A stretch of 63,879 nt of DNA, filler included, from Sphacelaria rigidula (lineage: Eukaryota), in NCBI GenBank assembly GCA_964200075.2. It is 10 parts of 10 records of this genome, joined end to end, with 100 filler letters (N's around TTAATTAATTAA, not from the genome) between each part and the next. Parts side by side here need not be neighbours in the genome. Positions count along the whole stretch, not along the records: positions 44,789 to 51,085 come from CAXNAA020020944.1; 9 more parts are not named here. The stretch is one strand, 5' to 3'. The translations under genes were made by a program, and so were the position numbers. This document shows, piece by piece, positions 1 to 63,879 of this stretch; position 1 is the stretch's first letter, and every line of letters begins with the position of its first letter. The notes under the pieces were generated by a model, which saw nothing but the letters and a program-made list of their open reading frames with translations, had not been told where the DNA came from and ran no database searches.

Positions 1-159
1 AAACAATTTCAGTTCCGAAATGCCCCCAGGCGTAAAAATGCTTTGTGCGGTATCTCACCAACCAGACCGCCGAACTCCTCGAATGGGGTACTGTATGGTA
101 GCTGCATGCACAGGACGTGTGCTCAAGCGGAAAAGAAAAGAAAAGTTACCTGTAAGGAA

Positions 160-2450
160 CGCTAGAGCATCCACTCTGAATCTGAAACTACGTTCTGATT
201 CTCACGAATATAGTGTTTACAATACCACTGACTAGATCTGGTCCAAATTCTGGCGAGAAATCTGTGCACAAACCGTGCTTGTGATCGTGAGCGGCTGTGC
301 TGAGATATACACGCTGGTGATCCTTTGGAGCGAGATTTCTGTCCGAAGGTGGGTTGGGGCACGGGGTGCTGGTCGCGGTTGGTGAAGGATCTATCGAGCG
401 TTGAATTTCGTATACTGTAAGGGATGGACGATGCCTGGGAAGGGCAGTTGTAGTGGCTGGCCGCGACAACTGGTGGGTTTGGTTTGAAATACCTCGGTCG
501 GCCGCAACAAGTAGCGAAGCGTCTGTTTGCGAAGCTGGCGAAGGTACAGCATGAAGTGGGGGCAAACAAGGGGACGTTTCGTCAAAGGGTGGAGGCGAGT
601 TGGCTACAGTAGTCAATTCGATACCCGTCTTTTTGGGGAACGTCGTTAAATAGGGGACGAGCGGCCAAGCGTGGGCGGCCGGTCGGTCACTACACCACGT
701 TTTGCTTGTGATGAACTAGACGAGGGGTTTTCATGACAACGAGGCGAACGCCCAATTTGCAGCGAGGTATCTGACCCAACAGATGACAACGCTATTTTAG
801 AGGTGGGTTCTAGCATAGTGTGTGAGGGGTCGATAAGGAGCAGTGTTGGTCTGTTCGAAATCTGGGAAACACCGGCCTGATCGACAGAATCGTTTTCATC
901 TGATGAATCCACACCCGTTCACGACTTCGGTGGATGGGTGCAACTGTATCTTCAGGGATATCTACAGGGTCATCTGGAGGAGCCCGCCGAGGGTGACGCA
1001 TATAGCGCACCAACGGTTCGGCTGCTCCGGGGGTTATTGGGGACTGGTCAAGGACAGCCCGCCTTCGGTCACTCTCGTGGCGCTCCACCGGCGCTGTTAC
1101 TTGGGGTCCTTCCCAACCCGCTGAGCGACGGAAAGCCGGGGTTTAACACGGTTGCGCTCCGTGCCAAAACAATTACGCTCACCAAATAAAAGGAGACCGG
1201 GCACCGACGTTCGTTCGTGGGTGTAACAGGGATCGGCTTGGCACCTAAGCATGTTTGGGGGCTGGTATGTGGCCTTGATTTTAATTTGCTGCAATAAACG
1301 GTTGCAGGGGTAAGAGCTACCGCGACAAAAAAAAGATGTTCCTGCTTTGGGGACGGGCGGTGTTACACTACATGACTGCCGATCTCGCGAGGAGAAAGGA
1401 TCTAACTGGCTATGATCAATACCACTTGGAGGTAAAACTAGGTGATCAACTCTAGAACACAAACACTGGGATTTGTCATTGCGCAATTGGGAGTTATGCA
1501 ACGATACACGGGATTCTGCTGCCATGGAACCCATCATGACAGCCTGATCGAGCCCAGTGTACCCGCACCACAAACCTGAACCTGTACCGTACGACATGGA
1601 TTCAGTTCTGTGATGTGTGTCTACTGGCGGAGCGAAAGAAAGAGGGGGGCACTTTCTATTCGTTGGTCCCCTAATGTGGGCCTGTGACAGACAGTGAGGA
1701 ATAAACGCGAAGTGTATTCAAAACGGGCAGAGGACGACGGCCTAATTTTGAGGCAGTGGTACACTCTGAATCGCCCCACTGTATGCCTATTTGAAAACGC
1801 GTGGTTTGGTAACTTCTGAAACATCGTTCAGTGGCGCGTGTAGCAGTGGAGGGACAGAAATTAATCTGGCGGGGCTCAACCTTTGTGCAAGCCCAATCAT
1901 AAGAGGGCGTGTGCCGTCTTATGATTGACCCTGTGCATACGGGTGAAAAGCGCCAGAATGAGATACGGGTAGGCTTGGGCCGAAAGCCTTTGCGCCCGAG
2001 CCTAAAAGTACGATTGATTGCACTGTGGGTTGAGATTCCTGTGATCACTACCGTGGTTACAATATCAAATCGGGGGTGGTTGTTTGAACCGCGCGAATCG
2101 CGATGTTGAGGGCGACGGTTTTAACGCGTATGCCCCTGTTGTGAGGATTTGGTCAAAAGAAAATGATCTGAGCACACCGAACGCGTTTGTGAAAAGCTCC
2201 TCACAGGGGCGCATCAAATATATGGGAACGCAATCGGCCGCGGTATACCCAGTATCGTCATGAAACCAAATGCCACAACATTGGCATGTGTCCTTTCAGG
2301 GGCGGATCTAGTCAGTATGAAAAAGGGGGGGTCGATGTAACGGTTCCACATCGGTGTTTCGATAAGGTCCGTGGGCGTGCTGATTTGATGTCTTATCGCA
2401 AATTTCATGGCGCGAAAAGTCAAGGAGAGAATCGACTGGTGATCACGACG
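160..2450 (-). pseudogene. Heavily decayed coding-like sequence, possibly the 3' part of a non-LTR retrotransposon (RNase H-like remnants)
   Basis: Broken minus-strand ORFs. The 1097-1597 ORF has 'SMSYGTGSG', 'GSMAAE' and 'QIKIKA', loosely resembling RNase H motifs. No intact motif set. Confidence 0.3.
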
Positions 2451-3667
2451 GTGGTTGGTACCGTCGCTGGAGACATGACCTATCCTCTGACTAACTCACC
2501 TTATGATCCATTTCAGTCAGCGAGATGGAACAATGGAAACCACCCGCGCTGCTGAAATTTGAATCAAAAAGGGCAAGAAAGTAAGCAAACGTCACGATTC
2601 CGTTGTGCTCGTAGAAGTTCGAATGTCAGAGGTTGGCTGCAGTAGGTGGGTTTGAATCGCCATGCAGCTTAGTGCACACCGCACCTTCACCCGGCCTGTC
2701 ACCTAATTAATGAGGTGATGGGGCGAGGTAAATGTAGAAACTTAGAAAAAAATCGCAAGAACCACAGAAAAAAAAATTGGGTTGTACGACACAATCTCAA
2801 GAGTGCCTGGCATAAAGTGACTGTTCTCATGCAGTACTGTACAGAAACGACTTGACGGTCGACGAGGGAAAGGGACTGCTAAACCCCTCTCGAAAAATAA
2901 GGGCAAGCACTGCAGAAGGAAAGTAAGGTACTAAAAACAAAACAACGAAAAAAATTCTCCTGTGTTGACCTTCCTCCTGTGTGACCCCGGTTGGTGCGCT
3001 CACATATGCCGAGAGGTGCAGACCGGCGCCCAGAACAGATGAAATGGCAACACACGCTGGATAGAGATGTCGTGGGTTTAAATCATGCCGCCATGGAAAA
3101 CAAATATGTACTTACGAGGCACAGCGAACATCCACATTAACCCGCCAAGTCCTGTATGAGCGCTCGAGAAGGTTTGGCAACTTGAGAAACAGTAGCTAGC
3201 GGGATTCGCAGCTAAACGTTGGAAACAAATCGACAGTCTCATGTACTGTCCAGCTGACGGTACCGTCGGCAGGATCGCGACGTCCGCTGCTATTAGCTGA
3301 GGTGGAAGTCGGGTAACATGCAGTACAGGCAGACAAGGGATATACACCGGCGACCCAAAAAACGTCGTATCTATAGTACGACTGTACAGACGACGAAGCA
3401 CAGACGGTATGACTTAGTACAGTGCGGCATCGCATCAACACACGATATGATACCGGACAGTAAGGTCACGTGTACTGTGGAATGCAAAAATTGGGGAGTC
3501 ATACAGCACAGGCAGTACGCAGTTGTGGCGTTGTACTACGCTGAACAGTACAATCGAGTAGATACACACCGTCCGTGGCCGCTGCTGTAGGCGGACAGTG
3601 CCGCAAGTTTCAGTGCCTACACCGATATCCTAAATATTTTCGACAACTCCGGACAGTACAGACTGCG

Positions 3668-4153
3668 TGTTGGAAACTGCAGCATGTAGTACAATGTTTT
3701 ACCTGGAGGAATATGGCTTCACTCTTGATGATGTCCCGATGTGGCAACTGTCTTCTGTAGATTATGCAGAGGTGCAGAGAGTGACGGTTAAGTCACTTGA
3801 CTTGAGACTAGAGATGTTGAACTTAGCGCTTATGTGGCCGAAGACTCTAACTCGTGGAAGAGAAGAGTATGAGAAGAGAAGTAGTAGAGGAGTAATCAGG
3901 TGGGCGAGCACCAAGTGTGCGAGCCTACCGATCAGCTAATGAACTTCCAGAACTTCCGCACGTCTAGAACACTCGCGGGATATTACAACCGATAACTCCT
4001 GATTAATCCTCCGACAACTTGTTCTGGAAACATAATGTACCGCAGACTATACCGCAGTCTATTTCTGGGACATTCAAATGATTTCTTACTTGTTTACGAT
4101 AACCTACGATAGATAGTAGTCGTTACCAATGACTGACATTGAATGTTCCAACA
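3668..4153 (-). repeat. 3' LTR of a Ty1/copia element (486 bp)
   Basis: Perfect 8-bp inverted termini TGTTGGAA (3668-3675) and TTCCAACA (4146-4153). It directly follows the PPT on the minus strand, downstream of copia RNase H. Confidence 0.9.
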
Positions 4154-4163
4154 CTCCCCCTCA
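4154..4163 (-). other. Polypurine tract of the copia element
   Basis: The minus strand reads TGAGGGGGAG immediately before the TGT start of the LTR. Confidence 0.9.
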
Positions 4164-4516
4164 ATGGAAAGTCATCTCAAAGGAAAGTAATCCAAAGGAG
4201 GAATATGTTGATGCAAAAAAAACACTTACGCAAAAGATAATTTATTGCAATTCCACTGGCGACTAACAGAGATCGAACGAAGATCTCTCACGCTTCCTTA
4301 TGTAGCATGTACGGTAGATGCAGCAAATGAAAAGAACGCAAGAATGCTGTCTACAAGAAGTCAACAATTTTAGCCTAGATATTCAAGCTACTCAGGAAAT
4401 GCAGAAAGTATGCACAAATCTTCTGAGGTTGCTACTCCGAACGAGATGTACAGAAGATTCCGCCCGGACTATCCCATGGCGATGGTGAGGAGCCCGATCC
4501 TTGAGTTCTGGCGTCG

Positions 4517-6100
4517 TCACTTGAACTGGAGGATTTGCCGCATGAGGCTGTCTTGTACCTCGCGGACGCAGTACTTGGTGCAAAGGTCGGCCAACATGTG
4601 GCGGCCTGGAATGAAGTTTAGCTTGATGATGCCTTGACGGATCCACTCGCGGAGTGAGGCGAAGCGAACGGCGATGTGCCGCGACCTCTGGCTGAAATTC
4701 GCCTCCGGAGCTAGGGTCATGGAGCTCTGGTTGTCCGCATACAGGGTGAAGGTGCGTTGTCGTGACCATCCTAGCTCCCCCAGCATAGAAGGGAAGTAGA
4801 GCCCGTGCTTGGCGGTGCTGTTCATTGCGATGAGCTCCGCCTCCGATGTCGATTGCGCGGTTATGCGCTGAACTTGACTGCCGAAGTGAATGAGCCCTCC
4901 ACTCAGAAAATTGATCCGGTGATGGATTTGCTTGATGGTCCAGATGCGTAGGAGGCGTCGATGTAGCAGGTAATGCTGAAGTCGCTGGCGCGCCTGTAGG
5001 TAATGACGAGATCTGAGTTACGCTTGAGGTACCGAAGAATTCTTTTGGCGCTAGCTGCGCTCGCAGTGGTCGGACTTGACATGTGCCGTGCTACCTGCAT
5101 GACGGCATGCGCGATGTCGGATCTTGTGCAATTCACCAGGAAGATGAGGCTTCCCACCAGGCTCTGGTAGTCCTTTTTCTCGCTTGCGGAAGGAAGTGCA
5201 GACTCACCAGTTGCGTTGTTGAGCTCGGCTCATGTCCCTGGAGTGTGCGAGGGGTTGCACATATCCATGCCATAACGCTTGAGCACAGACATGGTGCATT
5301 TCTCCTGGCTGAGGCTTATTGTGCCGTTGTCCAGGTCTTGATGAATGTCGATGCCGAGAATCTGAGTCGCATGACCAAGATCAGTTATCTTGAATGATTG
5401 CTGAAGTTCCTGACGCACTTGATGCAGCACGTCGGTAGAAGGGCCCGTGAGAACAATGTCGTCGACGAAGAGTGTCAGCATGCAGTAGATGCCTCCGCTG
5501 CCCTTGGTGTAGACACAGGGGTCAGATGCTGTAGGTGTGAACCCTCTCGTGCGCAGATTCTTGTCGATTGTTGAGTTCCAAACGCTCGGAGATTGACGCA
5601 GCCTGTACAAGCCCTTGCGCAGACGCCAAACCAGCTGCTTGCCAGTGGTGCTGTCGAACGTTTCGAATCCTGGCGTCTGAAAAGTGTACACCACTTCGGA
5701 GAGGGTACCGTTTAGGAACGCTGTCTGCACGCCCATGGCGATGACTGGCCAGTTCTGGACAGCCGATATCGCCAATAGAAGTATTTGGCTTCCAATCCTG
5801 CACACCGGTGCAAATGTGGTGAAACAGTCTATGCCGTGCTGTTGCACCCAGCCCTGAACGATGACTCTTACCTTGAATCGCCCATCCGTTTTGATCAGAT
5901 AAACCCAGCGCGTGCCGATGATGGAGCAACCGGCGGGTACGGAGTCGAACGGGACGAGATCCGCCACCTCGTGGTCGGCCAGGCTGTTCATTTCTTTGTC
6001 CATGGCCTTTTTCCATTCCGCTGCGTGGGGTGAGTCCATGGCCTGCTTATAGGTGTTGGGCACTTGGATTGCTGCAGGAGGAAGAACTTGATCGATCCCC
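4517..6100 (-). mobile_element. Ty1/copia pol remnant (reverse transcriptase + RNase H), inactivated
   Basis: Copia RT motifs PNTYKQAM..W..AM..EMNSL, RFKVRVIVQG, QTAFLNG, LRKGLYRLRQS and LFVDD. RNase H motifs GSLIFL..TRSDI, DASYA, ADNQS, RSRHI and MLADLCTK. Premature TGA at 5230 plus frameshifts. Confidence 0.95.
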
Positions 6101-6102
6101 AC

Positions 6103-6299
6103 CACACCCTGGATAATAGGCAATAGGGTAATAGAGTATCGGTAGGATCCTATTCCAATAGGGGTCCCTATCAGTACCTTTAACAGTTATCGATATCGAG
6201 ATTTCGCAGCTGCTGTTACCGGGCATAGGTATGGATTGGTTCTCCATGTACCTATTATTCGACCAGATACATATCGACATCAAGTTCGACAACCTATTG
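6103..6299. mobile_element. Terminus of a putative DNA element interrupting the copia pol
   Basis: Copia similarity stops near 6100 and the sequence starts CACACCCTGGA, the same terminus as the 40888-41057 palindrome. Confidence 0.45.
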
Positions 6300-6399
6300 N
6301 NNNNNNNNNNNNNNNNNNNNNNNNNNNNNNNNNNNNNNNNNNNTTAATTAATTAANNNNNNNNNNNNNNNNNNNNNNNNNNNNNNNNNNNNNNNNNNNN
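6300..6399. other. Artificial contig linker (N-run + TTAATTAATTAA + N-run); also at 12699-12798, 19098-19197, 25496-25595, 31894-31993, 38292-38391, 44689-44788, 51086-51185, 57483-57582
   Basis: The same 100-bp spacer, with stops in all six frames, occurs nine times. The intervening pieces fall monotonically from 6299 to 6297 bp, i.e. size-sorted unplaced contigs. Confidence 0.98.
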
Positions 6400-7783
6400 A
6401 ACATTAAGTGCATATAGGTCGCGCTTCAGCGCTTCCACATGTGGCGACGGGATTTCCACTTGCTCCGCCATATCATTGTCGCCGTATTGTGTGGCTTCCT
6501 ACGTTCGCCAAGTGTTGATGATGCAGCCCACCGAAACGGTGCACCGCCACTCTAAGTTTAAGTATACTTGTGCGCCAGTCTAAGTTCAAGTATACTAATG
6601 AGACATATTCGCGCACCGAACTCGAATTGAGGTATTTCACATATTCACACTCACAGAAATAACATGTATGGGGATTTATACTTTTTTTGCGAGAGTTTTG
6701 TCGATGCATAAAATTGGACACACTTCACCCGTCGCGTGATATCATCACTGGACAAACCCAACCCGACCGCTCCGGGGTTTCATTTCCGGTACATACCATG
6801 ACGTATGCTTCTGGAGTCTCCTTTGATCTTCCACAGGAAATATGGTTGCCGTCGGTCTTTTCTGTTTCCATCTTTTCTTCTTTGTCACAATTTGAAATGA
6901 TGAGGCGTCTGGCCTGGGGACGGGAGGGGAGGGTTCCAAAAGGCTTCATGACCGATCTCTGCCGACACATTTCCGTGCACCGGCCGCGGCGTATGAATCG
7001 CAGGAATGGCATAGCGGTGAGCCGCCGAGCGATGAGAATGGAAGCAGTGAGGATGGGGGAGGTAATGGCGACAGAGGCGCAGAATCTTCTGCACATGGCA
7101 GCGGCACCGAAAGCAACACAAGTGCGTGGGTTTGGTAGTCCCGCCCTGTCTGTGTATCTGCGTTTCCCGTTGTAAGTGCATCGAGCCTCCGTGCCGTGCG
7201 CGCGTTGTTGTCCCGGCGTTGTTGCGTGATCTGTGATCGATTGTGCGATTGTCCCACGTTCATTGTTCCGCCGACGAATCCAGCAATGTTGACACAACGT
7301 AGATAGATGTACCCCAAGGTGAATAAAATAACGGAAACGCTCGCGGACGGAAACTCGAAAAAAGTGAGAAAACGGAGAGAAAAAGGTCCGAGAGATTAAA
7401 CGGAGTAGACTGTTTTGTACGATGGACGAGGAGCACCACCATACCATACACATTTCCGTTAAATGGAACTGGGAAACGTTTTGGGACCTATCCTCGCCTT
7501 TTCCTCGTATCGACTCAACCCGTTCCATTTTGCGTCGTTTTACTCCATCTCTGCTCCTCGCGTGGACGCGTTGACCGTCCTTTTATTTTGCGATGTTCTG
7601 CGATGTGCTTCTCGGACGGGGATGGTTGGGGGGGGGGGGGGGGCTGAAAACACCCGCGGCCTCGACGGGCGCCGGCGCCAGAGGGACCTTGTTTCGGAGG
7701 ACAACCCCCCTNNNNNNNNNNTCTCTCTCCCTCCCCTCGCCGGGGCGGCGCGGTGTTCGTTTTTTGTTTTTTGGGGGGGGGGT

Positions 7784-7829
<46 letters not shown>

Positions 7830-7831
<2 letters not shown>

Positions 7832-8077
7832 GAAAACAACAGCAGCCTCGACGAGCGCCAGCGACAGAAGCAACTTGTTTCGGATGACAGACACCCTTGC
7901 AGAGAGAACCTTTACGTTCGCCCCAGCGGACACGCCACCTATGTCGCCCTCGGCAGCTGGTGTTTTTGCGCTGTCGCGGGGGGGCTCTGACATGAGCAAC
8001 TCTCCGGCTTCGGGCGTTGTTGCCCGCCACGTCCATCGGTTCGCTTCGGTGTCCTCGGGGTCTTACGACCGAGAGAG
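7830..8077 (+). CDS. Probable upstream exon (low-complexity N-terminal region) of the 6-phosphofructo-2-kinase gene; 5' boundary uncertain
   Basis: Open frame ...TFTFAPADTPPMSPS...SYDRE ends at a phase-2 donor AG|GTGGGC (8078), in phase with the acceptor at 8471. Confidence 0.55.
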
Positions 8078-8470
8078 GTGGGCGGTGCTTTTGACAACGA
8101 CGTGGTGTGGTGACGTGGGCGGGAGGGATGTCGCATTTGACAAAACGTTTGCAGCAATTTGAACGTTGCACCGCCCGCGCTGTGAGAGAAGCAACCCTAT
8201 CTAATGCTTTGTACGACACAGGGACGCCTACAGAGATGGAAGAAATTAGGTTGCGTTTCTTTCTCATACTTTCATATTTAATTCAGAATAACAAACGATG
8301 ATCTCAGCTTTTCCTGCCCGGGAGCGCTGAACTCTAAGCAGCTGCGCGGCGTAGCCTGTTCTCCCTCCGACTCCTGCGCCTCACCCGCAGTACCCCTGTG
8401 TCAAGCTGGTTCTCTCACCCGACATCCCAACTCGTGGGTATGGTTTATCCATTTTCCTGCTCATGCGCAG

Positions 8471-8633
8471 CCCTTTTCCCGGCATTCTCCGTCGACGGCT
8501 GGCGAGCGAGGTAAAACACGGGCTGTCTCAAGCGGAATTCGCGGTGCACCGAGAGGGCAAGCTATTGCTGGCGATGGTGGGGCTGCCGGCCAGAGGAAAG
8601 ACGTATATCGCGCAGAGTATCAAGCGTCACATG
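8471..8633 (+). CDS. PFKFB: Exon of 6-phosphofructo-2-kinase/fructose-2,6-bisphosphatase (kinase-domain P-loop)
   Basis: LLLAMVGLPARGKTYIAQSIKRH matches the PFK-2 Walker A signature. Acceptor GCAG| at 8470, donor ATG|GTACGT at 8634. Confidence 0.9.
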
Positions 8634-9376
8634 GTACGTGTGTATGCGTGCATGTGTGTGTATAAATGTATCGAGTATCGTACGTTGAGGATTTTTTTCA
8701 CGCACGGCAAGGAGTGGAACAGATCTCAGTTCCGGCACACTCACGAAAACTACCATGTAGCATAGTAGCATACGGGAGTTACATACGTCACCGGCACACG
8801 TGATTCTTCTCCAGTCTGTCAGGCTTGAGGTAGCAACTCCCAGTCCCCCCTCCGCTCTGAGGGCTGGCGTCGGTTGGCAGCGTAAAACACGCCGCTCACT
8901 GCGCAAGCTAGGCAACCAGGTTATCGTGTTGTTTTCTGCTGGCGTTATTCGCGGTAGCCATGTTGGTGGTAGAGTCAGATCATATTATGCGAGGTGGAGA
9001 ACCCGACCTCCGCGCGAAGGGGATGATCGTACCACGTAGTGTTCAAATGTCGGGACAACCATGAGGCAGTGTTCAAGTCGTGGCTGTCTCTGGAAGTGAT
9101 GGTACCAGAAAATGAAGCACTCATTCGAGGCTGTCATCCACGTGTAAGATAGTTAGTACGCTGCGGGCCGAATAGTCTTTATAAGATACAGCTCACCTTT
9201 CATGCGACCCGCCGGATACATCACGTCGCTTCGCGCTTGGTGATTGATTGCGCGCCTGGTCCGGCGAGAACCAGGCTTGCTCCACCCGGCGTTGTAGGGA
9301 TGCGAGTTCGTTGGTCGTATGACCACGGCATGCAGAGTCATGAGTACCTCCCCCTGCCCGCCCCTTCGCCCGAGTG

Positions 9377-9740
9377 CGATGCGGAATGCGTTTTCACCAC
9401 CTGCCGACTTCCGTGATACACGTCGGGAGGGGGTGGGGTCCCATTTCAGGTCTTCGCGGAGACCCTCAATACCTGGCGAGGCTTCCTGTTTGATTGGGCG
9501 TGCCCCTGGTCTCTTCCTGTACAATAGACTATCGGGCGGCGAATGAGGGTGAATCAGCTCACGATCATGCTCTCGCCCGAGGACAGCCTATCGGACAGGA
9601 AGGGACCAGGGGCAGGCCCAATGAAACAGGAAGCCTTGATAGGGTCTCGGGAAGACCTGAAGTGGGACCCCACCCCACCACCCCTCACCGACGTGGATCA
9701 CGGAAGACGGCCAGTTGTGGGCACGCACTCCGCCCGTCGA
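9377..9740. repeat. Long imperfect inverted repeat / foldback (~360 bp)
   Basis: Arm pairs: cttccgtgatacacgtcgg with ccgacgtggatcacggaag; ggggtcccatttcaggtcttc with gaagacctgaagtgggacccc; ggcttcctgtttgattgggc with gcccaatgaaacaggaagcc. Loop near 9555. Confidence 0.85.
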
Positions 9741-10559
9741 TTAATTTATACCTCATATAGGGTAGGTGATCGCGTTCATCCTTGTGCATTTTTTCGTGCG
9801 ACATCATCATATTTCGATTTCTCCATCCAGTTAGTGCGTGCCCTGGCCCGCCCCTGCTGGGGTGGGCCGAGCACTGCCAGCGGTCTTGGCGCACGAAAAG
9901 ACGACCGTACCGACGACAGTGTGGAAGGAAAGAGGTGAGAAATACGAGCACGAGCCTCGTGTTGACTTGTATCCTGGGTTTGGCCGATAGACGGTACGGT
10001 GGTGACGAGAATCAACGTAACTCTTATCGAACCAAACTGTCGGGAGATACCCGTTCCCTCCCCCCTCCCGACTGCCCATACTGGAGTGGGCAGGAGTCCG
10101 CCAGGGATCTTACACCACGAAATTAGCATTCAACAATAATGGCGGAGACACGAGCCCGCATCTCGTATCAACCGGGAGCCTGAGTTATAAGTGAAGAGGC
10201 ACCGCGATCGCGAGATTGGCGTGTGCGTCGTTTCGGAACAACTTTGGCAGCAGCATGAGGTTGAATCCGAAAGCTTCGGCCTGGACTCCGGGGCTATGCA
10301 GCAGCGGAGACCGCAGTGGGGACAGCCTAGACAGGAATGGAGGGGCTGTGCACTACGTGGGTATGCACACTACGTGGGTACGCACACCAGAAGCGAGAAA
10401 GGAGTAGAGTCGGACAGAGCAGGAAAGTTGTACTTACCTGTGAGGAAAGGCAGGCACCGGGGTTAACAAACACAACCGGAAAGTCGACAACGCAATGATG
10501 AAAAACGTTAAAACAAAAGAGAAGGAAAAGGAGGAGGAGATGCCGGGCTAGGCGTAGGC

Positions 10560-11900
10560 TTGCTAGGAAAGCAGCACGAATAGCCTGGGCGAGGCAGCGA
10601 AGTCAACTGGTCAAGGTAGCCACATACAACGTCAGAACTCTCGCTATGAAAGGAGCAAGCGAACGGGGACGAGACTACAACGTTTTGTATGAGGCTGCAA
10701 GACTAAACATCTCGGTGGTAGGACCGCAGGAGACATGGAGAGCAGGACAAACAGACGGTACAGCAGCAGGGTTCAGCGTCTTCCACTGTGGGAGCGAATC
10801 AGGTGGGCAACTTCCATGCCATCCTCGTCGAGGTGTGAAAGGGAAGTGAGGTCCGGCAGAAGTGCAAATACGCTACGATAAAAGACCTCTACAAGAAATC
10901 GAGCCGCTCCAACTGTAACAACTACCGGGGAATCTCACTTGTGCCGCACTTAGGGACAGTGCTTTGAAATATTGTGGCCGACTGCCTTAGTGACTACTGC
11001 GAAGCCCACGGTAAACTGCCGGAGGAACAGTGCGGTTTCCGACCTGACCAGAAGTTCTGATACTTAGGTGGGCTCGTTGGCGATGATGGCGAGCTTAGTC
11101 AAGAGATCAACAACCGGAGCAAAGCCGCGTGGGCGTGCATGAGAAAGTTTCCCGGAAGCTCTTTGACCGACCGGAAGCACCGTGCAGGCTCAAGGCCCGA
11201 CTACTGAAGGCGGAGGCGATGGATACCTTCCTGTACAGATGAATGATGAGGGCCCCGCGCCGCGAGCACTACCGGTTGCTGAGGACGGTGCAATTCCGGC
11301 TCCTGCTGCGAGTGATCGGGCACCGCCGCGTGCGTGGCACATACAGACAGCTATCGTACACCCAGGCCGTCAAGAAGACTGGATGCCAAAGTGCTAAAGC
11401 CATCGTCCAGCAACGGCGACTGCTATTCGCGGCAGCCCTGGCTGGACAACCGGATGGGCGACTACCGAAGCGACTAGGAACACCCGTGGAGGGGGAGGAT
11501 TCACAACCAGGATACCCGGAGAGAACTTGCTGAAGTGCCTGAGGGACGAAATTCAAGCTTTCGAAGCCACGAACGGCTCTATGGACGACACCCGACACAC
11601 GTTCGGAGTTGAAAGTCCCCCCTGGCCCTCAGCAGCGAAGAAGAAAGGGAGGATACCGTGGCACGCGAGGGTGCTGTAGGGAGCGGAGAGGTTTATGATC
11701 GCTTGGCACAAGAACGAGGAGGCCAGCCGAACACGTGCAATTAAACGAGATCTTTGAGGAGAGCAGAGAGGAGATGGAAGAATGTGCATCGAGCTTGTAC
11801 AGAACTCAACATGGCAGAAGTTGCAGGATGCCCCATCATCTCCCCCTGTCTTATTTTTCACTACTAATTGCTGACTTCCATGCACCCCTCCCCCGTGGTG
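10560..11900 (+). mobile_element. Internally deleted, decayed RTE-like LINE (APE endonuclease, RT fragments, C-terminal region)
   Basis: VATYNVRTL...QET (APE domain); [11 protein letters not shown] and LPEEQCGFRP (RT domain); RRLLFA...GRLPKRL (RTE C-terminus). Multiple stops and frameshifts. Confidence 0.88.
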
Positions 11901-14405
11901 TGTGTTATGTGGTGCTTTCCTCGTTATGCCTAATATTTTCGTACACATGGCTGTCTCTCTAGAGGTGCATGGTTAGAACCCTGCAATTCTTTTCGCTATA
12001 GTTGGTGATCATGGCCCCTGGGTTTGGCCTCATTGCTGTCTGGCTTCACGTGTTGAGTTGAGTGGACCAATGGGCCCGGCCTACAGTAACCCGAATGGTC
12101 GCCTGCGGCGTCGGAACCCAGGAGGATAGCAGTATTTTTCCTCCTTTTTTTTTTTTTAATCATTACTATTCTTCCTTAGTTTTCTTATTTTGTCGTACGG
12201 CGTCTATGTGAGTGTTCTGAGTCCGATTTTTAACTTTTTTCACCCTATTTTGGGTACTTAGCCTGTGACCGCGGAAGGCGTCCGCATCAGATGCCCAGAG
12301 CAGAGTACTGCGCAGATATTGGAACGATTTTTGATGTGAAGACAACGACAAGATAACAACACACATCATAGTACTTCTCGGATATTATGTTTTTTTTTTT
12401 CACCCCTCTCCCCATCCTTCCTCTGGTCCCGGTTTTCCACATCTGTTTTGCACAGTCCATTTCTCCATTCTCGATCACAGATGGCGAAATGAGAAGGGGA
12501 TAAAGACATGTTAAAGGTTCTCATGTATTATATGGAAGGAACGTGATGAGCGCCCAAATGTTAGAAATGTTTCTCAGGAGGAGAAACGGTGCTCTGTCTC
12601 CAAAGGGATGCGTGGTCGATGGTCAAACGGCAAATGACCAAGACAAACGACAAATGAGTACGCTCCCCCCCCCTACCCCCCACGCCACCCCCGCTCCCNN
12701 NNNNNNNNNNNNNNNNNNNNNNNNNNNNNNNNNNNNNNNNNNTTAATTAATTAANNNNNNNNNNNNNNNNNNNNNNNNNNNNNNNNNNNNNNNNNNNNGA
12801 TCTAGCTCGACTACCATCATGGTTACCGCAAACAAACGCAAGCGCGCACAAAAATCGGTAAACTGGTTGCCTAGCTTACGCAGCGAATGGCGTGTTTTAC
12901 AGCGTCATCGCCAACCGACGCCAACCCCATCGGGGGTCCGTCCCTTCAAAGTCGGGACGGAGCACGCCGGGTTCTCGCCGGACCAGGGTGGGGGGCGGGG
13001 GTGGGGAGTCCCGTCGTAATTAGCGAAGTCAAGAAAGCACTCGCTGGACATCTTGGAGCACTGGTATTGCAGTCGTCGATATTGATTTTAAGTCGTCAAT
13101 CCTTTCATCACCCCGAAACCCCAGTAAGACGCTGAACGGATGTGCTTTTGCGGGGGAGAAGGGTTTGGAATATTCTAGTGTTATTGACGGAGAGATGACG
13201 CCTACACGGAGCAAGCGGCTGCCTAGCATTAGCCGTGCATTGCAGCCATTTGGGAAGAGTCCACGGCCAGCAGCATGATTCCGTCTCTGTACAGCAAAGC
13301 CGTAGCGATGATCTTGCCATCAACATATCTACACACGGAGACGTTCAAAGATGTAGAAGAATGATTTATGAAGAAAGAAAATGGTCACCCTCCTCCCTAA
13401 CCATGGCCAAAAGGCTGTTGTACACCTGCCAGCGAAACATAATTGTCTTTGCATACAAATGCACTCTGTGGTAAAATGCGCCATCCGAGGGAGCTTGAGG
13501 ATTTCAGGAAAATTTATAGAAGAATTTCAGACGTTGAAACTTCGACCGAGCGTTGGATTTCTGGCAGATTCGGAGTTTCGTTGGTACTTGTGCTTGAGGT
13601 GTTTCGGGCTTAGGACAACAGTTGCGACAAATATGCGTGCTGCGAACCTTCTCACGAGTAATCATTCGGTATTCCGCGCAGTTCATTTCACAAGCTATGC
13701 ATGTCGCTGAGGGGCATGCAGTATTGTGAGTGGAACAAGAACACTTCAACATTATTCATCAACTGAACAAATGAAAGACACTCGTGAAATATGTGTTGCA
13801 CCCACAAAATAACCGCAGCATCTGCTGAATGAGTGTTACCACATTATATACCACGTATTGACAGTAGATAATATCTCCAATATCTAAATTACACGATTTC
13901 AACATGGGAACAAAGGACAGTGGCCAAGGAAGGATATGTCTTGTCTTGGCCACTTTAGAGTACAGAGGTCAGTGCAATTTTGCAGCGGCGCACAGAAGAG
14001 ACATCCCGGACCCGATTCCACTCGCTTGTGCCGAGACGTCGCAGCATCGCTTCATTCCTATACATGTACCGCATGTGATGCGGAAGAACACAAGCGGGAT
14101 AGTGTTTAGCATAGCTACGAACACGTTGCAAGTAATTCACCAGAGCTGCCCTGCGGTAAAAGCAACTCAACATGGCGAGGTACACTTGCTCGTCTCTGTT
14201 TTCCTTCCGCGTAGCCTTTCCCTGGCAAACTATATACCCTATCGTGGACCGAAAAGGTACGCGTCGACTCTATTGATTGTTTTGATTGATTTGATCTGAT
14301 CGATCCGGTCCGCTACCGATCCAGCCATGATGGTCCCAAGACGGACCTCCCCTAGATAAATAAACGGAAACACGAGCGGACGGAAACTCGAGAAAGGAAA
14401 AATAC

Positions 14406-15014
14406 TAGTGCTGTGAACTGGCTGCCAGTTTAACTGACCAGTTGCACTTAACTGGTACAACTGATCAACTGATCGGTTTTGTAACCAGTGAAACCAGCGA
14501 TTCCATCCGACGTATGTGCCATATACTCTAAAACATTCAGTGTACATATGTATGTGTCATACTCAGATCAATATTTTTGATGTATTATCGTACCATGACA
14601 GTGGGGATGCTGTTCAAGAGGCGAGCACATTCATACTACAATCACCGCAGAGAAGAAGAAAAAAACAAGGAAGGGGTTGTGACGACGATCCTGAATGATC
14701 CTCTTCCCCGGTGGAAGAAATATGAGCATGCTTTCCTGCTGGTGGCCAAGCTCGCTCGCCGGGTGCTTGCTATTCCAGCAACCTCGGCGCAGTCAGAGCG
14801 TCCATTCTCCCTCGCAGGATTTGTCGTCACAGAGAAGCGCAATAGGTTGGGGGCGGAGAATGCCGCGACTTTGTTGTTCTTGCGCACCGTGTGGCCCGTC
14901 ATTGATGCCATCAAGAACAGTACGGCAACGGCCAACGCTAGTAATGACGTCTCGTCGTCGGTGGGACGAGGGGTACAAGTACACCGCAGGGGCAGCCACA
15001 GCAGATGCTGGTGA
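14406..15014 (+). mobile_element. hAT transposon remnant: left terminus plus transposase C-terminal dimerisation domain (about 14690-14900)
   Basis: DPLPRWK...LARRVLAIPATSAQSERPFSLAG..VTEKRNRL...LLFL matches the hAT dimerisation domain. TAGTGCTGTGAAC at 14406 resembles the reverse complement of a terminus near 43637-43649, and both carry actgacca subterminal motifs. Confidence 0.88.
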
Positions 15015-15785
15015 CTGCGCCCACCTCGTTCGTTTGCAGCAGGTAGTTCTATTCTTTCTCGGGGTTGAAGGGTAAGAGTACCGTGAGCAGTTGGCACTAA
15101 TATACTGCACGATACCGGCGACATGGCTGGAATTATGGTGCACGGGTGGCCACTGGTACACATTATGCGCACTTTGAAGCGAAACCTCGGGTATGATACG
15201 TTTTTTTTATTTTGGGGAAGAGCGTGTGTAGAGCGTGAGTTGAATTGTTATCGCACACGTTCTCACTCGTGTAACCGCACCAAACTCGTCTATAGGCTGC
15301 GGTATGTGTTTTGCGAACCGGTTCATGCCGTTCGCATGCTGTTCAACTTGTCCATAATTCAGGGACGTTCCAAAATGCGGATATCGTACCGTAACGTGTG
15401 CCAACGGCCACCCCTGTGGATTAGAAATTTGGCACGGACAGTTGTTGAGCGGATCTGAAATATGAAGCAAGATCGCGTTTCGTAGCGTCGTTTTGTGTTC
15501 GTTACTTAATTCTGTCGGCATCAAGCACTGAGCGTTCAGTGGTGGCTGGTCAATATGATACCGAAGCACGAGGAATAGTCGAGGTTTCTGCTGAATTTTC
15601 CTGGCTGATAAGGTCACACTCAACAACGTTACTAAGTTGTCGTGCTACTACAGTAGTAGTACCTAGCGCTTGGGTGGTACACGTCGAGCGCTATGTATGC
15701 TGCATTACTGTCTCACCGCTTCGTTTTTAATTCACGTTGCAAAGTACAGTGATATTTCATTTTTCCCCATACACACATATATATA

Positions 15786-16702
15786 CTCCCTCTGTTTCGG
15801 AATATAAGTCCGATTTGGATTTTCCAGATATAAGTCCGGTTTGTATTATATGCTCCAAAACAGGACTTGTAGTCACTGTGGGAGGTCAGACAACGTTTGT
15901 TAACCCATCGGATATCATATCGGACGAAAACAAAATAACGGAGGCAAGGGGGGGATAGTTGGCTATCGTCCCCTGGTTGGTCAAATCCAGGGAAATCCAA
16001 CCTGATCGTACCTTGGGACACGGGAGAAACGTCTGCGGGCGCTCATGATGCATCGTCCGAGTTGAAACAAGGTCTTTCCGGGCGTGTTCGATGACGGAGA
16101 CCCGTACGTCAAAAAGGAGATGTCGGGCATGAATTTCGAGGGGGTCAATTTGTCGTGTGAAGAGCACAGTGTCGCCGCAGTGGCGTCATTGAATTGTCGC
16201 TCTTTACAGCAGTAGTTTTCGCACACGCTCGACAATCATACGGGGTACTCTGTTCTTTGCCATGCTACTCCGTAAGAGTATTCCACCGCAGTTCCTCATG
16301 CTCTTTCCCAACAGCAGCCGAACTTCTTCGCGGCTGCCGTAAACGCACCGTGCTTCAGCACCCTGTTGTTGCTGCCAGCGAGGAGGAACCGAATCACCTC
16401 TTTTTCCGAAGTGGTGAAATTCTTGCGTTTCATCACCTGGGAGGCACTCCAGGCCGCGGACATGCCTCACCAGAAGAGAGGAAAGCTTCTGACCGAAGGT
16501 TTAAGGTTGGGGTGGTGATTTCGAGCGACTTCTGCTGGGTTGGGAAGCACGTTTTTGGAGGAAAGTTTGAAAAACACCGGTTCTGGACGAAAGTTGTTGG
16601 TTCGGGAAAACCAATTAAAAAAACGGTTCGAGAAAAAGTCAGAGGCGCTCGAGATAGACCGCATGTTGTCCAAATCGGACTTATATTCTGGAACAGAAGG
16701 AG
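15786..16702 (-). mobile_element. Deletion derivative of a plant/oomycete-type (DD39D) mariner with Stowaway-like TIRs
   Basis: TIR CTCCCTCTGTTTCGGAATATAAGTCCGATTTGGA and its near-perfect inverse, both flanked by TA. The minus strand keeps MKRKNFTTSEKEVIRFLLAGSNNRVLKHGAFTAAAKKFGC and SKFMPDISFL...VPRYD remnants. Confidence 0.8.
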
Positions 16703-16859
16703 TATATATATTTTTGCACCGATTACGTGCTCGAACTGCTGGCGCTAGGCGGCTAGAATTTAATGCGATTTTGAAGAGGTGTGAAGCCAAATGGCGTATT
16801 TGTTTTCCCTGTAGCGACGCCTCCGCATGGGGGGACCTTTACGTGACTCAAAGTTAACG

Positions 16860-18420
16860 GTTGCGGAATGATCGTCTCGATACGCTCGCACTTTGCTTTC
16901 TCGAGCACAACTCTGTGTGGAAGAGCTTCGTGTCCACTGCGTCCTCAGCCAATTGCTCGCAGTGAAAAGTTCGTGGAGAGCAGTGCGCAGGCTCTCGAAG
17001 TCCTCCGGGTGCAGCGTCTACGTACTGTAGCACACCCGTATGGCGTAGCTCCCCATCACCCCTGCTTGAGCAGCCGAAGTTTGAGCAATATCCGAGTATT
17101 GGGTCGGCCATAGACTTCGGAGCTTTTCTGTAGGAGGCACACCCGCGGCCACGCAGCGCTGACGCTGCACTTGATTTCGATACAAGTACTCACGTCTGCA
17201 CTGACAGCACCACTACGGTAGACAAACCCGGCTGTCTGCTCACACGGTTGGCTTGCCTCTTCAACATGCAGTACTATCTCTGGAAAGCTGGGTACTGAGC
17301 ACAGGCACATGGACTCTTGTCTTGTTCTCCTGCATTGGTACTCCGAATTCCTCACCGACCACTCCTGTCTCAGCCATCATCGCATAGCAAAATCACCTAG
17401 AGACCTCGAGATCACACACGCGTGATCCGTGTGTAGCATCCCCTACACCGCGTGTCGCGTGTCGGTTATCGACCGTTGGCACCAGAATCCACGCCATTCT
17501 TCCGGCAGAATCCCGACCTCTTCACCGAAAGTACCGAGCCTGTCGGCTACGGCGTTTAGGAAAATTTAAACCAGCATGCGCCACGACGAAGATGTCCCTA
17601 CAGCTGTTACAGTCGACCCAATCCTTCTTGTGCCGCATTTGGATGGTGGCGTCCTTTCACTTGTGCGGCACCTTGCCAAACGTCTAAACAGCAAGGACAA
17701 TACTGTGGAAGACGTGGAGTGTCTCCGATGACTCCCCGACCGATCCAATCTTGAGGAGTTCCGCAGGTAGCCCATTAAATCTAATGGCTTTGCCGTTAGC
17801 CAGAGATCTCAGTGCCCCATCTGCTCCATACAGGAATAGTGGGGCTGAGAACGACATAGCTTTCGGTCGTGGTGTGATGTTTTCGATGGCGATTGAGTTG
17901 ATAGTTAACGATAATGTATTCAGCAGGGTAGAGAACCGCCCTTATCTTCTCTCATGGATATGATCCCTGTGCTGTACCAGAGCCCCGTCCTTGTCCTTGA
18001 CGTATTGCTTGAGCTCTGCGTTGTCGCTGTCCACTACATCAGACGCCCATGTCGGCCTCTCGCGCCTCCAATTCTAATGAAGTTTTCCGACTCCCTCGCA
18101 TACACGTCCAAGTACTTGTCCAGCCCAGCTGGAAATCGCCTGTTTGAACCTTCTGCACGCTGTTCGCCAGGGCACCATGCAAAAGCTACTTCTCGGCCCT
18201 ACTCGTATCGCCGGCCTCGCCCTCTTCCACTCATTCCAGGCCCCTTCGAACGCGAATCGGATCGCATCATCCTCAAACCACTACACCGAGCTGTCGGGTC
18301 GAACATGTCATCACTCCTCTGCGGATCTCCAGAGTATATCGGCGAATGCGGCTGGTAGCCCATCCACCGACAATATATCCGCGGTTCGCTGGCGATAAGC
18401 TGCATGACTTAGTCACGTCT
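16860..18420 (-). mobile_element. Decayed RTE-like LINE fragment
   Basis: The minus strand near 17470-17580 reads AVADRLGTFGEEVGILPEEWRGF..QRSITD, homologous to the RT region of the 10.9-kb LINE. Boundaries approximate. Confidence 0.65.
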
Positions 18421-19411
18421 GTCCATGTCACACCTTATTTTGCATCTATCTGTGGATTCGTGCACAATAGACAGGGCTGCGGAATAACCGCGGTATAGTC
18501 AGCTTCGATCCGTCCCGTGAAGAAGAGTGCACGAACGTTGTGGGGTCGTCAACGGGAGCTCCCCGATACCGAACCTGGCTCTAGCTCTACATACATCTAC
18601 ACGCTTTACTTCTTCGTCACGGGTTCTAGCCTGGCCGTCTTTCCAATCTTCCGTTCAAGCAATTTGCATCCTTGTTCCTATCGTTCCCTTGCTCTGTTTA
18701 TTCAGGTACATGCCTCGCATGTCGGTCTCACAGGGAGGGCGCAGTTGGGACGGCGCAGTCGTCCCAGCCCGCGTTGGCTGCTAGCTCCCCTCTCCCGAAT
18801 CTGGTCCTTTGCTCGCTCGCCGTGTCTCTATCCACGCGTTTGCAGCGTCATTCACAACTCTGGGTAAAACTCCGTAGCTAGAGCATTGAACCTCGAGCTC
18901 AACACTGTCGACGATGTCCATCGACTAGTTTGTATATTGGGTCCCCACCAATACAGTACGGACAAGTCCAAAGGTCATGTCGCCCTCCCATACGCGTGCG
19001 GTTGTGTCATTTGTTTGCTTGTTAGATGTGGTTTCCTCGACGCAGCCATCTTCGGTCGGGGGGGGGGTGTAGTCATGATCATGCATGCCATTTGAGANNN
19101 NNNNNNNNNNNNNNNNNNNNNNNNNNNNNNNNNNNNNNNNNTTAATTAATTAANNNNNNNNNNNNNNNNNNNNNNNNNNNNNNNNNNNNNNNNNNNNATC
19201 TGTGTTTGTGCTGCAGTACAGTGAAACAAGACATGCTTCATGTTTTAGTTCTTCGGCTGATTTTTAACGGGCCCTCAGTCTGTGCAGGGTGCCGGTCTTG
19301 AACGCTCGGACATGATCGCCCTTCGCGCAAATAATTAAATTTACTACAAAATTATCCCCATGTATGGGTGCTGTGCCATTTTCTTGTTGTGTGTTTGGTT
19401 TTCGCTCTTGA

Positions 19412-19556
19412 CCCTTTGGGAACCCAGTACTGATTTTTGTTTTTTGTGAATCGACATAATTTTCAGACATTTTCATCAGCATGATTTTCCGTCATTTTCA
19501 AGTCGAACCGATGCCCATTCACAAAAAACAAAAATCAGCACTGGGTTCCTAAAGGG
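19412..19556. mobile_element. piggyBac-like MITE (145 bp)
   Basis: TIR CCCTTTGGGAACCCAGTACTGATTTTTGTTTTTTGTGAAT and its inverse; flanked by TTGA and TTAA. Confidence 0.8.
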
Positions 19557-19862
19557 TTAAATTTCAGCTTTTTTTTTGTTCTTGTGTTGGATTTCATTCT
19601 TTGATTTTTATTGAGTCTTATTTTTGTTTCTTTAATTTTTGTTCTTCTCCTCATGTTTTGTTATTTTTTTAGTTTTTGCTTGTTGGCTAGCCGCTGCGTC
19701 CGTTTCGTGAAGTTGAAAGACTTGAAATACATTCAAGTATTCCAGCTTTTCGATTCATCATTCTTCTTGCTCTTGTTGCTTGCACACACACACACGCACG
19801 CACGCACGCGCTGGATTATGACACACATCCCTTCCCCTCCCACACTCTCGTCTATTGACTAG

Positions 19863-19989
19863 GTCAGGTGGCGAGTGGGAGCAAGCGCTCGCGTTATTGA
19901 GGGAGATGCGGACCGTGGGCATCACCCCTGACGTAATGACGTACAGCGCAGCCATCTCTGCGTGTGGGCACAGCAAGCGGTGGGAGGAG
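19863..19989 (+). CDS. Exon of a pentatricopeptide-repeat (PPR) protein; acceptor at 19862 or 19867
   Basis: GEWEQALALLREMRTVGITPDVMTYSAAISACGHSKRWEE is a canonical PPR motif. Pyrimidine-rich acceptor upstream; probable donor GAG|GCGAGT at 19990. Confidence 0.9.
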
Positions 19990-20673
19990 GCGAGTTGTTT
20001 TTCATCAACAGGAGAAATGGCCCCTGTTTTCTATATATTTCTATATATATTTTTTGATATTTCCATTACCCCCCCCCCCATCCTAGGCTCCGGCGAAAAC
20101 CCGGCGTGCTCCGTCCCAGCTCTGTAAGGATGCGAGGTGAATGGTCTGATGACTAAGGCATGCATGATCATGAGTACACCCCCCCCTTCCCCGTGCTCCG
20201 TCTCGAAAGGGATGCGTGGTCAATGGTCACACGACTAAGGCAAGCAAGACATGAGAACGCCCCCCCCCCCCTCCCCCGTCCTTTGCTCCGTCTCGAAAGG
20301 GATGCGTGGTCAATCGTCAGATGACTGAGTCAAGCAACGAAAGAGTACGCCTCTCCCTCCGCCCCCCCTCCCCCCTCCCCCCCGTACATTATATTCCCCC
20401 ACTGGTCCCTCCGCCCCTTGAAGGGTCATGATCCAAGTCACAGTGTCGTTGGGGACGGGTTGATGAAGTCATGCTCCAGTAAAGCTTTTTCGAAAACGGA
20501 TGATGTGTGTGTATGGGTGTATAGTAGTCAGCATCATAAGTCTTCAGAATTCGTAGTTGTTGTAGTTTTTGTGTTGTTCTCGAGTACTAATCTTCATTTA
20601 TGCTTGAAATTGCTTGCGCCGGTAGATTTAAGGGGAAAGCGTACGAGCTGGGCAAGCCTAGAGACGGGTTTAA

Positions 20674-21699
20674 CCCTTTTGGGACCGGACCCCCACTAAC
20701 ACAGGGTTGACCCTGTGTCAGTGGAATAATAAAAAATAAGTCTTCGAGCGACCTACTCAATCACAGCGAGGCGAAAATTACCGACCAGACCCGAACGACC
20801 AGCGCGGGGATTGTTGTCGGATATGATACCACTGCAAAGATCGTGTGGGGCCCTATCCCTGGCCCAGATAAGCCTTCCCGGGTTTCCAAGTGCAGGGCGG
20901 TCGCAGCTTGTTTATATGATATGACTTGCAGTCAGTATACCGTTCCCGAGTTTTTCTGGAGCGTTTTTTGGGTCCCAGATCAATACTGAAACGTAGTTAT
21001 TTACGCTAACACAGGGTAGGCCGGAAAAAACCGGGAAGGAGTGTACATGCTACCACGTGGTCATTTCCACCACGCCCTAAAACCAGGTGGGCTGTGGAAA
21101 GACAAAAGAATCTCCTGACATGAGTTCTGCATATCTCTCTGGCGATGACCTCCGGGGTTCAGTGAACAACGACGTAGTGGATGGGGATCAAGAAGCTGTA
21201 TATAGGCACTTGATCACGGTAGCCGAAAACTGCCCAAAACGTGCAAGGGTGTATGCCGCGGCAGCTGTTGCTTCAGTCGGAGAGGGATACTATACTGTTG
21301 TATGCATGAGCGCTGCAACGTTGATTCCCTTCGAAGAGGATTTGCCGCATGCAACAAGGGGGGAAATGGCGGCCCACCCCGACAACAAAGGGCTGTGTGG
21401 CAAGGTGATGGGGACAATAGTATCATCCAAAGCCACAAGTGGCGGGCGGCCCGCCGGTCGCCGCATCCTGTTGGAAGCTAGCTCTTTACCACGACTCATA
21501 CTGCTTGCTACATCAGATGTACATCACCTGATGCGCACGCTGCACCTGAAAATAGTTCGGATGAAACGTACGGTCTTCGTCATAACCCTGCGGTTACATA
21601 CGCGGATTCTCAGCAACACGCCACTTTTTTTTGCAGACGCCAGACACGTCATTCTTGACCAGCCTACTTGGTCGTTCTGGAGGCCCGGTCCCAAAAGGA
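20674..21699. mobile_element. Non-autonomous piggyBac-like element (~1.03 kb)
   Basis: TTAA|CCCTTTTGGGACCGG ... CCGGTCCCAAAAGGA|TTAA. Internal repeat ctaacacagggt near 20696 and 21006. Confidence 0.8.
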
Positions 21700-22573
21700 T
21701 TAAAGCTCTCAAAGCAATATCTCATCGATACAGACGAGTTGGGCAGTGATCCGCGTATCGTATTAATAATCCAATCAAGGAGAAGGTGCCCATCTGCTAA
21801 AAAATCTGGGACATTTTTTTCTCGCTTAATAAACCCCATGTATAGTAATTCCTATACCGTACGGAGATAGCGTCCACACTAAAATCTATATGAAACCCCG
21901 AACGATGCATTTAGCAGATGATGACTTTCTGTGTGGACGTTCCCTGGAGCACAGGGAGACGATACATACTCTCACCTTCACCTTGTTCGTGATCTATCTA
22001 GAGATGTGGCGCACATAAGTTTCCATACTGAAATCAATTTATTACGAGCGGAGGCACTAGACGCCCTGAATATGGGTATCGCGTCTCAGTTTTTGAGAGT
22101 TGTGCTATGAAATTTGGTGTGGAGAACGGGTAGTGCATTATGAAGGGGAAAAAAAAAATCGTTTTACCTTTTTCTTGTTTTTTTCGTTTTTTGTTCGTAT
22201 TTTTAGGGGAGTTTTGAGGAGAAATGAACATTGCTCTATCTCAATTTTTTAGCTCAATGTTGAAAATTCTGATTTGAAACTTGGCATGGAGAACTACAGA
22301 GGTATGCTGAATAAAAAAAATATATATGACCTTCATGTTTTGGCGGGGGGGGGGGGGAGAGGTTCGGGCGTTCTCGTAATAAAATGGTCGTTATCATACT
22401 ATTACGCCCTAAATCAGCGGGAAAAAAAATCAAAACCAACCTGATCCATTTTTGTTGGTTCATCATGACCTGGCGACGTCCCGCACAAAGTTTCAAAACG
22501 CAAACACGAAACGTGGGCCGGTAAACGGCCTGCAAAGTACTGTTCCGAATTTTCACCGGCCCGGTTTTCAAAA

Positions 22574-22841
22574 GGCGAATTCGCAACTTTTTACTTGGAG
22601 TTGGACAGTGAAATTTGGTATAGACATTCAACAGGGTATAAAGAAAAGATGTTCGTGGAGTCTCAAAGTTTTTTCATTATTTGCATGACTTCAGGGCAAT
22701 AATCAGTTGAAGGTTTTGGTAAAATGCCGTTATATAATCGGAAGAAAATTGAGACCCTACAACCAGCTTTTTTTCATGTCCTGTTGATTGTCCATACCAA
22801 ATTTCACTGTCCAACTCTAACTAAAAAAGTGCGAATTCGCC
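22574..22841. mobile_element. MITE-like element with long (~90 bp) imperfect TIRs
   Basis: GGCGAATTCGCA...GAGTTGGACAGTGAAATTTGGTAT pairs with ATACCAAATTTCACTGTCCAACTC...TGCGAATTCGCC. No clear TSD. Confidence 0.7.
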
Positions 22842-23867
22842 CGCGAACTACAAATCCACTTCTAGGCTGGCTCAGCTCCTAGGCCGCGCTCAAACTGCAG
22901 CGCCCACGTTGGTGTTTTGGGGGCGATACGGACTAGATACTCCGTTCATCAGGAGGGTGTTATTGGCGGTTTTTGGTCCAACAAAAACAGCATTCCGGCT
23001 CTTCCGCAACGAAACGGTAAACATTCAGATAAATGAGTACGCACACAATCCTTCGCAATGACGATCGAGATCGTGTTTCCCTCCTATACTGCACCTCAGT
23101 CTAACATTTTCTGCGGATGGCCTCTTTTCGTTTTTTTCGCTCAACATTTTCCATGAGAACTCGAAAGTGCTAGCGTCGATAGTTTCGACAAAATAAACAG
23201 ACCGTGCTCAAATCACAATGCCCAAGTTGGTGTTGTGGGGGCGATACGGAGTGAAAACCCCGTTTATCCGGGGGGTGTTATTGACCGTGAATGGTCCGAG
23301 AAATATAGTTTTCCGGCTGTAACGCAGTGAATAGGTGGAATTAAAAAAAAAAACATTTTTTGAGTCCTCACTTATATTTTCGAGATCGAGTCGGTCCACC
23401 GAAAATATATGAAAAGCTAGAACCTGGGGTTGCACTGTCGCAGGACCCCCGAAGATCGGTCAATACCTAAAGTCTCTCTATATTGATCGCAAGTATTTTT
23501 TCTTTCAATGTTTGTCGAGAGGATTATAATATCTCCAGATTCCCATTTTTTGGCATCCAACAGTCACGGTGATGAGCGGTGGCAAGCGAAACAAATTTGG
23601 AAAGCCTTTGAGAAACTAATAAATTACGAATTCTGCATACTTCTGACGCTGACTATTCGCTGTATGTGTATAAATGTGGACATGCTGTACACTGACACTA
23701 GGTACTGAACCGTTGACACGTGCACACATACATTTCCTGTGCAGGATATTCCTATTTTTGGTAAATGAAGCTCCAAAAGATGGGAGGTGAACTTCTGCTG
23801 AGCGTGATGCATTGCGGCTTGTTTTGCACAGTAATAAAAACTACCGTAACCTTTTTCATTTTCAATA

Positions 23868-24989
23868 CGAGCTGGTTCAGATTGAATACCCAAAATTTAT
23901 TTCCCGGCATTTCCTCACGCCGTTTTTTTGAGTTAGACCACGAAATTTTGCACACATGTTCTCGAGGGCACTATCTAAAACTCGAAGACCGGGGTTTTTC
24001 GATTTTGGGTTTTGGGGTCGAGATAGCCGGGATTCGCACCCCCCCCCCCCGGTCAACTTGGTCAACCGCGACCCTGGATAACTGGTGAAAAAACAATAAA
24101 AAAACGGTCTTGGAGTTTTCGTAGTGCTCTCCAGGACATGTATGCAAAAATTCGTGGCCAAACTCGGTAAAACGGCGTGAGGAAATGCCGAAACGTACGA
24201 TGAAGTATAAAAAGTCTGCGTGCCCCCTCCAATCACTTGATTGAGAACAGAATCGCCCTTTTTGAGGGTTGTTTTTACGGTACAAGACCCAGCCGATTCA
24301 GTTTTTTGAGTTGAGCAGCGAGAATTGATACACATGTTCCTCGGGATACCACCTAAACCCTAAGATGTCAAACTTTTGGTGTTGAGGTATTCTGTCCTGG
24401 TCTCCGGGATCTTTATGCTGGGACCCCCAGAAGCGGGTAGAGAACGGACACTCCTTGAAATCTGGCCAAGAATACAATTTTCATTTGAAGCATCAATACC
24501 TACGGAACTGCCAAGTTTGAGGATGATATGAGCTTTTCTACTACAGATAAAAGGAAATCGTCACGTGGCTCCGTGGGTCTCTTGTACGTATCATGGGTGG
24601 AAATTAGACGCCGCCAAAGCTCTACATCACCGAAATATTACGGTTTCGGGAAAAATTCGACCCCGTTGGAACCATTTTCAACTCTGTTTCTCCCGTAAGA
24701 TTCCCAAGCTGATGACGATTACTACGATTCGAACCATGTGGAGATTCGGTGAAAATTGGGCTTGAAATTCATGTTTTCAATTTCGGAACAATTTGAAGGG
24801 CGCTGATTGGTCGATACGCACTTTTGTTCACAGCGCCACCGCTATAGCCTTGAACAAAAATATGGATATGTCACCCGTTTTGTATGTTTATTGCGGCCAG
24901 TATGATACCACATTTGTCCGTGTTGGCTGGGTATTGCGTATGTCATCAGCCGGGGAATAAATTTTGGGTATTCAATCTGAACCAGCCTG
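23868..24989. mobile_element. Non-autonomous Tc1/mariner-like element
   Basis: TA|CGAGCTGGTTCAGATTGAATACCCAAAATTTATT ... AATAAATTTTGGGTATTCAATCTGAACCAGCCTG|TA. Confidence 0.8.
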
Positions 24990-26600
24990 TACGTAATGGG
25001 TGAGTCATGCATACATTGGTCAACACACTCGCGTTTTATAATCTCCATCACAGGCATTTTATTTTCCCTTGTTCAGGTTGTTCAGTTTACCAAAACATCA
25101 CGGCAAGCGTCTGCTCCCAGTCTCTGGACACCAAGATACATGCGTACCGAACACACGAGTTCTGAAAAAAAAAAAAAAACACTCCCTGAGTCCATTTTGG
25201 ACCACTTGGGGACTAGCCGGTCGTCGAGGATCCTACAAGTGTACCGCCCCAAGTCATTGCTATTTGATATTTTCGCTGCATCGAGCCGCTCCCGATCGAC
25301 ATGATCAGCAAATTAATGGTTCTGTTTTTTTAATGTTCTAACAATTCATTGCGCTACAGCCGAAAACACCTTTTAATCCAGGGGGCCCCATATCGGAAAA
25401 TGGCTGCACCACCGCCCCCCCGGGCCGCAAAAACCTCATTTTGGGGGTTGAAGAAGGGAGGGGGGGGGGGGGGGGTCTTGTTTGTTTGTTGGTTTNNNNN
25501 NNNNNNNNNNNNNNNNNNNNNNNNNNNNNNNNNNNNNNNTTAATTAATTAANNNNNNNNNNNNNNNNNNNNNNNNNNNNNNNNNNNNNNNNNNNNCCCCT
25601 TTCGCTTTACGTGAAGATTTTGCCTGACAAAACCATGCACTTTTTTTTTTGGGGGGGGGGGAGTGTATCGTAGAAAGTGTCGACCGTTCTCACTTATGAC
25701 GGCTTTCAAAATGGTTACTTTTCTCCCTATGGGATGGGCTGCATATAGACGACTTTGCCGTCAAGCCGGATTTTCCATTATGGTCATGACAACTGAACCA
25801 TAGATAACGTAGGCACAACTTGCGGGCTTTTTGCTTTGCTCATGGTCTATGCCGTTTGGCTGACCCCTCATATGTTGCTAATATAGGTGTACAACGCCCT
25901 TAGTGTTGTTGTGGAACACTAAGGACAGACATCAGCAGCATGCAGTAGACTGTGTTGAGCGGAGAGTGATGGAAACCTGACCGTTTATTGCCGTTGTATC
26001 CAGCGAAAACGTACAGCACACGTACTGACTCTGAACGCAATTGACCGCAGGGTCAAAACCGGTCAGGGATTCTCCGGGACTATTCCCTGAAAAGATGCCA
26101 AACACCCGCATGTTGATGGAAAACGACGTTTCGAGTAGTGAGAAAACAGCTATTCTGAACCCCAAACGTGGCATAATCCATCTGAGTCCATCTGAGGAGG
26201 GTTCATAGTACAAGGTTGAACATATAATCACTTGGGGAAATCGGACAATGTTTTCAGTAACATTACAAAAAAAAGGGTCCAAGGAAGGGTATATACAGTA
26301 ACGCCCGAGTGAAAAAAGCACACAAAAGTGGACGTACAACACCTTCTTCGCCGGTTCCACCATTGAAATGCCTCGTCAAAGATTACTGCGCACACTGCAC
26401 ACATGCGTATCTCAGATAAAACAGATGCGAACATACTGTGTACCAAAGACTACGGGACAAAAATCAATGGATATCGCATTTATAACCCAACCCAGTCCAA
26501 CCCCACTTAACTCAAGTCAGCATACTATATAATCATCGTTATCACCACCACCATCACCACCTATAACGACAAAACACAGCCACTACACGCCAAAACTCAC

Positions 26601-26793
26601 CGTCTCCAACCCTAAGCACGGCCTCAACCATAGCCGTCTCCCCCCCAGCCTTCAAATCCTTTTCCCAGATCACCGTGGGAGGCGGGTCGAACGTTGCCAC
26701 GGCCTCCGATACTACCGCGTTCACAGCACCCACCAACTCTGGACCTTGCTCTCCGTGTGCAAGGGTCTTCGCGGAGTTTATCTCCAGACTCAC
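26601..26793 (-). CDS. Exon 3 of a fragmentary gene with Ig-like beta-sandwich repeats
   Basis: Acceptor TTGACAG|, donor ACG|GTGAGT. Encodes VSLEINSAKTL...ELVGAVNAVVSEAVATFDPP...; its phase-0 start fits the 29645 donor. Confidence 0.7.
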
Positions 26794-27009
26794 CTGTCAA
26801 CGCAGATTTACATGGCGCAGGACGGTGTGAGTATATGCGTGACGGGGGGGGGGGGGGGGGGGGTGGCCCCAAAAAAAGGGGGGAAAAGGTGAAAGGAAAA
26901 AGGCTTCCCCAACAGGCCGCAAAAAATTTAATAAATGTTNNNNNNNNNNTGCGCTGAGGTGTGGTTCTTTTTTATGACCTACCCTGCGCCCCCTGTATAA
27001 CGGGGGGGG

Positions 27010-27067
<58 letters not shown>

Positions 27068-27339
27068 CGCTGGCACTCAGAAATGGAGGGAACATGTGAA
27101 CTGAACATGGCTTCACTACATGCACGCAAGAATTTCAATATATGATTTGTGACTTCACGAAATCCTTCTCACCGAGACGGTGATACGGAGTTTGCTTCAT
27201 TTCTGTCGTACCCACCTACCCCGCCTCTTCCACTCACGGCGCGCGCGCGGGGAAGGAAGCTTACTCACTTGTTGCTTGCTGTAGTCATTTGACCATTGAC
27301 TACGCATGCCTTTCCAGACGGACCACCAGCCCTACTCCC

Positions 27340-29090
27340 AAGAGAGACATCTTCAAGAGTTGAGCGCTCACTACCTTCCGTCAATACATTACACGAAAAC
27401 CTTATACATATCTTATCCCCTTCTCGTTTTCCCACCTGTGGCCACCCTCTATTTTCAAGTATATTCTTAGCTGCTGTGTCTGTACTGTTTCCAGCTGCCT
27501 CGCGAACTTCGCGTTCCTTTCCCATTTTTGCTCGGCATATTCTTCTAGCGTCGGTACAATCATGCTTATCAGAATACATCTCTTAATACTAGTATCGACG
27601 TTCGAGTCACGTAGAATCATGCCCATTTTGCCGGTTTGTGCCTGACCCTTGCTTATCAATTAAGGTTAAATGTGCATCCCAAGAAGAGTGTTTTCCTATT
27701 TTTACGCCAAGGTATGTATACTAGTCCCTGATCGGCAATTCCTCTTCTGCCAACGTCCATTTCAATTTTACCGGGTTTTCGTCATCTTCGGCTGCGCATT
27801 TCTTCACGTTCGCTGCTACTTTCCATTTCCTAGTGTATTCTAGCGCCTCCTCTATTTATTTCTTCAATCCCAAGCCCCCTCGTGATCTCATCGGCGACTA
27901 TCAATCCCGATACCGTCCCTTCCCCCATCCCGATTCTCGTGCTTTGCTGCCTCTATTGCTACTATTTTACTAGAAGTAAATATCTTGAATGAATTGGGTG
28001 ATGACGTACATTTTCGTGCAAGTCCTTGTAAAATTTCAACATATTATAATATTTCCCATTTAGCGTCATAACAAACTTCACGCACACGTCATCTTCTTCA
28101 CCGTCCTCCACATCTCCTGTGATCCCAGTTTTCCATTTCTTTCTCCACAGCCCACTTTTCCATCATACTGCATCATAGACCTTCTGTACATCTAGGAAGA
28201 AACGGTCCATTGTTGGCCCCGCGTCTTTCGTACCTTGAATGATCTCATGTAATGTATACACATGTTCTACGCAGCTAGGGTTTAGTGTATAGCTTGCTCG
28301 CCCATCCCTAATTTTTAATTCAATCTCCAGCACCGTCCTCACTCTCTCGTTCGAAAAATTGTAGAATATTTTTTCTGCTATGCTCAGTAGCGTTTTCCAT
28401 CGATGGTTCCCTGAGTCAGCGTTGTCCTTTCTTGAAAAGGTTCACTAGTACCCCCGCTCCACCTCTTGTATTCGTTTTTTCAGATCAAATTATATCACAT
28501 AGCCACCACGGTAGTGTCACCCCTCTCCCCCGTTTTTCATATATTTATATACTGTGTCGTCTGCCCTTGCCGCCTTTTCATGAGTTGAGCTACACACTCC
28601 TTTACTTCTTCTCTTGTGAGCCCTCTCTGCAATTGTTTCGAACCACAATATTCCGTGATGCCTCTATATTCGCATCTGCCCATTCGTTGGTTTCTTTCTC
28701 GAATTCCGCGTCGAGCCTGTAAGTTGTTCGTGCTCCTATTTCTCGGTAGTGCTCCACCAGTACTTCTCTCTCCCCCTTCGAACTACTAACCAGTGTACGG
28801 TTCTGTGTTCTCAGTGTGGCTATTCCCTTGCCTGATCCTCCTGACTGTTTGCCCTGTGCCTCTTCAATCCCCACCCGTAACTGCTTCATCCCGCCATCGG
28901 AATTTCCATTTGTTGTAGCAGCAACATCTTCCCACTTTTGCCTCTTTTACTTTTTCACCATATTATCCACATCTTTTCTAGCTTTACTCATCCCACCGCA
29001 CTGTGCTTATTATCGATTAATGTCTTATCGCGGGCCTCTCTACTTACTCTTACACCCTCTTGTCCTTCATCCCACCATTTTACTACCCTG
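27340..29090 (-). mobile_element. Decayed LINE (RT-encoding ORF2 remnant)
   Basis: Fragments GEREVLVEHYREIG..DAEFEKE.NEWA, FLDVQK, YLGV and IVP.LE...KFARQLETVQ on the minus strand, with many stops. Confidence 0.8.
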
Positions 29091-29644
29091 TTGCATACGA
29101 TCAGCTTTTCTTTTATGTCTGTACTTGCTGTGGTCTTGTACGGGGTGGGGGCGGTGGGGCGGTGGGGAGGGATTGCGTAATCACGCTTCTATGTGTAAGT
29201 TTCCCGCTTGGCGACGAGTCATGTGGGAAGCAAAGTAACGACCCTGCAGTGTGGTGTAGTGGGCAGCCGCTTAATTTGCTTGTGGTTAGCAAATAGACCC
29301 CTCTGATTCTGCGACAGCACATTGACAGATCCAAGTTGAATCCAGGCAAGGTCATGAGATAGATAGACGTACGCAAGGTGAACTAAAGGGTACGAATTCG
29401 AGAAAAACTCGTTGCAGGAAACTCGAAAAACAAGGGGTGCATAGTGAACCAGAAGAAAAAGCGGGAGGGGGGAGGGAGCGGCCGAGAAAATGTGTGGAAT
29501 GGATGGACGCCCTGAGTTAGGGCCTGGTTCTCGACATAGATAAACCTCCGACAGGTCCCTGCCAAGGGTGTTCCGTATACGCACAAAAAATTATAGAAAA
29601 CATATGCCCAGAACTGCAAACCGCGATAAAAAAGAAAGACTGAC

Positions 29645-29809
29645 ATTCCAAGTCTCGTTCTGTGAGGGCGAAGTGCGATTCCCGGCAGCATCCAGGGCTC
29701 CCAGCTGCAGGGCCGCCAGGCTCGAGCCGCTCTCGGTGTCGGTGGAGAAAAATGACCCATCTGAATTCGGGTCGGCGTTCAGGAGAACCAGTTCAGCAGG
29801 AGGCCCGGG
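29645..29809 (-). CDS. Exon 2 of the Ig-like-repeat gene fragment
   Basis: Poly-T acceptor TTTTGCGCAG|, donor AAT|GTCAGT, 165 nt, phase 0-0. Encodes PGPPAELVLL...LQLGALDAAGNRT. Confidence 0.8.
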
Positions 29810-30405
29810 CTGCGCAAAAAAAAAAGTAGAAGCAAAAATGTCGCAAAAAAAAAGCCGTTCATCGTACAGTGAGGAGAACCACATACACCGATACAAGTTA
29901 TTACAAACACAGAAACGCATTTATAACAAAATTGAATAGATAGGTACATATGCACACCGCACATGCGCACAACTTAATCCCCACACGGGAAATCGTGAAG
30001 TTTCTGTTGCCACCCGGACACAGTACCGGAGATGCCGACATGGGCGCGAAACACAAGGAGGGTGGTATTCAGCGTGCGACTGTTGGATGCGGTATTTCCC
30101 GACACCTGTCTAACCCCTTGGACCGCCAGAGTGGGTTCATCCCGGTCTTATCATCACTGTCGTTTTTTCAGGGAAACTGATGCCGGGTGTTGAACCCGGC
30201 ACTCTTCTACTTCCGATCGACCCTTTGATCGCCGGCGTTCCGTCACTCAGGTCTCAGTCGTTTTCCAGTCAAAATGATACCGATTCAACAAAATGACACA
30301 AATCCTGGAAGTCGACGGGTGAGCACAAACACGCCGGAAATATCAAGGCATGGTGACAACAAAATAGATACCGAGTATACACAATCATCGTTGTATCCCA
30401 CGAAC

Positions 30406-30570
30406 CTCAAAGGTGAGGTCGAAGCTTTTCTTGAACTCTCGCGTCTCGGGCGCATCTGCCCTGTCCCTCTGTATGTGAGCGATTACCGTCATCTCGAACT
30501 CTATCGCTCTCGAGACATACTCCTTTTCAGAGAGGAGGCCCTTCCCCGTAGGTACCAGTTTCCACGCGTG
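30406..30570 (-). CDS. Exon 1 of the Ig-like-repeat gene fragment
   Basis: Acceptor ATTCAG|, donor GAG|GTTCGT, 165 nt, phase 0-0. Encodes HAWKLVP...REFKKSFDLTFE, which joins PGPP in frame. Confidence 0.7.
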
Positions 30571-31309
30571 CTGAATACATACGTTGCGAAACATCGGTAA
30601 CAGACGCACAGGTGGCGCGGGGTAGGGAGGGACATTGGTTGCAGATCTCAACATTCAAGCCGCTACTCATTATGTAGAATTTATTTGTTTTCTACCTCGA
30701 AGATAAATAGAGAAATGGTTCAGAGTACGACACAACGTTTCGGTATTTTTACACATAAGAGACACCCAATTTTTCCGCGCTAACTCTATCGCGACGCCAC
30801 CATTCATTTCCCCCACTAGCCTGTGGTTCGGATTATGACCCAGGTAGGTTTCACTACTCTCGTGTTGTACCTTTTCCTCATCCTTTTACTCGTTCTGTAT
30901 TTGCGGGGGAGGGGAGGGGACGGGACACAGGAAGGTGCACCTTCGACGTTGCGGAGTAGAGTACGTCCCACAGCTGTAGATGAAAACAACCGTCACAATA
31001 TAAACAACTTACAACTGAAAATTGCTGTACACTCGGGCATTAAACCATATCAAGACGTCTGGGTGACCACCACCACCCATATTTATATCAACCGGGGGAA
31101 GGGGGTGGGGGGTGGGGGTGTACTCATTTGTTGCTTGCCTTAGCTGTTTTACCATTGACCACGCATCCTTTTCGAGATGGAGCATCCTTCCTACTCGTAA
31201 TATAGACACCTCCAACATTTAGGCGCTCATCAAGTGTCTTCCATACATTGCACGAAAACATTTTACATATCTCATCTCTTTCCTGTTTTGCCGTCTGGGG
31301 CAGGGGGGA

Positions 31310-33075
31310 GCGGGGGGGATGTACTCATGATCTTGCGTACCGTATCCGTGAGACCATTAACCCCACATTCCTACAAAACCAGGGCGGAGCACGCCGGATT
31401 TTCGCCGGACGAGGCTCGCAGTCAATCACCAACCGCGAAGCGCCGTGATGTGTTCGGCGAGTCGCACGAACGGTGAGCTGCATCCTGCTGAGACTGTTCG
31501 GCCCGAATCCTACCGATTATCTTGCATTTGGATGATGGCCTACAATGAGTTGCTTTTTTGTCTGGCATCCCAACTTCTAGCGACAGCGATGGCTCACACG
31601 TTGCCTCATGTGTGTCTCACCATGTAAACACTACGTAGCATGACCATCCCCTTTGCGCGGAGTTGAGGTTCCTCCACCCCGCACATACGATCTAGCCTAC
31701 CCCCATCGGGGATGCCGCAGAAAAACGCAAGCAAAAAGACCCCCCCCCGTTAATGTGGTTGTCAAGCATACGCATTGAGTTTTACAGCGTCGTTGCCAAC
31801 CGACGCCAACCCTGAAAAGGGGGGCGGGGGGGGGGGGGGGGGGGGGGGGGAGGGGGAAGAGCAAAAAAAAAGCGGCCTTTGTTTGAAGGCCCGNNNNNNN
31901 NNNNNNNNNNNNNNNNNNNNNNNNNNNNNNNNNNNNNTTAATTAATTAANNNNNNNNNNNNNNNNNNNNNNNNNNNNNNNNNNNNNNNNNNNNAAGGTCG
32001 GGACGGAGCACGCTGGGTTTTCGCCGGACCGGGCTCGCACTCAAACCACCAAGCGCGAAGCGCCGTCGTGTGTTTGGCGAGTCGCATAAAGGGTGAGCTG
32101 CACCCTACTAAGATTGTTCGGCCCGAAGCGTTTTGACTAGCTTACATATGGATGACAGCCTGCAATGAGTTGCTTCATTTTCTGGTATCTCAACTTCCAG
32201 AGACAGTCATGACCCACACACCACCTCATGGGTGTCTCACCATATAAGCACCACGTAGTAGGGCCGTCACCTTTGCGTGGAACTAAGGTTCCCCCACCTC
32301 GCGCAACGTGATCTCGACCACCATGATGGTTACCGCGAAATAAATGCAACCGCGCTAAAACAATCGGTAAACTGGTTGCCTAGCTTATGCAAGTAGTGAC
32401 GTCTCTTAGAGCATCGTTGCAAACCGACGCCAACTCCATAGGGGTTCCGTCCCAACAAAGCCGGAACGGAGGACGCCGAGTTTTCGCCTGACTAGGTTGA
32501 GGGATAGGAGGAAGGGGGGGGGGGGGATACTCAGATCTTACGTGCCATAGTCATAAGACTGTTGATCTCGCATCCCTACAAAGCCGAAATGGAGCACGCC
32601 GGCTTTTCGCTGGAACGGAATCGCAATCAATCACCAAGCGCAAAGCGCCGTCGTGTGTTCGGCGAGTCGCGCGAAGGGTGAGCTGCATCCTGCTAAGATT
32701 GTTCGGCCCGAAGCGTACTGATTATCTTGCATTTGGATGACAACTTCCAATGAGTTGCTTCATTTTTTGGTATCGTCACTTCCAGGGACAGCCATGGCTT
32801 ACACACTGCCTCATGAGTGTCTCACTATTCAAACACTACGAAGTACGATTATACCCTTTGCACGGAGTTCAGATTCTCCCACCCCGCACAACATGATGAT
32901 GCAGCTCTATCACCATCATGGTTACCGCAAAATGTTTTCGGTAACCTGGTTTCCTAGCTTACGCAGTGAGTGGCGTGCTGTACAGCGTAATCGCCAGCCG
33001 ACGCCAACCCCTTAGGGGGTTCGCTCCTGCAAGACCGGGACAGAGCACGCCGGGTTCTCGCTGGACCAGGCTAGA
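31310..33075 (+). repeat. Clustered copies of a very abundant unclassified repeat, spanning two contig ends; related copies near 9260, 12800-13010, 20090-20180, 57585, 60130-60650 and 61250
   Basis: Recurrent core ACGGAGCACGCCGGGTTTTCGCCGGACCAGGCTCGCAATCAATCACCAAGCGCGAAGCGCC, with units starting at (G)n-GTACTCATGATC. Confidence 0.9.
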
Positions 33076-33660
33076 ACGGAGGGAGGAGGGGGGGGGGGGG
33101 GGGGCCGTTTTTCGGGCTTTAACCGAGGGGGGCAAAGGGGGGTGGGGGCCAAAAACAGGGGGGCCTGGGGAAAATTTTTNNNNNNNNNNGCGGATCGGGG
33201 GCGGGGGGGGGGGGGGGGGGGGGGGGGGCACGCTTTTACGGACTTTACACGAGTGAGCATACTGGAGATGGTCGCAGAAAATAGGGTAGCCTGCGTAAAA
33301 TTTTCTCCAGAAAGGCACAACTTGTCGAGAACCAGCACACGAAAATTTCTCCCCTGCAAGCGCATATACCCTACTCCGGGACGCAATAGACGCCTCACGT
33401 CCTAAAACCTGGACAAGTTGACTGCAGAAGTTGTGTTTCAAACGAGACATGCCCTTTTGTCACGCACACAACTCGTACCCTACTGTAATACGTCATCACG
33501 TGAGCCAAATTATCAGTGAAGACCAAAAAGCAATACGTGAAGTTTCCCTGACAATTATGTTCTTGTGGTGTCACACGACGATCTGATGACATTGTTTATT
33601 TAACTTTTTTACGTGATTACGGCAACTCTACATCAAGCCGACCATCAAAAAGTGAATTAC

Positions 33661-34614
33661 CTTCGTGTACATGGACTGTCGTTCACCGTTCACGTCGTCA
33701 CCCTTCCCCGTCGCGAGCTTTCCCCCATCGTTTCTAATGATTTCCTTCTCCCGGCGACTGCCTCCCCTCCTCCATCCCCTCCTCCGCCCAGAGCGAATCC
33801 CGCCCTCGCCCGTGTCACCCGTGGGCACCGCTCGACGCATTACCGCCCCCCCGCCAGATGATACAGCCCGGCTGCGTATTACGCCACCACTGGCGTGCGG
33901 TGTGGGCATACCAGGCGGCCGTAAATGGCCGCTGCTGCTTGCAGTGTCGCAGTACCAGGCGCTGCGTCGGATGGTACCTCCTGCTGCCCGCCGTCGCGCG
34001 CGAGTGGGAGCCGCTGCAGCAGTGGCGGCGCCCCCTATCGGTGTGAGAAAACCCGCCCAACCGGCAGCAACTCGGCCGCTTCTAGGACGCGAGGGCATAG
34101 AGCAGCCGTTTCGCAGTGACAGCGCGGCTGCTGTTGCAGTCGGTGTTGTTGGTGGTTCGAGATCGCTTCGTGCTCGTCCTTGCAAGGTCGGCATTGCCAA
34201 CTCCGTGATCCTCGAGCGGTAGTTCCGTGGTGCATGTCTGCTGGTGACCGGTCGGATCACCGACTGTTGGGGTGCAATGACCCTGTTGTCCCCCCCAGGA
34301 CGTGTATGTGTCGTTGGAGTTGCTTGCTGGGAGACAGTTGCGGTGGTGGCCGTGAGTCCCAAAGATACTGCTGCTGCGAAGGCCACACGGAGTAAAGGGC
34401 GGTGAAGACGGGAAAAGGAGTTCCCGTTTCTGGTGTCGTTGCGACGGTGCAGCTGTTGCTGTTGTTCTTGTTGGGTGCTTCTTGGCCGTAGACGACGGTA
34501 CGGGTAAAACTGTGGATGTCGTTGCCGTGATCGTTCTGTAGTAGTGGTAGCGACGGTTACGCGTTGCTGCTGCAATGACAACAAACCGCGAGACCGGTGG
34601 AACGCCCAGCCCAC
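33661..34614 (-). CDS. Large low-complexity exon of an unknown protein; 5' boundary uncertain
   Basis: Open frame of more than 310 codons rich in Q/T/A/R, with a hydrophobic stretch VAFAAAVSLGLTAT, ending at donor AAG|GTAATT (33660). Confidence 0.55.
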
Positions 34615-36387
34615 GACAGTACAGTGTTCGGGAGGTGGGTGGTTACATGCGCAGCCAAAACGGATGAAAACAGAACACTTTTCATACTTGGAGGGTTCGA
34701 CTCGCCATGGAGCTACATGTAAATGCTAAGCAATCTCTACCTCTTCTTCTCTGGGCCTTGCTTCCGGCTTTAGTGAATAGACGTCGATGTCGAGACGATG
34801 CCTGATCGCAAATCGCGAAGGCTCAGAATTCACCAAGTGGGTGGGGCCTTTCAATTGTTGTACATATACAGGTGAAAAGAGAACAATTTCACGTCGAGTC
34901 TTCGTTTCTGCTTCACGAGTAATTGCTTGCGTGAGACACTAGCTGCACCTCCCTTGCTTCCTCTCTCTCTCTTTCTACCCCTCCCACTTTCTTGGACATG
35001 ACGCTCGAGTACCCAGAGGATAGCTTTACGGTGGTGTGGCACAACCGTTGCGAGATGGTACTGATCGACCACGGCTGGTACGCCAACTGCCGCGCAGAAA
35101 ATGTCGGCTGGCTTGACGCAGTATACTAGTACCGAGAGAAACTCGGTGCAATCTTCATTGCAACACCACACAAATCTGAAGCACGAAGCTCAGGAAAGGG
35201 ATCGAGTGCCAAACGACAGATCCGGCTCACGCAGACAAAATTTGAGCGTGTGTAGAAAATTTGTACAATTTTCCCCAGGAACATCCTTCCATGCGTGTGC
35301 ATATCACGGAAGTCGTAGGTCGGGTGCTGCCGTATCGCCATCTCGAGAGGTGTGTGGCACCGCAAAAGTTTAAGGAAGGTGCACTGGATGAAGCCTCACA
35401 ACAACCCTACATCCATCAGAAGATGCTCAAACCACCAGAACGGTGAAATAATGCATTCGCCCTTTTAAAATGCAGCTACATATACCTTGTTAGCATCCAT
35501 ATCTCTGCACTTCATAGCACCGCACGCACAGCAGCCCGTCCCAGCTGGCGGCAAATGTGTTGCGCGGTCTTTGTGTTCCACACTTGATCACAGCGTCTGT
35601 ATGTACCCGTTCTCTAGATTCTTGTTGGATGAAACAAGTAAGAAGTACTCGTAAATTACTTGATTTTATATAAAAAAAAAGTGAAATGAGTGGGTCTTGA
35701 CTATCGAAAAGGAACAGGAGGTGAGATCTTCTGGCCTATAGTATATCCATTTGTTACTGACGTGTTGGCCGTGGATAGTATATTATTCTGTTTTTTTTTG
35801 CTGCTCCTGACAACGGGCTGGATTCTTGCAATCAATCAAGCATCAAGCAGTATCTTCTCAACTTTGTGATCGTGTGTAGCACCCCGACGCTAGATTGACG
35901 ATTTCGTGATTCAAGAGCCTAAACTCCCACGAAATCCTATGTAGTGAGATTCATTGGCACTTTATTTGCCGATGGAATAATCCTGGACGAAAAAGTCGCT
36001 GCTTCTACTGTATTGAGAAAATTTTCGGTGTACACAGGAGTAGAATGTTCCGGTACACATAACCTGAGACATGAAAGGGGTGTTATACCCCGTTTGTCCT
36101 CTCAAATAGTATTCCGAAATGACGTTTACTGCATGACGTATTTGGCCACAGAGCCAACGTCAAAGATTTTTCAAGTGCGCGTGTGCGGAGCAGCGGAACA
36201 GAGAGTACATCCGCTGAGACGCGGTATTAGAAGTACTGCGTTCTGTACAAACGGGACGCGCTGCTGTACGAGTCCGTTTGAGGAGGCAGCAGCAGCACAA
36301 GCAGAGAGTATAGCGAGAGGCGACCACAATCAAATTGCTGCTGAGAGCGCGTTGTGTTATTCATCTGTCCTCTCGTTTCCTGTATTC

Positions 36388-36687
36388 ATGAACGAAACTA
36401 TGAACAGAAGCACACGCACCCGTCGACGGCCCGATATCAGCAGCAACACAACATCATCGTTGCCCTGCGTAGTTGGGGCGGTAGCGGTGGTGCTGGCCGC
36501 AGCGACCGTCGGGTGCGACGGGTTCACCTTCAGCGCGCGTCCGTCCGTTCTGCGTGGCAGCCAGCAGAGATGCCAGGGATGTGTGACAACGACGAGCATG
36601 GTGGCGTCCGTGCCAAACGTCGGGACCAAGCCGACCTCCGCCCCTAGGTCAGGAGCTGGGCGCGCCAACAAGCGACTTCATGTGCAG
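36388..36687 (+). CDS. First exon of a probable plastid-targeted protein (bipartite presequence)
   Basis: Hydrophobic core VVGAVAVVLAAATVG, cleavage motif CDG|F, then an S/T/R-rich acid-free transit peptide. Donor CAG|GTACTG at 36688. Confidence 0.7.
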
Positions 36688-37089
36688 GTACTGCTACGCG
36701 GTATATTCTGGTCGCAAATATAATGTACATCGTAACATATCTCTTTTATATTAATATGATCTATTTTGGTGTTCAAAAGCTCTTCCCGGCCGCGTTCGTG
36801 TTTTCTGGTTTATCATGCGTGCTGTGTTGTTCCTTGAGCATCGGTTCAGGGGGTCGGGGGCAGTTATATATGCTGTAACTAGTGGTGCGGGTGTATATTC
36901 TTCGTGCTTGCGTGTTTTGCGTTGCATGACGCATGGACGGGTGGACAGAGAATGCGTGAAAACTTGCACGAGAGACGGCACGCGTCGCTTCCTGCTGGTT
37001 TTCGGCTGATCGTTTGATGGCTCCGACTCAGTATTGGTCGTAGTGACTGTATTTCATTTTACAGTTGGATGTACTGACTGTACTTGCAG

Positions 37090-37112
37090 ATGAACGCAGA
37101 AAGCAACGTTGG
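37090..37112 (+). CDS. Probable 23-nt micro-exon (MNAESNVG) of the same gene
   Basis: Branch-like CTGAC, acceptor TTGCAG|, perfect donor G|GTAAGT; phase 0 matches the 36687 donor. Confidence 0.6.
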
Positions 37113-39489
37113 GTAAGTGTATGAACTGGATCGAAAAGGCCGGTGCATGGTCCTGCTGCCGAGTGGTCGCCTTCTTTAGGCATGCGTCCAATGAAAGCCC
37201 CATATTTGAAGAGGTAACTGTACTCTTGCGTCCTTCTGACTGCACTGCCTGTTTGCTCGCGATCCGTTTTTCGTTTTTTAGGAGTAATGTAACGGTTGTC
37301 TGCTTTGTCATGACAGTTTAGGGATGTACAATATTTCAATATTTTAGAACGGGGCTGCTTTCTTGGTCCCTCATCACCTCGCGTTGTGAGTTATCGGTGT
37401 CGCTCCAGGCTGAAATCACCATCAACGCACGCGTAAGCCGTCGGACAAAACAGGCACGTTCTCTGAGACACCCCCAAGCATCGCATTCATGGCAAGAGGC
37501 ACTAGTGTTGGGGCCCCAGTTTGTGCTAGAAAAGACGAACATTGTTCATTGTTCGACGTAGTCCGACGGTGACGCGCGCGGGATGGAGTCCAAGTACGTG
37601 GTATCATTATAACAGGGTAGAAAGCTGGAGATATCTTTTGATGCCGATGGACCACCTTTGTTTCTCTCGCCGACGTTGGAATTTCCCGCCCCGTTCTCTT
37701 GGTAGCGTAGGCAACGTCGACGAGGGGACATGATATATCTTGTTGTTTGGGTTTCCTTTAAACCCAGTTTGGTGCGACACTGTCGTACCGCACTGTGCTG
37801 AACAGTTGTGCACCCTTGAACCTTCGCACGTCAAATGACACGCGTCCGTTTTATGTACTCGGCAATTGTCGTGGAAGATCCAAGCTGGAACTTCCGAAAA
37901 GAAAAAGAAAAAGTACTGGACAATGACTGCATGTCACTCGATATTTTTGGCACACGATCCCCCTGTCCGCTACGAGTCGTTTCGTGCTTGACTGCGTTCA
38001 TCGAATCTCGGCTACTCACCGTCTTCCCGTCCTGTCCACCCTGTGACCACATGTGGTGTCTCGGTGGACAGGCCTTTTGCGAGACCCTCCCGACATGTTT
38101 TTCGCTCCCACACCACTTGTGTTGTGCAGCAACCTCTTAGACCCAGTTTTATGGCAGGCACGACTCTCGATTTTTTCAAAATCGGGGGGTCACGATCTCG
38201 TAACGTTTTCCCCCATTTTTCGAAAAATATCGGGTGAAAACCGTTCCGAGATCGTGACTCCCCCGAGTTTTTTGAGGTGTCGTACGTGCATNNNNNNNNN
38301 NNNNNNNNNNNNNNNNNNNNNNNNNNNNNNNNNNNTTAATTAATTAANNNNNNNNNNNNNNNNNNNNNNNNNNNNNNNNNNNNNNNNNNNNCACCCCAGC
38401 TATGCCGTCTCCGTGTGGTGCCAGATTTTCATCTCCGCCTGCTTGAGCCGCGCCCCCGCCAATGCCGGACATGCTGTAAAAGTCGATCGATCCTCTGCGA
38501 AGCGCGCTAGTTCGTACCTACTTCTCCCTACTTTTGCTGCATATACTAGTCGGCCGCTGCTAGATGAATACTACTTGTTGCTGGTGATGGTATCTGTACT
38601 CGTGTGTGCGGCAACCTAGGTGCGATGGCCAACTTTTCTACTGGCAGCGGCACTGCAGCTGGGAAACAAGGACAAACACCGTACCGTTTTTCTGTACGTA
38701 CGTCCCACATTGTCAGAATTCGTAAACGCCTACGCAAACACCGCTTTCATACTGAACGGTACATTTATCACCAGCCATTGCATCGACGTTGGGTCAACAG
38801 GCGACAGCAGAACCGCCGAGCCTGACGCAGATCTTGAATTAAACCCAATTCTGTTACGATTATTTTTATTCCATGCTCAGTTTGCAGTGCGAATCTCGTG
38901 CCACTCGACATGCCTGCGTAGGCAGGACAAATCGTGAGCTCTTCCACATCTTTCGAGCAGCTTTCGTCTCCTGCGACATGCGAAAATTGATGTGCTCTCA
39001 GACGACACGAGAAACGCCGAATCTGCCGTGAGATTCTAAATTGAACTCGATTCTGTTAAGGTCATTTCATACAAATGGGTCACTCCTTAATCGATCGCGA
39101 GGTCAATGGTCTTATGACTATGGCATGCATGATCATGAGTACACCCCTTAATCGATCGATCCCAAAAGCTGACTTTAGCCCACGCGCCATGCTACGGTAG
39201 GGGTTGCGCATTTGGCCTTAAATCATTCTCATTCAGGGGCTCATGAAGTTGGGAGCTACACGGGAATATGGATCAGGACGTTCCCCTTTAACATGCAATC
39301 GGGATATCCCGAGCTCATTGAAGTATCGAGTATGGCGCGCTCTCACATATATCATGAGTCGTATTTCGGCTGAGATGGAGGGCTTCTAACAGTTTGAACC
39401 TCTGAAAATATTTATACACCCCTACCGTAGTACCACAGACACAGTGTGAATCTCGTCCCCTCAATGTATTTTTGCAAGGTTATGATCTG

Positions 39490-39920
39490 CAGGGTGCGGG
39501 TTTATGTATACCCGGGGTATTTTCTCAGCATAACCCGTCCCCGACAGCTCGGTGACTTCTGTAAGACTTTCACACCGGTACCCGACAGTTCTGTAACTTC
39601 TCTAGGGCTATTTACCTCTACCCGATAGTCATGTGAATCATGTAAAGCCCTCCACGCCCTTACTGGAGGCACGGGCATACCCTCACAAAAACACCCGGGT
39701 GAGGGTACAGTTTTCTATTCAACCTCCATACCCTACCCAACAAGTTCTGTAACTTCCGTACGACTTTCATACCGGTACCCGACAGTTCTGTATCTTCTGC
39801 AAGACTTTCACACCGTTACCCGATAGATGTTCAAATTCTTCGGACCTCCCATACCACTACCCGGGATTAGGGTATACCCGTGTAGATATACCCGATGCAG
39901 GTGCGAGCACGGGTATATAC
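39490..39920. repeat. Non-autonomous element with subterminal tandem motifs; opposite-strand relative at about 43670-44140
   Basis: Repeated ACCCGACAGTTCTGTAACTTCTGTAAGACTTTCA motifs. The reverse complements (TGAAAGTCTTACAGAAGTCACAGA) repeat at 43968-44090. Confidence 0.7.
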
Positions 39921-40887
39921 CCTGACGATTATGAATACAAGTTTCTACCCAACACAAGCTGTTCACGTCTATAGCACCACGATTAGTTGAGGCGCCGTGC
40001 TCGTCGTTTGAGGATTCTCTTTTTTAACGAAAAGTTGGGAAGGGCACGGCACGGGTGCATTCGTGCGCAAAAGACACGGCACGGGCACATTGCATCTCAA
40101 CTCCCACCGGCGGGGTACCATCATCTTCTATTTTTAGATCATACGTCACATTAGCTTAATTCCTTGAACACATTAGTTTGATCTCTCCAACCCGTGGTCA
40201 CGGGGTGCAAGGAGCATACCATCCATGGCCATTAAACCAAGAGTTAACAGAAGAAGCCTTTAAATAAAAATGGTACACGAAAAGAACGAGCCCGCAAGAA
40301 CCGATCGAACTACAGGGAACACACTGCAATCTGACAAGTTACCGGCGTGCGATCCAGACGACCAACTAACCACCTACTGCTGTATATATATGTAGTGACA
40401 GCAAACGCAGGAATCCACACTTCGCAGGGAACAGGAACTAACCCCTAATAGACCTAGTACTGTTGGAAAAGATTCCAGGTTTTAAGCAAGTAAGGAAATG
40501 GCTTCATCACCGAAGCATCAATTGCAACACCAACTGACTTGACTCAACATCAATATCAAGCGACTTGATCGCACTATATTACTAGTTCAGTGTAATTTGT
40601 CTGAGCTAATCCAGGTTCGAGGAACTTGATCTTCCCGCCCTAAAAACAGATAATGCGTCATGTTTAAACTAGCTCCACAAAGAACTCAGGACACTCCTCC
40701 TCTCCCCCCCCCCTTTTGGCAACAAATGAGCACGCCCCGGGAAAAAAAAGAGTAAGCACAGATGGTGGAAGTTGATTCCACCACGTTTCTGTAAGAGCAA
40801 AGAAAGATGAAGCTAAGGCACAGAAGAGGACACAATGCCGAAAGAAACGGAGCCCAAAATGAGAAGAAACGAAGCCGCTAAGCACTC

Positions 40888-41057
40888 CACACCTTGGACA
40901 ATATATGGTCAATAGTTATAATAGACGAGAAGTCTGCTGTATAAAGTACAGGCCTATTGTGACTATTGTCGGCCGGCAATAGTTGCAATAGGCCTGTACT
41001 TTATACAGCAGACTTCTCGTCTATTGCATCTATTGACCATATATTGTCCAGGGTGTG
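40888..41057. repeat. Near-perfect 170-bp palindrome (foldback/MITE)
   Basis: CACACCTTGGACAATATATGGTCAATAG..AATAGACGAGAAGTCTGCTGTATAAAGTACAGGCCTATTG mirrored around a central CGGCCG. Confidence 0.92.
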
Positions 41058-41125
41058 AAACAGTCACAGATGCTGCCGAAAGTTGACGTGGATGACGTCG
41101 GATGTGAAGAAGTCGGCCATGTTTC

Positions 41126-41382
41126 GAGCAATGCTACGGTAGGGGTGCACTTTTTTCGCGAAATTATGTCTATTTCAGGGGCTCCTAACGATTCTAGATG
41201 CACAAAAATATGGGTCAGGGCATCCCCGTTTACAAATTGATTTGGGATGTCCCCAGCACATTGGAGTAGTAATCCTGAAGTACTTTCATATTTTTTCATA
41301 GGTCGTGTTTTGCATGAGATAAAGGGTTCCTAATAATTCTAACCTTAGAAAATATGTGTGCACCCCTACCGTAGCATCACTC
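41126..41382. mobile_element. Sola-like MITE (GAG...CTC termini, 4-bp TSD TTTC)
   Basis: tttc|GAGCAATGCTACGGTAGGGGTGCAC ... GTGCACCCCTACCGTAGCATCACTC|tttc. Related copies at 55773-55960, 49168-49437 and about 39184-39435. Confidence 0.8.
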
Positions 41383-44300
41383 TTTCGAGTGTAGGCATCT
41401 GGTTTTGTAACGTATCGCAGTAGAAAGAAGGTAGGCAAGGGGCAAAGTACAGGAATGACGAGACGTGGACAAGCGTGGAGGCTGGCGATTGCACTCAGGC
41501 ATGTTCAAAGCAAAAACCAAAGGCTGCCACCGACAAAAGCAAGCATTGATGAAGGTGGGATAGGGCAGAATGAAAGTGGGACTATACGTAGTAGAGAGGG
41601 GGCTAAACGGGGAAAAGGAATGTATGGTGGTGGTGCTTACCGTAGGCGGTGGTTCAGTGTCCGGCTTCGCTCCTGGTGGCCGTAGGCCGAGTATCCTGTC
41701 GAGTTGGGTCGGTTTTTTTCTTGTGGGATTCAGGGTCGTTTTGGCTTGGTGGCGTCACGGGGTTCTCTCCGTGAGGGGAGGGAGAACAGGCAATGCTCCG
41801 CGGTACTTTTCGAGGAGTGGAGTTATCGTTTCTCGACGCAAACGCCTCTTTTTCTTGAAACAAGTGTCGTTGGAAATGAGACAAGAGCTCAGCACAGGTG
41901 TCGTAGAAAAAGATTACCTTATGAAGTCTTCGTCATTATTCCCCGCTGACAGGTCAAAGGTGGACTTTGAGGTAGGGGGGGGCTTTGCATAGCAAGGGTG
42001 GGAACTGTTGTCGTCCGCTTTGACTGGGGTCTCAACGCAGTTGCGGTCGTTGGCGTGAGCGTACACCCTGTCTTTACCGCCGGTGCGGTCGGTCATTCAG
42101 TGGTACGGAGTGCTGACGCTGATGTCCACGCCACACGCAAGGCAGAGGAAAGGGACCTGTTTTTTGACGCCCTTCCGCACTGGCTTCGTTCCCTGGGATA
42201 CTAAGGCACGGGTGGTGCACACGGAGCACCTGTTGATGTCGAACGAATCGGGAGGAGGACGAAGGAACGGTTGCGGAAAGTGCAGCGAGGAAAGTACGGA
42301 AGGAAACATGGTTGAACCGTGAGTGTATGCGTGACCAACGGGTGTTGAAAACAATGATGTCAAGTGGTTGGAACAAGCAAGAAGATGAATCATGGGTTGC
42401 TTTCGGTGATCACGTTGCAAGCTGAGCTAGTCTGAACCATTTTGGGGCGGTAAACCACCTTTGCACGGCCCGTCTAATAGTCGAAAGCTGAAATTTGAGG
42501 GATACTTCTTGGTAAAATCACCGGCCTGCTAGTAATTGTGGCATTTTCTACAATCAGATTTGGAGCATAGGACCGAGGCGAACAAGCAAGTACAGCATGT
42601 AGAAGCGAGTTGTATTGCGTGAACACGAAGAAGGAGGGAGGTCCTCTTCTAGCGAACTGTTCTCCATGTCTGTTGAATGGTGAGCTGAATTTGGATGGTG
42701 ACACCTCCTATGGGAAAGTACACCGAACACGTGCAATAATTGGGCTGGGAACTGGACCAGTTAATACTGTCTATTTCCTCTGTAATTGAAGTTAAACCGG
42801 AAATGGCTACGAGAGCGCCAGTTCTCCAGTTTAACTGGGGGTTTGTCGTGACCGTGTATTTTTATAACAGTTTTCAGTATGGTGAGTTTATAACACTGTA
42901 CGATTGAAGTCTGCACTCTACAGTAGTACAACAGGTACCACAGACTTTGTTGGTACCTTGTTGTTCTGCAGTTTTCCATCTATCGACCACAGCGGGTAGG
43001 TCGACGGTTGGTCAGTCGAATGAGGAAAATGAAGGAGTAAAGAAGTGTGACTATTTCACGGTGGGACGCTGATGCGGAAGTGCCGAACGTCAAACCCCAA
43101 TTGCCAATTGCATGGTGAAGAGCGTTCTGAACATGATGCAGCACATGCACACTACACCTCGACGTGATACAGCAGATATATACATCATCCGAAAAAAATA
43201 ACATACGGTAACCCGCGGTCACACAACACACAAGCACTCTGTTTAACGACAGACGTAATTTTCGGTTCGGGCGTGGGGAAGTTTGCGCTCTTGTCTCCAG
43301 GCACTGCCAGCCTTGGCTTGCTTGTTCCTATCCTCCGCTCCCCATGGAGAGTCTCTGCTGCTGCATACTACAGATGGATGGTTTTCGAATCGCTCACCAC
43401 GTTGAATGACATTTTGAGCAGTACAAGTCTCTTAGCTGATCAATGTGAGTGGTTATATTTTTTACAACTATTCACGACTTTCGAAGGGAAAGTAAGTCAA
43501 ACACAGTAAAATGTTTGCCTCGGGCGGCGCTCCCGCGAGGCTCTCCTGACCGGCCAGGGGGGGTGACCAACTGGAAAAACTTGTATAAACTGACCACTGA
43601 CGCGGCCAGTTCAAACCCAACTGACCACAGCTGCTAGTTCACAGCCCTAGAAACAATGCTGTTTTTGGTAGTGTTGGGGTATGTTCGATAGGGTATAAGA
43701 GTCTTTACAGAACTTGAAGAACTAACGGGTACCGGCATGAAATTCGACAGGGGTTATACAAACCCTATCGGGTAGGTATAGAAGACTTACGGAGAATCCA
43801 GAACTTGTTGGGTGAGGAATGACGATTGCACAGAAAATCGAACCCACACCCAGGTATTTTTACAAGAGTATGCCCTAATTCTGGTAGGGGTTAACATTGT
43901 GTACAGAAAATACAAACGTGCCGGGTAAGGGTATAGGGGGGGGTTACAGAGCTATCGTGGACCGGTATGAAAGTCTTACAGAAGTCACAGACCGATCGAG
44001 TAAGATTTTGAAAGTCTTGCTAAAGTCACAGACCTATCGAGTAGGGGGATGAAAGTCTTACAGAAGTCACAGAACTGTCGGGTAGGGATCATGCCCGGCA
44101 AGATACCCCCGGTGTACAACAAACCGTATCCTATACAACACAGGGTTGGACACCACCACCATCAAATTCGAATATCTGCATCTTGCTACTTGATACCGCT
44201 TGTGGCGCAGATGAAGCGCCCCCACCCGATCCACCACTCGTGTCTAGGCATGATCTACCCCGACGGTCTGCATTGCTTTCCATGTTTCGCTTCTCCACTC

Positions 44301-45124
44301 AACGGTACCCGGTAACCCTTCAGTGTATGAAATTTGAACATTATATTTTGATGGGTGTATGGTTTTGAGTGAGCGAGGGGGGGGGAAGGCGTACTCATTT
44401 GTTGCTTGCCTTAGTCGTTTGACCACTGACCACGCATGTCTTTCGAGACGGAGCACCGTTCCGACTCCTAATAGAGACACCTTCGACATTCTGGCGCTCA
44501 TCACGTTTCTTCAAAAGCTCATTTCGTTTCTTCCATACATTACACAAGAACCTCTTACATATCTTATACCTGTTTCGCCGTCTCTGGCCACCATCCATCT
44601 CCTAGTATAGCCATCGTTTTCTCCCTACCGTCTAATGCATCGAACGGTTTCATGACACCTTTGTTCACGTCTCGCATTTCCCCCTCTANNNNNNNNNNNN
44701 NNNNNNNNNNNNNNNNNNNNNNNNNNNNNNNNTTAATTAATTAANNNNNNNNNNNNNNNNNNNNNNNNNNNNNNNNNNNNNNNNNNNNTGTTTTTTTTTC
44801 CGCGCTCGGCTTGGTTTTCCTCCCTTTTCCCCCCCCCCCCCCCCCCCTTTTTTCCCTGTTCCTTCTTTTTCTCAGAGCGTGTTTCAGTTTCGTTTTTCTT
44901 GGATACGTCTGTCATGAGACCACGGCTGGACCCCTGGGGGGTCAGTTGAAGTGCGACAATCAATCAAATCAATCAATGGTTGCTCGTGTGGAAGTGTTGG
45001 CTCACATTCGCGTTGCGGTCAGAACGCAAGTTATTGGCCCCCTCTCTCCTATGTCATTGGCTTCCCATCGAAAATATTTTCCGCAAGCACCCTCCTCTTG
45101 CCCCCATGTGTTGCGCCCTACCAG

Positions 45125-46232
45125 CTTTGGTGTCCTGTGCTTCGAGGTGGCCTCCCGGACAGAGCCATTCAAGGGAAAGAGACCTGCCCAGGTTATCGGA
45201 GCGGTACTCTACAAAGAAGAGCGGCCTCAAATTCCAGAATGGGCGTCTGCGTCGCCCGATGTTGTTCCTCTGATGGAGCAATGCTGGAGCCAAGACCCTG
45301 CGAAGCGCCCCAAGGGATTTGGACCCGTAGTTCGGACGCTGGCGAGTGTGGTATCGTGTGTCGGAGACCCTCGCAATCATAGCGTTGCTGCCGTTCATGC
45401 CACGTTGTCATCAGGTGCCAAGCGAGCTAGGGTAATGTGCGTGAGAACAGCACCACCTGCGGTTGGTGGCGGTGTTGACGTGTCATCGAGTCGGATGAAC
45501 CCCGCGTCCCAACCGGCTGGAGCCGATCCCGAGGCCACTCCTGATGAATGCAACGAGCTGCCGCCCGCAGTGTGCAGCGCGGTGTGGGGTAGTGGTAGGG
45601 TGCCGGTTGATCGTAGCATACGAGTTGCTACTGAGATGCTCACCGAAAATGACGTTGTAATGAGTGTTGATGCCGACAACACAATTTCCGAAATCAAGGA
45701 GGTGGTTCGAAAGCGGGAAGGAATCCATCCTGACGAGCAGTGTTTGACCTTCGCTGGCCGTGTGCTGGAAGATAACAGGACGGTGAGAGACTGCAACATT
45801 TATGGCGGGTGCACCCTCCACCTGGTCTTCAGGCGTTGCGCGGTTGATCATAGCATGGTTGATCGCGGCATGAAAATATTTATCAAAACGCTCACGGGTG
45901 TAACGTTAGTGATACATGTTGACCCCGACAACACAGTGTTTGAAATGAAGCTAAGGATTCAAGACCAGACTGGAATACCTCCTTCCCAGCAGCGGTTGAT
46001 CTTCGCTGGAAAACAACTACCGCACGGTGACACGGTGAGAGACTACAACATATCGGAAGGGTGCATCCTCCGCCTGGTCCACAAGTTTCGCGGGGGCAAA
46101 CCCGTGATCCTTTTGTACCCGTCAGCCCCCCTAGATGCCACAGTGGCGCTGAAGCTGAGCCCGCTCTGGAGCCTCTCTGCACTGTATCCAAAACTTCCAA
46201 GCAAGGTGCGGCAAGATATCTCAGACCCCAAG
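45125..46232 (+). CDS. Exon A of a kinase-Ubl-Ubl-unknown-domain fusion gene: TKL kinase subdomains IX-XI, linker, Ubl1 (about 45618-45839), Ubl2 (45870-46097), start of the KPVIxLYP domain
   Basis: (S)[15 protein letters not shown]...RPQIP...[14 protein letters not shown] is a kinase C-lobe. [10 protein letters not shown]...[11 protein letters not shown]...FRGG is 76 aa, 43/76 identical to canonical ubiquitin by manual count. Acceptor CCAG| (phase 2), donor AAG|GTAAGC. Confidence 0.93.
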
Positions 46233-46492
46233 GTAAGCCCGCTGCTTTGGATTCATACTTCCCGCGTTGCGGGTAGCGCAACAGCAACTCTCCTGACGCT
46301 TGTTTGTCGATGCCTGCGTCGAGCAACCCTCAACCCTTGACTTCCTTCGCACCGTCGAAGCCACGCCTTTCATTGTCTCACGTTGACCAAGCCATCGGTG
46401 ACCAGCTAGATACATAGGTATGTACATATACATTTACATGTTTGAACGAAGCTCTCAACAACTTGCTCGATGTTTCACTCGATGAGTTCCAG

Positions 46493-46682
46493 GCCGTCGT
46501 GGCTGGCGGCCAGCAGTACGAGTGGAGCGTTCACGCCAATCCCGACGGCTCTCTCCAAGATCTGAGCACCGGCAGGGAGTACCCGTACCTCTTCTGGGAA
46601 GCAGACTCTTCCGATGGCTGCGTGTGCAGCACCTTTGGGCTGGACGAGACCGAGTCGTTTTGCGTAGCGGGTGACGCAGCAG
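46493..46682 (+). CDS. Exon B of the fusion gene (WSVHANPDGSL...GREYPYLFWEA)
   Basis: Acceptor TTCCAG| (phase 0), donor CAG|GTACTA (phase 1); in frame with exons A and C. Confidence 0.9.
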
Positions 46683-47298
46683 GTACTATGTAGCTGCCGC
46701 CGCTCCGCGCACAACGTGATGCAATTTATGCAAGGACGTGCACACGTTGCTCACGTTCGTCCGTGAATACGCTTCTACCGAACCAAGGACGTAGATGCAC
46801 ATACTTTAGCGAGGAAGATGAATCCACCCAGCTCCTTACCCGTACAAAAAAGACACTTCGAAGGAAACTCCAGAACTTGTTTTGGAAGACGGGGATCTTC
46901 GACCGAAGGGAGTAGCGTGGTGTCATCAAATCGCTCTCAACACTTCCAAATACCTTCAGAAAAGGCTGAGAGTTGTAGTGAGCGTAGACACATCGTTCAA
47001 CGCCTTCTGTCGTAGCTTGTGTGCTCCCGTTGTCTTCAGGGCAATGTACCCCATTTCGCTGCGAATGTACGTACTTTAGTTTCGTTATTGTGGCGAAGTG
47101 TTGCCCAAATTTTAGTTCATGTTCCGAAATATCATCTGTATCCTACCCCGATCGAGAGGAGATTTCAAACCTGGGGCACGCCGAGCGCCTTCTGCGATGT
47201 TTGATGCCCTCTTAACACCTATGACGTGCCCCTCCCACGCCGAACGCAATCCTCCATTGTGACGCACATATAGTATTCTCCCCCGCGAAATCCGGAAG

Positions 47299-47500
47299 GT
47301 GTGTTCCTCGACCTTGCCCTGGAACGCCTTGGCCTCAACATGCGGGAGCGCTGCGATATGGTGACGTACTGGCTGCCGCAGCTGGAGGCGTCCAACTTTA
47401 GCGCCATCTACTTCGTAAGGACAGCGCTTTACGAGCAAGCTGCCCGCCTGACCATCGTGCCTCCCCCGGACGTCACGATCCGTGTCTTCATGGCCTTCAG
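47299..47500 (+). CDS. Exon C of the fusion gene (FLDLALERLGL..RERCDMVTYWLPQL...PPPDVTIRVFMAF)
   Basis: Acceptor GAAG| (phase 1), donor CAG|GTATGT (phase 2). Confidence 0.9.
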
Positions 47501-47928
47501 GTATGTCATGGCTGCCTTCACGTGTGTTTGACTGGTTGCGCCGTACCAATGGGATGTCGTGACTCGTCTTTAGGTACGAAAGCGGCATGGAGGACCCACG
47601 AAAGAACCCTCTTATATTTTTTTGAAAATACAAAAATATGATACATATATTCGGTGCTTGGTTGCCTCACTGAACCTCGGCCGGTTGTCAACGATTCAGG
47701 AGCCGCTGCTGATGGTTGGTAAACTCTAGTTGCCATAGCGGCTATGCCATCGTTTCAATGCCAATGTTCCGGGATGAAAACGCCTTGTAGAATCGAGGAC
47801 TCACTCCAATCCAGTGGTCACATGCACTGCCATATTTTCATATATATATTTTTATCATGGCCACGTTCGATTCTAAAGCCATTCGGCTTCCGCACTAAAC
47901 TTATCCGTGTACGTTGTTTCCTGTGCAG

Positions 47929-48055
47929 AGGTTTGGACGCGTACGACGCGGAGCTGGATACTGCTAAGGTGGACGAGCTGCAAGCGCCCGCCAGGAAGGG
48001 ATTTGTGGTCGTAGAGTGGGGAGGCATGAATCTCAACGGGGTCGCGCAGGACTGA
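47929..48055 (+). CDS. Terminal exon D of the fusion gene (...ARKGFVVVEWGGMNLNGVAQD*)
   Basis: Acceptor CTGTGCAG| (phase 2), TGA stop at 48053-48055. Confidence 0.9.
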
Positions 48056-49167
48056 TGTAAAAACGTGCGAAAAGTTGTTCTTGTGCGCGACGGATGTCCG
48101 TGGGGATCAAACGGAGCAGTAGTGATAGCATAGGTGTATGGTGGTTTTTGGCTCTTGGGGAATAACGGTTATGCCGTCAGCTTAGGGGTGGATTTTTGTG
48201 TGGAATTGTTTTGATCCGAGAAATTCGAGGGATCTTTCTGTGTTCTAAGCTGGCAGATACGGCTCAGGTGTAGAGACAAGAGGCTGAGGTGTGAGTGTCT
48301 TGGTGCTGTTTCAATTTGTAACTCGAAGCATTTTGCGGCACGCGGTCATGTAAGACAGATGATACATCGCAACGATATTCTCCGGGTTGCACTGTTCATG
48401 AGGGGCTGCGGGTGATCGGTCATGCTCGTGCTCAAAGATGATATGCATGTGCATGAGACGTGTACTTGAATGCAGAGGAGTTGGGTGTCGAAATTGGATT
48501 ATCATATTTGGGGTAATTACGGATAGAAGGGCTGTTTTGCCATTCGGGAGTTTTTCCTTGACCCGTATTAAGGACTAATGCCGAGATAGCTCCCCCACAA
48601 AAAGTGCACCGGAGACCATCCGAAAAACCGGCTGCGATCCCTCTATTGGGCTCGTTTGCAGCGATTTCACCCACATGAAAGGCGTGTAGCAGTCTGAAAT
48701 CAGCTATAATGCCCAAATGAGCCGCGTCGTGCAGCGCGAAACCAGCTCTAACGGCATTTTTTATCATCGCCTCCGCGCACGTTTTTGGCCGGTTCGGGGG
48801 GGGGCTATCTCGGCAGCAGTCTAAGGTATACCCGATATCATGCTTGCAGAGAGGATCCAAGGAACGGGCAAGATTTGAGATGTGGCTCCAATTCTGACGG
48901 AGTTCGATTATGTCAGCTTCCCCCACCTATTCGGTGGGCTGCCTGTCAAGTGTTCGTGAAATAGTGTTTATAGTGTGAATTTTGTGTGTATGATCGGTAT
49001 AATATAATACACACATGGTTTTCTTGTCAATCCTGGCCTGGAACGGCCACCCGCTTATCCCGACGATGTAACTGGAACACGTGAAATCCGATTAGGGGGG
49101 TGCGCGGATTAATTTGATGAGGCAGACGGAGACGGGAACGGACGAAACACGAAAATATTGATGTGCT

Positions 49168-49437
49168 GAGCAACCCTACGGTAGGGGTTGCACTTTTTGT
49201 TTCTGGGTCACTTTTGTGTGGGAGCCAAAATATAGGGCTTACTGTGCAATCCAAATCTCCGAGGACCGGACACCCAGAAACATTATGTTTGCACGCAGGA
49301 GCCTTTTCGTGAATCGGTATCATTTTCAGTGTGTTTCAAGTAAAAATGATGCGGATTCTCAAAATAATCCGTCCAACACCCCGAGCAACCCCAAGAAACG
49401 TTTTCGCTAGAAAAGTACAACCCCTACCGTAGCGTTC
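49168..49437. mobile_element. Divergent Sola-like MITE
   Basis: tgct|GAGCAACCCTACGGTAGGGGTTG ... CAACCCCTACCGTAGCGTTC|tgct; the right TIR is slightly truncated. Confidence 0.65.
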
Positions 49438-50337
49438 TGCTGAGAAGCAAACCCACAGTTTGGCGACTTTTGCATGCCGTAGCTTCATTCTTTGGGGATG
49501 GAAAGCAGAGATGTCGGGGCCATGGAACAGTGAGCTGACCAGAAGTTGTGGCGGATTTGGTTTTCTGTTTTGCTTTTTTTTCCAAGCTTGAAACCACGGG
49601 CTTAGTTCCCCGGAAAGGTTCAAGCAGGATCACTAAATCGTTGACCAAGGGGCTGGGCATGTGGCGTGTTTGGGAGCCGAACGAAGAACGATGATGAGGC
49701 AAGTTGCCGCTCAAGATCTGTTCATAAGCAGCCTTTGTGTCTAATGAGAGGGAAGGGGAGGAAATCGTCCAATGCTGTTGAAACGTATACACCACCTACT
49801 CGGGTTACGTAGCCCCGAGCGGAGTACGCACTTGCTTTGTGATCGGTAACACCGGGGAGAGATGGACTGATCTCATGAGACCACGCTCTCGTCCCGAGGG
49901 AGGAGAGGGGTTCAAAGAGTGAAAAAAAAAATGTCATCATGGCTATTTGTATGATGTTACTTCATCCGGAGCCGCCCCAAATTGTAGGTGATAGCAAACG
50001 CCAACTAGCCGAGTGAAATTAAGGGCTATTCTGAGAGCTCCTCATCGAGCTCAAAGACATGGCAAAAGTAGCCGAGTTAACGTATGAAATACAAAATATA
50101 CAAGGGCAAGAGTTGGGATATAACAAATGCCCCCTTACGTTCCCACAGCTCTGAGGTGCTTCATAACAGATAGCGTTTTGGAAACAACAAAGCGATCTCA
50201 GCTGCTGGATCGCTTCGTCCAAACCCCTTTGAGTTTCTCGAAGACGAATCCAAGTAACGAACAATAGAGAGGGGCTAATCTCAAATGCGGTTTGCTCCCT
50301 TTTATCTCCAACAATTATCGACAACAAATTCACTTAA

Positions 50338-50435
50338 CCCTAAGACCGCGAGATTAGTCTTTCTGGACCACGCATACTTTTTTTCACTTGAAATTGATAC
50401 CGATTCAACAAAAGACTAACCTCGCGGTCTAAGGG
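50338..50435. mobile_element. piggyBac-like MITE (98 bp)
   Basis: TTAA|CCCTAAGACCGCGAGATTAGTCTT ... AAGACTAACCTCGCGGTCTAAGGG|TTAA. Confidence 0.88.
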
Positions 50436-52239
50436 TTAACGACAAATAGGGAATCCTGGAAAATTGAAACGATATTTTTTAATAGGAACAAACAAAGATC
50501 AAAATTTGAAATAATAGTGGCAGATGATACGCGTTAATGGCGTCTATTTCCCTCCCGAAAAGTGGAATGGCTTAGGTCCGAGACAGGCGAGGTATTTGCC
50601 TCCGCATGTACCGGACACGCTCGGCATTTTCTTCTTGCGTCCTGGCGAGGTAGACCGAACCAAGACGACCCGGTATTACGCTGAGGTGGACAGGCACGAA
50701 GCTGAGTGCTTTGAGGGACGGAAGCAGACCAAACCGCACCCCGCCCGTGATGAGTGCACACGACGACAACTTAGATGTTCTGTGGGATGGAGCACTTAAA
50801 AAACCAGCACGAAGCAACAGCAGCTGTCCAGCTAGCGATGCATGCGTGAACCCATTGATGGATTTGCGATCCGGCGGTGTAACGACAATTCATCACGGCT
50901 TGCTTGTGTCATTGAAATATCAACACAAACACCCGACCGCCCGCACAGCAGCAGCAGTAGTGTGGTGCAGTGTATGTAGCAAAAACAGCGCGTACACGTT
51001 GTTGTTGAAATCTCAGACAACAACAACAAATTGTGAGAATTGAGGTTTAACTTCGAGATGAGGCTCAAGCCTAAAACAGTGCTTTNNNNNNNNNNNNNNN
51101 NNNNNNNNNNNNNNNNNNNNNNNNNNNNNTTAATTAATTAANNNNNNNNNNNNNNNNNNNNNNNNNNNNNNNNNNNNNNNNNNNNCTGCAACCTCAAATT
51201 TGGACGTTATAGACCTTGCACGAGGTCTGGCCACCCGTGTGTGTTATGGTAGGCTCAAGAAAAGGAGGGTTAGCTTCCCTATCCCATGTCTATGTCCGGG
51301 CTGTGATATGGTGTCGGAGAAAAGACACGAAAAAAATAACGGTAGAGGGAGGAATGTAGAGAAAGAGAAGAAGAAGGAAACTCAAGTGGAACGGGAAAAC
51401 ACATCGTTACTGAGAAAAAGGAGGAAATACGGTTGGGGGAAACATGAAAGAAAAAGAAAGTCCAGCTTTGGTACATCATGTCTATATCCATTTTGTGCGC
51501 TTCTGGGGGGACCCAAGTTGGTTTATTTAGGTTTTTGCATGTCTGCTGTGTCTGTCGGTCCGGGACTTTCTTTGTCAGGTGGCGGTCCCTGGTATATGTA
51601 CGGTGACGGCCCGTATAGTCGACGTCTAGGTTTTGGTGGCTTGTTTGTACAGCGCCGTTGCCACTCGACGCCAATCCAAAAGTCTGGAGGAGGGGAGCGA
51701 TGCCGGTGGTGAAGTGGGGCAAGTATGAGGCGCCGATCCGATGGAGCAAGGGAGCGCGAGACCATGGAAGAATGCAGAGGCCAGAGATGGATTCCGAAGG
51801 ATAGTATACTCCATATGTGGCCACGTCGAGCGTTCATTCGCTGACAACTTCGGATTGATAGTGGTCGATTAACGCATTGCGTAATTTTGATTCTGCATGA
51901 GGCTTAGGAATCATTGACTTCGAGTGAAAGCGCAGTAATGCGACTACTGCCCGCCTGCAGTGATTTGACTGAGCAGGCATCATATTTGCCTCAGTATTTG
52001 GCATATTTTATTTCTTGTTTAATTTATATTTCGACTAGCCATATGATGAGAGATTATCACGTATGGTTTTGTGGGCAAATGTCCTGGTTAAAAGTTTCGT
52101 GAGGTTAAAACCTGTTTTTTGACCCCTAATTATTTTACCTGGTTTTGGTATTGTTAGTCATATTTTATCGCATTATTCAAGTAAGCCTGTTGTTGGGTAT
52201 TTAGGAATGGTTTACGCTATGTCATCTGCCTGAAGCCAT

Positions 52240-52700
52240 CGTTCGGCAACACGGAGACTGCTGTTCGCAGGAGCCCTAACTAGAGAACAGGACGGACGAC
52301 TACCGAAGCGATTGGCATTCGGAACACTAGCGGGAGGGGAGGGCCCAGGACCGGGTGCCCCGAGCAANNNNNNNNNACGAGCGATGGAGGTTAGGAGTTG
52401 AAAGTGCACTCGGGCCTTCTGCAGCAAAGAAAGAAGGGGGGATACCATGGCACGCGGGGGTATTACAGGGAGCGGAGAGTTTGATTACATCTTGGCACAG
52501 GACCGAAGGAGAGGCCAGCCGACTACGTGCACTGAAAAGGGAGTCTCAAGGAGAGTAGGGAGAGGATGGAAGCTATTTACTGCTGACTCCGATGCACCCC
52601 TCCCTCCGAGGCGGTGGGCGGTGTCATGTGGCACCCCTTCTTGTTTGCCTAGTTTATGCATACGCATAGCTGTCCTCTCAGAGGCCCAAGAATAGGTTTC
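52240..52700 (+). mobile_element. 3' fragment of the same RTE-like LINE family as 10560-11900
   Basis: Shares GACTACCGAAGCGA, AAGAA.GG..GGATACC.TGGCACGCG.GGGT and GCTGACT.C.ATGCACCCCTCCC with 11430-11900. Confidence 0.8.
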
Positions 52701-52929
52701 TTCTTTCTTCTTCTTTTCGCTCTTGTTTTTGTTTTGTTTTGTCCTTCCTGTATCGCGTCTGTGTATTTTTCGTGGGTCCGTTTCTTTTTCCTGATTTTCC
52801 TCATACCCCGACATGGGGTGGTAGCCTGTGACCATGGAAGACGTCCGAGTCAAACACCCCTGTACGGCGCTGCGGAGAGACCGGGACGACTTTGCAATGT
52901 GAAGACAACAACAAGCTGGCATGCTTGAA

Positions 52930-55900
52930 AAAGCGCTTTGGGGGATTTGTTCGGGATTGTTTCGCGTAGAACTTCGATTGGTTCTTTAATTTCAATCTCG
53001 GGTACGATCCCGAGGCCAGGGTAGCGTCAAATATTTCCTCCATCTGGGCTTGACTTTTGAAATGATCTCACGTGTCTCCGACCAGGTGCCATGGTCACGA
53101 AAGACATCTAGAAGTCACGATCATTCCAACACGATTGACGTTGTGATGGATCACGACAACAAACGGGTGCAACTTGAATTTGGTACACGATTTCTCCATG
53201 GATTTGGAGAAAAACATGGCCCGAGATGTGGTGTTTGATGGTCCCGAACACTAAGAAAGCGATGGGAATCAAGGAAAAAGTATTGTACGCACCCTTTCTT
53301 CAACAGATGATATCTTTGATGTGAAGTCTCATTCAGGTACCGAAGCATGACGGCTAAACCGGTGCTGGATCATGCGTTCGTATTAGACACCCATCGTCAT
53401 GGTGGTCGCTTATTGCGGAAACCATCGCTTGACACGAATCACCCTGCTGATTCGGACGCGGACTGTCGCGACGAGTTCAATATTTTTAGCCGCGACGGTC
53501 GGCCATTCGAAACATCATCAATTTCCTTCCTCCATTCCACTCAATATAACCATTCGACGACGTTGAGGGGATGCTCGGCGGGGCAGTTGACACTCTCCAC
53601 TTGTTTTGTAGAATGGTATAGCGGTATATATACAGTACTTTTCCACACGACTCTTCACTCTATCGTTACACGTCCATGTGCTTCCGACAACTGATACCTT
53701 CTTTCGCCCAACAGAGATGGGCGTCCCCACTTTACACGAGTCATACACACCACGATCCCTGCCGTCACTTCCGCGTACTTGTGCATACTCTTGCTACCTC
53801 TCGTGCGGAACAAGTTAGAAACCACCATCGCTGAGTAGTGTTGGGCGACCTGCGGCTACTGCTGGTGAAATGCCCCGCACCCCGACGAGGACCACTTCGG
53901 GCATGTGTTCCGACGATGAACATGAGTCCCGCAGCGAGTTCCGCGCAGTCCCACGTGCCCACGACTACAACCACCACCTTCAGGCATACCTTGTTCGACC
54001 AACAAGAACGAAATGTCAAGAAGCGTATTCGTGTTGAACGGGAAGCGCTTTCTCCTCTCCCGGCACCCAAATGGGGTGCACGCAGACACCGTACAAGTAA
54101 ACGCCGGTTCGTGCATGGTGTAGGCGATTGCCGACGAACACCAGGACCAACCCGAACAGTAGATATCGCCATGTCGACTGCAGTGCGCAGTGTCACTTCT
54201 TCTCCGTCCTCGGCAGAATTCGCCCAGCGCACGACAGAGCGACGACCTCGTTCTCGAGTTCGAAAAATATACTTTACATTCGTTCTCACGGTGCCGGAGA
54301 CCAACGAGAAAAATAGTGAATTGCCACAGGGGTACACAGACGTCGACAAATTGACTCTGCTATCGTTGCCAGTATTCCTCCCGGATTGGACTACCCGTTT
54401 TCGCGGCGGTAACATGATGTGTTGGGCCGATCCCGTCGTTCCGCGATCCAGGCTTCGGTCACCAGGTTTTTCATGCACAATTGGCGAGCGAAGTTGTCGT
54501 GGAACCGGACGAGGTGACACCATCTCCTTCTACTGATACCAACTGCTACAGTGCGCTGAGTACTCCATCCTACGTCGGGCATGACGCGCAGAGCAGGGAG
54601 ACGGGTACGGCGGAACGGGAGATGGGTCAGTGATGCACTGGACAAGACGACAGCGTGCGGGTCGGAATATCTTGTGACCGTTTCGGGTTCTCGGGAAGGC
54701 TTCCTGGGAATAATTTGTTCTCAGCGCGCTACGTGCACCCCTACTTTTCACTGTCGGGATTGCGACAAAGCCATATGGGGTGCTGTCAATCAAAATGTGA
54801 ACTTCCTCAGTACGAACGAGCGGGGGTCAATCCACCGAACGCAGAGACCAACAGGTATGACGGATGATCCGACTTCTCCCAGTGCTTCCTGATCGAGGGT
54901 TGAAACGTGTCTTGTGTTGTGGGGAGTGTGCCCAATGTTGGCATTTGAACAACCGTTGCTGCTTCGAGGACGAGCAGGAGTGGAACCTTGCGGGAGGAAC
55001 CGGTCCGGAGAACCTCTTTTCCCCCTTTCGTGGCATCACTCGTGGGTGACTTGCCGTCTTTTCGCACTCGCTATTTGTACCGGAAGTTCAACCAACTAGG
55101 CCATACTTACAGTCATCACTCCGGTTCTTCCTGCGCTTCCCGCCTTTTCTTCCATGTCCTCTGCGTTTGTGGCCTGGACGATGGATAGAAATGTCGAGGT
55201 CCCGCACGAAGGACACGGCGATGTCAGTACTGAGGGTGCGCAACGACGAAACCTCAGCATGACAAGCCGGGTTATTGGAACTCGACGGGTTATCACCGTG
55301 CATGCTGTAGTGGTCTTCGCGGCAGCGAGACTCGCCCCGAGAATGAATCTACCGCTGATTCGTCGACACATACAACCACTGGTGTCCACGAGATGATGCG
55401 GGCAGGTTCGTCATCACTCGTTTTCAGAGGGCGTTACGCTCGAGGGTTCATCAGTCGTCGTGGCTTGAAAATAGATCTTGAACAAAAATTGCACGAGGAG
55501 CGTTCGTTACTGGAGACTCATTTCTTTGAACGGCACTCGACAATCCTTGTATTCGACGAATCACGTAGCAACAGCGGCGTTGCTAGAAAATGAAGTACTG
55601 GCACAGTGGAGCCACAGTAGCATGACGCGTCCATGCCAGCCGTCGACCACCATTGCCGCCGGAGATAAGACTGCATTTCAACGTATCCAATACGCCGTCG
55701 GGGTCGAGTATGAATACGTGCAGTCGAGTATCCGCCCGTGGGTGCGCTCGATGGGAATATCAGTCTTCACGGGAGCAATGCTACGGTAGGGGTGCACTTT
55801 TTTCGCGAAATTTTGTCTGGTTCAGGGGCTCCTAACGATTCTAGACGGANNNNNNGCGTACTCTCGCATATTTTTATAAGTCGTGTTTTGGATGAGATAA

Positions 55901-57100
55901 GGGGCTCCTAACAATTCGAATCTCAGAAATTATTTCTGTACCCCTACCGTAGCATTACTCACGGCAAGGTTCGACGCACAGTATCGAGATTCGACACGCG
56001 ACACATTCCGCACCTCTCGGCCTCTTGCGCTTCCTGGAAGACCTTCTGCACATAGACATGGTACAAGAATTGCTCACGCCTTCACCACGAAGCCGCGGAG
56101 AATGCAAAACGAAGTCATGTTGCGGACGCGGCCCCGAGTGCATCCGTCACGGTGCCCACTACGCGTTATTCTACGGTTCCCCGATCCTACACCTCCATAT
56201 CCATACCTTATACAGACCTTCGTATCATGACAACTTGACGGGTCCTTGACGGAACCCTGCGGGCCTAGAGCCCCTCTCACGCCATGTTTCCATCTTGTTT
56301 TGTAAGCAGGGTAGCTAACTGGCTCTAGAGTTGTTGTACTGTCGAGCAGCTTCATCATTTCTCGACAGGCTAGCCGCGTTGACGTTGCCAAACCGACTCA
56401 GTGGTCATACCCGAGGGCATCGAATTCTCGAAGCGGATGGCGTCCGGCATATGCCGCACATATTCTGCTACTCGTGTATCCCAGAATTCCATGTTGCAAA
56501 AACACGTTCCAGGACCCGAGAATACCATACCGGGGTAGAAGTCCTTCTTCAGCATCCTACCTTTTCTGCNNNNNNNNNTAGGCACACATCCTCCTCGTGT
56601 CGCATTCGGACGCAGTTCCTGCATTTCGAAGGTCGGAATGTAGGGTGAGCGGTTCCAGGAGCACAGCTCTCCGTTTCGAGTCAAACCGTGGGAGTTCGAA
56701 ACCGCTCGAAATGAGCAGGTTTCACCCCTTGTGTGTGTGTTGTGTATCGCTTCCCTGGCCTCCCCCAATTCATCCTTTACAGGGAAGAGCAAGGAGATAT
56801 GGTGCAAATGTTCCCGTTCAGTTCGGCTCCGAGAATTCAGCTCGATCAACCATGAGGAAACAAACCGATGCGTTCCTTGCGAAAAAATTGGCAGCTCGTT
56901 CCTCGCACACGGGGAGTCGACACGTTGTGAAAATGGTTCAAAGTCGAGGGTATCCAGAGTTTCGATCAACGGCATTCCCAAGAATTTTCCTAGTCGAGAT
57001 GTTCACATGGCTCCACGCCATCAAAATCCGTAGCATCCCTCCTCAATCGAACCCATCAGCTTTTTTATCGTTGATTAGTGAAGTGAAGACTGATTGAGTT
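52930..57100. pseudogene. Block of decayed, apparently intronless, closely packed ORF fragments of unknown origin
   Basis: Protein-like fragments on both strands (53838-54536 +, 56370-56981 -, 56074-56391 -) broken by frameshifts. No poly-G or typical intronic repeats except one MITE. No family recognised. Confidence 0.35.
55773..55960. mobile_element. Sola-like MITE (4-bp TSD ACGG; contains a small gap)
   Basis: acgg|GAGCAATGCTACGGTAGGGGTGCAC ... GTACCCCTACCGTAGCATTACTC|acgg; internal sequence similar to 41126-41382. Confidence 0.82.
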
Positions 57101-58262
57101 CTTCTGTGTTTGGCCAAGTGAAGCGCCGAAAGACCACCTTTGTTTTCCAGACTGCACGACGCAAGTATTCAAAGGGGTGGCGTACTCAGTTGTTGCGTGT
57201 GTCAGTCGTTCATCCATTGACCACGCATCCCCTTCGAGACGGACCACCCTCTTCTACCTATCTGAGTGGGAGTGCATCGTGAAACCGAGCGTAAACAAGT
57301 AGGCGTCGACATCCCGAGATGAAGTTCCATTACTTGTGGTGATCACCACGAGAGAATTCGTTGTGCCGTAACATCACTTTCACTCTGCAATATCCATCAA
57401 ATTTTGCTGTGGGGGGGGTTCGCGGGAAACCCGCTTTGGCAACGCCTCGGAACTCGCAACTGCTCTTTAAATGTGCTCACCGNNNNNNNNNNNNNNNNNN
57501 NNNNNNNNNNNNNNNNNNNNNNNNNNTTAATTAATTAANNNNNNNNNNNNNNNNNNNNNNNNNNNNNNNNNNNNNNNNNNNNTGGTCTGATGACTATGGC
57601 ATGCATGATCATGATTACACCCCCCCCGTGTTTTGCTTTTTTTCTTCGTGGGTTGTCGACGACGGAACATCTCAGGACAGTTTTTTTTCGGAACTAAATC
57701 GCCAATAACTCACGCAGAAGAGAAAAAAACACGGGGGGATTTTCGGGGTTGTTTCATGAACGTCCTGTACATCGTGTCAAAATTTCATCGAAAAAGATCC
57801 AAAATTGAGCCCCAAGACTCGCGTGTCAACATTCCCGTTCGAATCTTCGGCGGCCCAGCCTGTATGGAGGATTGTGTGACGTGTTTGTTCTCGGTCATGA
57901 ACCCATGGATTGACGTGATTCGGCGGAGACAGGAGATTGTGCTAACTTTGTTTACTCGGTACATAACCTATCGATAATGAGAAAAATAATCATAGCTGGG
58001 CGCGATTCTACAAGGGAAAAATATATATATGGAGATGGTAATCAACGCAGATAAATGGACATTATATTTGCTGTTGCGCCCCATGCCACCGCAAAAGACA
58101 TGCGGGGCGCGCTGCACGGCTCTCGACACGTGGCGCTCCACACTCCACACTCACGTATGCATCAACTCGTTGCATTGCCTCGCAGACTGCTGCTGAAACT
58201 ACAACTTCAGCGTGCCATGACAGATAACAAATATTTGAACATAAAATGAATGATGGGCCCTA

Positions 58263-59293
58263 CAGGTTGGTTCAAGGTGAATGCCGAAAATGTATTCCCC
58301 ACTAGCCACAGAACGCAAGACTGACCCGATATAAAGATATTTCGTACCATGGTGATCCCCAAGAGCAAGCGAACAGTGAGACATGGCCAGATTTCTTCTC
58401 GCGTCCTTTGTCGTGGCGCTACTAGTGAAAATATTTCTACTGCAGGACGATCAACGGCCTTGAAATGGTTCTGGAAGTGAACATGTCATTTTCAGTCTCA
58501 ACTTATACCCAATTCTTTCACGAATCGAACTTGAGCAACCGTCACTAGCTAGGGAATCTAACGCAAAAAAAATACTTGAAAAAGGTTTGTATGGGATGAA
58601 GTTGTACCCCAAAACGTGGTATTTCGGTGATACGGGGTTTTGGCGTCGTCCAATTTCCACGGATAGTATGCATCGAAGAATCAGAAGGCTCTGAAGTTTA
58701 TCCTTGCAATTTTCGTAGAAAAGATCCGATCACCCACAGACTTGGAAAGTTTGGTAAATATGGGTGCTATGAATGGAAAAACAAATTGCTCGAGAATATT
58801 TCACGGTTTATCCGCCCTCTACCGGCTTCCGGGGTCCCAGCGTGCAGACCCCCCAGACGTCGGCACAGATTGCTTCAAAATTCAAGAGTCAACTCGGGCT
58901 CCTCCCGAGGTAGTCCGAGTAATGACTGTACGAAGTCTCGCTGCGTAGCTCGATAAGCTGAACCCAAATAGCCAATTTAAGTTCAAGCGCGCAAGAAAGA
59001 CGTCGATAGCATGCTACATTCAGGTAATTAGAGGAGTTCCGCGTACGTCTGTATACTTCAACGAACAAACGATCAATTTCTCACGCGGTTTTTCGGAGTT
59101 GGACACCCTGTAACTTTGCAACCTGGGATCCCGGATATCTGGCGAAAAACGAAAAAGACCGAAAGGTCCCATTTATACAGCCCTCTTAAATATCTCAGAG
59201 TACCCGTATGCAAGATTTCAGGGTCTAACTCCAAAAGTCGGTGTGAGCAATCGCTGGGGAAGAAATTCCGGTCGTTCACCCTAAACCAGCCTG
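58263..59293. mobile_element. Non-autonomous Tc1/mariner-like element related to 23868-24989
   Basis: TA|CAGGTTGGTTCAAGGTGAA ... TTCACCCTAAACCAGCCTG|TA; subterminal similarity to 23870-23990. Confidence 0.7.
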
Positions 59294-60024
59294 TATGCAC
59301 AATCACGACATAGTTCCTATTTGCACGTTGTCTCGGGTTCATCGAGACGGGGGGGGTGGATCTACTAGCATACCTACTCATTATCCTTCTATTTTTTCCT
59401 CACTTCTGACCCCTCCATTCCTCAGTACCAGTCCGGGATCTCTAGGGATCAGCCCATCTCTCCCCCGGCACACGCCTTATATTTCGGTATCGCGGATTGG
59501 ATCATGACAACAGTAACACTCCCGCACTGCGTCCTCTGTAGTCTGTAAAAATTAGCCAAACTAGACGCATCTAGCGGCAGCCGCAGTGGTGTCAATCGTA
59601 CCTTCACACCACCGAGGCAGAATGACTGTTGTTTTTTCTTATTTCGTTATATCTTCAACCCTCTCCTTCCTTGGAACGAGTCCGTGATCTCAAATCTCAC
59701 GGGATCATCAACCCATCTATCCCCCGTTGCACGCCTTGCATTTTGGTCTCGCTGATTGGATCATGACCAACACCCCCGCGCCGCGTCGACTCGAAAACCA
59801 AACTCACTCGTTCTGTTCGACTTTCGTCTGTTCCTTTTTATTATTCAGCGAGTGTTTCACTTTAGCTTTTCTTGGGTACGTCTATTATGCAACCACGGCT
59901 GGATCATGACCCCTGGAGGATCAACCAATCAAATCAGTCGACTCGAGTATGTCTGCTACTCATGTCCTGACGTCCTGACGCTTTCATCGACACAAGCCAG
60001 ATAGTTGAAAGAAAAGTTACAAAC

Positions 60025-60105
60025 GCGTCTGACGGGAATTGAACCTACGTTCTTTACACTCTTTTGACGTCAGCTGTATCATTACACCACCGGGGTGCGG
60101 CGGTC
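60025..60105 (-). repeat. tRNA-derived SINE-like head; second copy at 62098-62180 (+)
   Basis: Both copies begin GACCGCCGC.CCCCGGT.GTGTAATG (A-box-like) and have a B-box-like GGTTCAATTCCC / GGTTTCGATTCCC. No full cloverleaf. Confidence 0.55.

Positions 60106-63879: not shown

What the first reader, a model, noticed from the sequence alone, without database searches (positions are those of the whole stretch)
45125..48055. Spliced kinase - ubiquitin-like x2 - GG - uncharacterised-domain fusion: candidate DUB-processed signalling/defence polyprotein
Seen in sequence: four phase-compatible GT-AG exons give one uninterrupted frame. It runs from a TKL-type kinase C-lobe through a linker, a degenerate Ubl and a 76-aa Ubl ending FRGG, then directly into a ~220-aa domain (KPVILLYP...WSVHANPDG...YPYLFWE...LGL...YWLP...PD..IRVFM...GFVVVEWGG). 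Established: ubiquitin fusions such as polyubiquitin and Ub-ribosomal proteins are cut by deubiquitinases after RGG. Inference: cleavage would release the C-terminal domain with an N-terminal Lys (an N-degron residue) and leave a kinase carrying a free di-glycine that might be conjugated by E1/E2. I know of no characterised protein with this architecture. The kinase N-lobe lies outside the contig.
Basis: partly seen in the sequence, partly recalled or inferred. Interest (0 to 1): 0.88.

Follow-up and report, generated by a model that had tools for sequence, protein, structure and literature searches.

The report
Kinase–ubiquitin-like fusion to unnamed domain
This is a real, spliced and transcribed brown-alga gene in which a protein kinase is followed by two ubiquitin-like domains and then, directly after a Gly-Gly, by a widespread but unnamed domain of bacterial type; whether the protein is cut at that Gly-Gly is plausible but untested.

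Summary
The four GT-AG exons (45125-46232, 46493-46682, 47299-47500, 47929-48055) give one open frame of 541 aa. All three junctions stand in spliced contigs of three public runs, and those contigs continue about 1.4 kb upstream of the contig.

The product is a Raf/CTR1-like kinase C-lobe, a linker, a degenerate Ubl, then a 76-aa Ubl (43/76 identical to ubiquitin) ending RGG. A 217-aa domain, here called X, follows with no linker.

X is not an orphan. A profile finds 9027 cluster representatives. In bacteria X is the end module of lipoproteins and cell-surface proteins. In brown algae and mushroom-forming fungi it sits directly behind the Gly-Gly of ubiquitin-like or SUMO-like domains. X has no Pfam, NCBIfam or PDB relative, and a confident model (pLDDT 92) matches no solved fold.

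Gly-Gly precedes X in 17 of 23 Ubl-preceded junctions and in 0 of 225 clear non-Ubl junctions. That supports a cleavable cassette, but some copies lack GG. The N-terminal Lys is ancestral to X, also in bacteria, so it did not arise as an N-degron.

A 2019 survey's "ubiquitin-IMP fusions" are probably this cassette. The kinase attachment is the new part. Cleavage, conjugation and defence roles remain inference.

The parts
45123..45124 (+). Splice acceptor AG of the intron that precedes the first exon on this contig
   Evidence: Sequence. Contigs of X1, X4 and X7 leave the contig at 45122 and continue into 626-1417 nt of other sequence.
45125..46232 (+). Exon A. One continuous frame from the kinase C-lobe through the linker, Ubl1 and Ubl2 into the first 45 aa of domain X.
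   Evidence: Covered end to end by X4 record 9 and X7 record 21.
45126..45314 (+). Protein kinase C-lobe, subdomains IX-XI (aa 1-63)
   Evidence: PF07714 at 29.5 bits (cut-off 23.1), profile positions 190-250 of 258. Best solved relative is Arabidopsis CTR1, E 4.6e-9.
45315..45644 (+). Linker of about 110 aa with no family match
   Evidence: No Pfam hit on this stretch.
45645..45842 (+). Ubl1: degenerate ubiquitin-like domain (about aa 174-239) without a C-terminal Gly-Gly
   Evidence: Second PF00240 stretch. Also TUG-UBL1 at 180-233, Dsc3_N at 174-221 and Rad60-SLD_2 at 207-239. tblastn with Ectocarpus Ubls hits 45678-45821.
45870..46097 (+). Ubl2: 76-aa ubiquitin-like domain ending FRGG
   Evidence: PF00240 best stretch aa 251-320. 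Aligns 1-76 to ubiquitin without gaps, E 1.3e-23, 43 of 76 identical by my count of the match line.
46092..46103 (+). Gly-Gly|Lys-Pro junction between Ubl2 and domain X, with no linker
   Evidence: The same register is seen in homologues.
46098..46232 (+). Domain X, part 1 (aa 325-369)
   Evidence: hmmsearch with the family profile aligns window aa 325-535.
46233..46492 (+). Intron 1 (260 nt, GT..AG)
   Evidence: Joint in X1, X4 and X7.
46493..46682 (+). Exon B: domain X, part 2
46683..47298 (+). Intron 2 (616 nt, GT..AG)
   Evidence: Joint in X1, X4 and X7.
47299..47500 (+). Exon C: domain X, part 3
47501..47928 (+). Intron 3 (428 nt, GT..AG)
   Evidence: Joint in X1, X4 and X7. No cover at 47541-47802 in those runs.
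47929..48055 (+). Exon D coding part: end of domain X (VEWGG motif) and the stop codon at 48053-48055
48056..48602 (+). 3' untranslated stretch covered by the same spliced contigs
   Evidence: X4 record 9 and X1/X7 records run on to 48289-48602. No ORF with a relative was found here.

Best explanation
Shown. This is the 3' part of an expressed gene of the brown alga Sphacelaria rigidula. Its product joins a Raf/CTR1-like (TKL-type) kinase, a linker, a degenerate Ubl, a ubiquitin-like Ubl ending RGG and, with no linker, a 217-aa domain X. X belongs to a very large unnamed family. In bacteria it is the terminal module of lipoproteins and surface proteins. In eukaryotes it forms a conserved cassette, Ub-like or SUMO-like domain, then GG, then X.

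Inferred. The cassette is most likely a natural ubiquitin-fusion precursor. A deubiquitinase (or a SUMO protease in the SUMO-type paralogues) would cut after Gly-Gly, as in polyubiquitin and ubiquitin-ribosomal protein precursors. That would release X as a free soluble protein and leave the variable N-terminal partner carrying the Ubl. The partner is a kinase here, a coiled-coil region in Ectocarpus and another domain in fungi. X is the constant part and probably the functional one. Its bacterial contexts suggest a ligand-binding or enzymatic surface module. The Ubl would act as a cleavable expression or regulation handle. The biochemical activity of X is not known.
For: Gene and transcript:
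- One open frame of 541 aa over four GT-AG exons.
- All three joints, plus 1410-1417 nt of upstream transcript, stand in contigs of X1, X4 and X7. Exon depth is well above intron depth.

Domains.

X is intact. It keeps 50 of the 52 positions that are at least 85% conserved in 254 family rows.

Family size and contexts:
- 9027 representatives at E <= 1e-3, and 5098 at E <= 1e-30.
- 30 of 108 top representatives carry other Pfam modules: dockerin 9, Big_14 10, SH3_3 3, choline-binding 2, and serpin, BlaR1-M56 and ankyrin 1 each. One fungal protein carries ubiquitin.
- Signal-peptide or lipobox N-termini are visible.
- 477 stretches in prokaryote genomes encode relatives. The 80 loci kept are mostly gut Clostridia.

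Cassette:
- GG directly precedes Lys-1 of X in 17 of 23 junctions with a phmmer-detected Ubl. It also does so in 4 further junctions behind divergent SUMO-like domains. It does so in 0 of the remaining 225.
- Counting fragments by eye gives 23 of 32.
- No junction has a linker.
- Both ubiquitin-type (LRGG) and SUMO-type (Q-x-GG) partners occur.
- Tandem N-Ubl-X units occur in fungal models P0106 and P0116.
- Eukaryotic X sequences form one supported group: 19 rows, SH-aLRT 96.

Established knowledge (recalled, not from a call): linear ubiquitin and SUMO fusions are cut after GG whatever the next residue, except Pro. Here that next residue is Lys.
Against: - No protein-level data exist, so cleavage is untested.
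- 6 of 23 junctions lack GG (LSLR three times, SGR once, RGA twice). The LSLR form is kept in three Ectocarpus records (P0016, P0020, P0070), so X can be kept without a cleavable site.
- These junctions are not independent samples. Many are paralogues or orthologues within Ectocarpales.
- The tail of Ubl2 departs from ubiquitin (L71H, R72K, L73F), and recognition by a deubiquitinase is not assured.
- A single-chain AlphaFold model of an Ascophyllum Ubl-X protein has pTM 0.83 and pLDDT 81 at the junction block. That would fit a compact, possibly uncleaved, two-domain unit.
- In most members the Ubl is internal, not N-terminal as in classical ubiquitin fusions.
- The run kinds are a guess ('RNA?'), so 'transcribed' rests on the splice pattern and depth contrast.
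Confidence: 0.5

Rival explanations
1. Uncleaved multidomain kinase. The polypeptide stays whole. The two Ubls are integral adaptor domains, as in kinases with internal ubiquitin-like domains. X is a C-terminal ligand-binding or regulatory module. The Gly-Gly is a relic inherited with the cassette.
For: - GG is lost in 6 of 23 junctions while X stays conserved.
- The single-chain model of Ubl-X has pTM 0.83.
- In one bacterial protein, X ends a BlaR1-type M56 membrane protein, the place where such proteins carry sensor domains (the sensor reading is recalled knowledge).
- The Ubl2 tail is altered at positions 71-73.
- TBK1_ULD gives a Pfam hit at E 5.3e-9 on the Ubls.
Against: - GG is kept in 21 junctions across brown algae and fungi, although the Ubl sequences themselves have diverged into ubiquitin-like and SUMO-like types.
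- It is absent from all 225 clear non-Ubl junctions.
- A linker of zero length is universal.
- Integral Ubl domains of known proteins usually lack GG (recalled).
Confidence: 0.33
2. Pro-modifier. After cleavage, the kinase-Ubl1-Ubl2-GG product is activated by an E1 and conjugated to targets, like the two-domain modifiers ISG15 and FAT10. The kinase would thus become covalently tethered. X would be the removable cap.
For: - Two Ubls stand in tandem and only the second has GG.
- Ubl2 keeps L8, I44, V70, K48, R74, G75 and G76.
- The N-terminal partner varies while Ubl-GG is constant.
Against: - R72K and L73F sit at positions that matter for E1 and deubiquitinase recognition of ubiquitin (recalled).
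- No dedicated E1 or E2 was looked for or found.
- X is far more conserved than any cap needs to be.
- No conjugate data exist.
Confidence: 0.08
3. N-degron device. Cleavage exposes Lys-1 so that X is short-lived through the Arg/N-degron pathway.
For: Lys is a primary destabilising residue (recalled). Ubiquitin fusions are the classical way to expose such residues.
Against: - Lys-1 and Pro-2 are each 98% conserved in the whole family, including bacteria, where they are internal.
- Residues 2-7 form the first beta-strand of the domain at pLDDT 98, not a flexible N-terminus.
Confidence: 0.07
4. Artefact or pseudogene: a chimeric assembly, a read-through of neighbouring genes, or a decaying copy.
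For: - The contig is only 6297 b.
- NCBI annotates only a 227-aa product.
- A Cladosiphon model that joins another kinase to X exons may be a merged model.
Against: - Kinase C-lobe, both Ubls and the start of X lie in one exon and one frame.
- Spliced contigs from two studies agree.
- X keeps 50 of 52 consensus positions.
Confidence: 0.03

Closest known systems
'Ubiquitin-IMP' fusions of Sibbald et al. 2019 (PMC6332867; abstract and passages read)
   Same: - Ubiquitin is fused to a partner with bacterial homologues.
- The distribution across eukaryotes is patchy.
- The fusion is commonest in fungi, where the ubiquitin lies in the middle of the protein.
- Stramenopile members exist.
- Forms with 1 to 3 non-identical ubiquitin units exist, as well as stand-alone forms.
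All of this fits the X cassette seen here.
   Different: - Identity of 'IMP' with X could not be checked. The paper's sequences are in a PDF supplement that I could not open.
- The bacterial relatives I looked up are named 'hypothetical protein', not integral membrane protein.
- The passages I read mention no kinase fusion, no brown alga, no SUMO-type partner, no junction analysis and no structure.
Ubiquitin-ribosomal protein precursors (Ub-eL40, Ub-eS31) and polyubiquitin
   Same: GG abuts the first residue of the partner without a linker, and the partner's first residues enter a beta-strand, as in polyubiquitin. Cleavage after GG is the recalled mechanism.
   Different: - Ubl2 is only 43/76 identical to ubiquitin.
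- The Ubl is internal, behind a kinase.
- GG is lost in some copies.
- The partner is not ribosomal.
ISG15 and FAT10, two-domain ubiquitin-like modifiers (recalled)
   Same: Two tandem Ubls, with only the second ending in GG. ISG15 is made with a C-terminal extension that is removed.
   Different: Here there is a kinase in front and a 217-aa folded domain behind. No evidence of conjugation exists.
Kinases with integral ubiquitin-like domains (TBK1/IKK ULD; plant PI4K-gamma with Ubl domains, search listing)
   Same: A kinase and Ubl domains lie in one chain. TBK1_ULD gives a Pfam hit.
   Different: Those Ubls are not followed by GG plus a further conserved domain, and they are not thought to be cut.
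Bacterial surface proteins and lipoproteins that end in domain X (for example WP_209341951.1, 'hypothetical protein')
   Same: The same domain, 40-49% identical to the Ectocarpus X used as reference, with the same KPV(I)YLYP start and VEWGG end.
   Different: These are secreted or surface-anchored. They have no Ubl and no GG before the domain. Their function is also unknown.

Membership tests
Protein kinase, TKL/Raf-like (PF07714) | C-lobe subdomains IX-XI (DVYSFG ... CW..DP..RP) | tested here: met
   PF07714 at 29.5 bits against a cut-off of 23.1, profile positions 190-250 of 258. CTR1 is the best PDB match, E 4.6e-9. DVYS lies on the upstream transcript letters.
Protein kinase, TKL/Raf-like (PF07714) | Catalytic residues (VAIK Lys, HRD, DFG, APE) | not testable with these tools
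   The exons lie off the 6297-b contig. No genome is held. They are not in the rest of the window. Read laying shows only 30 upstream letters.
Ubiquitin family (PF00240) | Beta-grasp ubiquitin-like domain | tested here: met
   E 3.1e-42 in two stretches. Ubl2 aligns over 1-76 with ubiquitin.
Cleavable or conjugatable ubiquitin-type modifier | C-terminal Gly-Gly | tested here: met
   Ubl2 ends FRGG at aa 321-324. Ubl1 does not end in GG.
Cleavable or conjugatable ubiquitin-type modifier | Ubiquitin-like tail L71-R72-L73-R74 for E1 and DUB recognition | tested here: inconclusive
   The tail reads H-K-F-R. Whether a DUB or an E1 accepts it is unknown.
Cleavable or conjugatable ubiquitin-type modifier | Actual cleavage after GG | not testable with these tools
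   Needs protein data. The only evidence here is comparative: GG in 17 of 23 junctions against 0 of 225.
Classical ubiquitin-fusion precursor (Ub-eL40 / Ub-eS31 type) | Near-identical ubiquitin at the N-terminus of the precursor | tested here: not met
   43/76 identity. The Ubl is internal, behind a kinase.
Classical ubiquitin-fusion precursor (Ub-eL40 / Ub-eS31 type) | GG joined to the partner without a linker | tested here: met
   GG|KPV at 46092-46103.
Domain X family (unnamed; KPV(I)YLYP ... YLFWE ... YWLP ... PD..R.FM ... VEWGG) | Match to the family profile over the whole domain, with the conserved positions kept | tested here: met
   hmmsearch aligns window aa 325-535. 50 of 52 positions that are at least 85% conserved in 254 rows are identical.
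'Ubiquitin-IMP' fusion (PMC6332867) | Partner homologous to the B. natans IMP1-3 partners | tested here: inconclusive
   Only the description could be compared.
ISG15/FAT10-type di-Ubl modifier | Small free-standing protein of two Ubls with terminal GG | tested here: not met
   The two Ubls sit between a kinase and a 217-aa domain.

The most novel reading that the evidence does not exclude
The Ubl-GG|X cassette is a pro-modifier system. Cutting after GG frees X, a bacterial-type domain with a fold not yet solved. It also unmasks a di-glycine on whatever is fused in front, so that whole effector domains become ubiquitin-like modifiers that an E1/E2 cascade attaches covalently to targets. The effector is a kinase here, a coiled-coil protein in Ectocarpus and another domain in fungi.
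Probability: 0.08. Interest if true: 0.9.

Novelty: new variant of a known kind. Interest (0 to 1): 0.55.

Why it matters
Two things come out of this.

First, a domain family with thousands of sequence clusters, in gut Clostridia, other bacteria, brown algae and mushroom-forming fungi, has no name. It has no Pfam or NCBIfam model and no solved relative. A confident predicted structure matches nothing in the PDB searches I ran.

Second, eukaryotes place this domain almost always exactly behind the Gly-Gly of a ubiquitin-like or SUMO-like domain. If that junction is cut, this would be a further widespread class of natural ubiquitin/SUMO-fusion precursors beside the ribosomal ones, and the first with SUMO-type partners that I am aware of (from recall). 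The Sphacelaria gene would then yield a kinase that ends in a free ubiquitin-like di-glycine.

If the junction is not cut, the gene is simply an unusual kinase with an uncharacterised C-terminal module.

A tagged construct with and without the GG would settle the matter. So might existing brown-alga proteomics data, searched for the neo-N-terminal peptide.

Tried and rejected
- The look-up of sequencing runs: no RNA holder listed, and all run kinds are guesses.
- Complex prediction of X (Ascophyllum P0026 aa 80-306) with its own Ubl (aa 1-79): no verdict, score 0.12 against a mark of 0.34, controls not run. This is not used as evidence either way.
- Whole-genome search for the upstream kinase exon: no genome is held. 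The 30-letter upstream end is absent from the window at up to 3 mismatches. tblastn of P0109, P0003 and P0016 finds nothing in the other nine pieces.
- Names for X:
  - Pfam at E up to 1-10 on 12 X-bearing proteins gave nothing on X. The one lead was PG_binding_2 at E 0.2, which I dismissed.
  - Pfam on the separate exons gave nothing.
  - NCBIfam on 8 proteins gave nothing on X.
  - The A1 profile against PDB sequences gave 0 hits at E <= 1.
- Fold search with the X model:
  - Foldseek against PDB gave 0 matches at E <= 1e-3.
  - VIA-align against 48,161 chains gave a best Z of 3.5 and none at 5 or above.
  - This does not prove a new fold, and no AlphaFold DB search was available.
- ESM Atlas: only unnamed bacterial clusters (0.93) and a Basidiomycota cluster (0.86).
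- Bacterial gene neighbourhood: 33 flanking ORFs of 12 loci show no recurring partner, only PlsY in two closely related loci.
- Independent fusion in algae and fungi: the tree puts brown-alga and fungal X on one side of a supported branch, so a single origin is not excluded and convergence cannot be claimed.
- X as a self-cleaving domain: no conserved Cys, His or Ser is among the 52 conserved positions. I rejected this as unlikely.
- Literature:
  - A motif search ([26 protein letters not shown]) gave 2 irrelevant papers.
  - 'Ubiquitin-IMP' occurs only in PMC6332867 and in one unrelated paper.
  - The Phaeoexplorer preprint mentions ubiquitin only for E2 losses.
  - A search on brown alga, ubiquitin fusion and kinase listed nothing relevant among the 15 shown.
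- The search of earlier findings by place and by sequence: nothing.
- Downstream 48056-51085: 10 ORFs of at least 90 aa were listed but not searched. tblastn with three X-family queries (P0109, P0003, P0016) finds nothing there.
Full report
**What the window is.** The 63,879-base window is not one stretch of a chromosome. Nine identical spacers (44 N, TTAATTAATTAA, 44 N) cut it into ten pieces of about 6.3 kb. The finding lies in the piece 44789-51085 (6297 b). A protein search with the second exon returns, at 100% identity, an NCBI record from a 6297-b contig of the brown alga Sphacelaria rigidula: P0001, CAM9964639.1, 'unnamed protein product'. So 'outside the contig' is literally true for anything upstream of 44789.

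**Checking the observation.** Joining 45126-46232, 46493-46682, 47299-47500 and 47929-48055 gives 1626 nt, that is 541 codons and a stop, with no internal stop. Each intron is GT..AG. The first exon alone is one uninterrupted frame from the kinase C-lobe through both Ubls into the first 45 residues of the last domain. The linkage of kinase, Ubls and that domain therefore does not depend on any splice.

I laid the contigs of four public runs on 44790-48700.
- Runs X1, X4 and X7 come from two studies. Their kind is not on record and is guessed as RNA.
- All three carry all three joints, which skip 260, 616 and 428 bases with GT..AG ends.
- One X4 contig of 3594 nt covers all four exons and continues 1417 nt beyond 45122. 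An X7 contig continues 1410 nt.
- In these runs exon depth is 5 to 15 times intron depth. The middle of intron 3 has no cover.
- Run X5 is flat across exons and introns and has none of the three exon joints.

I read X1, X4 and X7 as transcript data and X5 as DNA. That reading is an inference from the pattern. The 30 letters that precede 45122 in X1 read in frame as ...DVYS, followed by FGV on the contig. This is the kinase subdomain IX motif, with the Ser codon split exactly at 45125.

NCBI's 227-aa model starts inside Ubl2 and uses another donor that removes 43 residues. No contig shows that joint.

**The parts.**
- Kinase: Pfam on the first exon gives PK_Tyr_Ser-Thr on aa 1-63 (profile 190-250 of 258; 29.5 bits, cut-off 23.1). 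The closest solved kinase for the C-lobe is Arabidopsis CTR1 (E 4.6e-9), followed by EGFR, ZAK, ILK and FAK. That fits 'TKL-type', but it rests on about 65 residues. The catalytic motifs are on the missing exons and could not be examined.
- Ubls: Pfam gives ubiquitin at E 3.1e-42 in two stretches.
- Ubl2 (aa 249-324) aligns with ubiquitin over all 76 positions without a gap, with 43 identities by my count. L8, I44, K48, V70, R74, G75 and G76 are kept. L71H, R72K, L73F and K63E are changed.
- Ubl1 (about aa 174-239) is degenerate and has no terminal Gly-Gly.
- Junction: Lys-Pro-Val-Ile-Leu-Leu-Tyr-Pro follows the Gly-Gly directly.

**The last domain is a member of a very large unnamed family.** I call it X. 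It has no Pfam hit, whether as separate exons or in intact homologues at E up to 1 or 10. It has no NCBIfam hit. A family profile has no PDB sequence relative.

Searches nevertheless find many relatives.
- 23 brown-alga proteins were found with the second exon.
- 100 proteins were found with the whole domain of an Ectocarpus homologue.
- A profile of 75 sequences finds 9027 representatives of 50%-identity clusters at E <= 1e-3, and 5098 at E <= 1e-30.

The bacterial members are of two kinds. Some are about 205-220 aa with a signal peptide or lipobox followed by X. Others are longer surface proteins in which X is mostly the last module. Among 108 top representatives, 30 carry other Pfam modules: dockerin 9, Big_14 10, SH3_3 3, choline-binding 2, CarboxypepD_reg 2, and serpin, BlaR1-M56, ankyrin and DUF285/LRR one each. 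One Anaerotignum protein has S-layer homology. In prokaryote genomes 477 stretches encode relatives. The 80 loci kept are mostly Oscillospiraceae and Lachnospiraceae from guts. Their neighbours are unrelated housekeeping genes. RefSeq calls them 'hypothetical protein'.

An AlphaFold model of the Ectocarpus domain, built with the 75-row alignment, is confident: pLDDT 92.1, pTM 0.88. It has a beta-rich core with two long helices. Foldseek finds no PDB match at E <= 1e-3. An exhaustive alignment to 48,161 representative chains gives a best Z of 3.5. I take this as 'no solved relative found', not as proof of a new fold.

The Sphacelaria copy is intact. It keeps 50 of the 52 positions that are at least 85% conserved in 254 family rows.

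**The cassette.** In eukaryotes X is usually fused behind a ubiquitin-like domain.
- Ectocarpus species, Nemacystus and Ascophyllum have paralogues with a coiled-coil N-terminus. This is followed either by a ubiquitin-type Ubl (..LRGG) or by a SUMO-type domain (Rad60-SLD..Q-x-GG), and then at once by KPVILLYP.
- Agaricomycetes (Cylindrobasidium, Ceratobasidium, Mycena, Irpex) have another N-terminal region, a Ubl, GG and X.
- Two fungal models repeat the unit two or three times.

A script located the first residue of X in 252 domains.
- Of 23 junctions preceded by a Ubl that phmmer detects, 17 are GG|K.
- Four more GG|K junctions follow divergent or truncated SUMO-like domains.
- None of the other 225 junctions, bacterial and a few protist-like, has GG.
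- Counting short fragments by eye gives 23 of 32.
- No junction has a linker.
- The exceptions read LSLR (three Ectocarpus records), SGR, and RGA twice in one fungal model; in fragments they read LG, SAG and SGV.

These counts include close paralogues and orthologues, so they are not independent events. A tree of 82 X domains puts the brown-alga and fungal sequences, one unplaced Ubl-bearing sequence and two Ubl-less protist-like sequences on one side of a branch with SH-aLRT 96. One ancient fusion is therefore as good an explanation as several.

**How it most likely works.** The following is shown:
- one expressed reading frame joining kinase, two Ubls and X;
- a cassette in which GG abuts X;
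- GG as the best-kept feature of otherwise very different Ubls.

The following is inferred from what is established for polyubiquitin, ubiquitin-ribosomal protein and engineered ubiquitin or SUMO fusions (recalled knowledge). Deubiquitinases or SUMO proteases would cut after GG when the next residue is not Pro, and here it is Lys. X would then be released as a free protein. The variable front part, here the kinase, would keep the Ubls.

I give this about 0.5. The main rival, at about a third, is that the protein stays whole and the Ubls are integral domains. In its favour:
- GG has been lost in copies that are otherwise conserved.
- The tail of Ubl2 differs from ubiquitin at positions 71-73.
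- A single-chain model of an Ascophyllum Ubl-X protein has pTM 0.83, with only a modest dip (pLDDT 81) at the junction. That would suit a compact unit.

- Lys-1 and Pro-2 are each 98% conserved in the whole family, bacteria included, and open the first beta-strand. The Lys is therefore part of the fold and was not selected as an N-degron.
- Conjugation of a kinase that ends in RGG is possible in principle. The arrangement of two Ubls with GG only on the second recalls ISG15 and FAT10. Nothing here tests it, and positions 72-73 are altered.
- Nothing suggests defence.

**What X does is not known.** Its bacterial settings suggest a ligand-binding or enzymatic module that works outside the cell. 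These settings are lipoproteins, cellulosome dockerins, cell-wall anchors and the end of a BlaR1-type membrane protein. The conserved polar residues are Lys, Asp, Glu and Arg with four Trp, and no Cys, His or Ser.

**Comparison with what is in print.** Sibbald et al. 2019 (PMC6332867; I read the abstract and passages) surveyed ubiquitin fusions in algae. They describe 'ubiquitin-IMP' fusions in which the partner is similar to bacterial 'integral membrane proteins'.
- The fusions were found in 87 further species with a patchy spread.
- They are commonest in fungi (63 of 88 species), where the ubiquitin lies in the middle of the protein.
- Stramenopile members and forms with one to three non-identical ubiquitins are reported.

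This description fits the X cassette closely, and I think it is probably the same family (about 0.6). The passages I read do not mention kinases, brown algae, SUMO-type partners, the junction or any structure. My other searches found nothing on this architecture.

Among proteins longer than 503 aa, only one of the 10 hits carries a kinase: a Cladosiphon okamuranus model of 824 aa. Its kinase is unrelated in sequence to this one, and it joins only the last X exons without a Ubl, so it may be a merged model.

**Verdict.**
- The cleavable-cassette idea has real comparative support but no direct test.
- The architecture is not unique apart from the kinase.
- The N-degron and conjugation ideas are speculative.

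I file it as a new variant of a known kind, namely natural ubiquitin-like fusion proteins. Its partner domain is widespread, unnamed and structurally unmatched, and deserves attention in its own right.

Noticed in passing
window 6300-6399, 12699-12798, 19098-19197, 25496-25595, 31894-31993, 38292-38391, 44689-44788, 51086-51185, 57483-57582: Nine identical artificial spacers (N44-TTAATTAATTAA-N44) divide the window into ten pieces of about 6.3 kb. The pieces are separate small contigs, not neighbours on a chromosome.
   Followed up: partly
window 45950-48055: NCBI's gene model for this contig (CAM9964639.1, 227 aa) starts at a Met inside Ubl2. It uses a donor right after GGKP that drops 43 residues of domain X. 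The spliced contigs and all homologues support the longer form instead.
   Followed up: yes
window 44790-45051 and 48458-48700: Both flanks of the gene have summed contig depths of thousands to more than 600,000 in the four runs, with many loose ends. They are dispersed or simple repeats (poly-C/T, CAAT repeats).
   Followed up: no
window 46233-46492 and 46683-47298: Introns 1 and 2 are covered at low depth by separate unspliced contigs in X1 and X7, at roughly 7-35% of exon depth. Intron 3 is not covered. This looks like partial intron retention or pre-mRNA. Retaining intron 1 would end the frame at 46340.
   Followed up: no
window 45681, 45843, 45861, 45980, 48057, 48170, 48401: Run X4's spliced contig differs from the window at these single bases, while X1 and X7 do not. 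This probably reflects strain or allele differences.
   Followed up: no
P0072, P0106, P0077 (Ceratobasidium sp. AG-I, one contig of 461,563 b); P0116: Fungal Ubl-X genes occur as clusters or tandem units. P0106 carries two N-Ubl-X units and P0116 three, with GG in one unit and GA in two.
   Followed up: partly
P0016, P0020, P0070 (Ectocarpus siliculosus, E. fasciculatus, Ectocarpus sp. CCAP 1310/34): A conserved paralogue line has lost the Gly-Gly altogether (..[14 protein letters not shown]) while X stays intact. It would make a natural 'uncleavable' control.
   Followed up: partly
P0109 (Cladosiphon okamuranus EP00903_P006595, 824 aa): This gene model joins a different, membrane-anchored kinase to the last exons of an X domain without any Ubl. 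It is either a second kinase-X association or a merged model.
   Followed up: partly
P0073, P0092 (unnamed low-GC eukaryote-like records): These are X domains without a Ubl (MKR|KPVILLY.. and ..PPLR|KPVILFY..). They group with the brown-alga sequences on a long branch.
   Followed up: no

What the first reader, a model, noticed from the sequence alone, without database searches (positions are those of the whole stretch)
46098..48055. KPVIxLYP...VVEWGG domain: bacterial-type unknown domain, here intron-containing
Seen: the full ordered motif set is split by three spliceosomal introns, so this is a genuine nuclear gene, not contamination. From recall, not verified here: this motif series occurs in hypothetical proteins of various bacteria and in fungal proteins where it also follows a ubiquitin LRGG. 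Inference: a patchy bacteria/fungi/brown-alga distribution with repeated fusion behind ubiquitin would suggest horizontal transfer or convergent use of ubiquitin as a removable cap on a domain that needs a free N-terminus.
Basis: partly seen in the sequence, partly recalled or inferred. Interest (0 to 1): 0.72.

Follow-up and report, generated by a model that had tools for sequence, protein, structure and literature searches.

The report
Ubiquitin-capped unnamed domain in brown alga
A brown-alga gene joins a protein kinase, two ubiquitin-like units and a widespread but unnamed domain that in eukaryotes always starts right after a ubiquitin or SUMO di-glycine, which suggests a new class of cut-to-release fusion proteins.

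Summary
Window 46098-48055 encodes a 217-residue domain (KPVILLYP ... YLFWE ... VVEWGG) in four exon pieces. All three GT-AG introns are bridged by transcript-like contigs in 3 of the 4 runs laid, from 2 studies. The organism is Sphacelaria rigidula.

The first piece shares one exon with a ubiquitin ending FRGG, a second ubiquitin-like unit and a kinase C-lobe. One contig carries this reading frame 1417 nt further 5'.

The domain matches no model in Pfam, NCBIfam, PADLOC or PHROGs and no solved structure. Its confident AlphaFold model (pLDDT 92) has no PDB fold match (best Z 3.9).

It is very common in bacteria as the C-terminal module of cell-surface proteins. The ubiquitin-fused forms come from brown algae, another stramenopile, volvocine green algae, basidiomycetes and one Myxococcales contig. 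They group as one clade beside Myxococcota/Bdellovibrionota proteins.

In 91 of 99 fused cases the ubiquitin-like unit abuts the lysine with no linker, and 73 of 99 keep GG. Brown-alga paralogs swap ubiquitin for SUMO at the same junction.

Best reading (about 50%): a precursor cut after GG. A free N-terminus is not supported as a need, nor are repeated independent fusions. The domain's activity is unknown.

The parts
45125..45314 (+). Kinase C-lobe (subdomains IX-XI). This is the start of the long exon. The upstream kinase exons are not on this 6.3-kb contig.
   Evidence: PF07714 matches at E 8.8e-8, 32.2 bits against a cut-off of 23.1, on residues 12-75 of P0005. Transcript contigs continue 5' of about 45122. 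The loose end read together with the window letters gives the DVYSFGV motif (my own translation).
45639..45833 (+). First ubiquitin-like unit, ending ...LVFRR without a di-glycine.
   Evidence: It is one of the two PF00240 stretches. BLASTP gives 38% identity to the ubiquitin unit of P0034 over residues 184-248 of P0005.
45870..46097 (+). Second unit: a ubiquitin of 76 residues ending FRGG.
   Evidence: Best PF00240 stretch, residues 263-332 of P0005. The whole-protein E is 3.4e-42 for the two stretches together. It is 46% identical to the ubiquitin-plus-junction region of P0034.
46098..46232 (+). Domain piece 1 (KPVILLYP...), the 3' end of the long exon 45125-46232.
   Evidence: It aligns with the Ectocarpus proteins. 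The donor site is confirmed by the joint.
46233..46492 (+). Intron 1 (260 nt, GT..AG).
   Evidence: A joint skipping 260 nt is present in X1, X4 and X7 and absent in X5.
46493..46682 (+). Domain piece 2 (W, PDG, YLFWE). It ends in phase 1.
46683..47298 (+). Intron 2 (616 nt, GT..AG).
   Evidence: A joint skipping 616 nt is present in X1, X4 and X7.
47299..47500 (+). Domain piece 3 (FLD, LGL, YWLP, PxPD, IRVFMAF). It ends in phase 2.
47501..47928 (+). Intron 3 (428 nt, GT..AG).
   Evidence: A joint skipping 428 nt is present in X1, X4 and X7.
47929..48055 (+). Domain piece 4 (...GFVVVEWGG...) and the TGA stop at 48053-48055.
48056..48400 (+). 3' untranslated region, at least to the end of the stretch laid.
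   Evidence: X4 record 10, X1 records 6-7 and X7 records 26-27 run on to 48289-48400.

Best explanation
Shown:
- The finding is the 3' part of an expressed, spliced nuclear gene of Sphacelaria rigidula.
- The open reading frame runs kinase, linker, ubiquitin-like unit without GG, ubiquitin ending FRGG, then a 217-residue domain.
- The domain belongs to a very large family that has no name in the libraries searched and no fold match in the PDB.
- The window copy sits in the ubiquitin-fused branch of that family.

Inferred mechanism:
- The protein is made as a precursor.
- A deubiquitinase cuts after the di-glycine. In the SUMO-capped paralogs a SUMO protease would do this.
- The cut frees the C-terminal domain, which then begins with Lys-Pro-Val.
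- The kinase keeps a ubiquitin with an exposed GG end.
- The ubiquitin or SUMO unit thus acts as a removable cap that couples production of the domain to its upstream enzyme and controls its release.

Origin (inferred from the trees, no root): the domain came from bacteria, nearest the Myxococcota/Bdellovibrionota forms. It was fused to a ubiquitin-like unit probably once and then spread patchily among eukaryotes.

Biochemical activity of the domain: not known. My best guess (about 25%) is binding or hydrolysis of a glycan or cell-wall-type ligand. This rests on its bacterial company and on two invariant Glu residues, each next to an invariant Trp.

Odds: gene structure and family placement about 0.9. 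Cleavage after GG about 0.5.
For: Gene and transcript:
- The three introns are bridged in 3 of the 4 runs laid, from 2 studies.
- One 3594-nt contig (X4 record 10) spans 45122-48400 through all three joints and runs 1417 nt further 5'.
- There is no stop from 45125 to 46232.

Domains: Pfam finds the kinase C-lobe and two ubiquitin units.

Family:
- Profile search gives 487 proteins at E <= 1e-30.
- No model matches in Pfam, NCBIfam, PADLOC or PHROGs.
- No PDB sequence reaches better than E 0.29.
- The AlphaFold model of the bare domain has pLDDT 92.3. Its best Foldseek E is 0.22. 0 of 48161 chains reach Z >= 5.

Junction:
- Of 99 copies with a ubiquitin-like unit within 40 residues upstream, the linker is 0 in 91. 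The dipeptide is GG in 73.
- After removing near-copies, 65 of 86 have GG. The penultimate Gly is the most conserved position of the ubiquitin-like part (92%), and the last Gly stands at 78%.
- All 16 domain copies from the non-brown-algal proteins labelled (13 with organism names, the Myxococcales protein and a metagenomic U-box protein) have GG or GA before the Lys.

Cap exchange:
- Brown-alga paralogs are 75-90% identical in the domain.
- They are only 12-28% identical between ubiquitin-type and SUMO-type caps.
- The cap of P0013 is 41-43% identical to human SUMO2/3 in the fold search.
- The junction is the same in both types.

Biochemical fit and precedent:
- Lys at the first position after the cut is compatible with deubiquitinase cutting. 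Only Pro is known to block it (textbook knowledge of the ubiquitin-fusion technique, recalled).
- Ubiquitin-NiSOD and other algal ubiquitin fusions to bacterial-type partners are a precedent (PMC6332867; abstract and passages read).

Origin:
- The fused clade has SH-aLRT 97 and 96.
- Its neighbours are Myxococcota/Bdellovibrionota proteins, with support 87-92.
Against: - Cleavage was not observed.
- 26 of 99 fused copies lack an intact GG: GD 11, GA 4, GS 2, LR/LK 6, others 3. Of these 26, 23 keep a GG-length or GG-deleted junction (17 with linker 0, 6 with the GG deleted), which points to structural coupling rather than cutting.
- Two Ectocarpus paralogs (P0007, P0014) have the GG deleted outright.
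- The two-domain model of P0013 has pTM 0.85, which would fit a packed, uncut unit. I could not inspect inter-domain error or coordinates.
- In the window the ubiquitin is not N-terminal. It sits behind a kinase and another ubiquitin-like unit, unlike the classical precursors.
- In bacteria the Lys-Pro start is just as invariant although it is internal. Its conservation is therefore not explained by cutting.
- The glycan idea rests on domain company only. Gene neighbourhoods in 18 bacterial loci (49 neighbour proteins scanned) showed no common operon.
- The eukaryotic proteins have no sign of secretion.
- The trees are 'quick' LG+G4 trees on subsamples, unrooted, with several long branches flagged.
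Confidence: 0.5

Rival explanations
1. Uncut two-domain module. The ubiquitin-like unit is a permanent, tightly packed neighbour of the domain, as in kinases of the TBK1/IKK type that carry a ubiquitin-like domain behind the kinase. The linker-less junction is conserved for structural reasons. The GG is a slowly decaying relic of the founding fusion.
For: - The zero-length linker is kept in copies with GD, GA or GS, and six further copies have the GG deleted.
- pTM is 0.85 for the SUMO-fragment-plus-domain model.
- The ubiquitin is internal in the window protein.
- The Lys-Pro start is invariant in bacteria too.
- The TBK1_ULD model hits the window's ubiquitin units at E 5.8e-9.
Against: - The penultimate Gly is the best-conserved position of the cap (92%). 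GG is kept in 65 of 86 non-redundant junctions although the caps have diverged to 12-28% identity.
- Ubiquitin-type and SUMO-type caps were exchanged while the GG-Lys junction stayed the same. This is hard to explain by packing alone, because the two caps have different surfaces.
- Integral ubiquitin-like domains of known proteins do not keep a terminal GG (established knowledge, recalled).
Confidence: 0.33
2. Degradation timer. The fusion is cut, and the exposed N-terminal Lys marks the domain for rapid turnover as a destabilising residue of the Arg/N-degron pathway. In the GA, GD and GG-less variants the uncut ubiquitin itself sends the protein to the proteasome (ubiquitin-fusion-degradation route). 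In both cases the domain stays scarce.
For: - Lys is invariant at the first position (135 of 135, but the rows were chosen by a motif that requires it; 86 of 86).
- Cleavable and apparently uncleavable junctions coexist.
- The N-degron and UFD rules are established knowledge (recalled). UFD papers were seen only as search listings.
Against: - Lys-1 is equally invariant in bacteria, which lack this pathway.
- In the models it starts the first beta strand. It may be buried. I could not measure exposure.
- There are no turnover data.
Confidence: 0.1
3. Not a working gene: a decaying copy of a multi-copy family, or a chimeric assembly of a kinase gene and a ubiquitin-domain gene.
For: - The family is multi-copy in brown algae, with several visibly damaged or partial public models (P0016, P0021, P0024).
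- The contig is only 6.3 kb and starts inside the gene.
Against: - The frame is open across all four pieces, with all conserved positions kept.
- Spliced contigs occur in three runs of two studies, and exon depth far exceeds intron depth.
- One contig carries kinase, both ubiquitin-like units and the domain.
- The kinase-ubiquitin-domain order also occurs in the green algae Astrephomene and Tetrabaena.
Confidence: 0.04

Closest known systems
Ubiquitin-NiSOD and other algal ubiquitin fusions (Sibbald et al. 2019, PMC6332867)
   Same: - A partner of bacterial type sits directly behind a ubiquitin.
- Distribution among eukaryotes is patchy.
- That paper proposes a single fusion after gene transfer, as the trees here suggest (passages read).
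   Different: - The partner here is an unnamed domain, not a metalloenzyme whose first residue binds the metal.
- Bacterial relatives do not show a need for a free N-terminus.
- The cap can be SUMO-type.
- Kinases or E3 domains lie upstream of the ubiquitin.
- The paper does not mention Ectocarpus, brown algae or kinases (0 occurrences each).
Classical ubiquitin precursors (ubiquitin-eL40, ubiquitin-eS31, polyubiquitin)
   Same: A ubiquitin ending in GG is followed at once by the partner, and the first residue after the cut is not Pro.
   Different: - Those are universal and the ubiquitin is N-terminal and nearly invariant.
- Here the caps are divergent, a quarter lack a clean GG, and the ubiquitin is internal.
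(Properties of the classical precursors are recalled knowledge. PMC6332867 background passage.)
TBK1/IKK-type kinases with a ubiquitin-like domain behind the kinase
   Same: - The order is kinase, then ubiquitin-like unit, then a further C-terminal domain.
- The Pfam TBK1_ULD model gives a hit.
   Different: - The window units are true ubiquitin relatives with a terminal GG.
- The C-terminal domain is unrelated to the helical scaffold domain of TBK1 (that architecture is recalled).
- The kinase similarity seen here is only generic.
CnaA-like isopeptide domains such as CLIPPER (PDB 9ifr; PMC12617251)
   Same: - A beta sandwich of bacterial surface proteins with a conserved Lys at the start of the first strand.
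- It is the top structural row, with many pilin and adhesin rows below it.
   Different: - Z is only 3.9, within noise for this search.
- There is no conserved Asn or Asp partner in the last strand, which instead carries an invariant Glu.
- Two long helices are inserted.
- The survey treated its eukaryotic hits as false positives (passages read).

Membership tests
Cleaved ubiquitin/SUMO fusion precursors | A beta-grasp ubiquitin or SUMO unit lies directly upstream of the partner. | tested here: met
   PF00240 matches on 45870-46097. SUMO-type caps occur in paralogs.
Cleaved ubiquitin/SUMO fusion precursors | A terminal di-glycine abuts the partner, and the next residue is not Pro. | tested here: met
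   The window reads FRGG then Lys. Across the family, 73 of 99 have GG and 91 of 99 have no linker.
Cleaved ubiquitin/SUMO fusion precursors | The ubiquitin unit is the N-terminus of the precursor. | tested here: not met
   A kinase C-lobe and another ubiquitin-like unit lie upstream in the same exon and in the same transcript contig.
Cleaved ubiquitin/SUMO fusion precursors | The precursor is actually cut after GG in the cell. | not testable with these tools
   This needs protein work or proteomics.
Integral ubiquitin-like domain proteins (uncut) | The ubiquitin-like unit has no conserved terminal GG. | tested here: not met
   The penultimate Gly is 92% conserved and the last Gly 78%, among the best-kept cap positions.
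CnaA-like intramolecular isopeptide domains | Lys in the first strand, a catalytic Asp/Glu, and a conserved Asn/Asp in the last strand. | tested here: not met
   The Lys is invariant. No Asn or Asp is conserved in the last strand, which reads GF-VVEWGG.
CnaA-like intramolecular isopeptide domains | Shared fold. | tested here: inconclusive
   The best row is 9ifr: Z 3.9, rmsd 3.6, 90 residues aligned.
Known carbohydrate-binding or glycoside-hydrolase families in Pfam | A match to a family model. | tested here: inconclusive
   No model matches the domain itself. It sits beside GH9, GH11, CBM4_9 and dockerin in Ruminococcus proteins.
Protein kinase superfamily (upstream part of the gene) | A match to the kinase catalytic domain. 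| tested here: met
   C-lobe only: PF07714 at 32.2 bits against a cut-off of 23.1. The N-lobe exons are outside the window.

The most novel reading that the evidence does not exclude
A previously unnamed class of eukaryotic precursors in which a domain of bacterial ancestry and apparently new fold is capped interchangeably by ubiquitin or by SUMO. Cutting at GG would free the domain. It would also leave the upstream kinase, RING or U-box enzyme carrying a conjugation-ready ubiquitin or SUMO at its own C-terminus, so that the enzyme itself could be covalently attached to targets. The Myxococcales U-box-ubiquitin-domain protein would then be a bacterial copy that relies on a eukaryotic host's or prey's proteases.
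Probability: 0.12. Interest if true: 0.85.

Novelty: new variant of a known kind. Interest (0 to 1): 0.62.

Why it matters
- The family has no model in four domain libraries and no solved relative, although 487 cluster representatives reach E <= 1e-30 and relatives were found at 583 stretches in bacterial species genomes. It deserves a family entry and a structure.
- Natural fusions in which a whole folded domain follows SUMO's di-glycine are, to my knowledge (recalled, not searched), not described. Interchange of ubiquitin and SUMO on one partner would show that the shared property, a protease-cut GG end, is what is selected.
- The recurrent company of kinases and E3 domains upstream suggests a signalling device.
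- In rumen and gut Clostridia the same module ends cellulosomal and surface proteins. A function found in one kingdom would therefore annotate thousands of proteins in the other.
- The public gene model for this locus is wrong at intron 1.

Tried and rejected
- Whole-genome search: no genome is held for this window.
- Earlier notes of this scan: nothing by place, sequence or words that bears on this.
- Fold searches with the two-domain model returned only the SUMO part. I therefore folded a bare bacterial domain.
- PDB profile search with alignment A2 was swamped by ubiquitin. I repeated it with domain-only A3 and found nothing.
- ESM Atlas gave only unnamed bacterial and basidiomycete clusters, with scores of 0.93 and 0.83.
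- Viral contigs: 3 of 55 pattern matches were relatives. All were of the bacterial type (membrane-anchored, or dockerin-SH3 forms). There is no giant-virus vector.
- Bacterial gene neighbourhoods showed housekeeping genes and no shared operon.
- Literature: the motif strings [22 protein letters not shown] and YLFWE gave one paper, an unrelated 1992 cancer paper. The searches 'ubiquitin fusion / brown alga / C-terminal extension' and 'ubiquitin fusion proteins / algae' found nothing on this domain.
- RNA holders: no listed run is on record as RNA. X1, X4 and X7 are called RNA-like here only from their joints and their exon/intron depth.
- Isopeptide-domain idea: rejected as membership because no conserved Asn/Asp partner exists. 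I keep it only as a weak structural lead.
- Complex prediction of cap against domain (alignment A5, residues 176-253 against 254-470) was never accepted. The queue was full, so no result exists.
- Supplements of the two papers were not opened.
Full report
**What the window is**

N runs with stop-codon spacers recur about every 6.4 kb. The window is therefore a chain of roughly 6.3-kb contigs. The one that holds the finding is 44789-51085. Exon C of the finding is 100% identical to a public 227-residue protein of Sphacelaria rigidula that lies on a 6297-nt contig. No whole genome is held for this window.

**The observation**

Reading the DNA and the stop-to-stop frames shows one open frame from the contig's start to 46340. 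It ends ...FRGG, then KPVILLYP..., followed by GTAAGC. From GT/AG sites and frame I placed the coding pieces at 46098-46232, 46493-46682, 47299-47500 and 47929-48055. Joined by coordinates they give 217 residues without a stop.

The two split codons give Gly and Arg. These are the residues that Ectocarpus homologues have at those places.

Laying four public runs on 44789-48400 gave joints that skip 260, 616 and 428 nt with GT..AG ends at exactly these borders. The joints are in X1 and X4 (study P1) and in X7 (study P2). In those runs intron depth is 0-12 against 36-190 in the exons. X5 has even depth and none of the three joints, so it behaves as DNA. None of the runs is on record as RNA. I call three of them RNA-like from this behaviour only.

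**The gene is larger than the finding**

The long exon starts at about 45125. Pfam finds a kinase C-lobe and two ubiquitin units in it. PF07714 scores 32.2 bits against a cut-off of 23.1. PF00240 has a whole-protein E of 3.4e-42 for its two stretches.

The first ubiquitin-like unit ends without GG. The second ends FRGG at 46097.

X4 record 10 (3594 nt) covers 45122-48400 through all three joints and continues 1417 nt further 5'. X7 record 22 continues 1410 nt. The loose end before 45122, read together with the window letters, gives the kinase motif DVYSFGV (my own translation). So kinase, both ubiquitin-like units and the domain lie in one reading frame on one assembled contig. The upstream kinase exons are not in the window.

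The public model P0006 starts inside the second ubiquitin and splices intron 1 differently (RGGKP joined to FQAVV). That drops 43 residues of the domain. The contigs support my borders, not that model.

**The family**

Neither the exon pieces nor whole homologues match any Pfam model beyond ubiquitin-type ones. NCBIfam, PADLOC and PHROGs give nothing either. A domain-only profile finds no PDB sequence better than E 0.29.

A profile of the brown-alga proteins, searched against 1.84 billion cluster representatives, found 7600 proteins at E <= 0.001, 5045 at <= 1e-10 and 487 at <= 1e-30. That profile also held about 70 ubiquitin-like positions. The weaker counts therefore include plain ubiquitins, and two polyubiquitins stand among the best 150.

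Most are Clostridia (Ruminococcus, Oscillospiraceae). Myxococcota, Bdellovibrionales, Elusimicrobiota, Bacteroidota and Gammaproteobacteria are also present.

**Bacterial forms**

My script found the ORF in 77 of the 80 loci kept. In all 77 the ORF ends 178-232 residues after the Lys, so the domain is always C-terminal.

Short forms begin with lipoprotein-like or signal-like N-termini (alignment A3; judged by eye).

Of the 50 longer ORFs scanned:
- 14 carry a dockerin
- 7 carry SH3_3
- 2 carry SLH
- 2 carry GH11
- 2 carry DUF3221
- 1 carries DUF285/LRR repeats
- 1 carries an NADase-translocation F5/8 domain
- 1 carries U-box plus ubiquitin
- 24 carry nothing known

In Ruminococcus flavefaciens YL228 the order is CBM4_9, CelD_N, GH9, dockerin, then the domain. 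These are cell-surface or cellulosomal contexts. The neighbours of 18 loci (49 proteins scanned) are housekeeping genes with nothing in common.

**Eukaryotic forms**

The organisms named by the sources are:
- the brown algae Sphacelaria, several Ectocarpus species, Ascophyllum and Hapterophycus
- the stramenopile Cantina marsupialis
- the volvocine green algae Astrephomene and Tetrabaena
- the basidiomycetes Tulasnella, Lentinus, Agrocybe, Mycena, Rhizoctonia and Phenoliferia

Most hits are unnamed metagenomic proteins, so the true range is wider than this list.

Architectures upstream of the ubiquitin-like unit are:
- RING plus kinase (Astrephomene)
- kinase (Tetrabaena)
- U-box
- NBR1-type Ig
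- zf-HIT
- coiled-coil-like N-termini in Ectocarpus

The kinase-ubiquitin-domain order thus recurs outside brown algae. The kinase C-lobes are only 26-31% identical to the window's, so I cannot say whether this order is inherited or convergent.

**A bacterial ubiquitin-fused copy**

Locus L005 comes from a Myxococcales MAG. It encodes a 530-residue protein with U-box, ubiquitin ending SGG, and then KPVILLYP. It lies between bacterial genes for a sigma-70 factor, a PurU-like formyltransferase and a subtilase. It is 40-50% GC.

**The junction**

| Feature | Count of 99 |
|---|---|
| Linker 0 | 91 |
| Linker -2 (GG deleted) | 6 |
| Linker +1 | 1 |
| Linker +5 | 1 |
| Dipeptide GG | 73 |
| GD | 11 |
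| GA | 4 |
| GS | 2 |
| LR | 5 |
| LK, GK, MG, DG | 1 each |

After removing rows 80% or more alike, 65 of 86 have GG. The penultimate Gly is the best-kept position of the whole cap (92%). The last Gly stands at 78%.

Within brown algae the domains are 75-90% identical. The caps fall into a ubiquitin type (window, P0023, P0010, P0007) and a SUMO type (P0009, P0012, P0019), which are 12-28% identical to each other. The cap of P0013 is 41-43% identical to human SUMO2/3 in the fold search. The cap has therefore been exchanged on an almost unchanged domain while the GG-Lys junction stayed.

**Phylogeny**

The first tree had 117 rows. It used all rows that I had labelled as named eukaryotes. It also used random subsamples: 30 of 81 bacterial-locus rows, 22 of 208 unnamed rows without GG, and 40 of 70 unnamed rows with GG. 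The method was quick LG+G4.

It splits a fused side of 61 rows from a bacterial side of 56 rows (SH-aLRT 97). Five fused rows (P0137 and the P0091 cluster) fall on the bacterial side. Holding all 66 fused rows together gave a log-likelihood 7.26 higher than the free search, with p-AU 0.59. A single origin of the fusion is not rejected, though the test cannot prove it.

A second tree of 83 rows added the non-Bacillota bacteria. It again gives a fused clade (96). Its nearest neighbours are Myxococcota and Bdellovibrionota proteins whose Lys follows an Arg (support 87-92).

Inside the fused clade the order is unresolved. Fungi and green algae group at 90. Brown algae and Cantina are not joined. 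This does not follow the eukaryote tree, but the trees are unrooted and several long branches were flagged.

**Structure**

AlphaFold2 with 74 homologues gave pLDDT 90.5 and pTM 0.85 for P0013, which is a SUMO fragment plus the domain. With 66 homologues it gave pLDDT 92.3 for a bare 209-residue bacterial domain.

The domain is a beta-rich body with two long helices in the middle. The KPV strand is the first strand.

Foldseek against the PDB found nothing better than E 0.22. An all-against-all search of 48161 chains found none at Z >= 5. The best was the CLIPPER isopeptide domain 9ifr (Z 3.9, rmsd 3.6, 90 residues aligned), followed by cohesins, pilins and adhesins near Z 3. By the tool's own yardstick that is noise. 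I could not obtain coordinates, so I cannot say whether the Lys is buried or near the invariant Glu residues.

**Conserved residues**

Across 66 sequences, in P0041 numbering:
- Invariant: K3, P4, P32, W116, P146, P148, E184, W185, G186.
- Nearly invariant: Y31, W45, G53, W69, E70, Y115, D149, R153 and others.

Two Glu residues, each beside a Trp, together with many aromatic residues, would suit sugar binding or hydrolysis. This is inference only.

**How it most likely works**

The conserved, linker-less GG-Lys junction is kept through exchange of ubiquitin and SUMO caps. This is best explained by cutting after GG, as in the classical precursors and in the algal ubiquitin-NiSOD fusion (PMC6332867; abstract and passages read). 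Cutting would free the domain and leave the kinase with a GG-ended ubiquitin.

Four points count against this:
- a quarter of junctions lack a clean GG
- the ubiquitin is internal
- the Lys-Pro start is invariant in bacteria, where nothing is cut
- the two-domain model looks confidently packed

I put cutting at about 0.5, an uncut packed module at about 0.33, and a degradation-timer variant at about 0.1.

**Novelty**

Ubiquitin fusions to bacterial-type partners are known. This partner, its size as a family, the SUMO/ubiquitin interchange and the upstream kinases and E3 domains are not in the papers I could search.

Noticed in passing
window 6300-57582 (N runs about every 6397 nt): The window is a chain of about ten contigs of roughly 6.3 kb each. 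They are joined by 100-nt spacers of N with stop codons in all frames. Features must not be read across these spacers.
   Followed up: partly
window 46098-46492: The public protein model for this locus (P0006, 227 aa) starts inside the second ubiquitin. It uses another intron 1 (KP joined to FQAVV) and so loses 43 residues of the domain. The transcript-like contigs support 46232/46493 instead.
   Followed up: yes
L005 5107-6696: A Myxococcales MAG contig with bacterial neighbours encodes U-box, ubiquitin (ending SGG) and the domain in one 530-residue protein. It sits in the eukaryote-type clade. It is a candidate inter-kingdom transfer or an effector of a predatory bacterium.
   Followed up: partly
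L026 2875-6543: Ruminococcus flavefaciens YL228 has the domain as the last module of a CBM4_9, CelD_N, GH9, dockerin cellulase. 14 of 50 other long bacterial ORFs carry a dockerin before the domain.
   Followed up: partly
P0025 (Tulasnella sp., 1276 aa): One fungal protein carries three ubiquitin-plus-domain units in a row. Two have RGA and one has RGG before the Lys.
   Followed up: no
P0091 cluster and P0137: A small group of unnamed ubiquitin-fused copies (GG or GD junction) falls on the bacterial side of both trees, beside a Competibacteraceae protein. It could be a second, independent fusion or a long-branch effect. The AU test does not separate these.
   Followed up: partly
window 44789-45030: The start of the contig is a pyrimidine-rich, low-complexity stretch. 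Summed contig depth there runs from hundreds to hundreds of thousands, with many irregular joints, so it is a repeat shared with many other places.
   Followed up: no
P0007, P0014 (Ectocarpus): Two brown-alga paralogs have the di-glycine deleted (...LSLR then KPV) but keep an intact-looking domain. These are natural uncleavable variants useful as controls.
   Followed up: no
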